The translations under genes were made by a program, and so were the position numbers. A stretch of DNA of 63,717 nucleotides, the filler included, from Globobulimina sp. (lineage: Eukaryota): the NCBI GenBank assembly GCA_003354225.1. It is 39 parts of 39 records of this genome, joined end to end, with 100 filler letters (N's around TTAATTAATTAA, not from the genome) between each part and the next. Parts side by side here need not be neighbours in the genome. Positions count along the whole stretch, not along the records: positions 42,558 to 44,093 come from PIVH01015157.1; 38 more parts are not named here. One strand, 5' to 3'. The notes below the pieces were generated by a model, which was given only the letters and a program-made list of their open reading frames with translations, did not search any database and was not told the origin of the DNA. Shown in pieces: positions 1-63,717 of this stretch. Position 1 is the stretch's first letter. Each line of letters begins with the position of its first letter.

Positions 1-350
1 TGATGCGCTTATTGCAGAAATCTCATATATCCAAATTGTGAAAACAAATACAAAGTTCATCAAATGATAAATGAAATTAAACAGCACAGTGAATGAATGA
101 ATAAAAGCATATTTGTTGCATGCGTTGAGGTTGCCAAGTATTTAATATAGGCTCCATGCTTTGTGTAACCTTTTCAGTAAGTCGACTGCCCAAAATGTAC
201 AATTAAGGAAAGTTGTTTATAAAATTATTCACTGCGACTGCGGAAATCGTGGTGGTCGCATTCCAACGTACTTTTTGACATCGATGCAAAACGCAGTCGA
301 TTTCCGCAAGGCGCTGTGAAATATCACGAAAGAAATAGCAATCAGATTTA

Positions 351-1101
351 TTATTTGTTTGTGTCATTATAATTTATCCACGGCACTTTTCCATTTGTGA
401 CATAAGAGAATATGGCCACAACCACAGATATTGAAGACACAGCGATAGGAATTCCGTACGGTCCATTCAATAAATACCAGGACATGACTGATGTCAATAC
501 AATGGCAGCCGAAGTAGCCAATGCTTTCAAGATCGCATCCGTATATTTCATAGAGAAGGCAACCAATAATCCGCCAGTCGCCCCCAACACAGACACCATA
601 CAGGTCACAAACGACCAGCCCTCGAAATAATTATCATTATGCAAAGTGGGCAAATACAATAGCATCGAAAATGTGGCTAACTGAATATTCCTATCCCACG
701 CAGACAAATTACGCTTATCATCTTGTAATACTTTCTGATAATAAACCGATATTAGACCACTTAAAGTCACTTCAGTCAAAACCGCAAATAAACCCAATAC
801 AAAGACCCACATCGCAGCGCCGCCAACATCACCATCACTTTCCTGCGATTTGTCGCTATGTGCTGGGCTGGAATGAGTCGCCGCAAATTCACTGATTACA
901 ATCACTGAGCATACCAAATATATTAAACTGCGCACTCGAACTGCACTGAACTGCTTTCCTGTTTTAGTTTGTTTTGTTTTTGTTGTTGCAACACATCATA
1001 TGCATAATATTTGTAATATGCAACATACTGAGTATCAAATATGAAAATATTGCGGTGGTCAATGTTTTGAGCTGTGCCACCACCGTAAATGTACCAGCAT
1101 C
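351..1101 (-). CDS. Nucleotide-sugar transporter (SLC35A-like), 3' part, intron 959-1028
   Basis: DAGTFTVVAQLKTLTTAIFS, YYQKVLQ...SAWDRNIQL, GGLLVAFSMKYTDAILKALAT. Removing the GT-AG intron restores the frame (LILRKQFSAVRVRSL). Confidence 0.85.
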
Positions 1102-1538
1102 AATAACAGCTCCTCCTAGTGAGTTTCCCTGACCACCAATAAATTTAGTTAATGAATGAATCACCAGATTTGCCCCATATTTTATCGGATTTAATAAACT
1201 TGGTGATGGCACTGTATTATCAACGATTAAAGGTATTTTGTTGGCTTTGGCTATTTTGGATATCGCTTCTAAATCCAATACATCTAATTTTGGATTTCCC
1301 AATGATTCAACAAAGATTGCTTTAGTGTTTTCTGAAATTGCTAGTTGAAAACTCTCTGGATTATCAGCATCAGCGAAAGAAGTTTCAATACCGAACCGAG
1401 GTAAAGTAACGCTCAATAAATTATATGTACCTCCATATAAACTCCCCGATGATACAATATGATCTCCTGTCTTTAACAAAGTAAGAAGAGTTGTTGCAAT
1501 TGCTGCGGTACCAGAGGCGAAAACCACAGCACCTATTC
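1087..1538 (-). CDS. Bacterial O-acetylhomoserine sulfhydrylase (MetY-type PLP enzyme), internal fragment
   Basis: FASGTAAI, LYGGTYNL, FVESLGNP, IVDNTV and the PLP-lysine motif HSLTKFIGGQG. No introns. Confidence 0.9.
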
Positions 1539-1638
1539 NNNNNNNNNNNNNNNNNNNNNNNNNNNNNNNNNNNNNNNNNNNNTTAATTAATTAANNNNNN
1601 NNNNNNNNNNNNNNNNNNNNNNNNNNNNNNNNNNNNNN
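1539..1638. other. Artificial contig spacer (first of 38 identical N44-TTAATTAATTAA-N44 linkers)
   Basis: The same 100-nt spacer, with stops in all six frames, recurs about every 1.64 kb (3177, 4814, 6451, 8088 ... 62083). Contig lengths fall monotonically from 1538 to 1535. Confidence 0.99.
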
Positions 1639-1907
1639 CTTGGTTAGTTTTATTTGGAACAATGTATACAATTTTGACCATAGTATTTGAACTATTTATC
1701 CATGAAACTTTAGATGGTGATACATATATTTACTCTGCATATGATTGGTCAGAATCTATTTCTTCACCAGTTTTTTATTATTTTTTTTCATTTGCTATTT
1801 TAGCGCTAATCTCTTCATTCGCTACATTTATTAAAAATATGATTGTAATTTTTTCTCAAATTGGTAGAAGTAATATTATATACGATGGTCCATTAACAGA
1901 TTTATAA
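1639..1907 (+). CDS. C-terminal fragment of a membrane protein
   Basis: Hydrophobic segments flanking YIYSAYDW, open at the contig edge. Confidence 0.4.
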
Positions 1908-2372
1908 TTAATGCTTATATATACTTGAATTAAGTGTCCAAATTTTAATTCATAATTTGATTCGTAAGCAAACATTTTCCATTTGCTGACTAATATTAAT
2001 TAAGCTTATATCTTTTAGTAAGTCATGTACAGTGCAACAAATACCACACCGTTTCAAAAATAGTAATAACTTTGTGTATACTGTATACCATAATTTCAAA
2101 TAACATAGAAAGACATCACGCAAAATGTAGCGCAGTATGTATACAAACAGTTTAACTTAAATACTGCTTTCTTATATACCAATGCTTAACTTATGGGATA
2201 TATATTTGCGATTAATGACACACATTTAAAACTAAAAGTATTAAAAACATGTTTTCAAAACACTAAGAAATCAATCAGACATATCCTTGCACACATTATC
2301 ATACACACACATAACATAACACATATGATTATGATACGTGTCACAAAAGATATGGAATGCTAGAATTTGAAT

Positions 2373-3176
2373 TTAAAACATTGATATGTGGCAGGTATCA
2401 TTTTGTTTGAGATAATCATTAATATTCTGATTTTGATACCATTTCGTTTGTTCTCTGATGTCGATAAATTCAGAATGATTTGCTCTCTTTCCACTGTACG
2501 CCAAATATGAATTAAATATATTTATAACAAAAGGATTGCTATTATTATACCACAAATACGGGTTGGATGCGTAGCCATTATTTGTTTTACAATCAATTAA
2601 TTTCCATTTATTTTTATTTAAATCCAATATCTCAATTGTATGTGGTGTCAAATACCTATATTTATTAAAATATGAATCAATTTCCTTCCAATTCAATACT
2701 TCTTTATCCTGGCCACCACCGACAATAATTTGTTGTAATTCTTTCTCGTACAACATCCCATGATTCATTCTTCGTAAATTCATATCCGACACCGCAAAAT
2801 ATCCATAATGATTAACGGCACACTCATCACAACACGAACATGTATTGGATATACAATGAATCTCTGACGATTTGAGTGTCTTATCATTATTACACGGCGT
2901 ATGCCCACCACTTAAATAATTTATATGTGTATATAATATAACTTATATATCATACATAAACAACACAAATATATATGTACAGTACCTCAATAATAGCTTG
3001 CTTTCATTATCAAACAAACACATTCCCGCACCTTCACATCGATCGATTTGTAATATACCATTGACAGAAATATATTTATTTTCATCAATGTCATATTCCG
3101 ACAAACAGCTTTTACTCCCAATGCGATTTAGGCATATAATTGAATTACGAGCCCGATGATATATTTTGTGATCGGA
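2373..3176 (-). CDS. Kelch/beta-propeller repeat protein, 3' part, with an intron near 2915-2985
   Basis: Repeated GG...E.LD....W pattern (IIVGGG, IEILDLNKNKW, SEFIDIRE..KW). Confidence 0.55.
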
Positions 3177-3276
3177 NNNNNNNNNNNNNNNNNNNNNNNN
3201 NNNNNNNNNNNNNNNNNNNNTTAATTAATTAANNNNNNNNNNNNNNNNNNNNNNNNNNNNNNNNNNNNNNNNNNNN

Positions 3277-4813
3277 AAACCCCTGAAACACAGTGTTGTT
3301 AATCTCAAATGTTTTCTGAATTACACCATTTGTTCTATAGTTAACCATCAATATATCTTTATCATTTGGAACATACTCATTTGCTGCAATTCTATAAACG
3401 TTATCCCAAAAATAAGCACAAGAATCGGAAATTTTCATTGTTGCTCTTAACTCATAAATTAACCGAATATTATCTTCTTTCCATAATGTTTCTATTGCAT
3501 TAGCAATTTGTGGGGTTACCTATTGCAAAAAAAAAAATTATTGTTTAATAATTGACCAATGTTTGTATTCAAATAATCAAAATTAACTTGTAATGTTTGA
3601 GCATTTTGCATTATCTCAGCAGCCTCTTTACCAACAGTGGATAATTCAATATCTTTATATTCGGATTCTTCTTCTTTTAAAATCTCTATACATTCCAAAC
3701 AAAGTCTCATTTCCTCAACAAGTTGAGCAAATATATGATCTCTAAATTGTAATATATCTTCATCTCCATAGCCACTTAACTGTTTAAAAAATGTTGATTT
3801 CCCAGAACCACTTGCTCCTAAAAATAATATTTTGCCAGAAATTACATTACTATGAGCTGTGCGCAAATAATCAACAATATGGTAATGTTGTTTTCTTCTT
3901 GCAATAGTACTTCCGTTTGATGATCCTAGCCCTCCATCTTTATCTTGCAATACTTTTGTGTCAATTTCCATTAACTTTTTAACAGATTCTAAGTCTCCGT
4001 GGTGGCACGCACACAAAAAAGGTGTGTATAAATTGCGTGATTTTAAATTGGGATTTGCTTCGTATATTGCTGGTAATATTGACGATAAAGCCGCACATTC
4101 AAATATATCGACGTCTTCAATAGGTTTAATATTGTAATGTTTATCTAGATATTGAATAATTTCGGTATGATTATTTATTTTTGCTAATGTTGCACCATTT
4201 ATACCTTGTCCGATTGTAAAATTTAACACTTTTTCATCTAAATCTATCAACTTTTTAACACACTCAAAATCACCGCGATAACATGAACAGAGAAATATTG
4301 TAAATTGATGAACAGATTTTAATTCTGGATTTTTTTCAAATATTTTAATCAAATTATTTGCCATTGCTTTGTGACTTACATGTTGGCCTTGCGCTGCTTC
4401 CATATAATAATCTAATAAATTCCTGCCTTTTCCATCTTGGGCATCATATTTAATATTTCTGTTCAATAAATATGAAACAACTGCGACATTTTTCTGCTTC
4501 ATTGCTAACATCAATAATGTTTTGCCATTTTTTTCATCATAAACATCATATCTCCCGACATATAATTGCATTTCAATAATACCGTCAATGTTATTTGCAA
4601 TAATCATTTTCTCTAAATTTCTTGAAGTCGATGTGTGGGATTTAAACACCTTATAATAAATCAATAATATTACACAAATTGGTGATGTTATGACAGCAAT
4701 CCAGGTATAGACAAACATAGCAAACACAGCAGAATTTTGAATAAACTTCTTTCTGTCTGCAAAATCTGTACATTTCCAACATTCAAAATCAATATGAAAC
4801 CAAACAGATATTA
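3277..4813 (-). CDS. Membrane-anchored ankyrin-repeat / heterotrimeric G-protein alpha fusion, partial, intron 3520-3587
   Basis: A TM segment, ankyrin repeats (GKTLLMLAM, TPFLCACHHG), P-loop KILFLGASGSGKSTFFKQL, helical domain, then after the intron IETLWKEDNI...DSCAYFWDNV.RI...YVPNDKDILMV..RTNGV. Confidence 0.85.
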
Positions 4814-4925
4814 NNNNNNNNNNNNNNNNNNNNNNNNNNNNNNNNNNNNNNNNNNNNTTAATTAATTAANNNNNNNNNNNNNNNNNNNNNNNNNNNNNNN
4901 NNNNNNNNNNNNNAATCCATTATAC

Positions 4926-4993
4926 CATAATCTGTTTTGATTACCGTAATGATCCGCTTGCGGATCATTACGCTGTAATCAAAACAGATTATG
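4926..4993. repeat. Near-perfect hairpin (32-bp stem, 2-nt bulge), copy of the centre of the long palindrome
   Basis: CATAATCTGTTTTGATTACCGTAATGATCCGC-TT-GCGGATCATTACG(CT)GTAATCAAAACAGATTATG. Confidence 0.9.
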
Positions 4994-5510
4994 TTGTAAT
5001 ATCTCAAACACTAACAAATTCAAACTATAATCAAAATTAATTACGATAGCAATGAAAATATTATACGTGTAATCAGTTTTGATTATGCACAATGAAACAT
5101 GACATATTATGCATAATGAAACTGAACTGTATACCCGTAATGGACTCAATCTGTTTATATATATATACAGATTGCACATACGACTCCATCACTGGTATCA
5201 CAGCACATCACTGGAAATCGCAATTTTAATCAAGAACGAGTTGGTATTTTAAGACGGTTAAGTTACTCGTACGTGACTGACTTGGCAACATTAAAGTCGC
5301 AGCGCAGCATCATAAAATCGAATTTATCCCATCCCAAAAAGAACTGATCTGTAATCCCATCGATATTACACGGTAATAGCAATGCCTACTCTTTGTTTGA
5401 ATGGTCCGTAAAAGAGCGATAACGAATTATTTCCGTAAAAAGTTTAGATCCGGAGCACATAGATAAATATTTTGTGCACTTATCATACACATAAAAATGA
5501 CGTAATTAAT

Positions 5511-6450
5511 AATGACCGAATAATGTATCGGTCGTTTAATGTATTGACTTATTAATGAATCACCGATTAATGTCCAGCGATTAATGTATTTCCCTATTAA
5601 TGTATCACCCGATCAATATATCCACCGATTAATATTATCACTGATTAATGTATTGATTTATTAATGTATCGACCGATATTGGCCGTATTGATAAATATAT
5701 TCTTGCCATAATAACGAGACATATTCACTCGTTTTGCCATAAATATTGCAGCCATAATAACGAGATATCTTCTTTGTGCGTGATTCTGTGATTCTGTGTG
5801 ACTTGAAAGTTTTTAAGTTAATTAATGGATCGAAAACATCAAACAAAACAGAGTGAACAAGGAACGCCAAGACGGCGAGGTAGGTAATAATATTTTCATT
5901 ACAATCGCTAATTAATTTAGATTATTGTGTGTAATTTGTTAGTGTTAAGAGATATTACTACTATAATGGATTGATTACCGTAATGATCCGCTTGCTGATC
6001 ATTACGCTGTAATCAAAACAGATTATGTAGTAATATCTCAAACACTAACAAATTCAAACTATAATCTAAATTAATTAGCGATGTAATGAATAATATTATT
6101 ACCTACCTGCGTTTCTTTTGTTTGATGTTTTAGGTCCATTGATTAATTCACTTCACGCACATTATTATGGCAGAGTCACGCACAAAGAAGCTATGTCGTT
6201 ATTATTGCTGCAATATTTATGGCAGAACGAGCGAATATGTCTCGTTATTATGGCAAGAATATATTTATTAATACGGCCAATATATCGGTCGATACATTAA
6301 TAAATCAATACATTAATCAGTGATAATATTAATCGGTGGATATATTGAACGGTTGATACATTAATAAGGAAATACATAAATCGCTCGACATTAATCGGTG
6401 ATCCATTAATAAATCAATACATTAACCGACCGATACATTATTCGGTCATT
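5511..6450. repeat. About 940-bp imperfect palindrome (foldback-like) centred near 5992
   Basis: 5511-5790 is a diverged reverse complement of 6171-6450, and 5820-5965 pairs with about 6020-6150. The arms contain many ATTAAT(GTAT) subrepeats. Confidence 0.85.
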
Positions 6451-6611
6451 NNNNNNNNNNNNNNNNNNNNNNNNNNNNNNNNNNNNNNNNNNNNTTAATT
6501 AATTAANNNNNNNNNNNNNNNNNNNNNNNNNNNNNNNNNNNNNNNNNNNNAAATAAACATCGATGTTGTCATTGAATTTCCACAGTTAGTTATACGTTTT
6601 TTTTTTTTGAG

Positions 6612-7834
6612 TTAAAAATGGTTCTTTAAATGTTTAGTGTATTTTGTAGAGTATTCTGTGGTGTCACAATGTGATAGAAAGTGGCCGAATGTAGTGATAA
6701 AATTGTCAAAATTTGGCAGGTGTTGGTTTGAAATGGACGGTGCAATCCTTAATTGTTTGATTGCTAACAATCCATTTTGTTGCTGATTATCCGCGTCACA
6801 TTTGACAAATAATACGTTTTTATCTTTACAGTAAATAATTGTTCCGATGTCATCATCATTTGTGAATATATTCTGATGGACATCATAATCAATATCCATT
6901 TCATCGATTAAAATCAGTAATTTATCGTCGCCTTTTGTGCCCAATAAGCTTCTGCTATTTTTTAGTAATCCATTTATTGCGCGATGTCTGTTAAATATTT
7001 GTTGCGCCGACAATCGCCAATCAATAAAACTCATGTTTTTATTAATTTTTTTGGTTTTTATTACTTTAAATTCAAATTTATTATAATTCTTCTCATCATT
7101 TCTATCTTTACTATTTAATATTTGGTGGAATTGATGGCTTTCGTTGCTGTTTGTGATGGAATCTTGGTATTTATACAATAGTTTTATATTGTTTTCATTG
7201 TCGCTTTGTTTGATTGAATTTTCTCGATATTTCTTCAAATTTATGATTGCATCGCATAGGGTTTTCCCACCCAAATCAGCCAGTTTCTGTGATAATGTAT
7301 AATATGTATCATACTTATCGATAATTTGTAATTTTTGTGATAATATATTCCCAGAATCTAATTTTGGAGTAACATCAATGACAGAAATACCAGTCAGTTT
7401 ATCACCATTTAGTAATGAATATGGAATTGGCGCAGAACCGATATATTGCGGTAATAATGAAGGATGGACATTTATCATTCCACTTGGAAATAAGGATATT
7501 ATTCTTGATGGAATTAAATATCCAAATGATACTAAAATACCAATATCCCATTGTTTTGTACTCGGTATGTTCCAATTTGTTAATTTAAAATCAATGTTTG
7601 ATGGTAAACAATGATATGTTATATCGCTTTCATTGCAAAACTTTATTGGCGCTATCACATTGGACACAAATTTGCTAAATAATGTGGAACAGAATGCAAT
7701 CTATAATTAAACAAACCGGATTTTTTATTGGATTTAGGAGTTATTAATTCCAGATGAGATATGGCACTGCATTTAATTAAATGTCGCAAACTACCGACTG
7801 TTATCAAATCTGAGCCAAACACCAACGCATTCAT
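6612..7834 (-). CDS. MTFMT: Mitochondrial methionyl-tRNA formyltransferase, with an intron or frame break near 7670-7720
   Basis: VFGSD, DIGILVSFGYLIP, INVHPSLLPQYIGSAPI, LDSGNIL, IDW..SAQQIFNRHRA. Confidence 0.85.
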
Positions 7835-8418
7835 TTTTTGGAAGATGTGGAATATTGTTTGACTAACATTAACGAACAAAAAAAAGTAAAAATGTTTTTT
7901 TAATGAGCATGATATTGAGTGATATCGCCTTCGAATTCATTATCCATATTATTATTTCTTTGTTGCTGAGGAATGCGAAGTGATTTAAAATGCTTTGCCA
8001 AATCCCTACGATGTCCAAAATGTGTGATATTAAATGGTTTCTCTCGCAACACAACAACAGTTAAATCGGGTAAAAAATCACCACAATNNNNNNNNNNNNN
8101 NNNNNNNNNNNNNNNNNNNNNNNNNNNNNNNTTAATTAATTAANNNNNNNNNNNNNNNNNNNNNNNNNNNNNNNNNNNNNNNNNNNNGTACATATCTTCA
8201 AACAACGATTCGCTGTTTTGATAATGCAATTCATGCTATTTGGAAGATTACTGACTTAGTAAAAAACTGTTTTTTTTTTATATTTCTTAACCTCAATGTT
8301 TTCCTTTATTCAATACGTACACATACATGAATTATAATTGTGTGTAATTTATCGGAGATTGATATGCATAAATTAGTTTACAAACAAATGAAATATATAT
8401 TAATATACAATGAAGTCT

Positions 8419-9378
8419 TTATTTATCTTTCCGGTGATGCATCGCATCGATAACCTGTTGTACAGCTTTTTCAAACTCATATTTTGAGATATTCCCATCT
8501 TGATTAATATCCATTGTCTCAAAATCAAAACCTAAATTAACAAACATATCACTATATTTTGGTGGTATATCATCCAAAAACTCTTCGTATTCATCACAAG
8601 ATAAACCATCTTTTTTATCCTCACCCGCTGCATCAAAAAATCTTGCATATAATTTTGCTCTGTCATTTTGATCTTGAATCCCTTGTAAAATACTATTCGT
8701 TGCATCCATTTCATTAAAAATATGATCAAACGAATCACCAAACGTTTCCTTTAATTTCTCAAACTCTCCCACTAAATCACCAAATTTTGTCACTGATTCA
8801 CTGTAAATGGGTACGAATAATAAAGCAAATATATAATTATATATACAGTCATACTTCAATTGTTTTTCTTGCTGTGTCAATACATACGCATTTTTACGCG
8901 TTTTTTTTAGATTTTCCACCATTGTTTCTCTGGTGCTTCGTAACTGTAATAATTGTGCATAGTATTGTTGATTTTGTTGGATTAATGCATCGGCCTGGTC
9001 TCGTACATTGAGTCCTTTATTGATTGCAATAATTGCCACTATGACACCAACCCACGTAGTTACACAAACAATCAATAAACTTAGAAATTGTTCAAGTGAC
9101 TGAGTCACTGCAAAATACATTGCAATCATTCCAATTGCTGTTAATATGCATAATATATATATTCCACTGATTACTTTATCAAAATATGTTGCTGGAAAAC
9201 AACTTTTTTGTTGTTTTTGCATTGGTTTAAACTTATCTTCCTTTTTTTCATTCTTTGCACGTGATTCAGTTTCACAAATTATACCTGAAACATATAAAGC
9301 TTCGTATTGTTCAACACTTGGTTTTTGTAATGCATCTGCTGCAGAATCTGATAGTAATTCATCTTTCTCATCTGCCAT
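8419..9378 (-). CDS. Two-TM, coiled-coil, EF-hand protein, with a probable in-frame intron 8801-8854
   Basis: Two hydrophobic helices, a coiled coil, and EF-hand-like loops DKKDGLSCDEY and DINQDGNISKYEF. Confidence 0.65.
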   Translation of the reverse strand: MADEKDELLSDSAADALQKPSVEQYEALYVSGIICETESRAKNEKKEDKFKPMQKQQKSCFPATYFDKVISGIYILCILTAIGMIAMYFAVTQSLEQFLSLLIVCVTTWVGVIVAIIAINKGLNVRDQADALIQQNQQYYAQLLQLRSTRETMVENLKKTRKNAYVLTQQEKQLKYDCIYNYIFALLFVPIYSESVTKFGDLVGEFEKLKETFGDSFDHIFNEMDATNSILQGIQDQNDRAKLYARFFDAAGEDKKDGLSCDEYEEFLDDIPPKYSDMFVNLGFDFETMDINQDGNISKYEFEKAVQQVIDAMHHRKDK

Positions 9379-9917
9379 TATCTTATAAATAAAAAAAACT
9401 CAAAATTTGAATGACATGATATTTTTTTAACCATAATGAGATAATGAAACCAGCGGCAACCGCTGGACCATTTGTAAAGAAATTAGTTGTTATTTGCATT
9501 CAATTTTTATTTTCTTTAATATAAATTGTGTTAAACACATTCATATTTTACGAATATTTAATTTATGTACATAGCAAAATTATTGAATTTGCCAACAAAA
9601 ATTACAACCATTTGCCAAAATTACCAAAAGTGAAAGAATAAATTAAGAATTATCATCACCAAAAGAGAAAGAATTGCTAATTCATACTTGGTCGCAACTG
9701 AAGTAAGATTGTCATTCCTGAATCNNNNNNNNNNNNNNNNNNNNNNNNNNNNNNNNNNNNNNNNNNNNTTAATTAATTAANNNNNNNNNNNNNNNNNNNN
9801 NNNNNNNNNNNNNNNNNNNNNNNNAGCAGCAACAGTGAATAATACGAATGCATACGAGATAAAATCCATGATCGAGTGAGGAGGGATTATTTGGTTAGTG
9901 AAAAAGTTGAAGTTTTT

Positions 9918-11361
9918 TTATGGCAAATGAAAGTGTCTCACAGCATGATTAGTAGTCATGTCACAGTTGTGAAAAACAGCATAATTTGACCATCTACTTT
10001 GAGCAAGGCGTTTATACCAAATATTATGTATGGATCGATCACCAATGAATATGTAGACACTATTTAATGGTTTTACATATTTGTGATCACCACTTGATGA
10101 ATATTCAACGCAGAGAATTGTTATTTGTTTTGTTTGAGGAACTAATCGATGGAGAACATTAAAATGAATCCAATCCGACGAATCCATAAATAATGAGAAT
10201 AATTTAAGATATCCATAGAATCGATGATAGCATTTTTCTGTAGATACAAACTCTTTTTTTGATAATCCAACATTAATAACTACTCTATCCAATGAGTTTA
10301 AAATATGATCAAAAATATTTATAATATATGGTGGAATGCATATGGATGACGGATTTGATTCATCTGACTGTGATGATGATAATTTATGATTTATTAATTG
10401 TGATAATGCATTATAATAAGAATCAGATAAATTATCTAAAGATGGAACACCATGTAAACATAATTGCAACATTTTAATAGCTCGAATGTATTCATCATAA
10501 TCTCTTGATATCGATAAATCACTCAAACCGATTATTTCCAAATTCATCAATCCAGAAATAAATAACATTTCAGCTTCGCCCGGAAAATCAGAAAATGGAA
10601 TACAATTAAAATAATTAATTTGGTGTTTAGTATTTTCAATAGTTAGTATTATTCCATCCATTGCATGGCCACATCTTTTAATATTGTCGTTGATGTCGGC
10701 GAACAAAATTTTGCACTTAATGCACCAAACACCATTTTAATATTTATGCCATGATAAAATTCTTTATGTTTTGATTCATGCAAAGAAATACCAAATACCT
10801 CAACAGTTTCTTTTAACCCTTTACCTAAATGCACAAAATATGAATGTCGGATTTTTAATGAATTATCTGATTCTTCATTTGATGACTTTCTATATGTTTG
10901 GGTTAATTTTGTAGCTAAATAATCATAGTTTGTATATAATAATAGACATAAAATATTCTCATATCGAATTATAGTTTTTGAGGTATATCCATATACTTTA
11001 TGCCATATAGGATCTGCTTTATTTATAATGTTTTTATATTGTTTCCATTTTAATTCTGTTTTAACATTTGTATTAATCCATTGTTCCATTGAAAAATTAA
11101 ACTTATCATTTGTTAATATTTCTGTTTTTAAATTTGCATATTTTGGTTCAATAAACCAATCTGATATAAAACATCCATCCTTTGCATAGTCAGACCTATT
11201 TGTTCCTGGAATTTTATCTCTATATTCATGTATATCTTTGTATCTTTTATGATAAAAATATCTTATGCCCTCATAATATTCTATATATTTAGTATTATTA
11301 TTGTCAGCATCATCATTGTTGTTATTATTATTATTATTAAAATGCGTAACACATTTCTTAT
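9918..11361 (-). pseudogene. ART-like family member (H-S-E motifs), frameshifted near 10660
   Basis: LLLYTNY, FYHGI, FCSPTSTT, VAMQ, frameshift, then DGIILTI and FSDFPGEAEMLF. Homologous by eye to 11545-12998. Confidence 0.6.
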
Positions 11362-11544
11362 NNNNNNNNNNNNNNNNNNNNNNNNNNNNNNNNNNNNNNN
11401 NNNNNTTAATTAATTAANNNNNNNNNNNNNNNNNNNNNNNNNNNNNNNNNNNNNNNNNNNNGTTCTTAGCACCAAAACCAAATAGTTCCATTCAAAATAT
11501 CATCAAAAAACAGTAAAGTTGAAAAACAGTGTACCGATTGAGTG

Positions 11545-12998
11545 ATGCAAAAATCAAAAATCCCAAAGGAGCTGCAATTATTGACATCAATATTCCAAAA
11601 TATTTTGAAGAATCCGCAGAACAAAAAGTATAGAAACCTGAATTTTAAGAGAATTTGCAAACAGATCAATGAATCATATCTCAAATGGATTTACAATGCC
11701 GGGTTTGAAATATCAAGCGATGAGAAACGATTAGTGTTAGATTTATCAAATATAGATAAAGTGAAAGAAGTTTATGAATCTTTATTGCTCATTACACAGT
11801 CTTATGAGAGCACACATTGTTATCATACCAATAATGTGTTAAATCAAATAAGTGAACAGAAGTTAGAAACGCACAGAAGTCATATTCCAACCAATACAGA
11901 TGCACAGAAATATAATTGTGAGTTGAAAGAATGTCTGCCATTGGAAATAATTGGAAGGATACTTAAAAGCTACCAATTATATCTAACAAACATTGCATCC
12001 GATGAACATAAACATAAATATACAACACAACAAATATATGATGGCATAGGAAACAATTATGACAATGTAGAGTTATTGGATGATTACAACCATTTATTAC
12101 TGCATCATTCGGCGGCAATACAATTTGAAGATATTTGTAATATCCTCCGAGTGGTGGAATATGATGGTTTGTCATGCGATTTGGAGACTTGTTTATTATT
12201 TAAACGAAATAAACGTGACAGACAAATGCCAGATGATGTACTCAATGATTTATATTCAAACCAAGATCATTTATCACAGCAACTAATTGACAGAATTCAT
12301 TGCCATTTTTTTCATTCATTTGATGTTGGATTCAGGAAAACGCACAAAGAGAGCCTGGATATTGAAGTAAAATCAAACAATGATTTGCAATCGAAATTAA
12401 ATAAGTATGCTGTTTGTCCTTCCAACACAATCCACAAATTTTCCAGTATGAGGTATCATTTTGGCCATAGATTTTATTATTGGCCATATTATAAACACGA
12501 ATTCATGAGCATTGATGATGCAGGAATGATGGGATTAGATCCACAGCAATTACCATTAAAGCAGTGGTGTGTTAAGAATAAATATTCTAATTTTAAGGCA
12601 GAATTACGGAACAATGAAATATGTTCCATTGCTGAGTCTCGATGGTCGGGTTTGTACAAAAAAGCAAATGTACATTTAAAAACTGGTGTTTTTCGAGAAA
12701 TGTATTGTTGCAGAGGACAATCTGCGGTCTGCTATGGAATGATTTATGGTCAGCTATTCCATCAAAACCATTTGATTGCTCTGATGGTTTATTGTAATTT
12801 TGATGAGTTACAGTTTAAATTCACCGAAACATTCCGTCCAATCAATGAACATGAAAGCAACCAAGATCTCATTCGCAGACATTCCAACTATCATTTCCTC
12901 GGTAGATTTTTAAGGGAAACAGTTGAATGTTTTGGTATGAATATGCCGGAGAGCGGATATATCGAAGCGTACCATGGAGTTCAGGAATGTTTTACCTT
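11545..12998 (+). CDS. PUB-domain protein with a C-terminal ART-like domain, partial
   Basis: N-terminal LLTSIFQNILKNPQNKKYRNLN...AGF matches PUB. C-terminal ALMVYCN...LRETVECFG...AYHGV matches the 9918-11361 family. Confidence 0.65.
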
Positions 12999-13098
12999 NN
13001 NNNNNNNNNNNNNNNNNNNNNNNNNNNNNNNNNNNNNNNNNNTTAATTAATTAANNNNNNNNNNNNNNNNNNNNNNNNNNNNNNNNNNNNNNNNNNNN

Positions 13099-14635
13099 AA
13101 AATGTATCAGACAGAAATTTTATGGATGAGCTGCCGTGAAAATTAATCGATTCCAAATGTTTCAATGCGCCCAGAGACGATGCATTATTGCTTAGACTTA
13201 GCACTATTTTGATGGATAATATCTGTAAATATGGCCATGAATCAAATTTATCCAATAAATAGGTACGAAAACCATCAATATTTAATACTTGTAACACGTT
13301 TGAAACATACATATTTGGCGTAAAATGCAAAGCTGTGTTTTTTGACGAGTCAATACCAATAAATTGCGCATGATGAAACTGTTCGAATCCAAATTGAATG
13401 GTTGCTTCAGATAAAAGTGTTTCCGACGATTCTAATGTATTCATTTCAAAGGTGCGACAATCACACGGATAGTGTCTGAAAAATGGATATAATTTGACGC
13501 GACAACCGTTGGTATAATACGAGGACCAATGTTGGACAATATCTGTCGAGCAAAATGTCTCTGATTTATGCAAATGCATTGCAGTTCCAATGATAATGAA
13601 ACAGCCTAAACTCAAGAAGAATATTATAAAAAATATTATTGTATATTTCTTTTTAATATGTAATGATGAGTTGACAGAGTCGTTTCTGGTTAGTGCTGAT
13701 TCGGATGTATTAATGTCATCATTTGATTTGTTTAAAAATGCAATTTCCAAAGCATTTGGCTGCTGAATATCTAGATTTATTATTGCTGATATTTTATGTC
13801 TTTTGTTGCTGATAAATGGTAATATGTATTTCATAGAGTTTTGAAGTGAATACCATAAATATAACAATGGGAAGAAAGTTGTGATAAAATTGGTGACATC
13901 ATCTAAGAAATTCATGTATCCAAATTCAAAATTATTTGACAAGATTGGAAATAATGAAAAAAATACATCGTAAACGGATTCGATGAAAACAATTGTAATT
14001 ACAAAGGATAGTGATGAAAATCTAAAATAAATCCACCAGAATGAATATAAAAAGGAGGTAAATATACAATTGCTGCCGAGTAATATAGCAAATATTAATA
14101 CTTTTTGTTTTGTTTCCACTCTGTTAGAAACACCGATGTTTTGTGATAAATTTAATACGTTAATTCCACCTTTTTGTAACAAATACAATGACTCAAAAAT
14201 ACATCTTTTTAATTGTAATAAGATTAACCATAAAAAGCTTGAATATTTTGTATTATATCGATTGGGTACGACTGATGTCAATTTTTTCATAAAGCTACGG
14301 CAGCAATTTGCGTTTTTATATTTAAACTGACTGTTATTGGTTTTGAAGGAAGAGACAATAAAAAAAATAATTAATGCAATAAAACTGAAACCCACAATGA
14401 AGAATAATATAAAATATATGATGCCAATGGGAGTTGGGTGCCACACGGAAATGTCAATTGAATTCACTGTGGTTGGTAATGACATTATTGTGCCGTCATT
14501 TAAATAATGTAAACATTCTGTTTTATCATTATCAGAACAAACCCATTTTTGCTGTATCTCATATAATTGAGCAATTCCATAACAAAAAGCTAAAAATGCA
14601 ATGCTAATTACAAATAAAATGAATGCGATGGATGC
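13099..14635 (-). CDS. Multi-pass membrane protein with extracellular leucine-rich repeats, partial
   Basis: Several TM segments, a CDCR Cys cluster, and LRR-like LQVLNI, LQILSI and LGALKHLESINF. Confidence 0.55.
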
Positions 14636-14735
14636 NNNNNNNNNNNNNNNNNNNNNNNNNNNNNNNNNNNNNNNNNNNNTTAATTAATTAANNNNNNNNN
14701 NNNNNNNNNNNNNNNNNNNNNNNNNNNNNNNNNNN

Positions 14736-15143
14736 AAATTTTTTAACTGCAATAAACAATATTTAGAAATCGCAAGTACGATATTATTAAATAGAGGAGA
14801 ATATAATATTAGCTTAGTTGAATATTTTGTTAATGTATATAGCAAAATTAACAAAACATATATTGAGTTAACTGATGATGTTTATTACGTTTTTGATGAA
14901 TATAAATTAAATCTCAAAACATATTCAAAAAGGCATTTTGAGCCGCAGCGTAGAAGTAATAAAATAATTTTCATGTTTAATAAAACAAAATTAAATACGT
15001 CAGTTGGTCAATTAAACTTTTTAAAATGGCTTATCCAAAATGATATACATACACATATTAATAATAACTTAGAAGATATCGAAAAATGTTATAACGTGTA
15101 TTTAGATACAAAAGCTAAAACACAAACTAAATCTAAAAAGTAG
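14736..15143 (+). CDS. Conserved giant-virus (NCLDV) hypothetical protein, 5'-truncated, absent from the ORF track
   Basis: Translated from 14736: ISLVEYFVNVYSK...YKLNLKTYSKRHFEPQRR...TSVGQLNFLKWLIQNDI...IE. This matches the NCLDV family pattern YSK..FDPF.R...TT.GQLNFF.W. Confidence 0.7.
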   Translation, partial: KFFNCNKQYLEIASTILLNRGEYNISLVEYFVNVYSKINKTYIELTDDVYYVFDEYKLNLKTYSKRHFEPQRRSNKIIFMFNKTKLNTSVGQLNFLKWLIQNDIHTHINNNLEDIEKCYNVYLDTKAKTQTKSKK

Positions 15144-16122
15144 ATAGTTCAACTAATTCTTCAACTAACTTATCAATTGATTCTGAAATAATTTTTTTGT
15201 AATCAATATTGGATTTAATTATTTTCAAATATATTTCTTCTTCGAGCGGATGTTTTCTATCATAAGAACATATAATATTATCTTCTAATTTTCTAATATA
15301 AACCGCGATTGGGTTTAATATTGTCACATCATAATTATTGATTTTCACTTCACACATTTCATCATCGGTTTTATACGCGAAATTATCAATATCGGATTTA
15401 AAGCTGTTTAAACGTTCTATAAACAAACTAATTGTTTTTTTTAATATTTCTAATGGGTCATCTAAGAACGGATTAATGCATATATATTGTGTATTCATGT
15501 CATTAGCAATATCAATATCACCGTCATTTAATTCAAACTTCTCATTAATTTTTCGCTTTAATTCATTAATATTCCTTAATTGTAAAATAACATTATTGGC
15601 TATACATCTATGTCCTTCTTTATTAATATATTCAATAATTGATTTAATTTTTTCATCACTAATATTATCGCTAAATGATATTTTTTTAACCATTTTGACG
15701 ATTGGGTTTTCGCAAATTGTATGTTTAGAACCGGATTGTTTATTGGTACTAAATGTATTTTTTGATGTCAAATGTAGTGTCTGTTTTGGTTTTAACTTAT
15801 ACAATAAGATATCTTTATATATTTTGGCATTACCATTAATCACAACTAAGTCATTTGAAAATACCTCCATAATCGCATCTGTTGCATTAGTCTTATTTAA
15901 TTCGATTTCAATATATTCATCGGTTTTAATCGGGACAAGCGCGAGACGGTGCATTATAATATCATTGTTTAATATCGAGGTGTTTTTGATAACTTTAGTT
16001 TCGGTTAACGCCGGTGTTTTATGTTCTGAAATAATAATTCGCCGTAATGAGTTTATTATGCATTTATCAATATTTGTTGTTAGTAATTCTAATTCGTCGG
16101 TGGTATGTGTTAATATATTCAT
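15133..16122 (-). CDS. Viral DNA-directed RNA polymerase RPB3/RPB11 fused subunit
   Basis: INSLRRIIISE, NTSILNNDIIMHRLALVPI, ILLYKLKPKQ (RPB3), and C-terminal TILNPI...CSYDRKHPLEEEI (RPB11-like). No introns, overlaps its neighbour. Confidence 0.8.
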   Translation of the reverse strand: MNILTHTTDELELLTTNIDKCIINSLRRIIISEHKTPALTETKVIKNTSILNNDIIMHRLALVPIKTDEYIEIELNKTNATDAIMEVFSNDLVVINGNAKIYKDILLYKLKPKQTLHLTSKNTFSTNKQSGSKHTICENPIVKMVKKISFSDNISDEKIKSIIEYINKEGHRCIANNVILQLRNINELKRKINEKFELNDGDIDIANDMNTQYICINPFLDDPLEILKKTISLFIERLNSFKSDIDNFAYKTDDEMCEVKINNYDVTILNPIAVYIRKLEDNIICSYDRKHPLEEEIYLKIIKSNIDYKKIISESIDKLVEELVELSTF

Positions 16123-16372
16123 GATTAATTTGTTTAATACTAAATATCAAATAAATTTTATTTTAATTTTTGAATAAAACGTTTATAAACTGTATGCTTC
16201 TACTTCAGATATCTCTTCAGTTTTTTCTGACTCTATTGGGGCAGGTTTATTGTAAATATATCTACTTTCTAANNNNNNNNNNNNNNNNNNNNNNNNNNNN
16301 NNNNNNNNNNNNNNNNTTAATTAATTAANNNNNNNNNNNNNNNNNNNNNNNNNNNNNNNNNNNNNNNNNNNN

Positions 16373-16859
16373 CAGTGACTGTGATGTTGACCAAATTTGG
16401 ATATAATGCGGCACGATCAATGGTTAATAATGCAACTATTTTATCAACGACACCAAATGATGCGACTCGGTCATTGGCGTTGCTTGGAACCAATGAATTT
16501 GAGCCTGTTTTCCAACCATCATTCCAATATAATTCAGTTGCTTTTGGGGAATCAGAATGTTCCATGAAAAGTGGCGAAATAATTATAATGTCTTTATTGA
16601 ATACATTGTAACCTTCGAGTTGTGAGGCAACCTGAATCGCACAATAATAACTATCTGCATCGCGAGCGGCGCCATGAACGACAATAATTGCTTTTGTTGC
16701 TGTTACTCTGTCGGTGGTTGATGAGACATTAATATTCGAATAGACACGAATACAATAATTCGCAGGGAATATACATAAGTCAGCATATGGTGGAGGAGTG
16801 CATGATGGTAGCTGAGAAAATACAGATACGACAAATGAGAACAAAATAAACGAAAGCAT
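16373..16859 (-). CDS. Secreted alpha/beta-hydrolase-like protein, 5' part
   Basis: Signal peptide MLSFILFSFVVSVFSQ, then AIIVVHGAARDADSYY, IISPLF, LYWNDGWKTG, SFGVVD and YPNL..I.V. Truncated before the expected GHSAG. Confidence 0.65.
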
Positions 16860-17078
16860 GATTCAGCGAAAGGTTTTGCTATTAGATAATTTAATGAAGG
16901 CCACTGCCATGAACGGAAAAAGAGGAAAAGAATAAGCTGAATGTAACAAAACCAAACACGGATACAATTCATTTTTAATAGATGATATTGTTCGGAGTGC
17001 CACAAATAATGTAATGGGCACAGATGAAATTGCGGAAACGGGTATTGGAGATTTTAATATTCAAGAAAATCATAAAAA

Positions 17079-17465
17079 AAAGATAATTAAAGCTAAGTAA
17101 AGATAATTAACAGATAATTAAAGATAAGTAAAGATAATTAAAAGATAATTAAAGATAATAGAAGGTAATGATTGATAATTAAGATAATTAAAGGATAATT
17201 GGGAATAATTAAGATAATTGAGGCTAATGAAGGATAATTAAAGTAATAAGAGATAATTAAGATAAGGAGAGATAATTAAACTTGTTTGGAGATAATTAAG
17301 CTAATGAGAGATAATTGCAGCTAATTACAAGATAATTAAAGGTAATGACAGGATTTTCTGGTCTTTGGGGATAATTAAAGGTAATTAAAGATAATTAGGC
17401 TAAATAAAGATAATTGAAGCTAATTAAAAGATAATTAAAGGATAATTAACACCTAATTAAAAGAC
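17079..17465. repeat. Degenerate tandem repeat of about 10 bp (AAAGATAATT)n
   Basis: About 20 exact GATAATT cores at about 10-bp spacing. Confidence 0.9.
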
Positions 17466-17621
17466 AATTTTGTATTTCTTGTCTAGCACCGTTGTAGTTG
17501 CTGGCTAGCTATCCAATGACATTATAAACCACATCTTGTGATACTCAGCTAGTTGTAAAAAAAAGTTGAGATGAAAACATTTTAGTTTACTTACATTTTA
17601 GGACCCGCTACCTTAATAGAC

Positions 17622-17909
17622 ATGGACCGCTACGTTGAGACCTACGAGGTCAACTGTGAGGACTGCCTACGATGTTATTGCAGCCAATGTATTACGGTGG
17701 AGATAGTATTATTGGCGGTTGAGACCTATGGAATTAACAGTCAATGCGGTGAATCTCGTAAGTATCGGGATGACGTAGAGAACGAAAAAATAGTTGCAAA
17801 CATTTCAAGGGTCATATGTAAACAAAACATTTCAATTGATGTCATAAATATTATTTGTGACTATATGGAAAATTGGATTCTCAGAGTATTGTTCACTGAT
17901 CATTACTGA
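17622..17909 (+). CDS. Small Cys-rich hypothetical protein
   Basis: ATG-initiated 95-aa ORF with CxxC..CxCxxC. Function not recognised. Confidence 0.35.
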   Translation: MDRYVETYEVNCEDCLRCYCSQCITVEIVLLAVETYGINSQCGESRKYRDDVENEKIVANISRVICKQNISIDVINIICDYMENWILRVLFTDHY

Positions 17910-18009
17910 NNNNNNNNNNNNNNNNNNNNNNNNNNNNNNNNNNNNNNNNNNNNTTAATTAATTAANNNNNNNNNNNNNNNNNNNNNNNNNNNNNNNNNNN
18001 NNNNNNNNN

Positions 18010-19431
18010 TTGTCACTCGGCGCGAATGTGAATGGAACTGATTGTAATGGACAGATAGCATTAACCATTGCCATTGTTAAGCGGCATTTGATTATTATTA
18101 AAATGTTAAGGAATGCAAATTCAAATATATTCCAGAAAGATTTGAGTGGCAGAACGCCGCTGTCTTATTGTCAAAATAACGACGATATTAAAAAAATATT
18201 AATGAACCCGCTGTTGCTGCCATTGATGAAATTATGCAAAGGCGCGTTTAAGAAGGAACTGTTGGCCATTGATGTGCTGAAATCTTATATTGGCATTGTT
18301 GGATTATTGGCAAATGAGAAATGTGTTAATATTGTTGATTTTGACGGTAATTATCCATTGATTGAAGCTATTATTTTCCAGCAATATCAGGTTGTAAAAT
18401 TGCTGTTGGAATTGGGGGCCGATCCATATCTGAACAATTCCTTTGGAATCAATGCGTTTGTATTTGCGAATTGGATTAAAAACCATAAAATTAAAGATTT
18501 ATTGGCAACATTTAATGTGAATCAAATAAAAAATGAATCGATTAGTTTTCTGAAACAAGAATGCGAGAAATGCTATTTTAATTCGTATGTTTTGAATTTG
18601 TCAAAAGTGCCAAAAGCAGTTAATTGTTTGACGCAGTCTGGAATACAAAATAGAATGAAACAATTTGTTAATATATTATGGGAGGAAAAAAGCAGTGAAG
18701 AGGCCAGTTATGGCATAAAAATGGGCGAAGATGTAACTGATGATTTTGATGAAAACTGTGTGGAAAATGCCTTTTTGGGAACTGAGGAGAAAAAGGATGG
18801 GAATGACAGTAAAAGAATTCCAAGTAAATATTATTTGGATTGTTTATGGAATTCAAAATTATTTACTATTAATATTATTGCGGCGGCAAAGCATGAAAAA
18901 GCATTGCGAGCATCGAATATTTTCATGATCAATTTCTATACAAACAATGCAGTGTTTTGTAGCAGAATCAATATAAATATATATGATAGCAAATATTTCA
19001 AATGCATCAAATTATTGTACGATTCACTAGGTTTATTACCAAATTGTAACAGTAAAACATTCATTGGCGGCCATGATGATAAAATTGATAGAAATAAATT
19101 TGAGATTGGGAAGGAATTATGTTGCGAGAAATTTGTGTCATCCACTTTTTCATTGCAGAATATGATTAAAAGCAATTATAACAACGGAACAATATTAATG
19201 ATTCAATCAAAAAGTGGCAAGAATGTATCGCAATATTCATCCTTTTCGTTTGATAATGAAATTATTATTTTACCATTCACTAAATTTGTGGTAAGCAATT
19301 GGTATAAATGTGAAAATTTAACCGCTGCATTGCAACAATCCGACAAAATGCAATTATTAAAAAAAGATGAAATTAAGCAATACGAGAATAATCAACACGA
19401 CATTGTCATTATTGAATTGGAGGAAATCTAA
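18010..19431 (+). CDS. Ankyrin-repeat protein with a C-terminal arginine-ART-like domain, 5'-truncated
   Basis: Ankyrin repeats (GQIALTIA, GRTPLSY, GNYPLIEA). ART: INFYTNN, LYDSLGLLP, TFIG, FVSST, GTILMIQSKSGKNVSQYSSFSFDNEIIILPFTKFVV. Confidence 0.75.
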   Translation: MSLGANVNGTDCNGQIALTIAIVKRHLIIIKMLRNANSNIFQKDLSGRTPLSYCQNNDDIKKILMNPLLLPLMKLCKGAFKKELLAIDVLKSYIGIVGLLANEKCVNIVDFDGNYPLIEAIIFQQYQVVKLLLELGADPYLNNSFGINAFVFANWIKNHKIKDLLATFNVNQIKNESISFLKQECEKCYFNSYVLNLSKVPKAVNCLTQSGIQNRMKQFVNILWEEKSSEEASYGIKMGEDVTDDFDENCVENAFLGTEEKKDGNDSKRIPSKYYLDCLWNSKLFTINIIAAAKHEKALRASNIFMINFYTNNAVFCSRININIYDSKYFKCIKLLYDSLGLLPNCNSKTFIGGHDDKIDRNKFEIGKELCCEKFVSSTFSLQNMIKSNYNNGTILMIQSKSGKNVSQYSSFSFDNEIIILPFTKFVVSNWYKCENLTAALQQSDKMQLLKKDEIKQYENNQHDIVIIELEEI

Positions 19432-19712
19432 CAAAACATGACGTACTTCGAAATGTAATTTTTTTATATATTAAATAATAATATTTTAATATGTAGTTTG
19501 TTAACTTTTTAATAATAATATTGAAAGAAAGTTTAATTTCGATTTANNNNNNNNNNNNNNNNNNNNNNNNNNNNNNNNNNNNNNNNNNNNTTAATTAATT
19601 AANNNNNNNNNNNNNNNNNNNNNNNNNNNNNNNNNNNNNNNNNNNNCTCTTGCCATACATAACCACTTAATAATATTGCAAAAAAGTTTTCTACCCCAAA
19701 ACGTTACTGACA

Positions 19713-21176
19713 ATGTCACAGTTAGTGTTACGCAGATTCTGTAAACTGAACCTGAATCATTGCTCAGCACGCACCGCCCACCACTTCACTAAATTCCATT
19801 TTCTTTCCCATGCATTATTTTCAAGCGATTCCTACCATACAAAGCAGCACAATCCATTATACACATCATACCTCAAAATCAAAACAGTATCTGACCAAGA
19901 AAACGCCAACAAAACAATCTTATCTTCCAGCTCACCATCACCATTGCTATCCAACCTTAACTTAATCGACTCCAACAACTGTCTATTACCAACAGACTGG
20001 ACAGATTGGAATGAACTTCGCCGACTGTTTAACAAAACTGTAATGTATTACATTAATGATTTTTGCAATGATTTTGCTTATAAGCATTCGAACAGTGCCT
20101 TAATAGCAAATAATTTCATCAGACGTACCCAATACATGTTAATTAAAACGAACATTGGTGGCAAAAACAACCGCGGTTTACTCCATATCTCCTCATTAAT
20201 AGCACTCCGAAAACAGCAAAACAAACCGCTGACTCAAACAGATATTCACAATGCATTAACCACCGCATTATGCATAGAAGCATTGCAATCTTATTTTTTG
20301 GTGATGGATGACATCGTGGATCAATCGGAAACGCGTCGAGGCCAACCTTGTTGGTATAAGTATCCTGATATTGGCCTAAAAGCAGTGAATGACGGACCTA
20401 TCATTGAGAGCTGGGTGCTTTGGTTGATCCATAACCGCATAATTCATAATGGAAACGCTGTGCTTATTGACCGGTTGGATGAGATATTCCGCGAAGTTAA
20501 TTTGCTCACTTTAGGTATATATTTGTATTACTAATATTGATGTTTGCTATGGACATTTATTTGTGCGTCAGCTGGACAGTCGACTGATTTGGACTTGGTT
20601 GAAGATGCTGAAACATTGAGAGATAATTATACGTTGGACAGATATGAAACTATTGCAATGTATAAAACATCCTTTTATACGTTTTATTTGCCATATGCAG
20701 CTGCATTATATTTGGCTGGTTATGATGATAAAAACAAACACATTGCATTGGATGTTGAGGATGAGCTGATTGATGATGGATATTTGTTTCATATTTGTCG
20801 GCAAATGAGTATTGAACTTGGCATAAAGTTTCAAGTCGATGATGATTTTTTGGATTGCTTTGGTGATCCAAAAGTGACTGGAAAAGTTGGGACAGATATT
20901 CAAGATTTTAAATGTTCGTGGATTGTGGTTAAAGCATTGGAATTAATGAATGATGGACAATATGAGACATTGAAGAAACATTATGGCAAAAATAATGATA
21001 AAGATGTGCAAATTGTTAAAAGTTTGTTCAATGCATTGGAGCTAGAAAGTGTGTATTACAAATGGGAAATGGAGGAACATAACAAATTAATGACGATGGT
21101 TGATGCATGTCGTGATATATTACCAACAGAGATGTTTACTGTTATATTGAATAAATTGCATAAAAGGAAAACGTAA
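19713..21176 (+). CDS. FDPS: Farnesyl diphosphate synthase with an N-terminal extension, intron 20515-20571
   Basis: GGKNNRG, QSYFLVMDDIVDQSETRRGQPCWY, spliced AGQSTDL, YKTSFYTF, FQVDDDFLDCFGDPKVTGKVGTDIQDFKCSW. Confidence 0.92.
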
Positions 21177-21283
21177 ATCATGTNNNNNNNNNNNNNNNNN
21201 NNNNNNNNNNNNNNNNNNNNNNNNNNNTTAATTAATTAANNNNNNNNNNNNNNNNNNNNNNNNNNNNNNNNNNNNNNNNNNNN

Positions 21284-21701
21284 AATTAATATTGATCAAA
21301 CAATAGATGAGGTAATAGCCTTTGATTTAAACTGGGGATATTTACCGTTTGAATCCGAATCATTTGATATTGTGGTTATTAGTGAGTGGCTCAATGATTT
21401 GCAAACGAGATTATATTTAAATCAACTCATATTTAATAAAGTTCTGCAATTTAAAAGTTATAAAGATACATTATTTGTGGATATGGTACCTGTGCCATAT
21501 AAACATTTTGTTAATAATAAAGGCACAAATTATATGATAAACAAATGGACGTATAACAAATTGATGCAATGGAATAAATGGGATTTGAAGCTGTATCAAT
21601 TTGTACAAAATCTGGCATTTCAACGGGAAAAAGCAATATGGAATAAATATGGTGCGAAACTGTTGTATAATCAGACATTTCCCTCCTCATTTCAGAACTA
21701 G
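21284..21701 (+). CDS. Sulfotransferase-like protein, C-terminal fragment
   Basis: FDIVVISEWLND...WNKWDLKLY parallels FDILLVTEWLND...WNKWDTKLY in 49648-50637. Confidence 0.6.
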
Positions 21702-21788
21702 CCATTGTTAAATCAATAGAACACGCTGACTCTTTGTTATTTCCTAGTTACTTTAAAGTTTTGTAGTAAACACAAATTGAATTCAATA

Positions 21789-22295
21789 ATGGGTAATCAA
21801 CAAAGCAATCAGAACCAATTCAAACATCATACATACAATGAAGAGTCGATAGAAAATGTTCTATCTATTGACAATTATAAGCCAATGCCAAATGATTTCA
21901 AGGCTTATGTCGGGGTTGATTTCGGCACTCATGGCACAGGATTAGCCTACGCACTCCCTACAGGCGAGGTATATGTTCATCAAAAATGGAAAGGATACAA
22001 ACGATGCGCTGAAATCAAACCAAAAACGTGTATTTTGTTGGATGCCAAAGGCAAGTTCCTGGCATTTGGACAACCCGCAATAAATTCCTATATTACTATG
22101 GGCGGAGATAAAACCGGCTGGTTACTATTTGAAAATTTCAAAATGGCATTATATAAAGACAGCGGACTCACACAGTTAACAGCTGTCAATGGCAAAAAAA
22201 TTCGGATGGAGAGAGTGTTTGTCGAAGCCTTAAAATATATTAAAATTCAGCTTTTTAAATTTTTTGTGACAAATAAACTTCAAATTGATACTATC
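21789..22295 (+). CDS. HSPA12-like atypical Hsp70, N-terminal fragment interrupted by foreign sequence
   Basis: MGNQQS start (possible myristoylation), VGVDFGTHGTGLAY, KPKTCILLD, FLAFG, LFENFKMALY. Confidence 0.75.
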
Positions 22296-22392
22296 TATAA
22301 AGATCTTAACTTCAGAGGCAATTTTTCTTCATTCTTGTTTCTGCTCTTTGCCGCTTTAGGTGTGATACTGCTTATCTTAAGTAAGACATATA

Positions 22393-22431
22393 AACAAACA
22401 AGCCGAGATTAACATTTTCGGCTTGTTTGTT
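22393..22431. terminator. 14-bp stem hairpin, terminator-like, in the bacterial segment
   Basis: AACAAACAAGCCGA ... TCGGCTTGTTTGTT. Confidence 0.55.
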
Positions 22432-22471
22432 CGGCTCAACCATTATCGATCAATTCTTCGGGAGTTATTCA

Positions 22472-22820
22472 ATGAATAGAAAATGTAATTCTCTATCTAT
22501 GCTTTATGCAACACTGCTTTTTAGTTGCATAGTGTTTTTTTCAACCCTGTCAATGGCAAATGAAAGCGGCATACCTGAATTCTTTGTACCGCCGCCACCT
22601 TTTTCAGAAGATATTTTTCCCTGTTCCGAATGCCATTCAGACATGGAGCCAAACGCAGAACGTCGTGATTTGGAAGAACACACTGAAATTGCAGAAATGT
22701 TTGACAATGCCAAAGAAGAACGTTGGTGCCTTGACTGTCATAATGCCAATGACCGAGATAAATTACACTCAGTCAATGGCAGCTTGATGTCTTTTGAAGA
22801 ATCTTACAAACTGTGTGGAC
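22472..22820 (+). CDS. Bacterial periplasmic multiheme cytochrome c, partial
   Basis: GGGAG RBS at 22460, signal peptide, CSECH, CLDCH, and a third motif starting KLCG at the contig edge. Confidence 0.8.
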
Positions 22821-22920
22821 NNNNNNNNNNNNNNNNNNNNNNNNNNNNNNNNNNNNNNNNNNNNTTAATTAATTAANNNNNNNNNNNNNNNNNNNNNNNN
22901 NNNNNNNNNNNNNNNNNNNN

Positions 22921-24083
22921 ATGCTGGGATATGATGTAGTTGCATATAATTTTAACGTTACTGGTTGCCACTCAATATTAGGAAACAAAAAATATTCCTA
23001 TCAATTATCATCAGCAGATGTCCATGGTATTGGCAGATTGTATGAGTTTTGGTTTGCAGATCAAAATAATTTAAATATATTTAAAAGGTACACTCGCTTT
23101 GTTGTATCAATATAACTACATTCATATTATCATCATCTACATCTACAGTGATCCTTGGCGTTGGACACCTCGATTTGGTGGTTTTTCTAGTTATGGTACT
23201 TGTTGGTACGTATACGTTTCTATCCATATTCTAAAGAAAAAGCTGTCAAACTCATTAATCCTTATAATTACAGTGAACTTCCACCCGATTATGAATGGAC
23301 GTCAACATTCCAAGGTCCTGCGGCTGGCCCAGATAAAAACAGTTGTGGTTTCAGGGTACATACAGACGGATATTTGTATTTAAACCGTGTCAGCTCTTCG
23401 GACGATGCTTTCTTCTCCAACGCAGATGAAAATATTGAAAATGCTGAAACACGGTGGATTGAATGGTATGGTTCATTGACTGCGGGGCCATTTAATCATT
23501 ATTGTTTCTCAACGTTCGGACATTTAACAATCGATGATTGTGTTGAGTTTGGTCAACGCTATGCACCCGCTGCTGATCCAAATGAAGAGATATATTCTGT
23601 TGATGAGCAGTATTATGATGAATGGTTTGGTCAATATGATTATCAAAATAATACTTTTCCTGCTTGCATTGCGGTTTGTAGAATATGTCCAGAGTTAAGA
23701 TGTACTGTTATTTGTAGAATAATTGTTAAATATATATTGTTTTTAGTGGCAGCTGTCAACCAAGGGATGCTTGGTGTGCTTGGCAGGCCTGTCCACCGAG
23801 AAAAGGACAGGCATATCTTTTATTTGCTGTTATTGGATTAGGAGTGGTGTTGGTCATTGTATTTATTGTAGCATTTACATGTATTTATGGAAAAAGGAAT
23901 AAAACATTACAACAGAATTTTGAGCATTTGGCGGATGAGGAGAATACGAATATTAATGCAGCAAATAGTAGCAGTATAAATGATCAATATGTGCATGAAA
24001 AGGAAACTGGTGTTTGTGAAACCAATATTAGTGATGAAGCAATTCATGATAATATTCTTCAAACAGAAACCGGTCCGAGATAA
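22921..24083 (+). CDS. Spliced YHS-domain-like type I membrane protein
   Basis: GYDVVAY, YEFWFADQNNLNIF, intron 23088-23148, DPWRWTPRFGGFSSYG, a second intron, DGYLYLN, then a C-terminal TM helix and acidic tail. Confidence 0.55.
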
Positions 24084-24345
24084 TAAATGTCGCACAATTA
24101 AAAGTGATACATGTATTGTTTAAACAAAATATTATTAAATTATAAAATATATTTATTATTAAAGTCCGGTCACTATTCGGACATTTTTTTTCTGACAGGT
24201 AGGGATCCCACCGTTTTTAAAATATTTCTCCCATATACCATTTAAAATGCGAAGATACTAAATTACTAAAACAACACGATGTTGTTCCAGTTTATATAGC
24301 GGCAAAAAGAAAAAACTGTACGACGTTCATCTCCGCGGCAAAAGC

Positions 24346-24457
24346 ATGTCTCAAGAAGAACAATTTGAGAATACAGTATATAATCTTCCACAATGGGTCA
24401 AAGAAAATGAGCATTTATTCGCGCCACCAATATGTAATAAATTAATGTACAATGAAC
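24346..24457 (+). CDS. HAAO: 3-hydroxyanthranilate 3,4-dioxygenase, N-terminus, absent from the ORF track
   Basis: MSQEEQFENTVYNLPQWVKENEHLFAPPICNKLMYNE matches W..EN...F.PP.CNKL. Confidence 0.8.
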
Positions 24458-24559
24458 NNNNNNNNNNNNNNNNNNNNNNNNNNNNNNNNNNNNNNNNNNN
24501 NTTAATTAATTAANNNNNNNNNNNNNNNNNNNNNNNNNNNNNNNNNNNNNNNNNNNNCG

Positions 24560-25846
24560 CAAAGCAAAGGGTTCACGAATTGGGCGCCGGGGGAGCCCAA
24601 CAATGCCGGTTACAGCGAGAACTGCGTGGAGCTGTATGGCGGCAGCGGGAAATGGAACGATTTGGGCTGTGGCGCCAAGCGCTATTTTCTGTGCAATTTG
24701 CAGACTCGCTTGCAGCGAATGGATGGGAGCTTGAGGAAGGAGATGATTTTGAAGAGGCTGCGGAGACAGAAAGATGAGTGGAAGCGACATCGGAGGAAAG
24801 AATATAGGGCTAAAATCGCAGGGAAGTATAGGGCAAAGATGGCGAAATCGAGGCAGAAACAGGCGAAGTTGGTGAGGGAGTTTGGGCGGAAACAGAGGGA
24901 GGGATTTCGGCAGAATTTGTTCCAGCGGCAATATGGCGGGTTTATGAAGCAAATGGGGGCGGTGGGTATGGCGGGTACGGGCGGACTGAGTGCGTTGATG
25001 AGAGGGCGAAGGCACAGTGGGTTTCGGCGGAGGATGGTTGGAGTTGGACAGCAGAGCGTTGATAGGATACATGCTATGAATGGGAATGGGATGGCGCCGA
25101 GGAAGAAAATGGTGGAATTGGATATGAATATGGATGCGCGAGAGATGTTGGATACGTTTGGTGTGGGTTATTATGAGGAGGTGGATGGTGTGGATGTGAA
25201 ATGTAAGTTGTTTGTTGGGAGTGGATTGTATGAAATGTGCATTGATGAGAATGGGATTGAGGTTAAGAAGTATTTGAGAAAGGAATGTGGTGTGGATGTG
25301 CTTGTGGTGGGTGATGAGACTAAGAATGTTTCAAATGATTATATGAATTATATGGAATATGAAGATTTTAAATATAAATTGGCGATGAAGTGTGAGGATA
25401 ATCGCGCTTTTGATGTGGATGTGGATGATATTGAAGATGTCGATAATTATCATTTGATAGTAATAGAATTTGTGTATGATTTTGATAGAAATCATAATAG
25501 ACAATGTTTGAAATATTTATATGCATTTGAAGTATGTTTGGAATTGGATGAGAATGAGAATAATAAGATGGTGCTGGAAATCAGGAGACCGAATAAAATT
25601 GTATTTGCATCGAAACTAATCAAATTTTATAATGACAAGGAATGGAATGAAATTAATGAATTATATGATGAACAGAATGAAAATATAATGGTTATCACTA
25701 AATGTATCCATATGTTTGATGCCAAGATTTGTATAAAATGTAGCAATGAAATAATGAATCTCAGTGAAAATGACGCAATGCCTTTGTCATTGTCATACGT
25801 AGCTAATGTATTCATACACGAACACGATCATTCTTTCGTTCATTAA
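24560..25846 (+). CDS. C-type lectin domain (C-terminal half), basic linker and unknown domain
   Basis: [22 protein letters not shown]...GKWNDLGC...YFLC, with EPN and WND motifs. Confidence 0.75.
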
Positions 25847-26194
25847 CTTTTTTGCAATTGGCACAAACAATGAGTTCGTCCGTATAAATGAATTTCACCC
25901 CAAATACGGACAACAATGCATCAATCCTGATTTAAGTGAATGATCATTAAACGAACAGTTTGTAAATAAGAATATGAATAATGATCCAAGAATGTGTTAT
26001 AATTAAATATTGATTGACTTTTTAGGTTGACACTTCTTTTGCGTTTGGCTGAGTTTTTTTTAAGTTTTTAACAAAGCAACTTCTGCGTCTTAATNNNNNN
26101 NNNNNNNNNNNNNNNNNNNNNNNNNNNNNNNNNNNNNNTTAATTAATTAANNNNNNNNNNNNNNNNNNNNNNNNNNNNNNNNNNNNNNNNNNNN

Positions 26195-26825
26195 GCAATG
26201 AGCCCTTCCATTTGCCGCTTTGCAGAATCTGAAGAGCGACACGAAGACTGGTAGAGTGGAAAAGAACTCTTGGCTCATGATCTGTGGTGGCCAATTCACC
26301 TTCTCCGTGTGGCCCTAGTTCTGCATGCAGCGGGATGGTAAAGCGCTCACCGATACGGTGCAATTTGATTGTTTTAATTTGGTTCCGTTTGACAAATGTA
26401 CCGTGATTTGGTTTACAATTCCAATATTTGCGATGTTTGACAATGCCGTTATGTGAGCCGGTGGAGGTCGATAATATTAAACCGCACCAAGTATGCGATT
26501 GGAATCCCAAAGTCCCAATGAATTTTATTTTACCTTCTCGTCCGTCCTTTAATTCAACAATGTCGTTGTATGAAAAAACAATGGCTTCCACTAGTTTGCA
26601 TTTACCGTTTATTGTAATGTCTGGTTGCGATGTTGGGCTTTGTTGTGTGGTGTGCTTTTGTCGAAGTTTGCGTTGCTCCATTTCTTGTTGTTTTATTTCT
26701 GCTGCAATTTGTTGTTGCATTTCTAATGCCATACTGTCGATATTTGTGATTGTATCTGCGCTGTCTTCATCATCTCCATTGATACTGCCTTCATCCAAAT
26801 ATTCAATTTCTAAGTCTGCCATAGA
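26195..26825 (-). CDS. CAP-Gly domain protein, partial
   Basis: GKIKFIG...WCGLIL...GSHNGIVKHRKYWNCKPNHGTFVK. Confidence 0.8.
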
Positions 26826-27124
26826 TGCAATCCACAAATCAATAGGCGATAAATATAAATGTTTCTCGATTGCTCATGCACGGATGAGTGATGACAAATG
26901 ATGATAAAGTTCAAAAAAAAACTTTAATGCTATTTAATATACCGTCCTTAGTTGAATTATTTAACATATAACGTGGTGAGCAATACATTGCGTTTAGTGA
27001 GGAAAGTATGCTAAATAATTCAACTAGGCACTGGAATATGAAAACTATTATTAATTATATACTATTATCCTTGCACAAAATACAACTAACAAATGGCTTT
27101 AGATTGTCTATATTCCTAAACAGA

Positions 27125-27731
27125 TTATTCAAGCAAAAGAGGTTGAATTTCTGTAGTTTCTGTAGTTCCCGCACCTATTTCCTCCGACAGGGGAAGGGAA
27201 TCTTTTCTTTTTTTATCCATTTTTAAATACTTTGAAATGACATAATATATTGCAAAAACTGCATTTATTGCTAAACAAACACCAAAATATATATAGGTTT
27301 CCGTCACCAAAAAGCCGATAATAGTCGACATAAATCCCATTAACAATATAAAACAAATCCATGCTCCATACATTCCCAAAGGCACAGAAAATAGTCGTTG
27401 ACAATTTGGTTCATAATATTTCAACGTCATGAATCCCAAAACAATCACACAAAACGTAATAAAATAGAAATAAATACAAACTCCAATCACAATGCCAGCA
27501 TCCACCCATAAACAATTAATGGCGGTGATGCTTGTTTGGAACAATACTGCTCGGACAGGCGCACCGGTGCTCCCCCACAATGTACCCAACCTATTTTACA
27601 TCAAATACAAATATATATTTACTTAGAAATAATAAGATAATATGTCAGAACAAACCAGTTTTGCGGCAACACCGCAATCGGAATTCGTCGATACAGTAGA
27701 TTTTCATCGTAAGGAATATCCTCATCGCCAT
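27125..27731 (-). CDS. Amino-acid permease (APC family), C-terminal fragment with an intron
   Basis: TGAPVRAVL, LKYYEPNCQRLFSVPLG and several TM helices. Confidence 0.6.
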
Positions 27732-27871
27732 NNNNNNNNNNNNNNNNNNNNNNNNNNNNNNNNNNNNNNNNNNNNTTAATTAATTAANNNNNNNNNNNNN
27801 NNNNNNNNNNNNNNNNNNNNNNNNNNNNNNNTCGCAATCGAAGACCACAAGACGTATGAGTAGAATATCGA

Positions 27872-28048
27872 TTAGCTTGATGTATGTTCTTCACTACGCT
27901 CCCCATCTCTCATTTTTCGATATAGCTCAACCAAATGTTCGAATTCGTCATCACTCATTCCATCAACACGAAGTGTTTCTGTCATGGCCTTAATCATTTC
28001 CATTCTATTCATTCTACCAGCTTGCCACTCGACACATAATAGGCACAT
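27872..28048 (-). CDS. Small phage-like protein (58 aa), absent from the ORF track
   Basis: MCLLCVEWQAGRMNRMEMIKAMTE..., GAGG RBS, starts 1 nt after the upstream stop. Confidence 0.5.
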   Translation of the reverse strand: MCLLCVEWQAGRMNRMEMIKAMTETLRVDGMSDDEFEHLVELYRKMRDGERSEEHTSS

Positions 28049-28049
28049 C

Positions 28050-28394
28050 TTAAAGTTCCTCTTCTAAGTAGTTAATGTTTTCAGTCTGCAAAGCCGCAAG
28101 ACAAATTGCCATCGCCATAGTTTCAGCCGAAGCAGTGGTATCATCAAAGCTGCAAGTATCCGCACCATCAAACACCAAAATAACCTGATCAAAGGTCGGC
28201 CTTAAGTAGTAAACAATTTCCATCGCTATTGTTAGGTTGGTAGAATAGCGTGGAATCGCTGTATGTTCTCCTGAATCCATTTGACAGACCCATCGTCCGT
28301 CTGGATTACAGTGAGCATCAAAGCCAAAGATAAACTCTGAAATTAATGCATCAATCCGCCGTTGCATTTTTGTTGTCCTTTCGTATAGGTTCAA
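28050..28394 (-). CDS. Phage ABA-sandwich-domain-like protein
   Basis: IDALISEFIFG...PRYSTNLTIAMEIV...AETMAMAICLAAL. Confidence 0.65.
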   Translation of the reverse strand: MNLYERTTKMQRRIDALISEFIFGFDAHCNPDGRWVCQMDSGEHTAIPRYSTNLTIAMEIVYYLRPTFDQVILVFDGADTCSFDDTTASAETMAMAICLAALQTENINYLEEEL

Positions 28395-28484
28395 CCCACG
28401 TTCTTACGTAGGTCTCATAGTTTCTCTTTAATTAGTAGTTCAGCCATTAAATATTTGCGAAACATCCAAAACAACATAAAAACA

Positions 28485-29368
28485 ATGAAACAGAAATGGT
28501 TGGATAAGTATAAATTATTACCAATCTCTCATGTATCGTATGACAATGATATGATTGCGTCGATATTTGTTCGTTCATACAATATCCAATGGGTACAAAT
28601 GCCAAACGAAACAAAACGAAAATGGTTGATACAAACAGGAAATGTAAAATCTTTTTTTAGTGTCTGGAACGTTATTAAAAAACGCCAATTGTACAAATAT
28701 AATCGTACAATATTTGAATGCATCGAGAAAATGTGTAATGATATCGATATTTCTGTTCCTATTCATCATAATGTGGACGAGTCGGTGTTGATTGTATTGA
28801 AGAAAATATATATTCAAACGATGCAAATTGTTGTCATGTTTAACAATGAAAAAGTAATAAATAATAAATATCAAAAACAGAGGTCAAAAGATTGCATGGA
28901 AGATAATAAAGAAAGTTGTGCTGATAATCAATTGCAGATAAATGCGGATGAAATTGGAAACGAATCCGTTGATCATAAATCTGAATATGAGTTGTATGAT
29001 TATCATAAATTTAACCTTCAAGAATTAATCCGTACACACATGGAATTTGTGGTGGTGAATAGGAAAAAATATTTTGAAATTGACGAATTGAAGCAACTGT
29101 TATCCACTGCCCATTATATGAATGGATTTCAAAAGTACTCGTTTTTGAAAACACTGTTGTCATTCAATAATGATTGGATTGAAAATATCATAAATATCAA
29201 ACATAATCGTGATGAATATATTATTTGTTGGAAAAATTTGATGAAATATTTAATTTCTTCGGATGTTGATTATTCAATAAATTGTGTCTCGCAGTGGCTG
29301 TCAATATTTATCGATGAATCCAAATTTATATTAAATACGGTTGGCAATCAATTAAATACCGATGGTTC
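28485..29368 (+). CDS. Hypothetical eukaryotic protein, partial
   Basis: Long AT-rich ORF with no recognised domain. Confidence 0.45.
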
Positions 29369-29468
29369 NNNNNNNNNNNNNNNNNNNNNNNNNNNNNNNN
29401 NNNNNNNNNNNNTTAATTAATTAANNNNNNNNNNNNNNNNNNNNNNNNNNNNNNNNNNNNNNNNNNNN

Positions 29469-30463
29469 TGATATTATCATGTGACATCATGACTGCTTTT
29501 GGAGGACCTGGGCATACATATTTTGGTTGAAAACAGCATCAAAAAAACACAAAAATGGTGTGACAGTGACAAACCTGTAGTGCCCGAGGTATATATCAAT
29601 GTGCAACATTGCCCTGCTGTAATATTTGCGATTCGTTTTTTCATTTCGATGTCTAAGGCATTCATTCTCTCGCTATCCTCAGCATCGCCTAACTTCATAA
29701 ACTCGTTCCAATGTATCACTTTTGCACTGTTGTCGCTCTCACACGCTTTGTTTGCCTCTGCTATTACGGGGTCATTCTCGTCGATGTCCCATATTACAAT
29801 CACCTTTAAATCGGCTAAATCTTTGCGAATTTGCAGGAATTTATCCAATTGTTTTTTGTTTTCGACGATAACGACTGCGGACTTGCTGTGGGCCGCGATG
29901 TATTTGCATTGTCCGGCATTGTTTGAGGTGTATATACCAGCCACGATACCGCCGGCATAGATGGCTCCCAAATCCGCGATTAGCCATTGCGGAGAGTTGA
30001 AACCGATGATGGAAACCGATTGCCACGCTTCTAAGCCGCAGGCAATGAAAGCACGGCCGGCTTGTTTGGTCAAATCGAGCACGTTTTGCCGTGTCCAGGT
30101 CTTCCATTCATATTCCGTGCTGGATCCGGATTGTAAATATTCTTTCTTCCAATAGATGGAATTTGGTGCGTTGGCGACGCTTTTTTCAAGCATTTCAAAA
30201 ATGCGCATTGGTTTCCATGAGGCTGGACCGCGGCGGGAACGACGAATTGTAATTGCATCCCATGGGTTGGTGACGTAATGTTTCGATGATGGAGGATATT
30301 GAGCTGTGTAATCGTCTGATTTTAATTCAGTGTAATGATGTTCATGCACAAATTTGGCTTCTTTGAACAATGTTTTATAAGCTACATAAGATGCTATTCC
30401 CACGGATGCGTATAGTACCCAGTTTGGTACTGTTCCTGTGTTATCTTCGTCAGACGCTGACAT
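29469..30463 (-). CDS. Long-chain fatty acid-CoA ligase (ACSBG/bubblegum type), 5' part
   Basis: VSIIGFNSPQWLIADLGAIYAGGIVAGIYTSN, CCTLIYTSGTT, intron, GPPKAVMMSHDNI. Confidence 0.9.
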
Positions 30464-30521
30464 TCTTTTTTTTATAAAGCTAGCTTTAAATAAATACAGT
30501 GGTTGGACCCGACAAATAATA

Positions 30522-31005
30522 ATGCAAAACAGAAGAAGAAGTTTGGCTCAATCATTAGATGGAAGTGATGATGACTCGTTACCAGCAACAAAACGACAGA
30601 AAATTAACCATAAAGATAACTACAATGACACCCCATCCATGCTGACAATTCCAATTTGTTATGACAGAAAGAGGCCTTTAGCTTACGTACCTTTTTGGAT
30701 TTGTGGTAATTCAACAGACACCATATTACACAAACCTTCCCAGCTACATCATGTCCTCTATCCACCAGCAGAATTTTTAAATTCAACACAATATCCATTT
30801 TTAAGAGTCTGTAATATCCCAAAAAATCTAATTCTTGCACTCGATACACTGAATTTTGGAGATCGTTTCTATAGTGGTGATATTTACAAATACAGTCATC
30901 CTCTATCCCTAAAATACCAAACCAGTAAATTTAATACGAATGACTTGACAAAATTTATAAATTTTAAAGTCGATGCATTCCATAAACAAAAAGATACGTA
31001 TACTG
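30522..31005 (+). CDS. Hypothetical protein, 5' part
   Basis: ATG 58 nt from the ACSBG start, NLS-like PATKRQK, open to the contig end. Confidence 0.5.
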
Positions 31006-31950
31006 NNNNNNNNNNNNNNNNNNNNNNNNNNNNNNNNNNNNNNNNNNNNTTAATTAATTAANNNNNNNNNNNNNNNNNNNNNNNNNNNNNNNNNNNNNNN
31101 NNNNNTTTATATTTAGACGACTGGTGGTGCGTAAGGGCGTGCTCCGCGGCAGTATTTATATTTAAAATCTGTAAAACTAAAACGTAATCCTTTCGAACCA
31201 ATCTACAGGGAAAGTATACCAACTATATATGCACTCAAAACTAGAATGCATAGCAATAACAACATCATTATATATATTAGCACAGATCCATGATAAATCA
31301 TTGCGACGTTATAAAAATTTGCATGTAATAAGCTTATCATTCCCCAAACCAAAAAACATACAAATACTAGCATCTGGTCCATATTATAGGCAAATAGGAA
31401 TAGATACAGATGGCTTTGTATGTCATTTGAAATTATGGTATACACAAAAGGCCACGAAACAAACCTGGATTAATGCATAAAACCAGTGCTCTTCCAATTG
31501 AGCTACGTGAAAATTATGCACCAGCAAATCACCAACAACAAAATGAATATAAAAGCTTATGCTGAGGTCTTCGATAAGAACAGCACAAAACAAAAAAACC
31601 TTTTCGAACAGCAAAAAAAATCAGGAGAGCCCTATTTGGTTTGTAACCCTTTCAATTTCAAACCAATGCTCTGCCAATTGAGCTAGACTGCCATTTTTCT
31701 CATTTCTTGTATTTACCATTATTGAATTCCTATGTGGAGCTAGGACTATTTTTCAAACTTCGTAACTGTGCGTTAGCAGCAGTCAATCCAAAATTTGGCA
31801 TCCATTCATACTTTTTTTGTTTTTTTTGGTTTTCTGTTTTGTTTTGTTAGTGGTCAAGCAAACTAGTGTTCTTCTTCAAAACTCTAAAAAAAATGAGGTT
31901 GATATTTTTTTAATAAATTTAAAAAACCAAATGTTTGTTTTGCATACAAT

Positions 31951-32641
31951 TTATTTGTCTTCTTTATTTTCATCAAATTGAGTTTGTGCTCCCCAAAACC
32001 ATTTAGGTGTTTCATTAAAATCGGGATGAAGTGCTCTTAAAAATTCCTCATAATCGATAGTACCGTCTTTATCTAAATCAACAGAGTCAATTATTTGTAT
32101 TAACTCATCTGCTTTTCCATACATGTCCATTTGTTTGAGTTTTTGTTTTAACTGCGATGTTTTGATTTTGCCGTCTTCATCGTCGTCCAAATCACGAAAT
32201 GCTTCATATAAACGCTGATCAGACGCTATTAAGTAATCGTGCACCGCCGCATTCACCAACGCCTCGAAATCTATATTTATTTATTTATTGATTACACGCA
32301 TAATCGCAACAAATATATATATACTCAACTAATTTCACCAATGTTTCCAACATCCAATTCTGTAAACATTTTTTTTATTTCTTGTTCATTTAAATTTAAA
32401 TCCTTTGAATTCACCATTCCAGCTTTAAATTCTTGATAATCAATGGTACCATTACCGTCTTTATCCAATGCTTTGAATAATTTTTTTAAATTTTCAAAAT
32501 GTTGAGGTCGCATTTTTTCATATTTATCACGAAATAATGCCGTAATCGCATGTTTAAACTGATTGGAAGCGGCAAAATTAGCAAATTGATATCCTAATTC
32601 TTTTGTAATTGCACCGTCTTCATCCTCCTCTTTTCTTCTTT
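31951..32641 (-). CDS. Calcium-dependent protein kinase-like junction and EF-hand region, intron 32271-32329
   Basis: LANFAASNQFKHAI junction. EF-hands DKDGNGTIDYQEF, DVGNIGEI, DDDEDGKI, DLDKDGTIDYEEF. Confidence 0.8.
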
Positions 32642-33052
32642 NNNNNNNNNNNNNNNNNNNNNNNNNNNNNNNNNNNNNNNNNNNNTTAATTAATTAANNN
32701 NNNNNNNNNNNNNNNNNNNNNNNNNNNNNNNNNNNNNNNNNTACACAAATTAAGACACACAATAGACATTGACACATTGAGCATTTAAGTGAATTGAAAG
32801 GAAAGTCACATTGTGCATTCCAATTTTAAATGATTTTGCATCCCTTTTCAAACGGTTGATTCTTGCCATCCGTTCGCATTGTCATCCATGTATCTTCATG
32901 ATTAATTTGTGCTCTTTTTGGCATACAGTAGTGTTCCCGATAAGATATACATGTATGATCACATAATACTTGGCAGACATTAGTAATATTCAACTCCTAA
33001 ATATACACTCTAATGTTAAGGTTGGAAAAAACACTTAGTTAGACATAGTCTA

Positions 33053-34237
33053 ATGGCAGCTAAACAAAATAATGAAACAGAAAGTACATTACGATCACAA
33101 GAAACTATATCAAGGCTACGTGAAGCATTGGCAAATATGAACAAAGATTACATGCAAACAAAATTAGAATTGGATCAAATGAAAGAATCAAAATCAGAGC
33201 AACAACAACAACAACAACAAAAACCAGATTTGGGGACACATCTTTTAAAATTTTCATCAAAAGTTAAAGCATTTCAATCCAATATAAATACCAAATTGGC
33301 CACAGCCGGACTGCAAATGAATAAATTGGAGCAACAACAGCAAGAATCGGCAGATAATAATAATAATAATAACACAATGGCAATGGTTGAAAATGGAGAT
33401 AATATTATTAATAATTACAAAGAAAGGCGAAGATTGCGCGACGATGTCGAATCATTACAAACGCAAATGAATAATTATAAGACTTTTTTGAAGCTATCAA
33501 TGGAGGAAAAGGACTTATTACAAAAAGAAAGGAACGAATTATTAATAAAATATGGCGAATCCGATCAGGAAATCAAAAGATTAAAAAAACAAAGCATTTC
33601 TGACTCAAATCGTTATGAACAATTATTAGACTCATTTCGTGCAGAAAATAGTTCGCAAATTGAAATTGAAAAAAAAAAATTATATAAAGAATGCGATGAG
33701 AAAATTAATTTATTAAATACAAATTGCAATGAATTTAAACAAAAATATGAAAAATTGCAAGAAACATACAATCAAAACGAAGAGAAATGGAATGATAAAT
33801 TTGATCTTGTTCTCACAGAAAGAAATTCATTGAAAAGAAAAGTAAAATCATTACAAAATGATTTATACGAACATGTTCATATTAATATAAATAACAAAAA
33901 TAAACATAAAAATATAAAAAAAAATAACAACAGCAATAATGATTATGATTTATCGATGATCGCCAAATTGAACAATGACAAAATCAAATTAAAAAATCAA
34001 ATCTCTGACTTAACAAAAAATCATAACATTGAAAAAAGCACTTTATTAAATACAATAAAGCGATTATCGTCAAAATCCGCGATCCAATCAAAAGGATCGG
34101 ATATGCAATGTTTAGTAAATAGTTTATCAGATATTATCACTGAAAAGCAAGACATTATTCAATCATTAAAACAATCAAAAAAATATTTAGGTCATAAAGT
34201 TCTAGAATTAGAACAAGAAATTAATAAACTCAAATAA
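33053..34237 (+). CDS. Coiled-coil protein with polyQ/polyN tracts
   Basis: Complete 394-aa ORF, heptad-rich. Confidence 0.7.
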   Translation: MAAKQNNETESTLRSQETISRLREALANMNKDYMQTKLELDQMKESKSEQQQQQQQKPDLGTHLLKFSSKVKAFQSNINTKLATAGLQMNKLEQQQQESADNNNNNNTMAMVENGDNIINNYKERRRLRDDVESLQTQMNNYKTFLKLSMEEKDLLQKERNELLIKYGESDQEIKRLKKQSISDSNRYEQLLDSFRAENSSQIEIEKKKLYKECDEKINLLNTNCNEFKQKYEKLQETYNQNEEKWNDKFDLVLTERNSLKRKVKSLQNDLYEHVHININNKNKHKNIKKNNNSNNDYDLSMIAKLNNDKIKLKNQISDLTKNHNIEKSTLLNTIKRLSSKSAIQSKGSDMQCLVNSLSDIITEKQDIIQSLKQSKKYLGHKVLELEQEINKLK

Positions 34238-34377
34238 AATAAAATAAATTCCATTTATTATTATTGTTGTTGTTTTTNNNNNNNNNNNNNNNNNNNNNNN
34301 NNNNNNNNNNNNNNNNNNNNNTTAATTAATTAANNNNNNNNNNNNNNNNNNNNNNNNNNNNNNNNNNNNNNNNNNNN

Positions 34378-35202
34378 AGTAAATTGTCCCAATTTTGTTG
34401 TTAGACTGTCGAGATAGGTGTTAATTTGTTCATTTGTCAGAGAAGTAGATGGTTGATTTTTAGGCACAGAGTAGATTGGTCTAGGAAAAGGGGAAATAAG
34501 TATTATTCTAGATGCAAAAGGTTGAAGTTTTGCCATATACGACAGGAAGATTTCCGGATCCACGAAAGACCGAATAGGTGAATATTGATTAACATTAAAA
34601 GGGTCCCTCTTTTCGAGTGCATTGGTTGCAGCAAAATATGGAAACGGAATAATGTCACATGTAAAACAAGACAAAACTACTGTACAGGTGGAGAAACAAC
34701 GCATGATTAAGTAGGCAATTCGACAGAGATATTTTGTTCGAAAACCTGGCAATGAGATTACAGCAATGTCGGTTGACATGTATAGAGATGATACCATCGA
34801 ATCACCAATAACTATCTTTGATCGGGGATAGGAACTCGACTTTTGGTCAAAAATTTTATTCACACAGCTCAGGAAGAGACAATGCAAGCAATAAAATTTG
34901 GGTTGAGGATTGCAGCATCCTTTGATAATCTGTATCAGTTTTGCTGCTGACATGGGATTGTGGTTCTTCTCAAAAGCTTTATGTAAATACATTTCCCAAA
35001 ATTCTATATCTATGACAGGGGTCGAATTATCAGAGGAAACAGAAAAAATGTCTAATGGAATATCCAAAATATAGAAGAAAAACATATTTAAAAGCTCTGC
35101 TTTAGAGCGAGGGTATATTATTGGCAATGGCATATCCATTCTTATGGTATTGAGAGAAAATATGGTATGGTGGTAGGGTAGTATAACACTGGTGATATGC
35201 AC
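34378..35202 (-). CDS. SGNH/GDSL-like domain protein, possibly retroelement-derived
   Basis: KIVIGDSMV, ISLPG, IILISPFPRP, NEQIN. The contig is less AT-rich than the host contigs. Confidence 0.4.
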
Positions 35203-35351
35203 AGCTGGTGATGGTGGGGCAACCTAGTGAGGAGATACTGTAGATTCCAAAAAAAATTGCACAAGGTTTAAAAGGACCAGACTTGTGAGTACAATTTAGA
35301 AACCCTGCCCATACAGCAAGCAAACAGAATGCACGACACGACACGACCTAC

Positions 35352-35476
35352 AAATTTTCACATTACCCATCAAATGGCCCATCCCATACAATGTTTTTGC
35401 TGCCATAGAATAATTACACGGACAAAGACAGGGAAATTTGTCTCCCGCCCATTAAATTTTCACATTACCCATCAAA
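35352..35476. repeat. 23-bp direct repeat, two copies
   Basis: AAATTTTCACATTACCCATCAAA at 35352 and 35454. Confidence 0.85.
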
Positions 35477-36210
35477 CACAGCGGCCTGAGAGAGGCCAAA
35501 TAAGTATCACTTAGCCAAGGGGAATGGGGATCGGTTTCTGGCCATTGATTGGTCAGCCTACTGCCATTTATAAGGAGGCACTAGCAGAACAAAAGGATTA
35601 AGGAATTAGGCCACCAGACGTCCAATGGGTTCTATAGAGGGGAAGCCACCTGTGTCAACAACAGGGGCAAACTAGCTCCCACCTCCTAAGTGACAGGGAA
35701 ATTTTACTCCGGACCTATAAATTTTTATTGCTAACAAACAACATAATACTTTTGGATATGGCTCTGATTTTGATGTATAACACAAGAATGACTTTGATTG
35801 ATACAGTACATACATACAGTAGTAGGCGTAGTTGTGTACATAGCAGTGGGTAAGGTATATTGCATCAAATGATGCTAGATGCAAAAAGATTTACACAATG
35901 TAAGATCATATTTNNNNNNNNNNNNNNNNNNNNNNNNNNNNNNNNNNNNNNNNNNNNTTAATTAATTAANNNNNNNNNNNNNNNNNNNNNNNNNNNNNNN
36001 NNNNNNNNNNNNNTTAAATCGGTTTCATATGAATTTAATACTAAATTGGGTTAAATTCATTAATGGGAAACCGATTTAAAGTTGGCAGACTAAAGCGGAA
36101 GTGACATGTAATTGAACCTTCCAGTTATAGCTCACAGAAAAAAGTTAGTTAGCAGGAGTCTAATAGTTTCCATGCCATGACAAGCTTACATTTTAGCTGT
36201 GTGATTTTAG

Positions 36211-37456
36211 TCATTTTACAAGCATTTCTATCGCCCATGCTAGAATACCAGATGATGCTATACCTAACGATAAGGAAAACTCCATTACTGCGGCTCCAAT
36301 TTCTTGTTCCTCATCATTGAGCAATTCACCATATTTCATAAATATATAACAGCTCAACTGGCCATGGCTCAATCCAAGTATTACTGTGAAAATATATATT
36401 AATATATCATTGGTCCAAACAGGTTTGTAAAATAAAATAACAATTGGTATTAAAACAAATCGTACAATTGCTAAATATCGTAGATTATTAAAATTAATAT
36501 TAATAACTACAAATTGTCTGCCAATATAATCAGATATTGCATAAATCGACGTTATTATCACAGTATTCCATCCAGCTACGTTTAACGCTTTATGCTGTGA
36601 TTCAATATTTGCTAAAAGCGGAAAGATTGTACAGGTTACCAAAAAAATTAAAAACATTGTGATTTGTGGAACTTGTAATTTTTTCATTATGTTTTTATAA
36701 TGATTGGGTGCAATTATTTTTGATTCTGTATTTATGTTTGTACCATGATTATTTGTGCTGGCATTCAGCGAATGTCTAACAAAGTCTGTACGTAATGACA
36801 GATAATATAACTCTGCGCCAAATATCAAGATGATAGCGGAGATAATAAAAAATATTAAAGCTCCAAATTCCTGTGAATTGGAGAAAAATAATTTTGTCGC
36901 TATTTTTAAAATGGATGCAATTAAACTTGACGCGCTTTGGCCGACAAACGCAATTTGAACATATCTAAGTTTAATTACAATTGTTTTTTGGTTTTTGTTT
37001 GGTTGGATGATGGATCAAAACATACTTTTCGGAAAATGATTGAGCAAAAGCAATGATAGAAACGCATAATACACCGCATGTTGCTCCGCATAAACAACCA
37101 ATTAATAGTAGGAAAGTATAAATGTGAGCATAAATGGGAATTATTACAAATACAATGGCTGTGAATATGGTACAAACTATAATTCTGGATTTAATTGTAA
37201 TAATCTCATTGAAGTTAATAAGAAATGCAATGGATCCAAAATTAAAAATGTTGTGCATCATAGTTAGATGTAAAATAATGTTCACGTTTTTATGTTTCTC
37301 TTTGAAATAATCGAACGATGATACTAAGCTTGTGTAAGGAAGCAATGTACCAACACCAAGCACCAAACATGTCAAATAAGTAAGGTGGAATTTATCCACA
37401 ACACAGATATCTTGTGCATCATCTGATTTAGGCTGAGTATTAGTTTCCATTTCCAT
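36211..37456 (-). CDS. Equilibrative nucleoside transporter (SLC29), intron 36965-37025
   Basis: LGVGTLLPY, DYF, spliced YVQIAFVGQS, FLVTCTIFP, SDYIGR, LGLSHGQL, QEIGAAVM. Confidence 0.9.
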
Positions 37457-38012
37457 TTGCTTTGAATTGAGTAAAAAATAAAAAGTTTTTTGCAAGTGTT
37501 CAAAAAATGTCAACGTGAGATAACCCATTTTGAGAAACAGTGTTCGCATNNNNNNNNNNNNNNNNNNNNNNNNNNNNNNNNNNNNNNNNNNNNTTAATTA
37601 ATTAANNNNNNNNNNNNNNNNNNNNNNNNNNNNNNNNNNNNNNNNNNNNGGAAAAAAACATAAAAAATGTTTAGTAATTTTACATTTTATTGCAATTGTG
37701 GTGTCTGACAGACACAGACGCATATTGATGACAACAACAGTTGGAGAATGAGAATGGAACATTGACGAAGGAACGAGATGCGTTGGAATATCGGGTAAAA
37801 CACATGAAAGAAGCATTGAAACAATATTCCGATAGCAAAAAATAGATTTTGTGTTGGTTTCATTTCTTTTTGTTTTTTTTGTCATTAATAATTTATAGAT
37901 TTATAAAGTACCATAGTTCATAGAGCAGAGACACACACGAAGCATAGTTGAAGTTTTGAACAAGGAAAACATTTTACAAAATATTTAGAACAATGAAGCG
38001 AATTATTTATAA

Positions 38013-39185
38013 TTATTTGGCTTGAAATTGTTTAATAATCGACCTCAGTCCATCAACTTCCGTAGCCGTATTTTTTACTAATTCAATTTTTGATGTTTGT
38101 AACCATTCGATTTGTTGCGTTAATTTATCAATTTCAAGTTGTAATTGGTGATTTATAGCAAACGAATTATCGTATAAAACAATAGATGATTTTTGCGCAT
38201 GTTTTCCGCCATTTCGTATTATTCCATTCATATCAGAATTAATAATACTAGTATTATGATTTTGTGTTATCGTTGAACTATCAATATTATGTTTAGCTAT
38301 TTTATCATTAAATTCTTTTTCATACTGTGCTATTAATCGTTCTTCCTCTTCAATTATGCGTTGTTGTTCATGAAATTCATTATCATATTCCATTATTTTT
38401 TCATCATATTCAGCGGTTAATGATGTATGTTGCTCTGATTTATCCATTTCCTCACTAAATACCATATTCTCAATTTTTATTTGATCTAATTTTGTTTTGA
38501 TTGCTTCCAAGTCTCTCTCTAATTGTATTAGTTCTTGACCATCACTATCGATATCTTCTTCTGCTTCATCACCATCTCTATATTCATCCTTTTCTGTGTC
38601 TTCAGGAATGACATCAACGGGTCTATATAGAGGCAATTATAAATATAGTAATGTGATTTCATGAGTGCTTTACTTAATTACTTTGCAATTGTGTTATCAG
38701 ATGGAACTGCTGCACTTGGAGGAGGCGGCGATGCTGAGGATTCATGTTGATTTAAAGCAGGGTGTGTATTTGGGTCTGGTTCATCAAAAAATGTCATTGT
38801 ATTTATTGGTGTAGCTGACTGTACTTCCATTGGAATTTCCTCTGAAAAATGTGATTGCAATACTGAGACTGCTGGTTCGTCGTTGGGATCTGGTTCGTAA
38901 AAGAAATCCATGCTCGTACCAGGCACTCCGAATTAAGTGAACTAAGCTTCATTAAAAAACCACTCTACTGTCAGACTACAGATGACTGCTTTTCAGACTT
39001 TGGTACTAATTTGTGGCGTTCTTTCTTTTTATTACTGTTGGTTGTAAATACAATATTTAGGATTGTGCAATGATGGTGTTTTTAATCGGAATAATGTTTA
39101 TTTGTAATGCGAATTCAAAGACATTTCACAGTGTTTCCTTTTTTGCTGCCAGTTATCAATCATTATCACATAACTATTTGTCACA
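38013..39185 (-). CDS. Spliced acidic/coiled-coil protein, 3' part
   Basis: Consecutive minus-strand ORFs with a C-terminal coiled coil (LQTSKIELVKNTATEVDGLR). Confidence 0.5.
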
Positions 39186-39285
39186 NNNNNNNNNNNNNNN
39201 NNNNNNNNNNNNNNNNNNNNNNNNNNNNNTTAATTAATTAANNNNNNNNNNNNNNNNNNNNNNNNNNNNNNNNNNNNNNNNNNNN

Positions 39286-39585
39286 GATTTAATCATTCAT
39301 GAAAGAATCCATAGTGGTGAAAAAGAGGAAATTTGCAGTTTTTGTTTTGCTGCATTTGTTCATCCATCAACGCTACAAAAACATATTAAATATGTACATT
39401 CAAAGTGTGCCGATCCATTTATTTGCAAAAAATGCAACAAAAGATTTTCAAGGAAATTCTCGTTACAAAAACATTTACAAAGCCATTTAAAGAGAGACTT
39501 CCGGAAATTGGTCGATTGCAATCTATGCAATGCATCGTTTATTTCTATCACAAATTGCAATCGCCATAAAAGGGAATTTCATTGA
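39286..39585 (+). CDS. C2H2 zinc-finger protein, C-terminus, absent from the ORF track
   Basis: HERIHSGEKEEICSFC...HIKYVH, FICKKCNKRF...HLQSH, CNLC...HKREFH, stop. Confidence 0.9.
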   Translation, partial: DLIIHERIHSGEKEEICSFCFAAFVHPSTLQKHIKYVHSKCADPFICKKCNKRFSRKFSLQKHLQSHLKRDFRKLVDCNLCNASFISITNCNRHKREFH

Positions 39586-39869
39586 AAAATAATTTAACAT
39601 AAATATTGAATGTAAATTATTGTATTATTGTCTTTATCACTAAGTACTATCTAAAAAACATTCGTTGCTCGCATTTTCGCATTACAATTTTGCGGATTTT
39701 TGTCATTTTAATTAATTAACATGTCATAAACTTATAAATCTGAAAAATTATAGGTTGTGAGTATCTCAATTCTAATCAGAAACAGCCAGAAGTTTCCCTC
39801 ATTGTAAGATTTAAACTGCGAAGTTTTTGAGCTAAAATAATCAAACACTATCAAAAATAAATAAAAATA

Positions 39870-40556
39870 TTATGTGCTTTGTTTTTGTTCATAAAATGCA
39901 TTTGTTTGCGAACAGATAGCATCCAACTGACACACAGTCGACTCAAAGCTTCCATTTTCCTGTCTATACGTTTGACGAATCAATGCCTTATCCATCGACT
40001 TATATTTCCCATATAATTTATTTAACTCCGCCTCCTTATCACCACCGCTCAGTGCCTTTTCATCATTTAAATCCAGTTCAAAATTCTCCGCAAATGCAAT
40101 TTTCTTCCCACCCGATGATGGGATATCGGCGAAAATATTTCCAAACAATTCGTCCAATGTTACATTCCCTTGTTCCGCCACTTTATTTTTAATGGCATTC
40201 AACTGCTCAAACGACATATGATCCGCCACTTTATTCTGAGCGTCAGATTCATTTTCATGTTCATCAAATGACTCATCATATTCTTCGTAATATGAAGTTG
40301 TCGCGGAATCATAGTCCCTATCCTCACTTTGTACGGGTTGCTTATGGATGGCGTCTTTTTCCTTTTTCTCATGATATACATCATAATCACTGCTCCAAAT
40401 CTCTTTCTTATACACAATATCTACAATATGGTCCACATGGAAATCAGTCAATGTCATGGCGATTTGGAAGGGCCAGGCGGCATTTTGTAGAGCATATTTC
40501 CGCGTGGCGGAATTGTATCTTTGCTTGTATTCGTCGCGCAGATAATCTACTTTCAA
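39870..40556 (-). CDS. Protein with a C-terminal CUE-like ubiquitin-binding domain
   Basis: LNKLYGKYKSMDKALIRQTYRQENGSFESTVCQL resembles CUE. Confidence 0.45.
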   Translation of the reverse strand: MKVDYLRDEYKQRYNSATRKYALQNAAWPFQIAMTLTDFHVDHIVDIVYKKEIWSSDYDVYHEKKEKDAIHKQPVQSEDRDYDSATTSYYEEYDESFDEHENESDAQNKVADHMSFEQLNAIKNKVAEQGNVTLDELFGNIFADIPSSGGKKIAFAENFELDLNDEKALSGGDKEAELNKLYGKYKSMDKALIRQTYRQENGSFESTVCQLDAICSQTNAFYEQKQST

Positions 40557-40921
40557 CCAATACTTGTTGGCCTACAAAAAAAAACAAAGGTCATTTTGGC
40601 TCATTTGCTTAATCAAAGAAAGTGGAAAAAAACATCTTTTTTTTTTTTGCGGAAAATGCTGACTAGTTTTAAATAATACGAAAACGAATAATTTGGTCAG
40701 TAAAACATGTACAAAAAAAAACAGAAACACTTTCACACAAACCATGCACAAAAAAGTCAGAGATTATTCGTTTCCGTGTTATTTAAAACTAGTCATCGAA
40801 ATTTTATAAAAGAGCTAAAAANNNNNNNNNNNNNNNNNNNNNNNNNNNNNNNNNNNNNNNNNNNNTTAATTAATTAANNNNNNNNNNNNNNNNNNNNNNN
40901 NNNNNNNNNNNNNNNNNNNNN

Positions 40922-41620
40922 TACATGGATTTGATGCAAATATTTATTTGATTTATTTTTTTCCGATTCAACCTGTTCTTTGTGTGTAGATATTATTATT
41001 TTATCTTTTTTTATGGTTTGGAGATATTCTGAGTTTTGCCTCGTTAACACATTAATTTCCAGCTGATGTTGTTTGTTACTTTCTGCAGTTTGTTGTTTTA
41101 AATAATTAATTTTAATATCATTGTCAGATTCTGTTAATTTATATTGCTTTACAGTATTAATTAATTTATTTTTCTGTTCATTGATCTCATTATATTTATT
41201 TGATAATGCCTCACTTTGATATTGTCTCAGATCTTCCAATTTATTTCTTTCATTGATTAAGTTTTGTTTTTCTTTTGTTAATTTTTCCATTTTACCATTA
41301 TACGTTGCGATGTTTGATGCATTCTCTTTGGTTAACAGTTCAACGTTTCGCTGCAATGTCTCTGTTTGTAATATAAATTCTTCCCTTTCAGCAGCAAGAT
41401 GCTTAGTCAGTTGCTGGATAATTGCATTTTTTGGATCCACTAATCCTTTTGTAGCCACTTTTTTGTATTTTAAAGCAGCACGTCCTGTTAAAAAGACTTT
41501 CTTCTTCACATTTGTTTGTCGGAACTTTATCCGAGATTCCAGTAAATTTGTATCGAGATCTGAGTCATCTGAATCGCTGTCACATTCCACTCTGTGATAT
41601 GCAACATGCACCTTCGACAT
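40922..41620 (-). CDS. Coiled-coil protein, 5' part
   Basis: Heptad-rich ORF, open to the contig end. Confidence 0.6.
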
Positions 41621-41713
41621 CAAAATCGTATTGGCGGTGTTGATCGTGTTGTTTTGTCAGAGTTAATTTAAATATTTAAAATCCTAGTGACCTACTAGTT
41701 AATCTTTTACGCA

Positions 41714-42457
41714 ATGGCAACTGCATTAAACAATCACGAAAACAACAGTACTATTCAATTATCCCTAGATGCCACACAAAACCAACATCGTGTAACACTT
41801 GTCAATGAGCCTGACAATGATAGTTTTGGCGCTTTCTCGCCAAGCAAAACACCGTGCAACACACCAAAACAAGCCAATCTGCGAAAAAGCACTGGAATGC
41901 AATTCCCAGCCACTGCAACCTCGATGATTCAATATAGCAAAGATTACGAGAAATTATCCCGAAAGAAAAACAAAAAACGAATTCGTGCCAAACATAAGTA
42001 CAAAAACAGAGAAAAACACGCTACAAACAGCAGCTCCGGCAGAACAACAAAAATCTCACAAATCGAGATCTATGACATAATCAACGACGACGATCTCGAA
42101 TATAAAGCTCAATTAACCGAAGAAAAATCAGTGCACAAAAAACATAAGGAAGTAGAGACTGAGTTCAATGATAACATATTAAAAAAGGCAAAACGCCCAC
42201 TTTACGTATTAATATTTATCACCATATTATTCATTGCTGTATTCGCCATGAATTTCATTGAAGAATTACAATTTTTCCTATTCAATGGCTTATCGCCGTC
42301 CTCCTTATCCATCTTAACTATAATTCCCTTTTTCCTTTGTTTCAAATACTTTGAATCGAAAATCATATTTCAACACAAAATCATTTACAGCAAAATCGTG
42401 GAAACCTATTCATTGCACGAAAAATTGCAAAATAAAATCAACGAAAACTTACTGCAG
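41714..42457 (+). CDS. Membrane protein, 5' part
   Basis: Disordered N-terminus followed by two TM helices. Confidence 0.55.
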
Positions 42458-42558
42458 NNNNNNNNNNNNNNNNNNNNNNNNNNNNNNNNNNNNNNNNNNN
42501 NTTAATTAATTAANNNNNNNNNNNNNNNNNNNNNNNNNNNNNNNNNNNNNNNNNNNNT

Positions 42559-44073
42559 TATTTTTTACCAAATACCATGATTTTGACCAAAAATGGACTT
42601 AAACCAATAAGTGATATTAACGTTGGTGAAGAAATATTTTGTTGTAATTTTGATACTCATTCAGTGGAATTTGAAGCAGTAAGAAAAATAATAAAATCAC
42701 AAATTACACGATGGATTAATATTAAATTTAATAATGGTAAAAAAATACAATGTTCCTTGCATCAACCATTATTTTCTGTGCATCAAAATAAATGGTGTTC
42801 GTTCAGTGAATCAAATGATAAATCCGAAAATATTGGGAATCTAAATATTGGTGATTCTGTTTTATATTTTGATCGATATCAAATGGAAATGCAATCCGTT
42901 ATAATTACCGATGTTGAAGTTAATGAAATTCAGCATAACGATGTATTGGAAGTGATTAATATTGATTTAGAACATAATCATAATTATTTTGGAAATGGTA
43001 TTATTTTACATAATGCGATGCAAATATTCGTCAAAACATTAACTGGAAAAACCATTACTTTGGATGTTGAGCCAAATGAGATCATCCAAAATGTTACAGC
43101 AAAAATTGAGGATAAAGAAGGAATTCCGGGTGAACAACAAAGATTGATTTTTGCCGGAAAACAATTAGAAAACGGACGTTCTTTGAGTGATTATAATATT
43201 CAGAAAGAGTCTACGCTTCATCTTGTATTGAGATTAAGAGGCGGACGACATATTTTTGTTGATAATGTATTGCAAAAACATCGAGATTATGGTCAAGATG
43301 ATACATTAAAGACAGTTCAGGAATTTATTGCATTTTGGTGTAATGAATTAAAATGGAAACGCAATAAAATGAGAATTATAATCGATGGATTTCAAATGAA
43401 GGATAAACTGAATGCGAAATTGGATAAATTAGATTGGTGGTTACATTTAAAACCAATTCATATTGAAAATAGCAGAAAAAAATCAAAAACATTACGAAAT
43501 CATGAAATTATAGTTATTGATCAGAGTGCAAAATGTCGGACAGTGGTTACAAATGAAAATTGGAATATTGATAAAGTTCGAAATGAATTAAAAAGTATTA
43601 ACAACGATAATCCTCATTTTATTTATAATGGACAATATTTACATAACACAAAAACAGTGAAATCATATGATATTCCATCAAAAGCTCAGTTATTAATGGT
43701 TCCATCGGATAGGGGAGGAAATGTAATTCATTTTATGTCTTGGTTAAAATATGAAGATGAAAAAAAAGAATTTGATTCGAATGAATTAACTGTGGATATT
43801 TTACGTGAATCATTGAGTAAAACAAATGATAAAAAATTAGTAAATATTGCAATAGAGCGAGGAAAAGCAATTATTAATGACGCCAAAAAAGAAAATAAAG
43901 AGTTAAATAATATCAATGATGCAGCGTTGATTGCAATTAATTTATGGACCACAAATTTAGTTTATAGAAACGTTAATGCATCGTTGGAAAAAAAATATAA
44001 TTTAGAAATTTGGAAAATGTTTTTAAATTTAATCGATTATGGACTACGACAATTACCGTATCAATTAAGTTAG
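42559..44073 (+). CDS. Hint (BIL-like) - ubiquitin - Ubl - Ubl - ART polyprotein, partial
   Basis: Hint 42559-43014 ([26 protein letters not shown] ... [12 protein letters not shown]), Ala, ubiquitin 43018-43245, divergent Ubl (RHIFV...[10 protein letters not shown]), Ubl ending PSDRGG at 43719, and ART N-terminal helices [18 protein letters not shown]...[10 protein letters not shown]. The stop probably lies inside an intron (GT at 44058 or 44069). Confidence 0.88.
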
Positions 44074-44193
44074 GATTTATATTTATTTATGAANNNNNNN
44101 NNNNNNNNNNNNNNNNNNNNNNNNNNNNNNNNNNNNNTTAATTAATTAANNNNNNNNNNNNNNNNNNNNNNNNNNNNNNNNNNNNNNNNNNNN

Positions 44194-44474
44194 ATGCACA
44201 GAAATGATAACTTAACGTTAAATTTTGTAACGTCTTTCTCTTTTGATAATAATTGAGATAATGGTAAAATACTATTAAATTCATGATTTTTTCTTTTCTT
44301 TTTGGAGATAAAATGATGATAATATGGTCCACAATCCTCGCAATAAAATTCTTCGCGACATTGCTCATGTTTACAAATATACAATTCATCATTATCAATG
44401 TTGGATTCCTCACACTTACACTTGATTTGAACTAAATTAAGCTCAACTTTTTGTTCAACTTTCTGTTCCGCCAT
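44194..44474 (-). CDS. B-box zinc-finger protein, 5' part
   Basis: CKC...YICKHEQC..FYCEDC...HH...KNHE. Confidence 0.55.
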
Positions 44475-44534
44475 TTGTTGATGAGATCTTTTCAAAATTA
44501 ATAAAGATAAAAACCCAAACTAGAAAGATAAAAA

Positions 44535-45729
44535 ATGTCAGATTATGATTTTGACGATGGCACTCTACTTAATCTGATGATTGAATTATCTACAAATCAA
44601 AGCAACCATTACCATCACCGTCATCTACATACATACGATAAGTTGAAACAAAATGCCATAAATAGTATACATCGCATAGTTAATGATGAATCAATCTCAG
44701 ATTCATTCTATAAATCAAAGCAATTACACACACACACAAATGAACAATCCATTCATTCATTGCATAATTTGCCCATTCCTCATTCAATGAATGATATCAA
44801 AAGAAGAGATATATGCAACCAATCCATTAATACAACAAAATTACTGAGCAGAATATTTGAAACTGAATCAGATGACAATAATATTAATATTAATATGGAT
44901 ATCGATGATGATGAAGATACGAATGAATTTAATTTGACACTGTATGACAAGGACTCGATGTTAAAAACAGAAATAAAGGAAATAAATCAGGTTGATTTCA
45001 GTGCGATGGTTATTGGGCGGTTACAAATGTTTAATTGGTGTTCATCCTTAAATTATGAGACAAGAATAGATATTATTTATAATCCAAATAATCTGCAATT
45101 TAAAAATAAATTAATTGAATATAATATGTCGACTGTCAATGATAATTATTGTCATTTATTGTTTCGTTTATCATTTTGTAGCAATCAATCATTGGCCACA
45201 TGGTTTATCCAACGCGAATGTGAATTGTTGAGAATTAAATATTGTAAATCAAGCTTAAATGTTAAACATAGGTTTGAGCAACAAATAGGTGTCAAAAATA
45301 GGGAGAAATTATATTTTTCAGATTTATTATCTGCAAATTTATTGAATAAATGGCCGATTCCTAACTTAACGGCTTCATCAGCTACAATCAAATGGATGCC
45401 ATATCACAGAATTCCATTTCTCGATTGTTTGTGTTTAATAAAAAGAAGGAAAATATATTTATTCAATGGTTTTGGATATGTTCCAAACTATTTATTTCAT
45501 CTCATTGTTGAGCAAAAATATAGAAAACATTTACGAAATAAATTGGATAAAATAAAGGAATTAAATTTATTAAGTGATAATTTTTTGGACCAACATCCGA
45601 AATTTGCATATGAAATAAATAAAATTAAACATATTTTTGATGCATTTGTCTTAAAAAAAATATCCATCAATGATTACAATTTAAATAGAAATGATATGAA
45701 TAATAATTTGCATTTATGTATGAGTGTTG
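44535..45729 (+). CDS. PRIM2: DNA primase large subunit-like, partial
   Basis: DNYCHLLFRLSFC...WFIQRECELLRIKY, HRIPFLDCLCLIKRRKIYLFNGFGYVP, LHLCM. Confidence 0.8.
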
Positions 45730-45909
45730 NNNNNNNNNNNNNNNNNNNNNNNNNNNNNNNNNNNNNNNNNNNNTTAATTAATTAANNNNNNNNNNNNNNN
45801 NNNNNNNNNNNNNNNNNNNNNNNNNNNNNATAAATACAATTTGACAGTAAAGACAATTCAAATCTGTAATGGGGCAACAAGGGATAACAGATTGTGCAAG
45901 GATAAAAAA

Positions 45910-46428
45910 TCAAAAAGTTGTCCAATTTGCAAATGAGTTATCATCATGGTCATGAACACCCGAAATGAGATCAATTTGAGCATTATTATTATTATTATTT
46001 TTTTGGTTTGGCAATGCTTGTTTTGGTGGCTTTGGTTGCTTTGCCAATAATGCTTTATATTTAATATATAAATTGTTATATTTTGTTTGCCAATGTTCTA
46101 CTTCTTTCTGTGATTGATCATATTTATTTTTCCACATTGATTCTGAATGATTTATTGAAGCTGCCGTCTTTTTTTTAAATATCTGTTGAGGATAATTGTC
46201 TTTGTTGTTGTAGTGATTGTCATGTTCATCATCAGTGGTTGTTGTTATTCGTATCATTGCAGTGGAATAATGCTCATCGGGCAAGTCATCCTCTTCGTTA
46301 TTCAGTATATACTGATTATGAGAATCTTTCACATGATTACAGTCTTTGCACAAACCGGGTGTTAATATAGACTTTGAATATGACTGACAATTACAATTTA
46401 ATTTACTACATGCGCCATGGCCTGACAT
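45910..46428 (-). CDS. Hypothetical protein with an N-terminal Cys/His motif and a short coiled coil
   Basis: GACSKLNCNCQSY...CKDCNH...H, WKNKY...WQTKY. Confidence 0.55.
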   Translation of the reverse strand: MSGHGACSKLNCNCQSYSKSILTPGLCKDCNHVKDSHNQYILNNEEDDLPDEHYSTAMIRITTTTDDEHDNHYNNKDNYPQQIFKKKTAASINHSESMWKNKYDQSQKEVEHWQTKYNNLYIKYKALLAKQPKPPKQALPNQKNNNNNNAQIDLISGVHDHDDNSFANWTTF

Positions 46429-46607
46429 TTTACTTCAAACAAAAGTTTTATTTTTAGAAATGACTTTCTCCAATCTCGTATAAAATATATAATCCGTACG
46501 TAGTTCCGTACTAATTAAATACAAGGTTTCCGTCATATTCCCGATATACAAAAACGCTTAAATATACAGTCAGATTTCGTTTTGCTCCATATATTTAATT
46601 AAGGGCA

Positions 46608-47365
46608 ATGAATCATGCATATGCTGTCAGGAAAAGAAGGTCACAATTATTGGTAAGTGGGTACGTCAGAAAATGTAGGACCCGATACATTCATAAAGAT
46701 ATTATTGGTGTAATTCATGCATTCCATTATTCTATTCTATTGTCATTATATTCTATTGGTAACAACTTCTATGGACAACAAGGAAATGGAGGAAATGAAG
46801 ATATTGGAAGAATAACAAAAATAAAAACATTTGAAAAAAAAATAAAAAATATTGTTACTTGTGGTGGTATTTGCAATGGTTTAGCAGCATATATTTTATT
46901 TGATGATGAAACATATGAATGTTGTGGTTCTAATGTAAAGGGTGTATTAGGTGTTGGCCATTATAATAATATTAATATATGGCATCAAATAAAAGATATG
47001 AAAATAGAAAATATATTTTCCTCATACGCATCATGTCATTCATTTTGTATTTCAAATGAGAATAAATTGTATGCTGTCGGAAATAATGATTTTGATAAAT
47101 TTGGTATGAAAACAAATGAACAAAATAATAATCAATGGACACCAATTAATACATCATTATCCATTCAAAAAGTAGCCACATCAACGCAGTGTACAACATT
47201 TTTAAGTGCAAATGGTAAAATATATGTTGCTGGGTGTGCTTATGGTTGCGGCGGTTTAGGATTAGGTGAAGGTATTAGATCATCGACAAATATTCAAGAA
47301 ATTCAAATAAAAATAAAATTCCAGGATATATATTGTGGACAGGATCATACCTTAGCACTTGATGA
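46608..47365 (+). CDS. RCC1-repeat protein, 5' part
   Basis: YSIGNNFYGQQGNG, CGSNVKGVLGVG, YAVGNN, IYCGQDHTLALD. Confidence 0.85.
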
Positions 47366-47465
47366 NNNNNNNNNNNNNNNNNNNNNNNNNNNNNNNNNNN
47401 NNNNNNNNNTTAATTAATTAANNNNNNNNNNNNNNNNNNNNNNNNNNNNNNNNNNNNNNNNNNNN

Positions 47466-49001
47466 GGCATCTTATTGAAATTCTATCTCTTATTGTATGA
47501 GATAAATTACTCCAAAGAATCCATGAACGATGGCTGGAAAAACATAATCAATCCAGAATCAGGCACAAAATCATTCTTTCTGCGGCATCATGACACGTAC
47601 GGCAATTTTCATTGGATTTCCAAACGATTCATAATCTGCACCATAACCTGCGTCATAATATCGTATGTTTTATGGATTTTGGGTATGATTGCCTGGTTCG
47701 ATGGTAGTTACAAGTTTTTTCGGGTTGCGACCGGCGTCGATTTGTTCCTAATCTCCTTACCATTGATATTTATGATATATATGTACTTCAAAATACCTGT
47801 ATTTTATGATTATTTCAGTGTTCGTGACGAGTTACGTGTAACTTTTGTAATATTAGCAATATATTATATAGCCGTTGTATTCGTGCAATTAGAAGTTGTT
47901 TGGTTAAACATTTTCGGTGTTTTTACAATAAAAAGTCGGTGGTTTTCGTTGATTCATGCCAGTGTTACTATAGTTTGTCAATTCAGCATTGTTTTGATCC
48001 AAACCTTGTGGACTTTGAATAAATTGTCACCGTATCTCGGCATAAAATGGAGTCGAACCAAATCAAAAATCCAAATGCAGGAAATGGTTATAAAAGTATC
48101 GCAGCATAATGACGAGATGGACGTTATGGATAAACAGACCCAGCTGAATACAGTTAATAATGCAGCGAGTAGTGGTCCTTCGAGTGCACGCAATTCGGCC
48201 ACCGATTTTTTTGACGATTATCATGTACAGTTAACCATGAATGATATATTAAGGTATATTCACAGTGAAAATATCTTGTTGACACTAAAAAAAAATGTTT
48301 TTCCGAAAACTTGTAACTGGCTCAAAAGTTATATGTACATTCTGTACATATACAAACATTAAATCGTTTTTATTGTTTTTGAACAACATTTTAATTAATT
48401 TTTGCAATTTGTTTGTAGCAAAACAGCATCATTTGACGCATTTATGTTGCATATTGTAAAAGAATTTAGTGTGGAGATATTATTGTCATATGTTGAAATT
48501 ACGCAGTTTTTACAATATTTATTTAATAATTTTGGGGATATGATATCTCCCGAAGTGCGCGACGAGGAAATAAATGAGACATTGATTGATTTTCCAAGCA
48601 GCGTTCCAGAATCATATATTATAAAAACGGCCACTACAAATCTTGGAGGTGGTAGTATGAGGAAACAATGTCAAACAAAAAAACATCACTTAAAAGAGGA
48701 GAAAAAGACTCAATCCGCTTTGAGGAGGGAAGATGTATTGTTGTTGGTATTATTTATTGGTTCCAGTCTGTATAATAAATATGTAAAATATAATGCCGGT
48801 TTAGAGATAAATATATCATCCATGTTAAGGAAAAAATTTATTGCAATGTTTACTGGACATAACCAGGACCACAAAGATGTGGATTTGGATTTAAATCAAG
48901 TGATACAATTGTTTGTGGACGCAAATAAGTCCATGTATAAATTACTCGGTTATTCATTTACGAGATTTAAAGCAAAAAAAGATTTTGAACGATTGTGTGA
49001 G
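47466..49001 (+). CDS. Multi-TM protein with a C-terminal RGS-like domain (7TM-RGS type), partial, intron 48254-48418
   Basis: TM helices with DYFSVRDELR, then AFMLHIVKEFSVEILL, LYNKYV...LEINISSMLR and LLGYSFTRF. Confidence 0.75.
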
Positions 49002-49101
49002 NNNNNNNNNNNNNNNNNNNNNNNNNNNNNNNNNNNNNNNNNNNNTTAATTAATTAANNNNNNNNNNNNNNNNNNNNNNNNNNNNNNNNNNNNNNNNNNN
49101 N

Positions 49102-49547
49102 GTATATAATACTTCACTCGTTGATCTGTAGCATAAGACATGCAGAGTGCAGACACAGTCACACTGCGTATGTACAGTATATATACTATACCTTTGTACG
49201 GGTAGTGGTGGCACAGTCCATGTCCCATTAAATCCTGTCACTGATTTACCTGCATTTTGTTTAACATACGCTTGCCAGCCACTTCCTGTTGCTTCCACTC
49301 TGGCATCTAAATGGGAAGCAATTCTTTCTTTAATATACGTTGAATTATGCTTTCTTTTGCATCGTGGTGTTGTACGACCATTTACAGTAAAATGCTCATC
49401 GAAATTAACTATTTCTGATCCTGCCGCAACGGTATGAAAACAATCTGATAACCAATATCCAAATGGGGTCAACTCATAGCTTTCGTCATCACTGATTCTG
49501 ACTACGGCATTGGTTATACCCAATAATAACACAAGAACGCTGAGCAT
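49102..49547 (-). CDS. Secreted protein, possibly peptidase G1-like, 5' part
   Basis: Signal peptide, LTPFG...C.H, SGWQAY, FNGTWTVPP. Confidence 0.45.
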
Positions 49548-49647
49548 TGTAGAAACGTATAGTTTTCGAATATTTTTATTGTTGTCCTTGCACAATATAC
49601 ACAACTGCGAAAGACAAATTTTGGAGTCATACTAGTATAGATCAACT

Positions 49648-50637
49648 TTATTCTGTTGAATTGTAACTGGAGAGTACTGATTTGATGCGTTTATATGACA
49701 ATCTCTTGCAATATTTGTACAGTTTAGTATCCCATTTATTCCATTCATGCAATGTTTTATAATTATTATTAGAAATCATTTTTATTTTACTTCTGGTCCA
49801 TTTGGGATGTTTTGGAAATCGCAAACCTTCATCAACTGATGTAAATATTTTACTTTTATTGTATTCCATTTCAGTATGCTTGATTTTATCCAAATAAGCT
49901 GTCAATACTTTATTAACATAGATTTGTGTTCTTCTATCATTTAACCATTCTGTGACTAATAAAATATCAAACTGTTTGAGTATATTCACTGTCTGCGTAA
50001 AACATTTGTGTATGCCAACATTGCTAAAATTATCAATACTGCACCAACTATTATTGCAGCAAAATAAAAATAAATAATAATTACTCAAATATGCGTCCCA
50101 TGCGGCTGGTTCTTTGTGATAATGTTTCTCAAATTTAAATCTTTGAGTTGCTACAGCGTCTTGCACCAAATCTAGAAAATGAGTGAAGTCGACATTACTA
50201 AATTCATATTTCAATGTGTCGTTTGTTACATGTCCCTCCTTTTCAGAAATCCAGAGATTTTTTTTCCACCTTGGATGAGTTTCATTTTCTTTTAGAAACT
50301 TTACAGTCGAATATTGATTACACATTTGACAGCCCCATCGATATTCAAATTCAAATTGACTCAGAATCCGTTCGATTGGATCTCTAAATACTATCAGGTA
50401 TAAAGCATTTGGATATTGCTTAATTGTCCGTTGTATGAAATTGACCCCAGGGTCTTGAGCATGAAGCCATCCTTCTCGATGAACCAATGAAACATTGTAT
50501 GACTTGCCAGTGGAACGTGCCACTTTCTCCAGAAATTTCCGCATCCAAAACAGCATTGCCGTTCCACCAGCTTTCCTGGGATGAAATAATACAATTTGAC
50601 CTGAGTCTAGTTTTACATTTGTTTCTTGAGATTTTAA
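49648..50637 (-). CDS. Golgi-type sulfotransferase, partial
   Basis: In-frame upstream LFHPRKAGGT (5'-PAPS motif) and FRDPIERILSQF (3'-PAPS motif). Confidence 0.8.
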   Translation of the reverse strand, partial: LKSQETNVKLDSGQIVLFHPRKAGGTAMLFWMRKFLEKVARSTGKSYNVSLVHREGWLHAQDPGVNFIQRTIKQYPNALYLIVFRDPIERILSQFEFEYRWGCQMCNQYSTVKFLKENETHPRWKKNLWISEKEGHVTNDTLKYEFSNVDFTHFLDLVQDAVATQRFKFEKHYHKEPAAWDAYLSNYYLFLFCCNNSWCSIDNFSNVGIHKCFTQTVNILKQFDILLVTEWLNDRRTQIYVNKVLTAYLDKIKHTEMEYNKSKIFTSVDEGLRFPKHPKWTRSKIKMISNNNYKTLHEWNKWDTKLYKYCKRLSYKRIKSVLSSYNSTE

Positions 50638-51391
50638 NNNNNNNNNNNNNNNNNNNNNNNNNNNNNNNNNNNNNNNNNNNNTTAATTAATTAANNNNNNN
50701 NNNNNNNNNNNNNNNNNNNNNNNNNNNNNNNNNNNNNAAGATATTATATTGAATTATGTATATCAGATGGATCACATAGAAAGGAATATTGATTTACTAC
50801 GAGTCATAAAAAGTATGGAAAGAAGGGAAGAAAAAACAGACGATTTATTTTCAGAGTACCATTGTGTTTATTTGATGGTTGATCATATTGATGTTATAAA
50901 TGGATTATTTGGAAATAACCGATACATCAGTAATTATTATAGAAAACGACGAACCGAAATATTATTGAATATTTGCTGTGAATGCCACGACTTCAAATTT
51001 TTTTGTGTAAATTTATCTATTCCTAAGCCGTTATGTAAATGTTATTAAAAATTTATAATAATTTCTTATAACCTTTTTTTTAATTTATAATAATTTCAAT
51101 ATATTTTTTTTGGGGTCAGTTTGAAATACTGTTTTTCAGGAATGACCCTTTTTTAAAATATTGGATATAACTTGGATATTTATTTATTTCTATTCTCATT
51201 TTCACCAATATTTGGGGTCAATCTCAAGCAAAATTTTACCCAAATTCTCTCTGAGATCTTACTCAGATTTTTCAATGAGTATTCATAATTTTTCTTATTG
51301 CGTAATATTAATTCATAATGGGAAATTAAAGTTTTAAAATATATTTTTACTTAATCATTTAAATAATTAACTACTTATTAATAAATTAATA

Positions 51392-52272
51392 ATGAAAGGA
51401 CAAGCAGTACCACCAGAATGTGGATTACCACCACCACCACCAGGATTACCACCAAAGGGATTATTACGACCAGGATTAAAGGCATTACTACCACACCCAA
51501 TATTAAAAGAATTTGCTCAGTTAAAATTGATTAAAAGAAATAGTATATTTGAAGGGTTGATATTAAAAGAGAAGGTCGACAAACAATTATTATCAAGGAT
51601 CATTGAAAATCCACAATTATTGGTTATCAACGAAGAGTTCGATGAAACAATTCAATTAACGAAATATTTAAAAAAGGTGAAAAGAAATGCGGTCGAGGTG
51701 AAATATTATAGAAAATATGATTTAGGTCGAGCTTATAGTTCAGGAGCATTAAGTTATCAAAATATAAGGAGAGAGGTTCGTCACACCCTTTGTAGTAATT
51801 ATTATATGGACATTGATGTCGTCAATGCGCATCCCGTTATGTTGAATCAAATTTGTTTGGTAAATGAAATTAGTGCACCAAGCTTGGGTGCTTATGTAAA
51901 TCAGCGCGAATTAATCATTTCCAATGTGATGGAGATATTTAATTTAAAAAGAGATGTAATCAAAGAATTATTTATTCGATTGATTTATTTAGGTACCCTT
52001 AAGAATTGGATGAACGAATATGGGGTAAAAAAAGAACAAAGTAATATTAAAATTATTAAGTATTTGATTTCATTTCAAGATGAGATGAGAGTTATTAATA
52101 AAATAATTACCAATGCAAATATTATACATATGAAATTAATAAATGAAAATAAGAAAGGTGGGAATAATAATAAGCAATCCGTAAATAATATTCATTATGG
52201 AAATTATTTCCAAAAGAAGAAAATAAAAAGAATGAGTAAATCTGATTTTGTTTGTTATTATTTACAAGAAAT
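51392..52272 (+). CDS. TVpol-type (PolA-fold) primase-polymerase of virophage/Polinton-like elements, 5' part
   Basis: VKYY...LGRAY...SYQNIRREVRHTL...YMDIDVVNAHPVML...R..I......RD.IKELFIRLIYLG...YYLQE. No introns. Confidence 0.7.
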
Positions 52273-52404
52273 NNNNNNNNNNNNNNNNNNNNNNNNNNNN
52301 NNNNNNNNNNNNNNNNTTAATTAATTAANNNNNNNNNNNNNNNNNNNNNNNNNNNNNNNNNNNNNNNNNNNNTGATAAATAGTAAAAATAAAGAATATCA
52401 TCAC

Positions 52405-53616
52405 GTGAAACAACGCAAAAGTCGAAATAAAAAAAAAAGGAGCCATTATCCAGCAGCGCCGATTGCCGCAGCGTCGGTTGATTACAATATCAACGCAGAT
52501 ACAAGCGCTGCAAAAGTAAATATCTCAGATTCAGAAATCATTGAATTGCAAGGCGAGTTACAAGGACATAATGATTGGATAACTTGCATTGTGGTCGATT
52601 ATAATAATCCCAATCGAATAATAAGTGGTTCGCGCGATAAATCGGTGGTTGTTTGGGATTTGAGCACCAAATGCATTGACAAAAGGACTTCGTTAAGCTG
52701 TGAGACTGTGACCAGAACTTCAGGCAAAATGGTACGTAGATTGCGCGGACATAATCATTTTATCTCCGATGTGGATATCTCATCCGATGGTGATTACATA
52801 TTAAGTGCTTCATGGGATGGTTTGCTGCGTTTATGGAACATTAAAACGGGACAAGTCGTTCGCAAATTCGTTGGACATCAAAAGGATATATTATCGGTAC
52901 AGTTTAATATGGATAACAGACGAATAATATCGTGTGGTCGAGATAGACGCATCTATTTATGGAACACCATCGGCGAAATCAAACAAGAAATAAATAATGC
53001 ACACAATGGATGGATAAGTCGTATTGCATTCAGTACAAATGTGGAGGATGATTTATTTGTGTCTGCATCGTATGACAAAGCAGTTTGTGTGTGGCAGAAT
53101 TGTGGAGATGGAAATGGATATAAATTAAAACATAAATTATGTGGACATAAATATTGCATAACTTCGCTATCCATCTCACCGGACGGCTCGTTATGTGCCA
53201 CCGGGGATAAATATGGCGTGTGGTGGCTATGGGATATTGATAGTGGTTCATTACTATCAAGAATAAGTGCGGAGAGTGGTGGTTTGCAAATTAATGATAT
53301 TGTTTTCTCGCCAAATAGATATTGGGCATGTTTTGCTATTGGGAATGTGATTGAAATTTGGGATTTGGAAAGCAAATCCAATGTAGCTACATTAAAAAAA
53401 GAGTGTCAATCTTTATTTGACTCATTTAAAAGTAAAAATATTCAAAATAATTGTAATTGTATTGCCTGGAGTCATGATGGCAAAACATTATATGCCGGAT
53501 ATTGTGATAATAAAATCCAAATTTGGAAATTGATATCGCCATTTGATGGATTGGATGGTGTCCATGACAACAATGATATGAATGCTGAGTATAAACCAGA
53601 ACAAGAAGAGTCATGA
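52405..53616 (+). CDS. RACK1: RACK1-like WD40 protein, divergent
   Basis: LQGHNDWIT, SGSRDKS, LRGHNHFISDV.ISSDG, SASWDG.LRLW, FVGHQKDILSV.F..DNRRIIS, SPDGSLCA, FSPNRYW, WS.DGKTLYAGY. Confidence 0.85.
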   Translation: MKQRKSRNKKKRSHYPAAPIAAASVDYNINADTSAAKVNISDSEIIELQGELQGHNDWITCIVVDYNNPNRIISGSRDKSVVVWDLSTKCIDKRTSLSCETVTRTSGKMVRRLRGHNHFISDVDISSDGDYILSASWDGLLRLWNIKTGQVVRKFVGHQKDILSVQFNMDNRRIISCGRDRRIYLWNTIGEIKQEINNAHNGWISRIAFSTNVEDDLFVSASYDKAVCVWQNCGDGNGYKLKHKLCGHKYCITSLSISPDGSLCATGDKYGVWWLWDIDSGSLLSRISAESGGLQINDIVFSPNRYWACFAIGNVIEIWDLESKSNVATLKKECQSLFDSFKSKNIQNNCNCIAWSHDGKTLYAGYCDNKIQIWKLISPFDGLDGVHDNNDMNAEYKPEQEES

Positions 53617-54274
53617 TAATAATAAAAGTGTTTCTGTTTCGAAAATAATTGATTAATTAAGTTGTGTCTGTCAATCACACACAACCAAATTAATTATTCT
53701 GCTAAACTGTAATAGTTTAAATAATTTCAATTTATACCATTAGTATCTCGGTGTTTCCAAAAGGTAGTATCTCAAAGTCTGCAAAATAATTTGGTCATAA
53801 ATTTCAGGGATTTTCCATCATTTATGCCGGTTAGATGTTTATGTTTTTTTAATCTTCACAAAAAACTTAAGCCCGAACTCAGTCTTTAATGTCCTCGCAA
53901 ATAGTCTNNNNNNNNNNNNNNNNNNNNNNNNNNNNNNNNNNNNNNNNNNNNTTAATTAATTAANNNNNNNNNNNNNNNNNNNNNNNNNNNNNNNNNNNNN
54001 NNNNNNNTCGAGTTCGGCGAGACCGTGCTGACTCAGGAAGAGGACCGCGTAGGCACGCTCAGGGCCCGAATCAATGCCATGTTGATGATCGTCATGTGCT
54101 ATAAACAATATAGCCTGTTCAAAAACCATAACAGCGAGTGCGCGCTCGCGAAACAGCCACTCAGCGACGTGCTCGCATTGACTGCGAGCCTTGCTCCTGC
54201 ATACATTACACCTGTGCCCACAACACAGCTGATTGATCTGAAAGTTTGCAACACGATAATAAATTGCTACAGTA

Positions 54275-55375
54275 TTATGATAAACATAACAATAGCAAAC
54301 AAACAAAGGTAAAGTCATATGCATCACACAGCAAACTAATAATTAATAATAGATTATATTTTTTCTCACAATAGTGAAAAATCAGTGGCAGCAGCAACTG
54401 CATCGTTAAATTGTGTCCAATCAATGGCAGGTGATTTTGAATGATATTTTTTATTATACGCATCAATTTCGACCACCCATTGCGTCTCTTCCCCGTCAAT
54501 ATCTCTTCAAGTTTCTCCTCATTTGACATCACCTTCCTTTTTCTAGTCTGTTTAATGCGTTTCAAATTTTTTGAATATAGCAATTTATACAAATTCACAA
54601 CATCCCCGATCCCAATATATGGTATCGCCATTTTCCCAGTTCCGCTAATATGCCTTTTCCAAACATATTCGTTAAATGCAGCATTGGTTAGACCAAATAG
54701 TACCATTTCCCCACCGGACATTGTCCAATCTTCAACTTGCCCTAAACTCCCTTGTTTTTCTTCAACAATCAATCTGAAAATATCATCAAATGCTTGAGGA
54801 TCGGCGTCAAAACTTTTAATCGCATCATCAATATGTCCCTGCATAACGCGTCTGATCAAAAAATACATTGCATGTGCTGGATATCCAAAATTTATATCAA
54901 TGCCACTTCCCCTTTTGCTCCAAGTGATAGCTCCATCTTTTCCAACTTCTAATTTTGCGTTCCCGCCGGTAATCGCCTCCACTCGGTACACTGTAATTGT
55001 TTTCCTTGCCGGTGCCACTTTTCTTTCTTTTTCGACTGCTTTAACTGTTGTGCAATGTGGTGTGCCTCGGAAATTCACACTACATTCACTGCTATATTTG
55101 CAACAGACATACCCCTTTTTATGTGTTTTTGTCCCCCAACAAAGATGGGGGTTAGGCGGCTTACACATTGATGTCGCTTCACCAGCAATAATATTCCCTT
55201 TATGCCTTGGACTCACATAATGAACTGGTTCACCACTCTCTTCTTCAATATCCATGTAATTATAATAGTATACATTGGCCGCGTTAGAGAACATTGCTGC
55301 GGGGTTTTCAGCCTCATTAAAACTGCAATAATATAACGAATATGGGGTATGTTTTATACTAATTGTCAAAATCAT
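54275..55375 (-). CDS. Cys-rich module plus a bacterial-toxin-like domain; both ends uncertain
   Basis: Six-Cys module, then TVYRVE...INFG...FL.RR...IKSF...LFGL...ISGTGK. Confidence 0.45.
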   Translation of the reverse strand: MILTISIKHTPYSLYYCSFNEAENPAAMFSNAANVYYYNYMDIEEESGEPVHYVSPRHKGNIIAGEATSMCKPPNPHLCWGTKTHKKGYVCCKYSSECSVNFRGTPHCTTVKAVEKERKVAPARKTITVYRVEAITGGNAKLEVGKDGAITWSKRGSGIDINFGYPAHAMYFLIRRVMQGHIDDAIKSFDADPQAFDDIFRLIVEEKQGSLGQVEDWTMSGGEMVLFGLTNAAFNEYVWKRHISGTGKMAIPYIGIGDVVNLYKLLYSKNLKRIKQTRKRKVMSNEEKLEEILTGKRRNGWSKLMRIIKNIIQNHLPLIGHNLTMQLLLPLIFHYCEKKYNLLLIISLLCDAYDFTFVCLLLLCLS

Positions 55376-55780
55376 TGTCGCTCAGTTTCTTTTCATAATC
55401 ATTGTCGTTTTTTAGGAATTCCTGGATTTTAGAACTTTGCGTCTGTACAGAAATGAATTGCTGGCTGACAAAAACGTTATAAGGTAACAAATGCGTTGCT
55501 GATTGACAGAAAAACCTGCTCAAAACCTTGAGAAACGTTTCTNNNNNNNNNNNNNNNNNNNNNNNNNNNNNNNNNNNNNNNNNNNNTTAATTAATTAANN
55601 NNNNNNNNNNNNNNNNNNNNNNNNNNNNNNNNNNNNNNNNNNCCTTAAATATTTAGCAATAAAATGATATTTTTTTTAATTTTTAATTATTATAAATTGG
55701 TCTGAATGTGGATGAGAAATCGGTACAAAAAGCTGTGAAATCACAATATAAATCACGTATATCGGTATATGTCGATATTA

Positions 55781-56025
55781 ATGAATATTCCATCATTTGC
55801 AATATAAAGAAATAGCCATGCGATTTACTGATGAAAAAACAGGAATGATTATTAAATTAAATAATAAATCATATATTATGGCTAAGTAGTTTCCCGAGGA
55901 GGAAGAACGTTTAATATTTGGTGGAAGATATCGATTAGAGATTGAAACCATAATTGTTATGCAAACAAAAAATAATTATAAACTACATATGCGTGCATAT
56001 TATTTATTTGATGCCATGATTATCA
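55781..56025 (+). pseudogene. Deleted, stop-containing remnant of the H-S-E ART-like family
   Basis: MNIPSFAI, frame break, EIAMRFTDEKTGMIIKL...stop FPEEEERLIFGGRYRLEIETI...NY...AYYLFDAM. Parallels VAMQ...GIILTI...FPGEAEMLFISG..LEI in 9918-10700. Confidence 0.55.
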
Positions 56026-56182
56026 AAACTAATCAGTGGGTTTGCACACATATGAACCACTGATATGAACTAACTCGATTAGAGCTTTCCAATGATATAC
56101 TTATCGTCTTCTGGTGAAGGCGGAGTTTCACCAATTGTTTTTTTTATTTGTTTCAGGTCCTTTACAGAATATAAACAGAATA

Positions 56183-56563
56183 ATGTTTAAAAGAAAAAAA
56201 GCACAAAAAACAAGTAAAAGACGGCAGAACTCCGAGAATGAAACAACTTTTGAAGTCTCAAGAATTTCAAATCATATTTGTTTAAATGCAAATGGTATTT
56301 TATATAAAGTTGAATGGAAACCATCAATTTTCTCGTCTTACGATGATATTTTTGAGTGGCATGAGAGTATAAAAAATATTATAGAAATAAATCAAGTTAG
56401 AAAACAAAGCAAATACAAAGTGGAGTGGAAAAGCAGTTGGTTACCGGCTGAATCGTTAGTAAATTGTGATGAAGTTTTGTCAGCATATATTTTACTGAAT
56501 ATTAAGAAACAATGTGAAGCAATCATTGACTATAATAGTTTAGTATCATTTCATTTTTCTTAA
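56183..56563 (+). CDS. Chromodomain-like protein
   Basis: FEVSRISNH...LYKVEWK...YKVEWKSSWLPAESLVNCDEVLSAY. Confidence 0.6.
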   Translation: MFKRKKAQKTSKRRQNSENETTFEVSRISNHICLNANGILYKVEWKPSIFSSYDDIFEWHESIKNIIEINQVRKQSKYKVEWKSSWLPAESLVNCDEVLSAYILLNIKKQCEAIIDYNSLVSFHFS

Positions 56564-57367
56564 CAAAAACCAAGTTGCTATTTAAAAATAAAACTAATTG
56601 TTTATGTCCAAAAGTTTTCAGTGTAACTACGAAGAAAGTCAGGACAAACAAACTATGCTCGTTTTTACAACCTAAAATATAGGATTTGCAACAGTATATA
56701 CCGTATCTAGTTCTTTTTGATTGTGCTCACCAGGTTATATTAAATAATTCTACTAAGGACGGTAAACTGTATGCTTTTTTATTTTATATTGCTATACAGA
56801 AAAGAAAGCAACTTAGTTTTTGTTCCTTTGTATCTGTTTCGTTTCTGGTGTCTGTAATAAAATTTCTTACTTAATCACAAATAATAGAATTTAAAAGTTT
56901 TTGCAGTTCAATTGTTGAGCATGCTTCTAATTTGGAGAAATAAATATGTGTTGGCTAGCACGTCAATCTCAAAAATTATGATCAAAATTGTTTGAAACTA
57001 ATTATCAAAATTAAAAAAGAAGATAATGCAGAAAATGTTAACATAATTTATTGTAAAAATATTTTATTAGATTGTTTCATGTTAACTCTGCGAATTTCAT
57101 TACTGAGCAAAGGTGGCAAAAATATGATAACTTGGTTCATCTCAAATCACCGTTTTCCAACAAAAAAATAGGATCATNNNNNNNNNNNNNNNNNNNNNNN
57201 NNNNNNNNNNNNNNNNNNNNNTTAATTAATTAANNNNNNNNNNNNNNNNNNNNNNNNNNNNNNNNNNNNNNNNNNNNCCTGTATATATGGATTTTGATAT
57301 GTTATTTGCATCTATGAAGGGCACTGTCTTTACAGAGAGAGGTGTTTTTTGATGATTGTATAAATAT

Positions 57368-57937
57368 ATGGAAAATATGAAATCAAACAAAGAAAAACCA
57401 AGTCACTGTCATAATTGTAATTTTTCACTATCTGGCAGCGAGAAATTTTGTCCCGAGTGTGGCAGCAAACTTTTTTTATCTCGCTCTGCACAAAGTTCAT
57501 CTACCCCACTGTCATCAAAAAAAAATTATTTTGATGGCTTGCACAAAAAAGTTGAGCAAAATATTATTCTCGATCCCAATAATTCCAAATTGGAATGGCA
57601 CATTGGACCAGATAGCGATACCAGTTGGTACGAAGCAATTGAGTGGCTAAATAATTTGAGGGCGAACAATGGGGATGAATGGAGGATGCCGACGCGGCGT
57701 GAACTGCAAAGCTTATATGACAATTCTGTATCAAGTCATTGTAAAATAAAACCGACATCATCCTCTTGGTTATGGGTATGGACTGGAGAAAATATGGATG
57801 ATAAAAATTTAAATGATTTTAAAAAAGCATGGGGCTTCGATTTTCGTACTGGACTGGAATTCTGGGGTGGTTGCAACGAATCTTTACGCAGCCGAGTATT
57901 TGTAGTCCGTAGTTTTCAGCCCGATAAAGATGTTTAA
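57368..57937 (+). CDS. Bacterial zinc-ribbon plus DUF1566 (Lcl C-terminal) protein
   Basis: CHNC...FCPECG, LEW..GPD.DTSWYEA, WRMPTRRELQSLY, WVWTGE, AWGFDF, RVFVVRS. Confidence 0.8.
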   Translation: MENMKSNKEKPSHCHNCNFSLSGSEKFCPECGSKLFLSRSAQSSSTPLSSKKNYFDGLHKKVEQNIILDPNNSKLEWHIGPDSDTSWYEAIEWLNNLRANNGDEWRMPTRRELQSLYDNSVSSHCKIKPTSSSWLWVWTGENMDDKNLNDFKKAWGFDFRTGLEFWGGCNESLRSRVFVVRSFQPDKDV

Positions 57938-58121
57938 CCTAATTATGAACGAAATCCGTAGTCTGGGTAAACGCATGTAGCCTTGGTATGAATTTGAATA
58001 TTTTAATTTACAGATACCTATGCAATACAAATGCGTTCGTTGCATTTACCTTGAAAACGTAGGTGCTTGAAATTATTAGGTCCAAAATCCACATGCGTTC
58101 GCCCTGAATCCATAGCGGGAT

Positions 58122-58812
58122 TTACATATTTAAATCAGATGAAACCTCGGCGACTTCAGGTATCTGAATGACAGGTTCTATCTGGCTTAATTCTTCTATG
58201 GGGATATGACATTTGATTACATGACGACCTTGTGCCAATTGGTCTTTTGGCGGCTCATTATCACAGATATCACCGATTCTTCGATGGCAGCGGGTGCAGA
58301 ACGGGCATCCTTTGGGCGGTTTCATTGCACTTGGCAAATTGCCTTCCAGAACAATTTTTCGTTTGGTTATATCCGGGTCAGCAATGGGTACAGCAGACAA
58401 CAATGCCTCTGTATAGGGATGATAAGGGGGAGCAAAAATTTCTTCTGTGGTTCCTCTCTCAAGGATATGTCCCAGATACATAACAACAATCCGGTCCGAT
58501 AAATACCGGACGACAGATAGGTCATGACTGATAAACAGCAGTGTGGTTTTATGCTCACGCTGGATATCCATCAAAAGTTCTGTCACTGCGGCGGCTACAG
58601 ATACGTCTAAAGCAGACACTGGTTCATCTGCAATGACAATGCTCGGGTTTCCGGCAAATGCTCTGGCAATACCAATACGCTGCTTCTGACCACCGGATAG
58701 CTGCCTGGGCTTTCTAAAATAGAAATCTCTTGGCAGTTTGACAGTATCCAGCAGGGTCATTACCCGATCAAAAATTTTCTTTTTATCTGTCTCAACTCCA
58801 AATTGTTTGATA
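58122..58812 (-). CDS. Bacterial oligopeptide/dipeptide ABC transporter ATP-binding protein, 3' part
   Basis: LSGGQKQRIGIARA, IADEPVSALD, FISHDL, HPYTEALLSAVP, GCPFCTRC. Confidence 0.92.
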
Positions 58813-59952
58813 NNNNNNNNNNNNNNNNNNNNNNNNNNNNNNNNNNNNNNNNNNNNTTAATTAATTAANNNNNNNNNNNNNNNNNNNNNNNNNNNNNNNN
58901 NNNNNNNNNNNNTTTTTTCTTTTCCAAATAAATCCAACTAGTTCCATATTAAGTAAACAAAACCCATGGGAAGCACAAAAAATTCGCTTTTCCCAAGGGT
59001 ATAAATACATACTTATTCCCAGAAATAGATTATATATTTAACGCCATCAACTCTGAGACACGAACTTATTTTAATCGTAGCCGAAATATCATATTGTCGA
59101 TAGCCAAGAGACAATAAAGCCAACACAATGAAATCGCTCAACAATGTCGTTAATAAGCAGACAGTTTTAAATAAAACAAACACGAAACTAGGCGATTTAT
59201 TCTTCAAAGTGTTCACAGACATTATGAACGAAAACAACGTCCAATTTCCCATTCTCAAAAACAAAAAAGAAAACGTAATCTATAATGAAAAATTACAACG
59301 AAAACTAAAACAACAACAACAAAATATGGCTACAGTAACAAAATATGGCTAACAAAAACAGCAACATTCCATCCATGCAATCCATGCATACGCCGTATTT
59401 ATCAAATACCACACACTCCGCACATTTCAGGGCTGTACAACGACCAACTTAATGATCAGTTGCAACCAAAGTGTTACATTAAATATGTGTTTTGTATTGT
59501 TTTGTTTTTTGTCCCATGAAACTAATCAAAAAGTGCGAAACCATAAATATGAAGATTATAAATTATGGCAAAATTCACTGTATAGTCATTTTTTTTTGGT
59601 AAAACATTGTAAGCGCCAAGGCCCCCTCCCCAAGGAAAACAGAAAAATAAAATCGAGGTGGAATAGATTAATTATTACAAATTATGGCACTTAAAAAAAA
59701 TCACGCACACTATATGTGTTGCAACATCATATTAATACAAATCCGTTACAAATCACATACAAAAAAAAATAAACCTAACCAAAGATACATACATATAAAT
59801 ATAAAAAAAACAAAAATCGTGCACAGACATAATAAAATGCCATAACCGCCACTAAATATAAAACCCACACAAAAAAAGTCGCAATTGGGTGCTTATTAAG
59901 AGACAGAAAAATGCAAAAATACAAAAATAAACATGATGATAACACAACAACA

Positions 59953-60447
59953 TCAAACAAGTAAAGGTTGGTACTCTTCATTATCATGAACCACTCGAAT
60001 CGATGCATATTCATCAACGCCATCACCACCATCATGCATAATATCGTCTTCGTCTCTTACTGAAATACTGGCAGTTTTTGATCGCGAACAATGCCAAATT
60101 CCACACCCAACAGCCACCACACACACTAATATTCCATTTATCACAATCATCCAAATCCAGCCGGTTTTGGCAAACTTACTCTTCACTCTCTTCGCGCCGG
60201 ATATATCTATCGGATGCTCCAAAGCATGCGCATAATCCGAGTACAACAACTCATTATATTCCGGACATTTGTAGTCCCAGTCTCCTTTACATAATTGCTT
60301 TTTTACCTGCAATGCATGCTCACTGTACGCAAACGCCTCTCTGCGAATTGTCTGCAAACACTGATTCTCCGCCACACCGTCATACCCCAACATCTCATCT
60401 AGCGTCAAATTCGACGTCTTACCTATTTCGTTTTTGATTGGTTGCAT
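59953..60447 (-). CDS. C-terminal fragment of a type I membrane protein
   Basis: Cys-containing ectodomain end, a TM helix, and tail EEYQPLLV. Confidence 0.5.
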   Translation of the reverse strand: MQPIKNEIGKTSNLTLDEMLGYDGVAENQCLQTIRREAFAYSEHALQVKKQLCKGDWDYKCPEYNELLYSDYAHALEHPIDISGAKRVKSKFAKTGWIWMIVINGILVCVVAVGCGIWHCSRSKTASISVRDEDDIMHDGGDGVDEYASIRVVHDNEEYQPLLV

Positions 60448-60547
60448 NNNNNNNNNNNNNNNNNNNNNNNNNNNNNNNNNNNNNNNNNNNNTTAATTAAT
60501 TAANNNNNNNNNNNNNNNNNNNNNNNNNNNNNNNNNNNNNNNNNNNN

Positions 60548-60867
60548 CGTCGATCAATATTACCAAATTAGATGTGTTTGACTCATTTGATAAGATTGAG
60601 ATTGGCAAATCTTATGTTGTGGATGGGGAAAGGTTGGCGGTTGGGACCATGCCCAGTACTTTGGATGAATTGGGAAAGATTCAAGTTGAATATGAGACAT
60701 TGCCGGGATGGAATACGAGCATTGCAAAGTGTAAGACATATAACGAATTGCCGGAGAATGCGAAAAAATATATTGAAAGGGTTGAGGAGTTGACACAAAT
60801 ACCTGTGTCTTGGATCGGTGTGGGAGCGGACAGAAATGAGATGATTGGTAAAGGATTTGATATATAG
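60548..60867 (+). CDS. ADSS: Adenylosuccinate synthetase, C-terminal fragment
   Basis: ITKLDVFD, YETLPGW, LPENAKKYIERVEEL...WIGVG..R. Confidence 0.92.
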
Positions 60868-61045
60868 CTTAACATTGTTGTCATTTGCGTGATCAAATTG
60901 TTTGGATTACTTGTTTTTTGTCGAATAACTTGATTTTAGCGCTCGGTTTTTGTGATTACTGAGTGTTTTTGCAGTCAAGTGCAAGGATGATGTTTATATA
61001 ATATTCATGTCTGAAAAGCGTCAAAGCGATCGTTGACATATATAT

Positions 61046-61954
61046 TTATAGTATATATGGCGAGTTAAAATAAGTAGGATTCGTCAATGGATGCAACAAT
61101 GCAATAAATCCGGTTAAACCCATAATATAAGCAATAGCATTGACAATATCCCGAACTGAAGTGGTTTTATAATTTTTCCGATTTGTAATGAATGTGAATG
61201 GAGGAAATCCCATGCAATTACACCAAATGTGCATCAACATCGCAGCAAATACATTGCCAGTTCTTATAAATATAATCGATGCTAATATGCCAAATATCGA
61301 AGTATAAAACAATTGAAACATGACATTTAAACATGCCACGGAGGCACTGGCTCCATGTTGATGTTGCAATTGATAATAAATATGATGTGCATGACTCAAA
61401 CCAAATAATAATGGTGGTATCACAATGCATAACCAATATGGCAATTTTCCATAAAATAAGCAACTAATTACACATCCGCGATATACCCATTCTTCACAAA
61501 TGGGCCCAACTAATAATCCACGAACAATTAATAACGATGTTGAATAGTTCCTTGTTGTGAATTGTTGGAAATGATATGGATTTTCAACCAATGGACCAAG
61601 GAATAATATAATCATTAAAATTAATGTATAAAATATTGAAATTGTAAAATTATCAAAGTTTGCTCCAATTGATTTCCAATATTGATAAGATCCTAAAATC
61701 ATAATAGGATTAGATATCACTTTACCGTTTGATTGCAATATTTTACAATAAAATGTTATAATTATTGGTGCCAGAATACAAACAAAAGTGACAGATATTA
61801 TTCTTTGTTTAATTACCAACGTGTTATTCCTATCCGATACATTATATTTGCATAATCCCCAAATGTACAAACTTCCAACAAATATCACTGACAATAAACT
61901 TGATAATAAACACGCTTCCACTGACGATAAATCATACGTTACTCTTGACGACAT
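61046..61954 (-). CDS. RCE1: CAAX prenyl protease 2
   Basis: FVGSLYIW, DRN...IKQR, FLGPL, VGPICEEWVYRG, FGLSHAHH, FQLFYTSIFG, HIWCNCMGFP. Confidence 0.92.
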   Translation of the reverse strand: MSSRVTYDLSSVEACLLSSLLSVIFVGSLYIWGLCKYNVSDRNNTLVIKQRIISVTFVCILAPIIITFYCKILQSNGKVISNPIMILGSYQYWKSIGANFDNFTISIFYTLILMIILFLGPLVENPYHFQQFTTRNYSTSLLIVRGLLVGPICEEWVYRGCVISCLFYGKLPYWLCIVIPPLLFGLSHAHHIYYQLQHQHGASASVACLNVMFQLFYTSIFGILASIIFIRTGNVFAAMLMHIWCNCMGFPPFTFITNRKNYKTTSVRDIVNAIAYIMGLTGFIALLHPLTNPTYFNSPYIL

Positions 61955-62182
61955 GCCACGGATGTACTTAAAGTGAAAAACCGTTTAAATAAACCTTTTG
62001 TGGGATTTCATATTTGTGAATGAATCGCTTCAAGGAAGAGAATATCGACCTTTGCAATCTGTTTTGCAAACTCAAACAAATGNNNNNNNNNNNNNNNNNN
62101 NNNNNNNNNNNNNNNNNNNNNNNNNNTTAATTAATTAANNNNNNNNNNNNNNNNNNNNNNNNNNNNNNNNNNNNNNNNNNNN

Positions 62183-62419
62183 GAAAGTGTGGCTGTTGTT
62201 TAACTCATCTTTTTGAAATAAACGTAAGTTCAGATATTTCTGACCACCAATAATTCGTTCAGGGGTTACATCAGTAACTGTTGCTTCCAACGTTGTTTTT
62301 TGGATAAAAGGACTCAAATTTTCAATGCGATCTATTTGTTGCTTGTTTGAATTGGATTTTTTGCGTTTTTTGGATGATCCATTGCTTTTCTTACTTTGTT
62401 GTCGTCGTCTTTTTGACAT
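62183..62419 (-). CDS. Possible RPA1-like OB-fold protein, N-terminus
   Basis: Basic NLS-like start, then IENLSPF....LEATVTD...R, resembling the RPA70 DBD-A start. Confidence 0.4.
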
Positions 62420-62786
62420 TGTAAATCAACAATTAGTTGTAAATCAATTCAAATAAATCTCAGATTGAGATATAAAGAAATAAAATAAATTTAAATTCGT
62501 ATCTCCGACATTCGAATTTGCATAATCAAATGGACATTGTTTATTCGTAATATTGCAGCTACATTGATATACAATTGGAATATTAAAACATTACACAAAG
62601 TCATATTCAATCACATCAAATATTCTTACAAAAACTAAATGAAATGGATAAACCGCTAATGATTTGAATTCACTGAAACAAAGTATTCAATTTGCTCGAT
62701 GTACTAAATTTATAAACAACGTTAAATTAATGCATGCTATATTTATTAAATCAATATCATGATAAAACACAATAAATTAAAAATGC

Positions 62787-63510
62787 TTACATAAGAATAT
62801 CAAACAAATCATCGGAACTTTCTTCATCATCATTAACAGTGTCAATATCTTCATCCGTACATGAGTTTGGTGTGTGGATTGAATCACCTTGCCCATTTGA
62901 ATCATCGGTATACTTATTTAATGCTTGTCGATGGACAATATTTTTCGTATATACCCCTTCATAACCATCAAAGATTCCTTGTTTTGGAGTATTTTCAACT
63001 AATATTTTTATCCCATCTGGATTATCAGGTCTGGATAATGAAACATAACTGACCATGACTAAACACAGGAATATGCAAATATAAACCTAATTGTTTTAAC
63101 GTCTGGCCTTGCGATTTGTTACAAGTAATAGCAAATGCCAATTGGATGGGATACTTGACACGTTGAAAAGGCATAAATAATTTATCCGAATCCTGATTCA
63201 ACGGAATACGATGAATAAATGCTAACTGATCACATTTGGATCCATTAATCAAACGGCATACAATAACATTTTGTAATATTTTTTCAACAACCATTCGTGT
63301 GCCATTACATAACCCGTTACGTGGTGCAATATTTCGTAATAAAATGACAGGCGCATACGTTTTTATTCTCAATTTATGTAGTGGAAAGCCTCCTGTATTG
63401 TAATCATTTAAGCGTTCAGCAGGATAATCCCACGCATGCACGTCCTCAATCACTTTATCGTCACTCAACTTTTCAATCACATCGCCTGGAAGTTTTTTAA
63501 GTCGGCGTTT
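62787..63510 (-). mobile_element. Helitron-type Pif1 helicase C-terminus, frameshifted
   Basis: LPGD, PLHKLRIK..APVILLRN...GLCNGTR, YPIQLAFAITCNKSQGQTL, VFSHGQL, 2-nt frameshift, then YVSLSR and TKNIV. Confidence 0.8.
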
Positions 63511-63678
63511 ATTTTATGCGAAAATGCGTGATTGTGTAATGTAATCAAATTAAAATAATGTCAGCTGCTCAAACATGAACAAAACACATGCAAATACAAT
63601 AGAGAAATGCCTTTAACTTTTTTTATAACTTTTATTACTCTCAAGTATCAACTTTGAATTCTCTTTTTCTCTCTTTTT

Positions 63679-63710
<32 letters not shown>

Positions 63711-63717
63711 TTTTTTT

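Follow-up and report, generated by a model that had tools for sequence, protein, structure and literature searches.

What kind of gene lies at positions 42558–44093 of the window, and what can the Hint domain that it encodes still do to the protein that carries it? The window is the whole 63,717-nucleotide stretch of Globobulimina sp. DNA that was analysed. It comprises 39 unrelated contigs of 1535–1538 bp each, separated by N...TTAATTAATTAA...N linkers, and adjacent contigs need not be genomic neighbours. Positions 42558–44093 are exactly one whole contig of 1536 bp, which a first-pass annotation had read as a self-processing polyprotein with a Hint domain, ubiquitin, two ubiquitin-like domains (Ubls) and the start of an arginine-type ADP-ribosyltransferase (ART). 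On balance, we think that this contig carries an inner stretch of a genuine, undamaged protist gene of BUBL-ART type, and that its Hint domain, which begins with tyrosine (Tyr1), is most likely a C-terminal cleavage module.

Reading frame and extent of the gene

The plus strand carries an open frame at 42559–44070, which starts at the second base of the contig and spans 504 codons; residue numbers given here follow this 504-residue frame. Counted from the ATG at 42577, the frame has the 498 codons without stops originally described. At 27.5% GC, 504 open codons would arise by chance with a probability of about 5e-23, and the remaining five frames of the contig contain 26–73 stops each. All 22 glutamine codons are CAA or CAG, and TAA, TAG and TGA are absent, which fits the earlier view that this is not the code of a ciliate that reads TAR as Gln. 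The modules follow one another in the order Hint, Ala, ubiquitin, Ubl1, Ubl2 ending in DRGG, and the predicted helical N-terminal half of an R-S-ExE ART. Comparisons of profiles, folds and homologs agree with the first-pass domain reading for every module from the Hint through the start of the ART. In Pfam searches, ubiquitin scored above the cut-off and the Hint and Ubl2 below it, and the ART was matched in homologs, not in the contig frame.

The gene extends past both contig ends. Upstream of 42558, a further 621 letters are present in X2 record 7 and 30 letters in X3 record 15. At the 3′ side, three contigs from runs X2, X3 and X6 (only presumed to be RNA, as no run is on record as such) cease to match at exactly 44068 and continue for 778, 682 and 608 letters, and homologs continue past the same point as ...LPYxL(N/G/D)xxxYRG. 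Five other gene models break there, and one has a junk insert there. The divergence and the homolog continuation point to a phase-1 intron (GTTAGG...) whose start occupies 44069–44093 of the plus strand. By this sequence comparison the apparent stop TAG at 44071–44073 is intronic, so the gene runs on past the 3′ contig end; position 44073, considered earlier as a possible transcript end, is not the end of the gene. Read-through of an in-frame TAG, as in a tblastn alignment of S*DLY with NKELY, was dropped in favour of the intron, given the divergence at 44068 and the continuation in homologs. When nine family proteins were compared with the window by tblastn, matches fell only within 42559–44091, and no other window contig carried the missing exons.

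A very short contig from a highly fragmented assembly invites the suspicion that it is chimeric, a pseudogene copy in decay, or contamination from a ciliate or bacterium. Canonical ubiquitin reads also accumulate on 43026–43233, and the encoded ubiquitin shares just 64 of 75–76 residues (about 84%) with the canonical polyubiquitin unit. Against such an artefact, independent contigs bridge all of the junctions: X1 record 1 (961 nt, 3 differences) bridges 42644–43604, and X2 records 10 and 14 bridge 42677–43208 and 43181–44068; X1 gave no cover at 42558–42609 or 44014–44093. In addition, two Bolivina proteins, P0124 (residues 580–1079, E 1e-85) and P0126 (residues 443–986, E 2e-84), are colinear with 42559–44082. 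Because of this bridging and colinearity, the contig is not chimeric, which answers the check for chimerism that had been proposed. Bolivina transcripts show the identical module order, the frame stays open for 504 codons, and the GC content lies inside the 25–37% range found across the window. The 22 Gln codons without TAA or TAG argue against a Tetrahymena-type code, and the GT intron at a conserved position argues against a bacterial source. An artefact is therefore a very improbable explanation, and one already largely refuted.

Ubiquitin, the two Ubls and the putative ADP-ribosyltransferase

Ubiquitin occupies residues 154–229 (43018–43245, plus strand), a 76-residue unit running from MQIF to LRLRGG. 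It matches Pfam PF00240 (E 9.2e-31, 105.9 bits, cut-off 25.4) and its model matches the ubiquitin fold with Z 16.1 and rmsd 1.0 (VIA). Lys27 is replaced by Thr, and K6, K11, K29, K33, K48, K63 and R42 are kept. The following domain, Ubl1 (residues 230 to about 309; 43246–43485, plus strand), found no match in the Pfam profile search and has no C-terminal GG. It is predicted to be a divergent beta-grasp domain from its AF2 model, whose elements (E232–234, H253–264, E271–275, H292–295 and E300–304; pLDDT 83–92) follow the pattern of ubiquitin. Ubl2 (residues about 314–387; 43498–43719, plus strand) is likewise a predicted beta-grasp domain and ends in DRGG (G386, G387). Its Pfam matches to ubiquitin (E 5.8e-4) and Rad60-SLD (E 4.4e-4) are both below the cut-off, and its AF2 elements are E315–320, E326–331, H337–345, E352–356 and E376–382.

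The first-pass annotation proposed that host deubiquitinases cut at two RGG sites, and that the cassette may act in immunity, conflict or cell death. Both sites are present in the contig, but they are not equal: 11 of 13 sequences retain the GG that ends Ubl2, with G386 invariant (13/13), and 2 of the 6 relatives possessing the ubiquitin retain the GG that ends it.

Residues 388–503 and the first base of the next codon (43720–44068, plus strand) align to residues 286–401 of P0122, a homolog 58% identical to the contig protein, and would form the N-terminal, all-helical half of an R-S-ExE ART. The contig frame itself gave no Pfam ART match. P0122 matches Pfam ART over 318–505 with 29.4 bits against a cut-off of 22.3; P0124, P0126, P0130, P0131 and P0132 are also above the cut-off, and eleven relatives besides P0122 score 26.1–51.4 bits. 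ART matches to the P0122 model span 284/311–506, starting right after the Ubl2 GG, with Z of 18.4–20.1 (VIA): 6DRH_B gives Z 20.1 (rmsd 2.7, 181 aligned), XopAI Z 19.8, HopU1 Z 19.7 and ART2.2 Z 18.4. The contig holds helices H387–498 (AF2), about 116 of about 221 ART-fold residues. In P0122 the catalytic residues Arg407, Ser433 and Glu473-x-Glu475 occur in the expected order, and of the seven sequences that reach into the catalytic half, all have the Arg and six each have Ser/Thr and ExE. These residues are not on the contig; their predicted place is downstream of the intron starting at 44069. The putative ART identity of residues 388–503 thus rests on homologs, which also bear out the earlier proposal that an ART follows with its catalytic exon off the contig, by Pfam ART matches, by fold and by an R-S-ExE set beyond the intron site.

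The fold of P0122 and the order of its catalytic residues are those of R-S-ExE mono-ADP-ribosyltransferases (PF01129; ART2.2, HopU1, XopAI and Tre1), and the N-terminal helical part of ART2.2, HopU1 and XopAI would be the counterpart of contig helices 388–503. Unlike the family described here, these enzymes are not fused to ubiquitin, Ubls, a Hint or a receiver-like domain.

The Tyr1 Hint domain

Residues 1–152 (42559–43014, plus strand) form a BIL-like Hint domain, identified by Pfam, by sequence match to solved structures, by fold (VIA) and by an alignment of 18 Hints. It matches Pfam Intein_splicing (E 5.8e-7, 29.9 bits, below the cut-off of 35.8) and PT-HINT (E 0.0073). The top solved match is Tetrahymena BIL2 (6TMM/6Y75) both by sequence, with an end-to-end alignment at E 5e-4, and by fold, the AF2 model of residues 1–152 (pLDDT mostly 75–91) matching 6TMM with Z 19.2 (rmsd 3.4, 146 aligned, 22% identity). 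Close behind are 2LWY (Z 18.7, rmsd 1.6, 133 aligned) and the NpuDnaB intein (Z 18.5), and the VIA matches align 125–146 residues. The model of residues 1–152 therefore has the horseshoe all-beta HINT fold.

BIL2 is encoded at the BUBL1 locus of Tetrahymena thermophila, and its depositors named the molecule NAD(P)(+)--arginine ADP-ribosyltransferase. The earlier remark that the concept is not new, BIL-ubiquitin genes being known from Tetrahymena, stands and can be taken further: by this name, BUBL1 too already joins an ART to these domains. Both proteins have an endonuclease-free HINT fold between separately folded ubiquitin-like domains of one polyprotein, a His-Asn end directly before a ubiquitin-like domain, and an arginine-type ART, which is putative in the contig protein. 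The architecture is already known from BUBL1, and the difference lies in the Hint. According to section 2.4 of PMC8616854 and to portions of PMC9200820, Cys1 of BIL2 follows an RGG tail and its block B contains a His (H69), both of them used to form a thioester and to carry out isopeptide ligation; the same portions report its Ubl ligation as ATP-independent. Judged against the BIL2 structures and these portions of PMC8616854 and PMC9200820, the contig Hint differs in having Tyr1, a block-B Gln and Ala at +1, with Thr-Asn upstream in its homologs.

Residue 1 is Tyr (TAT, 42559–42561), with no Cys, Ser or Thr nucleophile at that position. It is not a contig-end error, because P0124 and P0126 carry Tyr at the identical column. 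The block-B signature Thr-x-x-His is absent and reads CSLHQ; Gln stands at the His column in all three Tyr1 Hints, and His in the other 15 of 18. The combination of Tyr1 and block-B Gln is thus confined to three aligned Hints, all of the foraminiferal group (the contig, P0124 and P0126). The C-terminal motif, blocks F and G, is intact, with HNHNYF in block F, the penultimate His151 and the terminal Asn152; a terminal HN is found in 17 of the 18. Gly precedes all 14 Cys1 Hints (GG in 11 of these), including the Gly-Cys1 junctions of the upstream Hint1 domains of P0124 and P0126. Directly before Tyr1, two homologs have Thr-Asn; the contig itself begins at Hint residue 1. The +1 residue, Ala153 (43015–43017, plus strand), is not a nucleophile, and in the three Tyr1-type Hints this position is A, T and A. 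The HN-A-MQIF junction lies at 43009–43035, and direct fusion of the Hint to a ubiquitin-like domain is seen in 16 of the 18, the other two being Hint1 domains followed by a linker.

Two other identities for this domain were rejected. A true mobile or splicing intein does not fit an Ala at +1, flanks that are separate domains (a linker or Ubl upstream in homologs, ubiquitin downstream) and the lack of an endonuclease. Hog (sterol-transfer) Hints begin with Cys1 and lack a terminal Asn, the opposite of the contig Hint.

The Tyr1 Hint would be unable to form the N-terminal thioester reported for BIL2. Since its C-terminal motif is complete and a thioester-forming Cys1 is missing, a single-turnover C-terminal cleavage module is most likely. 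The claim of self-processing consequently survives only in part: with no N-terminal nucleophile and with Gln at the block-B His column in 3/3 members of the subtype, N-terminal chemistry falls away and the predicted activity is cleavage at the C-terminal Asn only. Such Asn-mediated cleavage alone is plausible, and BIL2-like ubiquitin ligation is not what the residues suggest. Mutant inteins are known to undergo C-terminal cleavage without the N-terminal steps; we know of no natural Tyr1 Hint that has been shown to do so. In the proposed sequence of events, Asn152 would cyclise, the N152|A153 bond would be cut, and a chain of Ala, ubiquitin, Ubl1, Ubl2, ART and receiver-like domain would be freed. 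A protease could then make a second cut at the GG on the Ubl2/ART border and release the arginine-type ART. This site is likelier than LRLRGG, where a cut is possible in the contig protein and would not be conserved in the family. Speaking against release are the +1 Ala, which would give ubiquitin a non-native N-terminus, and the Hint Pfam score, which is under the gathering cut-off. The ART-associated Ubl of Tetrahymena is reportedly 'non-conjugatable', in the words of a 2019 title by Chiarini, which argues against freed Ubl modifiers.

A less probable reading, though one with some weight, holds that neither end of the Tyr1 Hint is catalytically active and that its role is purely structural or one of docking; the polyprotein would stay uncut, and its ubiquitin and Ubls would regulate the ART in cis, target it or mark it for degradation. 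In favour of this, all three members of the subtype have lost both N-terminal catalytic positions, the GG after ubiquitin is poorly kept (2/6), and the row of three beta-grasp units looks like a chain of linear ubiquitin, linear tri- and tetra-ubiquitin aligning with the P0122 model over 244–252 columns (Foldseek E 4e-21 to 3e-18). However, all three Tyr1 Hints retain block F and the His-Asn end without exception although their overall identity is only 33–36%, and in a dead domain the motif would be expected to decay, as has begun in Hint1 of P0126 (HT).

Quite doubtful is a BIL2-like reaction, in which the upstream domain would be activated as an ester or thioester and ligated to lysine without ATP, another nucleophile replacing Cys1. 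In its favour, no solved structure matches better than BIL2, an internal Cys serves as nucleophile in class-3 inteins, and in the Tyr1 Hints a conserved Trp is followed by Cys (KWCSF, NWCSL, KWCKI). Inteins that start with a residue other than Cys, Ser or Thr are also described in a portion of PMC2807308. This W-C Cys, however, is shared by the two Hint1 domains with Cys1 that lie in the same proteins and so is a lineage mark and not a substitute nucleophile. Moreover, Gln replaces the block-B His, block F has no Cys, and the Thr-Asn before Tyr1 in two homologs is not the Gly-ending ubiquitin tail implied by the Gly before 14/14 Cys1 Hints.

Relatives of the family and their significance

The closest relatives are proteins of the Foraminifera Bolivina and Nonionella, not of ciliates, and they have a complete ART and a putative receiver-like C-terminal domain. 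The protist origin first assumed fits these data, as do the standard Gln codons that further separate the contig from BUBL1; a relationship to foraminiferal proteins and to BIL2 of Tetrahymena is shown at the level of sequence. The foraminiferal placement from sequence is drawn from the nearest named homologs only. No named ciliate protein was among the matches in the range of 432–1378 residues. The whole-protein homology search was dominated by polyubiquitins (7614 hits) and uninformative on the family, as was the PDB search with P0132. Judged by homologs, the full protein would comprise one or more upstream Ubls, a Cys1 Hint, a linker, the contig part (Tyr1 Hint, Ala, ubiquitin, Ubl1, Ubl2 ending in GG, and ART N-half), the intron, the ART catalytic half and the receiver-like domain. 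All evidence for the last is sub-threshold, and it was absent among the best 50 matches of either homolog-model structure search.

Bacterial BIL and pretoxin-HINT domains of polymorphic toxins share the fold (2LWY; Pfam PT-HINT). In such toxins, as described in part of PMC3482391, the Hint is N-terminal to a releasable C-terminal effector, which in some is an ART; the contig gene likewise places its Hint before a predicted C-terminal effector domain. It differs in being eukaryotic, in its intron and in the ubiquitin and two Ubls between Hint and ART, and on this single contig, which is without genomic context, no secretion or immunity partner is visible.

Ubiquitin-directed ART activity is known from the SidE family of Legionella. 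As a lead only, the contig family resembles SidE in tying an R-S-ExE type ART to ubiquitin, with Arg42 retained in the fused unit; it differs in having no phosphodiesterase domain, and SidE proteins were absent from the best 50 fold matches of the P0122 model, which were other ARTs and ubiquitins. An improbable extension is that the ubiquitin-coupled arginine ARTs of foraminifera and other protists form an E1/E2-independent modification system. In it, charging and ligation of a Ubl would fall to the upstream Cys1 Hint, the Tyr1 Hint would be a one-shot release switch, and the freed, receiver-gated, ubiquitin-tagged ART would ADP-ribosylate ubiquitin (e.g. at Arg42) or ubiquitin-pathway proteins. 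If true, free-living eukaryotes would possess an equivalent of the ubiquitin-directed mART chemistry of Legionella SidE effectors, and might even be where it came from.

Current knowledge is not overturned by these findings. The BIL-ubiquitin-ART polyprotein extends beyond ciliates, with its closest named relatives foraminiferal. Clydonella, an amoebozoan, also has the Ubl-ART core, as do many contigs from environmental eukaryotes; in some cases MIB/HERC2 or IBR modules of ubiquitin ligases are attached to it. Coupling of ADP-ribosylation to ubiquitin thus looks widespread and modular among protists. Judged by its sequence, the Tyr1/Gln Hint seems to be a naturally occurring module whose cleavage is restricted to its C-terminus, and as such it would help to trace how Hints evolved and be of use to protein engineers.

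Reading frame and integrity of the contig

The sequence at 42558-44093 (plus strand) is exactly one contig of the window, which is not a continuous locus: it joins 39 contigs of 1535-1538 bp each, sorted by length, through linkers of the form N...TTAATTAATTAA...N. The genomic surroundings of the gene can therefore not be read from the adjoining sequence, and no family members were found in the window's other contigs. The frame at 42559-44070 has 504 open codons beginning at contig base 2, or 498 if counted from the ATG at 42577, and the remaining five frames of the contig carry 26-73 stops each. Computed from composition, the chance of 504 open codons is approximately 5e-23 at 27.5% GC. All 22 Gln codons of the frame are CAA or CAG, and TAA, TAG and TGA are all absent.

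Numbered along the 504-residue frame, the Hint domain occupies residues 1-152 and ends in H151-N152. The single residue Ala153 separates it from ubiquitin (residues 154-229, ending LRLRGG), which is followed by Ubl1 (230 to about 309), Ubl2 (about 314-387, ending DRGG) and a helical region (388-503). An AlphaFold2 model of the protein, for which 12 relatives were used as input (mean pLDDT 81.0), contains in this order an all-beta Hint, three consecutive beta-grasp patterns with equal element order and spacing, and seven helices. Because the frame, the Pfam and PDB matches and this model show them, all elements listed in the first-pass annotation, which proposed a Hint-ubiquitin-Ubl-Ubl-ADP-ribosyltransferase (ART) polyprotein, are present, each where it had been placed.

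An artificial joining of the modules can be ruled out for practical purposes. The domain junctions, for which the annotation had named a lack of spanning reads as a refutation, are bridged independently by assembled contigs from sequencing runs X1 (record 1, 961 nt with 3 differences, covering 42644-43604) and X2 (record 10, 42677-43208; record 14, 43181-44068), and the whole frame is colinear with the homologous proteins P0124 from Bolivina (E 1e-85) and P0126 (E 2e-84). The gene continues upstream, as X2 record 7 and X3 record 15 run past the contig start by 621 and 30 letters respectively.

At the 3′ end, the frame closes with ...LRQLPYQLS*, where homologs go on ...LPYxL-xxx-YRG..., and the DNA directly after 44068 is GTTAGG. 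Exactly 44068 is also where three assembled contigs (runs X2, X3 and X6; two organisms, two studies) cease to match the window. Beyond it the same contigs, from runs not recorded as RNA, hold 778 (X2), 682 (X3) and 608 (X6) more letters. Around this point other gene models of the family are broken: five end within a few residues of it, and in a sixth 50 junk residues are inserted. From the GT start, the divergence of the contigs, the read-on of the homologs and the broken gene models, we conclude that a predicted phase-1 intron begins at 44069, which would make the TAG at 44071-44073 intronic.

A Hint domain with Tyr at position 1

The Pfam intein splicing domain matches residues 2-146 (E 5.8e-7; 29.9 bits, under the cut-off of 35.8). 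When the model was compared with 48,161 PDB representatives, the top Hint match was BIL2, a Hint domain from the BUBL1 locus of Tetrahymena (6TMM; Z 19.2, rmsd 3.4, 146 aligned), followed by a BIL domain from Clostridium (2LWY, Z 18.7) and then mini-inteins. According to the passages on it in PMC8616854 (section 2.4) and PMC9200820, the ubl4 and ubl5 domains flank BIL2, which relies on C1 and H69 and attaches the Ubl ahead of it to lysines in an ATP-independent reaction. The window Hint, in contrast, carries Tyr1 and has Gln in the block-B His column.

Among 18 aligned Hint domains of the Hint-ubiquitin-ART family, 14 have Cys1 directly preceded by Gly, in 11 cases after a ubiquitin tail ending in GG; the block-B column is His in 15 and the C-terminal end is His-Asn in 17. 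The Gly-Cys1 junctions are of the BUBL type seen in Tetrahymena. The Tyr1 and Gln pattern of the window marks a separate subtype, to which the second Hints of P0124 and P0126 also belong, in both of which Thr-Asn directly precedes Tyr1. All three keep the C-terminal motif whole, with Ala (window), Thr (P0124) or Ala (P0126) at +1. As this pattern is common to three proteins with no more than 33-36% identity, Tyr1 cannot be put down to an error at the contig end, and the N-terminal machinery was lost long ago. Trp-Cys is conserved in the Tyr1 Hints, but the Hint1 domains of P0124 and P0126, which have Cys1, carry it as well, so it is a lineage trait and no obvious substitute nucleophile. Cyclisation of the C-terminal Asn is established intein chemistry, and the simplest reading is that a Tyr1 Hint could cleave solely at its own C-terminus by this route.

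In the full-length proteins P0124 and P0126, both of the foraminiferal group, the first Hints (388-560 and 231-390) are of the Gly-Cys1 kind, with C-terminal junctions HN-G and HT-G respectively, and a segment of ~60-90 residues with no assigned fold lies between Hint1 and the Tyr1 Hint in both.

Ubiquitin-like modules and the ADP-ribosyltransferase

The ubiquitin module matches Pfam ubiquitin with E 9.2e-31 and, in the same PDB comparison, the ubiquitin fold with Z about 16. It is identical to the canonical polyubiquitin unit at 64/76 positions, retains K6, K11, K29, K33, K48, K63 and R42, and has Thr at position 27. Read depth spikes up to about 1e5 over its core (43026-43233; runs X2, X3 and X6), and the source is short contigs that are 90-95% alike, most simply explained as cross-mapping of canonical ubiquitin transcripts. 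At 43239-43240, contigs of a related organism hold 6 (X2) or 3 (X3) additional bases, giving one or two more Gly after LRLRGG; the Bolivina protein P0122 reads LRLRGGG here.

GG follows ubiquitin in two of the six relatives having that ubiquitin (the window and P0122), and follows Ubl2 in 11 of 13 sequences, the other two having Gly-Ala. A conserved xxLxFMSWL stands directly C-terminal of the Ubl2 GG or Gly-Ala. Should the ART be freed by a protease, the conserved place to cut would be the border between Ubl2 and ART.

An ART profile search of residues 388-503 gave no match. A region-restricted search returned a single protein, P0122 from Bolivina argentea (EukProt; 646 aa), which is 58% identical across the entire post-ubiquitin part and has the layout Hint tail-HN-A-ubiquitin-Ubl-Ubl(GKGG)-ART. 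Scanning all 1.84 billion representatives at E <= 0.001 yielded 72 matches; in 23 the best-matching stretch ends C-terminal of the Ubl2 GG, and 49, including one named 'ubiquitin' (P0106), match the Ubl2 part only, mostly as several repeated, polyubiquitin-like stretches. Residues 318-505 of P0122 match Pfam PF01129 with 29.4 bits, over the 22.3 cut-off. Its structure model (mean pLDDT 83.5) matches R-S-E ARTs from just past the GG up to residue 506: 6DRH_B (Z 20.1), XopAI (19.8), HopU1 (19.7) and rat ART2.2 (18.4). Because the window helices correspond to P0122 286-401, about half of this ART fold, the annotation's reading of them as characteristic of the beginning of an arginine-type ART is borne out. 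Where the catalytic half is covered, Arg is found in 7/7 relatives and Ser/Thr and Glu-x-Glu in 6/7 each. The paralog P0127 is without the Ser and Glu-x-Glu (SFFKD, ELKQ), keeps the Arg and a receiver-like domain, and may by its sequence be an inactive family member.

Family context and novelty

Full-length relatives carry a Cys1 Hint and Ubls upstream. After the ART, homologs have a conserved domain, ~135 residues long and of (beta-alpha)5 pattern (P0122 508-646; VVxWVDDNPxNN...RIVTDM...), which looks like a CheY-type receiver at scores that are all sub-threshold (Response_reg E 0.039 and 6e-4; Atlas 0.90). In the Nonionella protein P0134 the Ubl-ART core is fused with two MIB_HERC2 domains and in P0144 with an IBR domain, while in P0181 from the amoebozoan Clydonella it occurs by itself. 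Cys1-Hint/ubiquitin/ART proteins are common in environmental contigs.

The finding is a real, well-read gene fragment. It is not a categorically new cassette, and the annotation had rightly stated that the concept is not new, BUBL being already known from Tetrahymena. A full-text literature search, with the primary BUBL papers outside its scope, found no description of such genes in Foraminifera or Rhizaria; those papers may mention a Cys-less Hint of the Tyr1 kind. A part in immunity, conflict or cell death is speculation. Through the fusions to MIB_HERC2 and IBR, the ART is repeatedly tied to ubiquitin-ligase modules. What is new in this gene would be its taxonomic home and its mechanistically distinct Hint.
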